A model generated the notes under the pieces. It ran no database searches. It saw only the letters and a list, made by a program, of their open reading frames with translations, and was not told where the DNA came from. From assembly GCA_005191425.1 (NCBI GenBank), contig SUPR01000121.1:1-8818 (forward strand): a stretch of DNA of 8,818 bases, in the 5' to 3' direction. Position numbers and translations under genes: made by a program. Origin of the DNA: Candidatus Helarchaeota ASGARD archaeon Hel_GB_B. Lineage in GTDB: Archaea; Asgardarchaeota; Lokiarchaeia; Helarchaeales; HEL-GB-B. This document shows positions 1 through 8,818 of this stretch, piece after piece (within the stretch, counting starts at the first letter, position 1; each line of letters opens with the position of its first letter).

Positions 1-896
1 TTAAATAAATTTGTGTGTCTAGCCACAAGGCCTGAGTTATGTAAAACATAAACCGAATAATTTTGTTCATAATAATTATCATAAACATCAATTGATACCC
101 AGCCAGTAGAAGGTATCCCCCAGTAATTTCCACTTCCATCGCAGTGTTCAAGTGTATATGGAGCAGGTTGTCCATAACTAGCATAAATCGTCCAAGTAGA
201 TGAAAGATTTGTCCAACCACCAGGTTTACCCCAAAGCGCACTATTATCACATTCATGACGATAAACTTCGCCATTATTACGAAGTACAAAGCAAAATGAA
301 TCATTCCAATCAACTGCAATGGACACGAAGGATGATTCTCCACCATTTAATGGATATGGCGATGTTATAGAAATTGGATTGGAGCTCCGAACCCAAAAAC
401 CTGGGTTTGGCCAACCAGGATCTTTTGAAATTCTGTATACATCCCCATTAGCATTTAATACATATAAATATTTGTTATTAACATCTATAGATTTCCATCC
501 ATTTGATTTAAATGGTAAGTTTACTTGTAATTTCGTCCAAGTGGGACTTGACCATGAAATATTTTTATGTCTCCAAATTTGTCCATCACTGGTCAAAACA
601 TAAGAATAAACATAGTCAACAGCAGTCGAAACAAACTCATAGCCGGATGGAGGATTCCCTTTTATATTCCAAGAATTTCCTAAATTACTTTGAAATACAG
701 ATGAATTTATTTCTAATGCATAAACATTTAAATCATTTGATGATGAAGTAAAAAGATCTGGTGAATTGGTATAATATTTCTCATTAACTTTTCTTGTAGA
801 TATGTTAATATTTAAAAAACTAGCGATAAAAATTGAAAATGTTAATATTAATATAGTTAAAAACGAAATTTTCTTCTTAATTTTGTTAATTTTCAT
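1..896 (-). CDS. Secreted or membrane-anchored beta-propeller repeat protein (3'-partial, runs off the window; absent from the ORF track)
   Basis: Manual translation gives 298 codons with no stop from ATG 896 (alternative in-frame ATG 905; AAAGGA at 911-906) to position 1. N-terminus MKINKIKKKISFLTILILTFSIFIASFLN is a basic-then-hydrophobic signal/anchor. Four repeats: FVSTAVDYVYSYVLTSDGQIWRH, WKSIDVNNKYLYVLNANGDVYRI, FVSIAVDWNDSFCFVLRNNGEVYRH, WVSIDVYDNYYEQNYSVYVLHNSGLVARH. The propeller fold is inferred from this repeat pattern. Confidence 0.85.
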   Translation of the reverse strand, partial: MKINKIKKKISFLTILILTFSIFIASFLNINISTRKVNEKYYTNSPDLFTSSSNDLNVYALEINSSVFQSNLGNSWNIKGNPPSGYEFVSTAVDYVYSYVLTSDGQIWRHKNISWSSPTWTKLQVNLPFKSNGWKSIDVNNKYLYVLNANGDVYRISKDPGWPNPGFWVRSSNPISITSPYPLNGGESSFVSIAVDWNDSFCFVLRNNGEVYRHECDNSALWGKPGGWTNLSSTWTIYASYGQPAPYTLEHCDGSGNYWGIPSTGWVSIDVYDNYYEQNYSVYVLHNSGLVARHTNLF

Positions 897-1050
897 AAAT
901 ACCATTCCTTTAACAAAATCCAACTTATTATTGAATACCAGATAAATAGGATATATTGGTATATTTTAAAAATGTATATATTTACTTTTTTTTAAAAATG
1001 AGATTCTTTAAATTATTAAAGATATTTTTTAATATTTTTCGATTTAAAAG

Positions 1051-1070
1051 TAGAAATTAAAAAATCATCA
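1051..1070 (+). repeat. Dispersed intergenic repeat, copy 1 (TAGAAATTAAAAAATCATCA)
   Basis: Identical to 2836-2856 apart from one inserted G in that copy. Similarity continues loosely downstream (ATTTTA..ATGA). Confidence 0.6.
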
Positions 1071-1230
1071 TATTTTATCAATGAATTTTAGTAATATTTA
1101 CTAATAATTTATTTAGTTATAATACACTTAAAATTAAATCAATGTCAAATTGAAGGAAAAATTTGCTGAGAAAAATAAATAATATGTAGTATAGTAATTT
1201 AATAATTAATATGTAATTCAAAAACAATCT

Positions 1231-1235
1231 GGTGA
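1231..1235 (+). promoter_or_regulatory. Archaeal-type Shine-Dalgarno GGTGA for the small ORF
   Basis: GGTGA lies 7 nt before TTG 1243. The same motif lies 8 nt before the Fe-S protein ATG (6890-6886, minus strand). Confidence 0.6.
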
Positions 1236-1242
1236 AATATAT

Positions 1243-1344
1243 TTGAAGGACGAAGATGAATTAAAAAAGAAAACAGAGTTAACTGATGAAGAAGTCGACA
1301 AAATACTGGAAGAATATGAATGGATTCTCAGTGGGTCTTACTGA
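1243..1344 (+). CDS. Small acidic protein, 33 aa (MKDEDELKKKTELTDEEVDKILEEYEWILSGSY); possible extension to 1362 by UGA readthrough
   Basis: TTG start with a well-spaced GGTGA. The GAA/GAT-rich codon pattern stands out from the AT-rich flanks. 12 D/E and 5 K in 33 residues. Ends in TGA 1342-1344, followed in frame by GGT AAA GGA ATG TGT TAA. Confidence 0.65.
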   Translation: MKDEDELKKKTELTDEEVDKILEEYEWILSGSY

Positions 1345-1384
1345 GGTAAAGGAATGTGTTAAAAATAATTAAATTAAATTGAAA

Positions 1385-1454
1385 TTTCGGCAGGTCCTAT
1401 TATAGAAACTTTAGTTAATAGGATTTAAATCGAATATGCAATCGATTGCCGAAA
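1385..1454 (+). other. Predicted structured RNA/DNA element (three-way junction) 3' of the small ORF
   Basis: P1 TTTCGGCA(1385-1392)/TGCCGAAA(1447-1454); P2 GTCCTATTA(1394-1402)/TAATAGGAT(1416-1424), with one G-U pair on the + strand; P3 ATCGA(1429-1433)/TCGAT(1442-1446). Paired by eye, no folding energy computed. Confidence 0.55.
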
Positions 1455-1497
1455 AAAAAATATTTCATAATAAAATTAAACAAATATTTAACAATAT

Positions 1498-1529
1498 ATT
1501 TTTAAATCATCTAATTTTTAAATCATCTA
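1498..1529. repeat. Perfect tandem direct repeat, 2 x 16 bp (ATTTTTAAATCATCTA)
   Basis: Copies at 1498-1513 and 1514-1529, read directly. Confidence 0.85.
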
Positions 1530-1691
1530 TCCTTTTTACTATTTTTTAATTTATTTAGCCCCCATATTTATAAATACAAAATATTGGTCTGTTTAAAAAA
1601 TAAATAATTGATTATTATGGATACTTAAAGTCTATTTTTAACATAATTTTGTTTAATTAAATTAGCTAATAATGCAATTTATATCATAACT

Positions 1692-2477
1692 TTAAAATGA
1701 CATTCCCATTCTAGCAAGAACTCCGCCGTCAACACAAATTATTTGACCAGTAATGTATGATGATGCATTTGACGCAAGAAAAACTATTACTCCTTTAATA
1801 TCATCTTCATTTCCGACTCTTTTCAATGGTGTAGCTTTTTTTATTACTCTACCAAAATTTTGGATAAAAAATTTACTCATTCCAGATGGAAACCAGGATA
1901 ACGCAATTCCATTAACTCGAATATTATATTTTGCCCATTCTATAGCTAGTTGTTGGGTAAGTCCAACTACTCCAGCTTTAGAGCTTGCATATCCGATAGC
2001 ACCCCATTCTGCACCTCTAAACGCCCATAATGATGTTATATTAATGATGTTTCCTTGTTTTTGAGAAATCATTTGTTTACCTACTTCTCGAGAAACTAAA
2101 AATGTTCCTGTTAAATTAGTTTGTATTACTTTACTCCAATTATCAAGTGTCATTTCCTCGCTAGGAGACCCCCATGTTATCCCAGCATTATTTACTAAAA
2201 TATCGATCTTTCCAAATTCGTCTACTGATTTTTTTACCATATTAATTACTTGAGATTCATTTCCTACATCGCATTTAATTCCTATACATCTAACACCGAG
2301 TTTCTCGATCTCCGCTGCAGTATCTTCTAATGACCCATGTTTTCCCCTACCAGATATTATTATATCCGCACCAACCTCTGCTAAAGCTTTAGCCATCCAA
2401 ACACCAATTCCTGCAGCCCCGCCAGTAATTAATGCAACCTTATTTTTTAAATTTATTAACTCCAAAATTCGTGTCAT
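1692..2477 (-). CDS. Classical short-chain dehydrogenase/reductase, gluconate 5-dehydrogenase-like subfamily
   Basis: TGGAAGIG nucleotide-binding motif, NNAG, catalytic YASSK, and GITWGSPSEEM resembling the GATWGAP signature of the Ga5DH-like group. The basic SGRGK after beta-2 suggests NADP(H). GTTGAT SD-like sequence upstream. Substrate cannot be assigned. Confidence 0.93.
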   Translation of the reverse strand: MTRILELINLKNKVALITGGAAGIGVWMAKALAEVGADIIISGRGKHGSLEDTAAEIEKLGVRCIGIKCDVGNESQVINMVKKSVDEFGKIDILVNNAGITWGSPSEEMTLDNWSKVIQTNLTGTFLVSREVGKQMISQKQGNIINITSLWAFRGAEWGAIGYASSKAGVVGLTQQLAIEWAKYNIRVNGIALSWFPSGMSKFFIQNFGRVIKKATPLKRVGNEDDIKGVIVFLASNASSYITGQIICVDGGVLARMGMSF

Positions 2478-2835
2478 TAATAGATCAACTTCTAAAAATG
2501 ATTAAAATTGTATTAATTAATCTCATTTAGTTAATTCATTTTTTTATTTAAATGATTATTAAATGTATTCAATTAAAAAAAATTATTCATTTTAATTCAA
2601 ATTAGTAATCTGACTAAAACTAAGTTCAATTTTTAAACATCAAACTTTTTTACGAGATATTTTTTAATATAAATTTAAATAGCCATAAGAACCTATTTAT
2701 TAATGCATTAAATTATTTTTGATTATGAAATTTTAAATAATTTATGGTATATAACTATTGTGTGAATCTATATACTATTGAGAAAATTTTTAATTAAGAA
2801 TTTATTAGTCTAGAAATTTTATTCAATGAGAATAA

Positions 2836-2856
2836 TAGAAATTGAAAAAATCATCA
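2836..2856 (+). repeat. Dispersed intergenic repeat, copy 2 (TAGAAATTGAAAAAATCATCA)
   Basis: Matches 1051-1070 with a 1-nt insertion. Overlaps the inverted repeat AAATCAT(2848-2854)-N10-ATGATTT(2865-2871). Confidence 0.6.
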
Positions 2857-2932
2857 ATTTTAATATGATTTATTATTTTTTCAGGGAAAAAAAAATTTTT
2901 ATAATCCAATCATTGCAATTGGAAATTAATGA

Positions 2933-3331
2933 TTGTTGATACTATTTTTTTCATCGATACTACTTGGGGGTATACTATGTCTAATATTAGTTGAATTATT
3001 AAATCCCGAATGGGTATTTATGGGGGCTTCGGGTTTTGCAAATAGTTTTCTAGGATGCGCTTGGATGTTATCGATCATATCAAAAAGGAGAAATCCAATG
3101 TCTAATAATTATACAAATACGAGATCTTTTTACTTTTATTTAATAGCCAGTATTTTATTTCCAACATTTCCCATTTTTAATATCCTTAATCTACCAGGTA
3201 ATATTACATATGAATTATTGATATATGGTGTGATTTTAGCGCATTATCTATATTTATCATTTGGAATGGTCTATGGGTTTATTTTTTGTAAGAAAGTAGG
3301 TAAAAATAATAAGATATTACATTCATTTTAA
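2933..3331 (+). CDS. Rhomboid-like intramembrane serine protease, apparently N-terminally truncated (possible pseudogene)
   Basis: About four hydrophobic segments. GASG motif (Ser33) follows a TM3-like helix (LILFFSSILLGGIL), and AHYLYLSFGMVYG (His104, Gly at +7 and +11) resembles rhomboid TM6. No TM1/L1/TM2 (HxxxN) region. TTG start directly after in-frame TAA TGA, with no clear SD. Confidence 0.6.
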   Translation: MLILFFSSILLGGILCLILVELLNPEWVFMGASGFANSFLGCAWMLSIISKRRNPMSNNYTNTRSFYFYLIASILFPTFPIFNILNLPGNITYELLIYGVILAHYLYLSFGMVYGFIFCKKVGKNNKILHSF

Positions 3332-5658
3332 ATTGTGTCTATACACCAAGTTTTTTTTGCGAGTTTTTTATATTTCCCTAACATTGAATTATAAAACATA
3401 TGAATTTGAGTTTCTTGTCCTAAAATTGATGCAAAATAATTTTTAAACACTTTAAAAAAGCGGATAAAATAGTTTTTAATTTTATTCCAATAAGACGATA
3501 AATAGATAGTAAAATCATTTTTAGATATTATTTGGCTTTGACTATCTTTAATTTCCGTTTTAATAATATATTCTCCAAATTCTAATGAATTATCGAATCT
3601 AAATCTAAATTTTTTAATAAAAATACAACAGCTTTTGGGTATATCCAATTTATATCTTTTGGAATGTATAATATTATCATTATGGACGATATCTACTTTT
3701 AAACTTGCATTTTTAATTGGATATGGAAAATCGTTAATTATCCATAAATTAAATTTTACAGTGGAATTATGAGTAAAGAATTCATTCCATGAAAATGCTT
3801 TTAAAGGTGCTAAAATTATTTCTCGTAAATTCAACACAATTAATTGAATATTAGGAATATTTGGGATCGGGACAGAGGGAAATTCGACCGAACATAAAAC
3901 TGGTTGGTATGATTTTTTAACGGAATAATAAGCCAGTTTAGGATTACGATAATAATCTACAATAGACCAAGTAATTGAAGGCCAAGCATCATTGAATGTA
4001 AATAATATAATACCATGTATTTTTTCTTTTCCTCTTCTATATGCTTCAATTCCGAATTTCAGTAATCTTGCTTGATATTCCTGACTATATTTAATAAACT
4101 CTTTTAATGTTATTTTTCCCTTATGATCTTTTAGTACTTCTGCCAAGTATAACGTGATGAACTTTTGGAAATCATGGTATTTCCATTTTTTATTGATTGG
4201 CCATGAATTTTTTCCTAAATCATGCCAAAATTTGCTATTAATATTCGGTAAGGATTGTGCTCCAAATTCATTAGGATTTTTTCCACCAGGTAATGTTAAA
4301 AAATTATAATATGTAGAATAATACCAACCAACAAATGGATGGTCCTTGTGTTCGGCTGCAAGAAAAATTTTTCTCTTACTTTTATCAATTTTTTCAATAG
4401 TTTTCTTTAAAGAAATATCGAGAGCAAGTTGATTTGGACTAATTGGCTCACAATGACAGCACCAAATTGAAATAGACGGATGGCTATAAAATTGTAAAAT
4501 TAATTCGCTCATTTGTCTACAGGCTTCTTTTATACGAGTTTTACTCACGTCATAGTCCCATAATAAGGGGAAATCTTGCCAAATTAAAATTCCTTCGATA
4601 TCACATAGATTATAAAAAATTTGAGGTTCGACATGATATCCTAATCTTAAAATATTCATATTTCCTTCTTTAATTAATTTTATATCTTTTTGAAATTTTT
4701 CTGTGGTCATTTCTGATAACCAACAAGAAGAAAAATAGCTACTACCTCTTAAAAAAATTGGTTTATTATTTAAATACCACCCATCAAGTCTTTCCTCCAG
4801 TTTTCTCAGCCCAAAAGTCTGTTCTTCAGAGTTAATTAAATTTTTTTCACCCCATATTTCTAATTTTAGTTTATATAAATTTGGATTTCCTAAATCCCAT
4901 GTCCACCATAATTTAGGGTCTTGAAATCTTATAATAAAATTTAATTGATTTTCTCTTGGATGCAGATCTATAGTCCAATTATAATTTTCATTTTTACCTG
5001 AAAAATTAACTGGTGTTGCAGTTAAGTTTATTTTAACTCTTAAATTAGTATTATAAAAGTTAAATAATTGAAAATCAATCAATGCGATAATATCTTTTTC
5101 CTTAATTTCTGGAGTGATTATAATATTATTAATTTCCACTTTTTTACTGATTTTAATATATACTGGCTGCCAAATACCACCAGATCCTTTCTCCTGCCCT
5201 TTTAATGACACAGTTCCAGGTCTAAGATCCCAGTGGACAAGGCCTCCTTTAAACAATTTTTTTTTCATTGGAAATCCCGGGTCAAATGGTGCGCATACTT
5301 TTACGACAAGAATATTATTTTCATTTTCTATTAAATCTGAAATTTTAAATTTAAATGACCCAAAATATCCTTCATGATCACCTAGATAATGATTATTGAG
5401 CCAAACTTTTGTATAATAGTCTACCCCTTTAAAAATTAGAGAAATAATATCATCTTGAGAAAAATTCAAATCAAATTTATGCCTGAACCACACAGCTCCA
5501 CTATAATCAAGTCCATTAAGGTACCAATTTGAGGGTATTGGCATAGATTTCCAAGATTCGTCATTATAATCCTTTTTCCAATAGCCTAAGTTTATTCCTT
5601 TATCATTTTTATCTATTATAAATTTCCAGTTTCCATTCAAAGAAATATATTTGCACAT
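3328..5658 (-). CDS. Glycoside hydrolase family 2, beta-mannosidase/exo-beta-glucosaminidase-like
   Basis: N-terminal sugar-binding domain (SLNGNWKF, FKGVDY, HEGYF), Ig-like PKLWWTWDLGNPNLY, FGLR, NNKPIFLRG, GILIWQDF, HPSISIWCCHCEP (acid/base Glu404), NEFGAQSLP (nucleophile Glu464), FNDAWPSITWSIVDYY. No signal peptide. Confidence 0.93.
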   Translation of the reverse strand: MCKYISLNGNWKFIIDKNDKGINLGYWKKDYNDESWKSMPIPSNWYLNGLDYSGAVWFRHKFDLNFSQDDIISLIFKGVDYYTKVWLNNHYLGDHEGYFGSFKFKISDLIENENNILVVKVCAPFDPGFPMKKKLFKGGLVHWDLRPGTVSLKGQEKGSGGIWQPVYIKISKKVEINNIIITPEIKEKDIIALIDFQLFNFYNTNLRVKINLTATPVNFSGKNENYNWTIDLHPRENQLNFIIRFQDPKLWWTWDLGNPNLYKLKLEIWGEKNLINSEEQTFGLRKLEERLDGWYLNNKPIFLRGSSYFSSCWLSEMTTEKFQKDIKLIKEGNMNILRLGYHVEPQIFYNLCDIEGILIWQDFPLLWDYDVSKTRIKEACRQMSELILQFYSHPSISIWCCHCEPISPNQLALDISLKKTIEKIDKSKRKIFLAAEHKDHPFVGWYYSTYYNFLTLPGGKNPNEFGAQSLPNINSKFWHDLGKNSWPINKKWKYHDFQKFITLYLAEVLKDHKGKITLKEFIKYSQEYQARLLKFGIEAYRRGKEKIHGIILFTFNDAWPSITWSIVDYYRNPKLAYYSVKKSYQPVLCSVEFPSVPIPNIPNIQLIVLNLREIILAPLKAFSWNEFFTHNSTVKFNLWIINDFPYPIKNASLKVDIVHNDNIIHSKRYKLDIPKSCCIFIKKFRFRFDNSLEFGEYIIKTEIKDSQSQIISKNDFTIYLSSYWNKIKNYFIRFFKVFKNYFASILGQETQIHMFYNSMLGKYKKLAKKTWCIDTI

Positions 5659-5725
5659 ACTAAATCATATTTAAAAAATTTTGTTAATTTAAGTGTATAA
5701 GAATAAAGAAAAAATAAGAACGACT

Positions 5726-6877
5726 TTATTTTAATAATTTAACAATTAATTCGTGAATATCTTTCAATTGAATATCTTTTCTATCATTCATACTACTTGC
5801 AAAATTATCATAACAGGCTGGGCATGCGGTAAGGAGAGTCTCAACTCCGGCATTAACAAATTCATCAATTTTATTACTAGCAATTTCTGAGGCTATTGGT
5901 TCATATGAGGCTTTACATAAACCTCCGCCCCCACAGCAAGTGGCTTTTTGTCGGTTATCTTCAAGTTCAACAATTTTAACTTGGGGAATTGATTTGATGA
6001 TATCTCGAGGTTCCTCAAAAATACCAGAAATACGGGCAAGATCACATGGATCTTGATAACCTAAAATGTTTTCGTATTTTTGGGCAATTTCAATCTTATT
6101 TGTTTTGATTAAATCAAATATAAATTCTGTAGAATGTACTATTTCGAATGGTAATTTTTTAATACCAAGTAATTCGGGGTATATAAATTTCCATGCTTTA
6201 TAACAGCCGGGACACGTCATTATGACCTTTTTTACGCCCAAATTTTCCATTTTTTCAACATTATGTTTGGCAATTTCTTTAATTTCATCAGATCTATCGC
6301 CTACTAAAAATGCTGGATTTCCGCAGCACCATTCTTCACCACCTAACAACGTGAAATCAATCCTGGCTTTATCCAAAATTTTAACCATAGATTCGGGCAT
6401 CATGTATAAAGAGCCTTTAAATGATTGTTGACAGCCAACATAAAATGCGATTTCAGTTTTTTTGTTTATTTTATCTTTAATTATATTTTCTACCTCTTCA
6501 GTCCAATCTAATCGGTCTTCATTATCTAAACTAAATATATTTTTATATTTTTTAATTGATTCTATTATTGAATTAACTCCAGATGGACTTAATTTTTGAT
6601 TTACTAAATATTTTCGAGTTGCCTTTACAGTTTTAGGAATGTCAACTCCACTGGGACAAACATTGTGGCACATATCACATAATACGCAGGAAAAAATAGA
6701 TTCTACTAACCTTTTACTTGAATTAATATCTATCCTATTTTGAGCTATTAGTCCAGCAATTGTAATTCTAGACCTAGGTGCAAAACTTTGTAGTTTTTTA
6801 ACTTTATAAATTGGACAAGTTATATAACAAGTATTACAACTTGTACATAAGTTAAAATATGCAAATGCTTCTTCCAT
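5726..6877 (-). CDS. (Fe-S)-binding protein, GlcF/GlpC/HdrD-like (2 ferredoxin motifs plus 2 CCG domains)
   Basis: CTSCNTCYITCP and CVLCDMCHNVCP; CCG domains YVGC..WCCG..TCPGC and YQDPCDL..CCGGGG..ACPAC. GGTGA SD upstream; 4 nt from the upstream gene's stop. Confidence 0.93.
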   Translation of the reverse strand: MEEAFAYFNLCTSCNTCYITCPIYKVKKLQSFAPRSRITIAGLIAQNRIDINSSKRLVESIFSCVLCDMCHNVCPSGVDIPKTVKATRKYLVNQKLSPSGVNSIIESIKKYKNIFSLDNEDRLDWTEEVENIIKDKINKKTEIAFYVGCQQSFKGSLYMMPESMVKILDKARIDFTLLGGEEWCCGNPAFLVGDRSDEIKEIAKHNVEKMENLGVKKVIMTCPGCYKAWKFIYPELLGIKKLPFEIVHSTEFIFDLIKTNKIEIAQKYENILGYQDPCDLARISGIFEEPRDIIKSIPQVKIVELEDNRQKATCCGGGGLCKASYEPIASEIASNKIDEFVNAGVETLLTACPACYDNFASSMNDRKDIQLKDIHELIVKLLK

Positions 6878-6881
6878 TTAA

Positions 6882-8399
6882 TTACTCACCTAACCCTTTT
6901 AAATCTGCAATTTCAGGTATTTTATCAACTCCCATTTTACATGGATTTAATATATGATTTGGATCAAAAAGGTCTTTAATTTTTTTCATTATATTCATTG
7001 TTGTTTCTCCATATTCTCTAACTAGCTGTGATTGTTTCCATAACCCAACTCCATGCTCCGCAGTAATAGTCCCACCAAATTCGTTATAAATTTTGTCCAT
7101 CAATTTTTGCTGAAATATTCTTGCATTTTTCAAAGTTTCTTCATTTATAGTTATTGCAGCAATTAAATGGACATTTCCGTCTAAAAAGTGCCCAAATGTA
7201 ATGGGTAAAATACCAAATTCTTTACTTAATTGTTTTGCAATTTTAATAAAATTAATCACTTTATTTGGGGGTACTGCAAGATCGAGTACCAGTGGGATGT
7301 ACATTCTTGGGTCTTGGGGTGGTTTCATTGCTCTGGCTATAGAAGGGCCAGCATTATGTCTACCTTCCCATAACATTACTTGATCAAATGGTTCTTCAAA
7401 AATATCAATAGCTGGGAGCTCGTCATAAAAATTTTCATTTGTAGCAATTTCTTTAATTAGTTCAATTTGGCCATCAATGTCTTTACCGACTAATTTTAAT
7501 AAAATAGTACCATCCCTTTTTTTTACTTTTATCTTTTTATATCCGCGTTTAGCTAACCATTTAAAATTGGCATTAATTCCCTCTAAAGTCATAGAATCAG
7601 CGTACTCAAACAACTCCAAGTTCAAATTTTCGCTTTCTTCTTTAATTTTTTTAACACATTTCCAACAATCATCTAAAGTTTTAAACGAAATTATCATAGA
7701 TTTCTCATTTTTTGGCATTTTTCCAATTTTTAATGTTATTTCAGTTATAATACCAAGAGTACCTTCAGAACCTACGAATAACCTAACAAGATCATATCCA
7801 GCCACTGACTTTACAATACCATTTCTATGTCCAACATTTATCATGGTCCCATCAGCTAAAACAATTTCTAAATGATTAACATAGTCACCTGTAGTCCCAT
7901 ATTTATGTGAAGTAGCTCCAGATGCGTTGTTACCCACCATTCCACCAATTTGACAATAAAAAGCACTTCCAGGTTCTGCTTGAAAAAAATAACCGAACTT
8001 AGATAATTCTTTTTGAATATCTATGAATGGTACACCTGGTTCTACTATAATATATTCTTCTGAAATATTTATTTCTTTAATTTTATTCATATGCTTACCA
8101 AAATCCATTAAAATCGTATTTTCTTCTATTGGCACTACTTGACCTGCAGTTGAAGTCCCAGCACCACGAGGAATAATTGGTATTTTGTTTTTATTACAAA
8201 ACTTCACTATTTGAATAACATCTTCTTTATTTCGGGGTGTAACAAAATAAGTTGCCCGAAATTTAAGATCTTTAAAATACGTTTCTAAACCTTTTGAAAC
8301 ATAACCATGTGAAATTAAATCTATGGGATCTGTTGAAACGTTATCCTCACCTAAAATTTCAATTAATCTTTTTTCTATTTCCTCTTTTGAAATGCGCAT
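6882..8399 (-). CDS. FAD-binding oxidoreductase, GlcD/D-lactate dehydrogenase (VAO/PCMH) family
   Basis: IIPRGAGTSTAG, IGGMVGNNASG, KYGTTGDYV, GYDLVRLFVGSEGTLGIITE, GHFLDGNVH, ITAEHGVG, FDPNHILNP. GGAG at 8414-8411 upstream. Confidence 0.93.
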   Translation of the reverse strand: MRISKEEIEKRLIEILGEDNVSTDPIDLISHGYVSKGLETYFKDLKFRATYFVTPRNKEDVIQIVKFCNKNKIPIIPRGAGTSTAGQVVPIEENTILMDFGKHMNKIKEINISEEYIIVEPGVPFIDIQKELSKFGYFFQAEPGSAFYCQIGGMVGNNASGATSHKYGTTGDYVNHLEIVLADGTMINVGHRNGIVKSVAGYDLVRLFVGSEGTLGIITEITLKIGKMPKNEKSMIISFKTLDDCWKCVKKIKEESENLNLELFEYADSMTLEGINANFKWLAKRGYKKIKVKKRDGTILLKLVGKDIDGQIELIKEIATNENFYDELPAIDIFEEPFDQVMLWEGRHNAGPSIARAMKPPQDPRMYIPLVLDLAVPPNKVINFIKIAKQLSKEFGILPITFGHFLDGNVHLIAAITINEETLKNARIFQQKLMDKIYNEFGGTITAEHGVGLWKQSQLVREYGETTMNIMKKIKDLFDPNHILNPCKMGVDKIPEIADLKGLGE

Positions 8400-8427
8400 A
8401 TTGATTCGAACTCCAATTTTATTTTAA

Positions 8428-8479
8428 TCCTAAAAATTATTAGTCCTTATCTTATTAATTTGTCCTAACCTTATTAGTT
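8428..8479. promoter_or_regulatory. Imperfect direct-repeat array upstream of the oxidoreductase operon (candidate operator)
   Basis: GTCCTTATCTTATTAATT (8443-8460) and GTCCTAACCTTATTAGTT (8462-8479) match 15/18 with a 19-bp period. Partial third copy TCCTAAAAATTATTAG (8428-8443). Confidence 0.45.
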
Positions 8480-8650
8480 ATTAAAAATATAATTACTATT
8501 TTACTTTATTATAATTATTAATAAAATAAATCTTGAAAACAAAACTCATATTAATAATAAAATATAAAAGTAATTATAATTTAATATTGATTTTAAAAAT
8601 AATTTATTAATATAATTTCAGAACAAAAAAATTATATTTTTTAACTATGG

Positions 8651-8670
8651 ATACTATATTTCAATAGTAT
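8651..8670. promoter_or_regulatory. Inverted repeat ATACTAT-N6-ATAGTAT (candidate operator) before the right-edge gene
   Basis: Perfect 7-bp arms, located between an A-run/TTATAT TATA-like sequence (about 8625-8637) and the GAGGA SD (8674-8678). Confidence 0.4.
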
Positions 8671-8684
8671 AAAGAGGATTATTT

Positions 8685-8818
8685 ATGAATTTGGATAGAA
8701 AAAAACTACTAAAGTCAAAAGTTTTAGTAGACCTTTTGAAATTAAATTTTCCCGCTTTGATTTCTATATTATTACGGGACTACGATAACAAAACTGTGCG
8801 TCAAGTTCTTAAAAATAT
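8685..8818 (+). CDS. Hypothetical protein, 3'-partial (MNLDRKKLLKSKVLVDLLKLNFPALISILLRDYDNKTVRQVLKN...)
   Basis: ATG 8685 with GAGGA 6 nt upstream; frame is open to the end of the window. Too short to assign a family. Confidence 0.7.
   Translation, partial: MNLDRKKLLKSKVLVDLLKLNFPALISILLRDYDNKTVRQVLKN

Follow-up and report, generated by a model that had tools for sequence, protein, structure and literature searches.

A short gene at positions 1243-1362 of the stretch of DNA analysed here (the window, a whole 8.8-kb contig) very probably encodes a genuine selenoprotein of 39 residues, in which the UGA at codon 34 would be read as selenocysteine (Sec) under the direction of a three-armed RNA element in its 3' region. 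The comparisons described below document conservation of the UGA, selection on the coding frame beyond it, Sec machinery and further selenoprotein genes in the same genome, a covarying structure with SECIS architecture, and a second TGA-containing gene with the same type of element. From these we infer that the inserted residue is Sec, and that an element without the AUGA motif would be sufficient for its insertion.

The locus and its reading frame

The window (contig C27) belongs to a 3.5-Mb MAG with 28% GC. The host is an Asgard archaeon whose SECIS elements are eukaryote-like and not of methanococcal type. The gene is found in a 770-nt intergenic region of 15% GC which is flanked by two minus-strand genes and contains a single island of higher GC. 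The island consists, in order, of a TTG-started frame that runs to the TGA (1243-1344), five further codons, a TAA (1360-1362), a spacer and a structured segment (Table 1), with GC fractions of 0.34 for the ORF, 0.40 for the extension, 0.04 for the spacer and 0.34 for the structure; the intergenic DNA on either side has 0.15. Several particulars of the preliminary description were borne out: the frame reads TAC TGA GGT AAA GGA ATG TGT TAA, giving ...WILSGSY-U-GKGMC, all five larger genes of the window end in TAA, the extension is richer in GC than its intergenic surroundings, and the structure starts exactly 23 nt past the TAA.

Taken alone, these features of the locus are within chance. TGA is the stop codon of 16% of 1668 long ORFs in the host genome, and at least five open codons follow 60% of all TGA triplets, so that the significance of the UGA extension comes only from the comparative data. 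A Shine-Dalgarno-like motif of the kind seen here precedes ∼25% of the long ORFs. An alternative ORF in the +2 frame (1286-1372) was rejected, being closed in the orthologue.

DNA runs from public sediment and vent samples contain near-identical copies of the contig, with no variants in the ORF, the extension or the element; no RNA run is among the sequencing runs listed with the locus. The run contigs differ from the window in the flanks only, at 1152, 1213, 1451, 1492 and 1498-1513 (two SNPs upstream, an extra A in an A-run, a C>T and a 16-nt deletion), and these differences are too few to weigh.

Table 1. Features of the small gene and its 3' element, together with the related and canonical elements used for comparison. 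Positions without a contig name refer to the window; G000 is the host genome and G001 the other genome of the genus.
Feature	Position	Strand	Remarks
Shine-Dalgarno-like GGTGA	1231..1235	+	7 nt 5' of the TTG start; GGTG or AGGT at the equivalent place in all orthologues
Putative small selenoprotein gene, 39 codons + stop (TTG start, UGA codon 34, TAA stop)	1243..1362	+	four distinct equal-length orthologues
In-frame UGA, proposed selenocysteine codon 34	1342..1344	+	TGA invariant in all orthologues
Five-codon extension G-K-G-M-C (GGT AAA GGA ATG TGT)	1345..1359	+	Gly35, Gly37 and Cys39 invariant
AT-rich spacer	1363..1385	+	length kept (23, 23, 23, 20 nt), sequence not
Three-way-junction SECIS-like element without AUGA/GA core	1386..1453	+	fold, covariation, genome descriptor scan
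HesB-like gene + element, window genome	G000:C139:55770-56210	-	L091/L093
HesB-like gene + element, same-genus genome	G001:C7:1337-1767	+	L090/L092
Canonical SECIS, host genome	G000 C26:47758-47847	-	three-way junction
Canonical SECIS, host genome	G000 C41:5753-5842; C41:6349-6438; C122:8602-8691		three-way junctions
Canonical SECIS, host genome	G000 C128:7628-7717	-	three-way junction
Canonical SECIS, host genome	G000 C167:2147-2236; C167:2660-2749		three-way junctions

Conservation of the frame beyond the UGA

A DNA search of 40 relatives gave one real match, on contig C240 of the only other genome of the genus (G001). The orthologue there has the corresponding 39-codon frame with TGA, the extension GKGSC and TAA. 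Two further products of 33 residues, both cut at the same place, came from an exhaustive HMM search that covered 1.84 billion representative proteins. Reading the corresponding metagenome contigs past the TGA gives GKGSC-TGA in one lineage (L099) and GRGAC-TAA in the other (L100-L102). Four distinct orthologues are thus available, from the window, the same-genus MAG and two metagenome lineages, all of them close relatives. Each is exactly 39 codons long and has TGA as codon 34, after which come G-[K/R]-G-x-C and a stop; W27, I28, G31, S32, Y33, U34, G35, G37 and C39 are invariant. The preliminary description had proposed that homologues with TAA or TAG at codon 34 would speak against recoding; none of the four distinct homologues has either.

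The pattern of substitution is that of a coding sequence on both sides of the UGA. Pairwise differences at first, second and third codon positions number 26/11/32 in codons 1-12, 29/3/76 in codons 13-33 and 8/6/23 in codons 35-39, and the codon differences in the extension are mostly synonymous (16 against 8 non-synonymous). Gly35 is encoded by GGT or GGA, Gly37 by GGA, GGC or GGG, and Cys39 by TGT or TGC. Identity between the two genomes of the genus is 13-17/20 up to position 1366, 4/20 in the spacer, and higher again over the structure; the fall, from 16/20 to 4/20, comes right after the TAA and not after the TGA. These comparisons indicate that the frame is under protein-level selection beyond the UGA, and hence that the UGA is translated.

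A different reading takes UGA34 as a true stop, so that the gene would make a 33-residue peptide and the conserved 18 nt would join the junction element in an RNA signal of the 3' UTR. Such a signal could, for example, be a terminator, a stability element or a SECIS-derived element that binds a protein. The commonness of TGA as a stop in this genome fits such a reading, as do the 33-residue product that gene callers give, cut at the TGA, and the lack of a kink-turn core in the element (see below). However, an RNA signal would not be expected to concentrate the differences of the 15-nt extension at third positions, with Gly, Gly and Cys each kept through synonymous codons. Nor does it account for a second stop in frame in 4/4 orthologues, for a spacer whose sequence is unconserved, or for a TGA that is constant where the terminal stop varies (TAA in three, TGA in one). 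We therefore regard termination at UGA34 as very improbable, and continue with the reading in which the frame extends to codon 39.

One orthologue has a feature of its own. At L099:3100-3120 the terminal stop is itself a TGA; it follows the presumed Sec TGA by 18 nt and precedes the element by 23 nt. Reading it in this way would give two UGAs in one tiny gene different fates; the terminal UGA may be too close to the element for recoding.

The family is rare, being represented by the two genomes of the genus and the two metagenome lineages. Neither 400 Asgard genomes nor the GTDB species representatives yielded a further genome with it, and no homologue with Cys at the UGA column was found in those 400 genomes or in the 1.84 billion representative proteins. 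A word-indexed protein search returned solely the window's own 33-aa product, and a back-translated scan of metagenome contigs gave no relatives. A DNA pattern scan of metagenome contigs gave eight matches, all due to chance, and a pattern scan of GTDB genome contigs recovered the same-genus MAG alone.

The Sec machinery and a SECIS-like element without the AUGA core

The host genome encodes SepSecS (482 bits) and, directly upstream of it, EFsec (276 bits), both over cut-off, and a PSTK-like gene on the same contig (156 bits, below the curated cut-off). Its SelD gene, also over cut-off, has an in-frame TGA and would itself contain Sec. One or two in-frame TGAs are present in 4/11 flpD/vhuD genes, and SECIS elements lie 3' of the hdrA genes and of the split vhuU (C128). 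Of the Sec machinery named in the preliminary description, the genome thus has EFsec, SepSecS, PSTK-like and Sec-containing SelD genes; tRNA-Sec was not detected by Rfam or ARAGORN. An 89-nt 'tRNA-???' called by ARAGORN (G000:C139:704-792; L070:205-293) was considered as tRNA-Sec and rejected, as it is an ordinary tRNA (Rfam tRNA, 58 bits) whose anticodon region carries an 18-nt insert, an intron.

At least seven canonical SECIS elements were located in the host genome, three with hdrA, three with vhuD and one with vhuU. All seven combine the published AUGA...GA (or AA/UA) core with a three-way junction. The closing helix, which lies at the stop codon or adjoins it, leads into a 5' strand carrying AUGA; this is followed by hairpin 1 (7-11 bp, with a 10-14-nt A-rich loop), GA, a second hairpin (5-7 bp, with a loop ending in GC[GA]A) and the return strand of the closing helix. 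This accessory second hairpin is not described in PMC4989117 or PMC11227280. A naive genome scan for AUGA hairpins was too noisy to use, and MAFFT alignments of the canonical elements were not structure-consistent.

The element behind the small gene has the same three arms. Its closing helix (1386-1391/1448-1453) encloses hairpin 1 (1392-1402/1416-1426), with a loop at 1403-1415 that is A-rich at its start and ends in AG, and hairpin 2 (1428-1433/1442-1447), with the loop AUAUGCAA at 1434-1441. The fold has a z of -2.6. Across the orthologous elements the helix of hairpin 1 is 10-11 bp long and carries the loops UAGAAACUUUAGU, UGUAAAAUCGAAA, UAAAAAUAUUAGA and UAAAAAUCGUAGA. At the junction, the strands of the window element are A/U and those of the orthologues GA, AA or AU against UU, AC or UA. 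AUGA on the 5' side of the upper helix and GA/AA on its 3' side are absent, and tandem G.A pairs are impossible; a kink-turn cannot form because the junction strands are only 1-3 nt long. The comparison proposed in the preliminary description, with the 3' regions of the genome's known selenoprotein genes, shows that the structure shares the three-armed architecture of the hdrA, vhuD and vhuU elements and lacks their AUGA/GA core.

Compensatory changes are seen in all three helices. In an alignment of seven sequences, made up of five small-ORF elements plus two paralogues, 91.8% of cells pair, nine pairs are changed on both sides and 0/500 shuffles reach the covariation score; the alignment is model-fitted, which favours the structure. 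A descriptor of the architecture was then scanned over both strands of the whole 3.5-Mb genome, with matches ranked by the energy of the imposed fold and the reversed genome as the null. Eight matches fell at or below -13.9 kcal/mol. Apart from the window element (rank 2, -21.9 kcal/mol) they are the seven canonical SECIS elements; the next real match was at -8.7 and the best reversed-genome match at -11.3. A covariance model made from the window and same-genus small-ORF elements alone (R2) retrieves canonical SECIS elements at 24, 19, 19 and 16 bits in a 29-kb search (E 2e-4 to 6e-3 for the first three), handling the AUGA strand as an insertion. In the reverse test, a model from a single canonical SECIS scored the window element at 8.6 bits (E 4.6), which is not significant. 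Rfam gave no match on window positions 900-1750, and the euryarchaeal GAA_A-bulge SECIS motif is absent from the element sequence.

The AUGA...GA/AA core is regarded as the conserved heart of the Asgard and eukaryotic SECIS and is described for nearly all such signals (PMC4989117, PMC11227280). The core variation described in PMC11227280 comprises AUGA_AA and GUGA_GA, with no core-less element. Compared with the type I lokiSECIS or Asgard eSECIS-like structures (Mariotti et al. 2016, PMC4989117; Huang, Xiao & Zhang 2024, PMC11227280), the window type shares the position in the 3' UTR near the stop, the lower (closing) helix and the general proportions of the upper part (10-11 bp and an 11-13-nt loop, A-rich at its start and ending in AG, against an upper helix of ∼9 bp and an apical loop of ∼11 nt); it also shares, with those of the host genome, the second hairpin with its GC[GA]A loop. 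Unlike them, it has neither AUGA nor GA/AA flanking the upper helix, and whilst the canonical elements start at or next to the stop codon, it is not anchored there and stands 20-23 nt behind it, a spacer absent from the other SECIS elements.

The same type of element occurs once more in the genus. Searches with R2 and with R3 gave one further strong match in each of the two genomes (45-77 bits), and no other strong match in 149 further genomes of the class (R2) or three genomes of the order (R3); weak R2 matches in other genera were dismissed, as they lie inside an Orc1/Cdc6-like coding region. Both of the strong matches begin at the stop codon of a HesB/IscA-like gene of ∼120 codons, with an in-frame TGA at a conserved Cys column. 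The gene matches PF01521 (E 2e-4) and NF041239, 'CC/Se motif (seleno)protein' (E 1.5e-3), in both cases below cut-off. Its homologues in G005, G154 and G157, three further Asgard genomes, have TGA in the same column, a C-terminal Cys and a SECIS of the AUGA type. This family keeps its Sec codon across Asgard lineages, and here the core-less element thus stands in place of a canonical SECIS, which is the best available argument that the variant works. The copy in the window genome may be decaying or a pseudogene: it also contains an in-frame TAA, and its hairpin 2 has an insertion, a duplicated GCAAUC.

The sequence-level paralogy of the two elements bears on a further reading of the small gene, namely that the locus is non-functional, being the decaying 3' end of a duplicated selenoprotein gene (for example a HesB-like one) or a non-coding RNA. 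The great rarity of the family, which no further genome in our searches contains, would suit such an origin. Yet the frame is intact and of equal length in four lineages with a strong third-position bias, the start codon and Shine-Dalgarno motif are conserved, all three helices have been maintained by compensatory change, and by profile comparison the peptide bears no likeness to the HesB-like family. Its derivation from a HesB-like gene through an internal deletion was likewise rejected at the protein level (hhalign probability 0.3%). We give a non-functional locus very little credence.

Coding selection past the UGA shows translation and not the identity of the inserted residue. UGA34 might be translated by programmed read-through, with a near-cognate tRNA (Trp, Cys or Arg) and perhaps stimulated by the structure, and the missing SECIS core is compatible with this. 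However, the element falls in the architectural class of the genome's seven SECIS elements, with nothing else in 3.5 Mb, and it is common to the HesB-like gene, where the TGA stands on a conserved Cys/Sec column. If any residue would serve, a sense codon should have replaced the TGA in at least one of the four lineages, given how extensively the synonymous sites have changed. The Sec...Cys motif also fits selenoprotein chemistry. Read-through of this kind is, in our judgement, improbable.

Under the preferred reading, insertion of Sec, UGA34 would be decoded by Sec-tRNA(Sec) delivered by EFsec and directed by the junction element, which starts 41 nt downstream (38 nt in one lineage), and translation would then terminate at codon 40, six codons past the UGA. 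The spacer of 20-23 nt may allow the element to stay folded during decoding of the UGA, since here the UGA is only 18 nt from the stop, and lies far upstream of it for the genome's other elements. As to the signal itself, the balance of the evidence tips modestly towards Sec insertion in this Asgard lineage proceeding without the AUGA/GA kink-turn, a tight junction with an A-rich apical loop and a second hairpin (GC[GA]A) being enough and serving two genes, one of which represents a selenoprotein family that has no known relatives.

The predicted product, its relation to known systems and its meaning

The peptide consists of an initial M, a Lys/Glu-rich tail, an amphipathic helix at about residues 15-29 and the sequence W-I-x-x-G-S-Y-Sec-G-[K/R]-G-x-C. 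An AlphaFold2 model from the four-sequence alignment, which we use descriptively only, shows residues 15-29 as a helix and the tail as disordered (mean pLDDT 65.5); with low confidence, the product is modelled as one helix and a flexible tail S-G-S-Y-U-G-K-G-x-C. The Gly-rich Sec...Cys tail could form a redox (selenenylsulfide) or metal-binding centre.

Pfam and NCBIfam, including the small or C-terminal-Sec families VhuU, UGSC and UXX-star, gave no match better than E 0.045. A marginal match (E 2e-4 per genome) aligns peptide residues 13-34 with a middle segment, ...LTEEEVRKIIEKYDIIGVSHC-YCRH, which has Cys at the Sec column. The segment belongs to a ∼365-aa protein (L019:973-2064, minus strand) with orthologues in genus g10 (L020-L023, L026, L027), composed of a weak TrmB-like wHTH at the N-terminus, an unannotated middle and two 4Fe-4S motifs at the C-terminus. 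This marginal likeness to a wHTH/ferredoxin protein is a lead only.

Gene neighbours vary among the four loci and flanking genes are only partly conserved. Upstream there is either a secreted repeat protein or a giant Big_13 protein, and downstream an LLM oxidoreductase (two loci), an SDR (window) or small ORFs (fourth locus); nothing in these four neighbourhoods points to a partner for the small gene. The upstream gene of the window (3-923, minus strand) is divergently transcribed and has a counterpart beside the small gene in the same-genus genome (L010:2151-3176, plus strand); its product has a signal peptide and repeats ending in W/Y-rich motifs. The preliminary idea of a RiPP precursor finds no support here, since no maturase, protease or transporter is conserved with the peptide gene at the four loci and the flanking genes are conserved only in part.

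A close parallel in gene form is VhuU, the very small C-terminal piece that carries the Sec of the [NiFeSe] hydrogenase large subunit in Methanococcus and in Asgard archaea. It too is encoded by a tiny archaeal ORF of its own, which contains one UGA and has a SECIS on its 3' side, and gene callers routinely miss or truncate it. In contrast to the present gene, which stands alone between unrelated genes and has no sequence similarity to it, VhuU follows vhuA, contains the Ni-site D-x-U-x-x-C-x-x-H and has a canonical AUGA SECIS. The HesB-like or 'CC/Se motif' proteins (PF01521, NF041239) of the same genus share the core-less element, homologous in sequence by both R2 and R3, whereas the proteins are unrelated by profile and the HesB-like element begins at the stop, ∼230 nt from the UGA.

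Animal thioredoxin reductase ends in a Gly-Cys-Sec-Gly tail. Like it, and like the bacterial UXX-star and UGSC proteins, in which Sec stands in a Gly-rich C-terminal tail (PMC13188914), the predicted peptide would have Sec within a flexible, Gly-rich stretch, a few residues short of the C-terminus and with a partner Cys. It differs from UXX-star and UGSC in matching no NCBIfam selenoprotein family, in relying on archaeal and not bacterial decoding, in its U-x4-C spacing and in its single-helix body.

For comparison, a 2024 survey of more than 400 Asgard genomes listed seven selenoprotein families, HesB-like proteins not among them, and found eSECIS-like structures in 85% of the genes (PMC11227280); a 2026 review counts 11 selenoprotein families for all archaea (PMC13188914). 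On the available alignments the gene would be a new family using a known mechanism, and its signal a new variant of a known element, since the peptide matches no Pfam or NCBIfam family and is unrelated to the HesB-like proteins, and since neither a core-less element nor the HesB-like family appears in the 2024 survey. If this is true, it adds a selenoprotein family without Cys relatives, invisible to searches based on homology or on AUGA. It also suggests that such variants may be present in part of the ∼15% of Asgard selenoprotein genes in which no eSECIS-like structure is detectable.

The SECIS variant matters more than the new family. Asgard SECIS elements have been used in arguing the origin of the eukaryotic SECIS and its kink-turn reader, and we know of no SBP2-like reader in Asgard archaea. 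Should the kink-turn be dispensable, the apical loop and the accessory hairpin, and not the kink-turn, would be the likely parts that the Asgard SECIS reader recognises. Natural elements that lack only the kink-turn offer a direct handle on the parts that are recognised.
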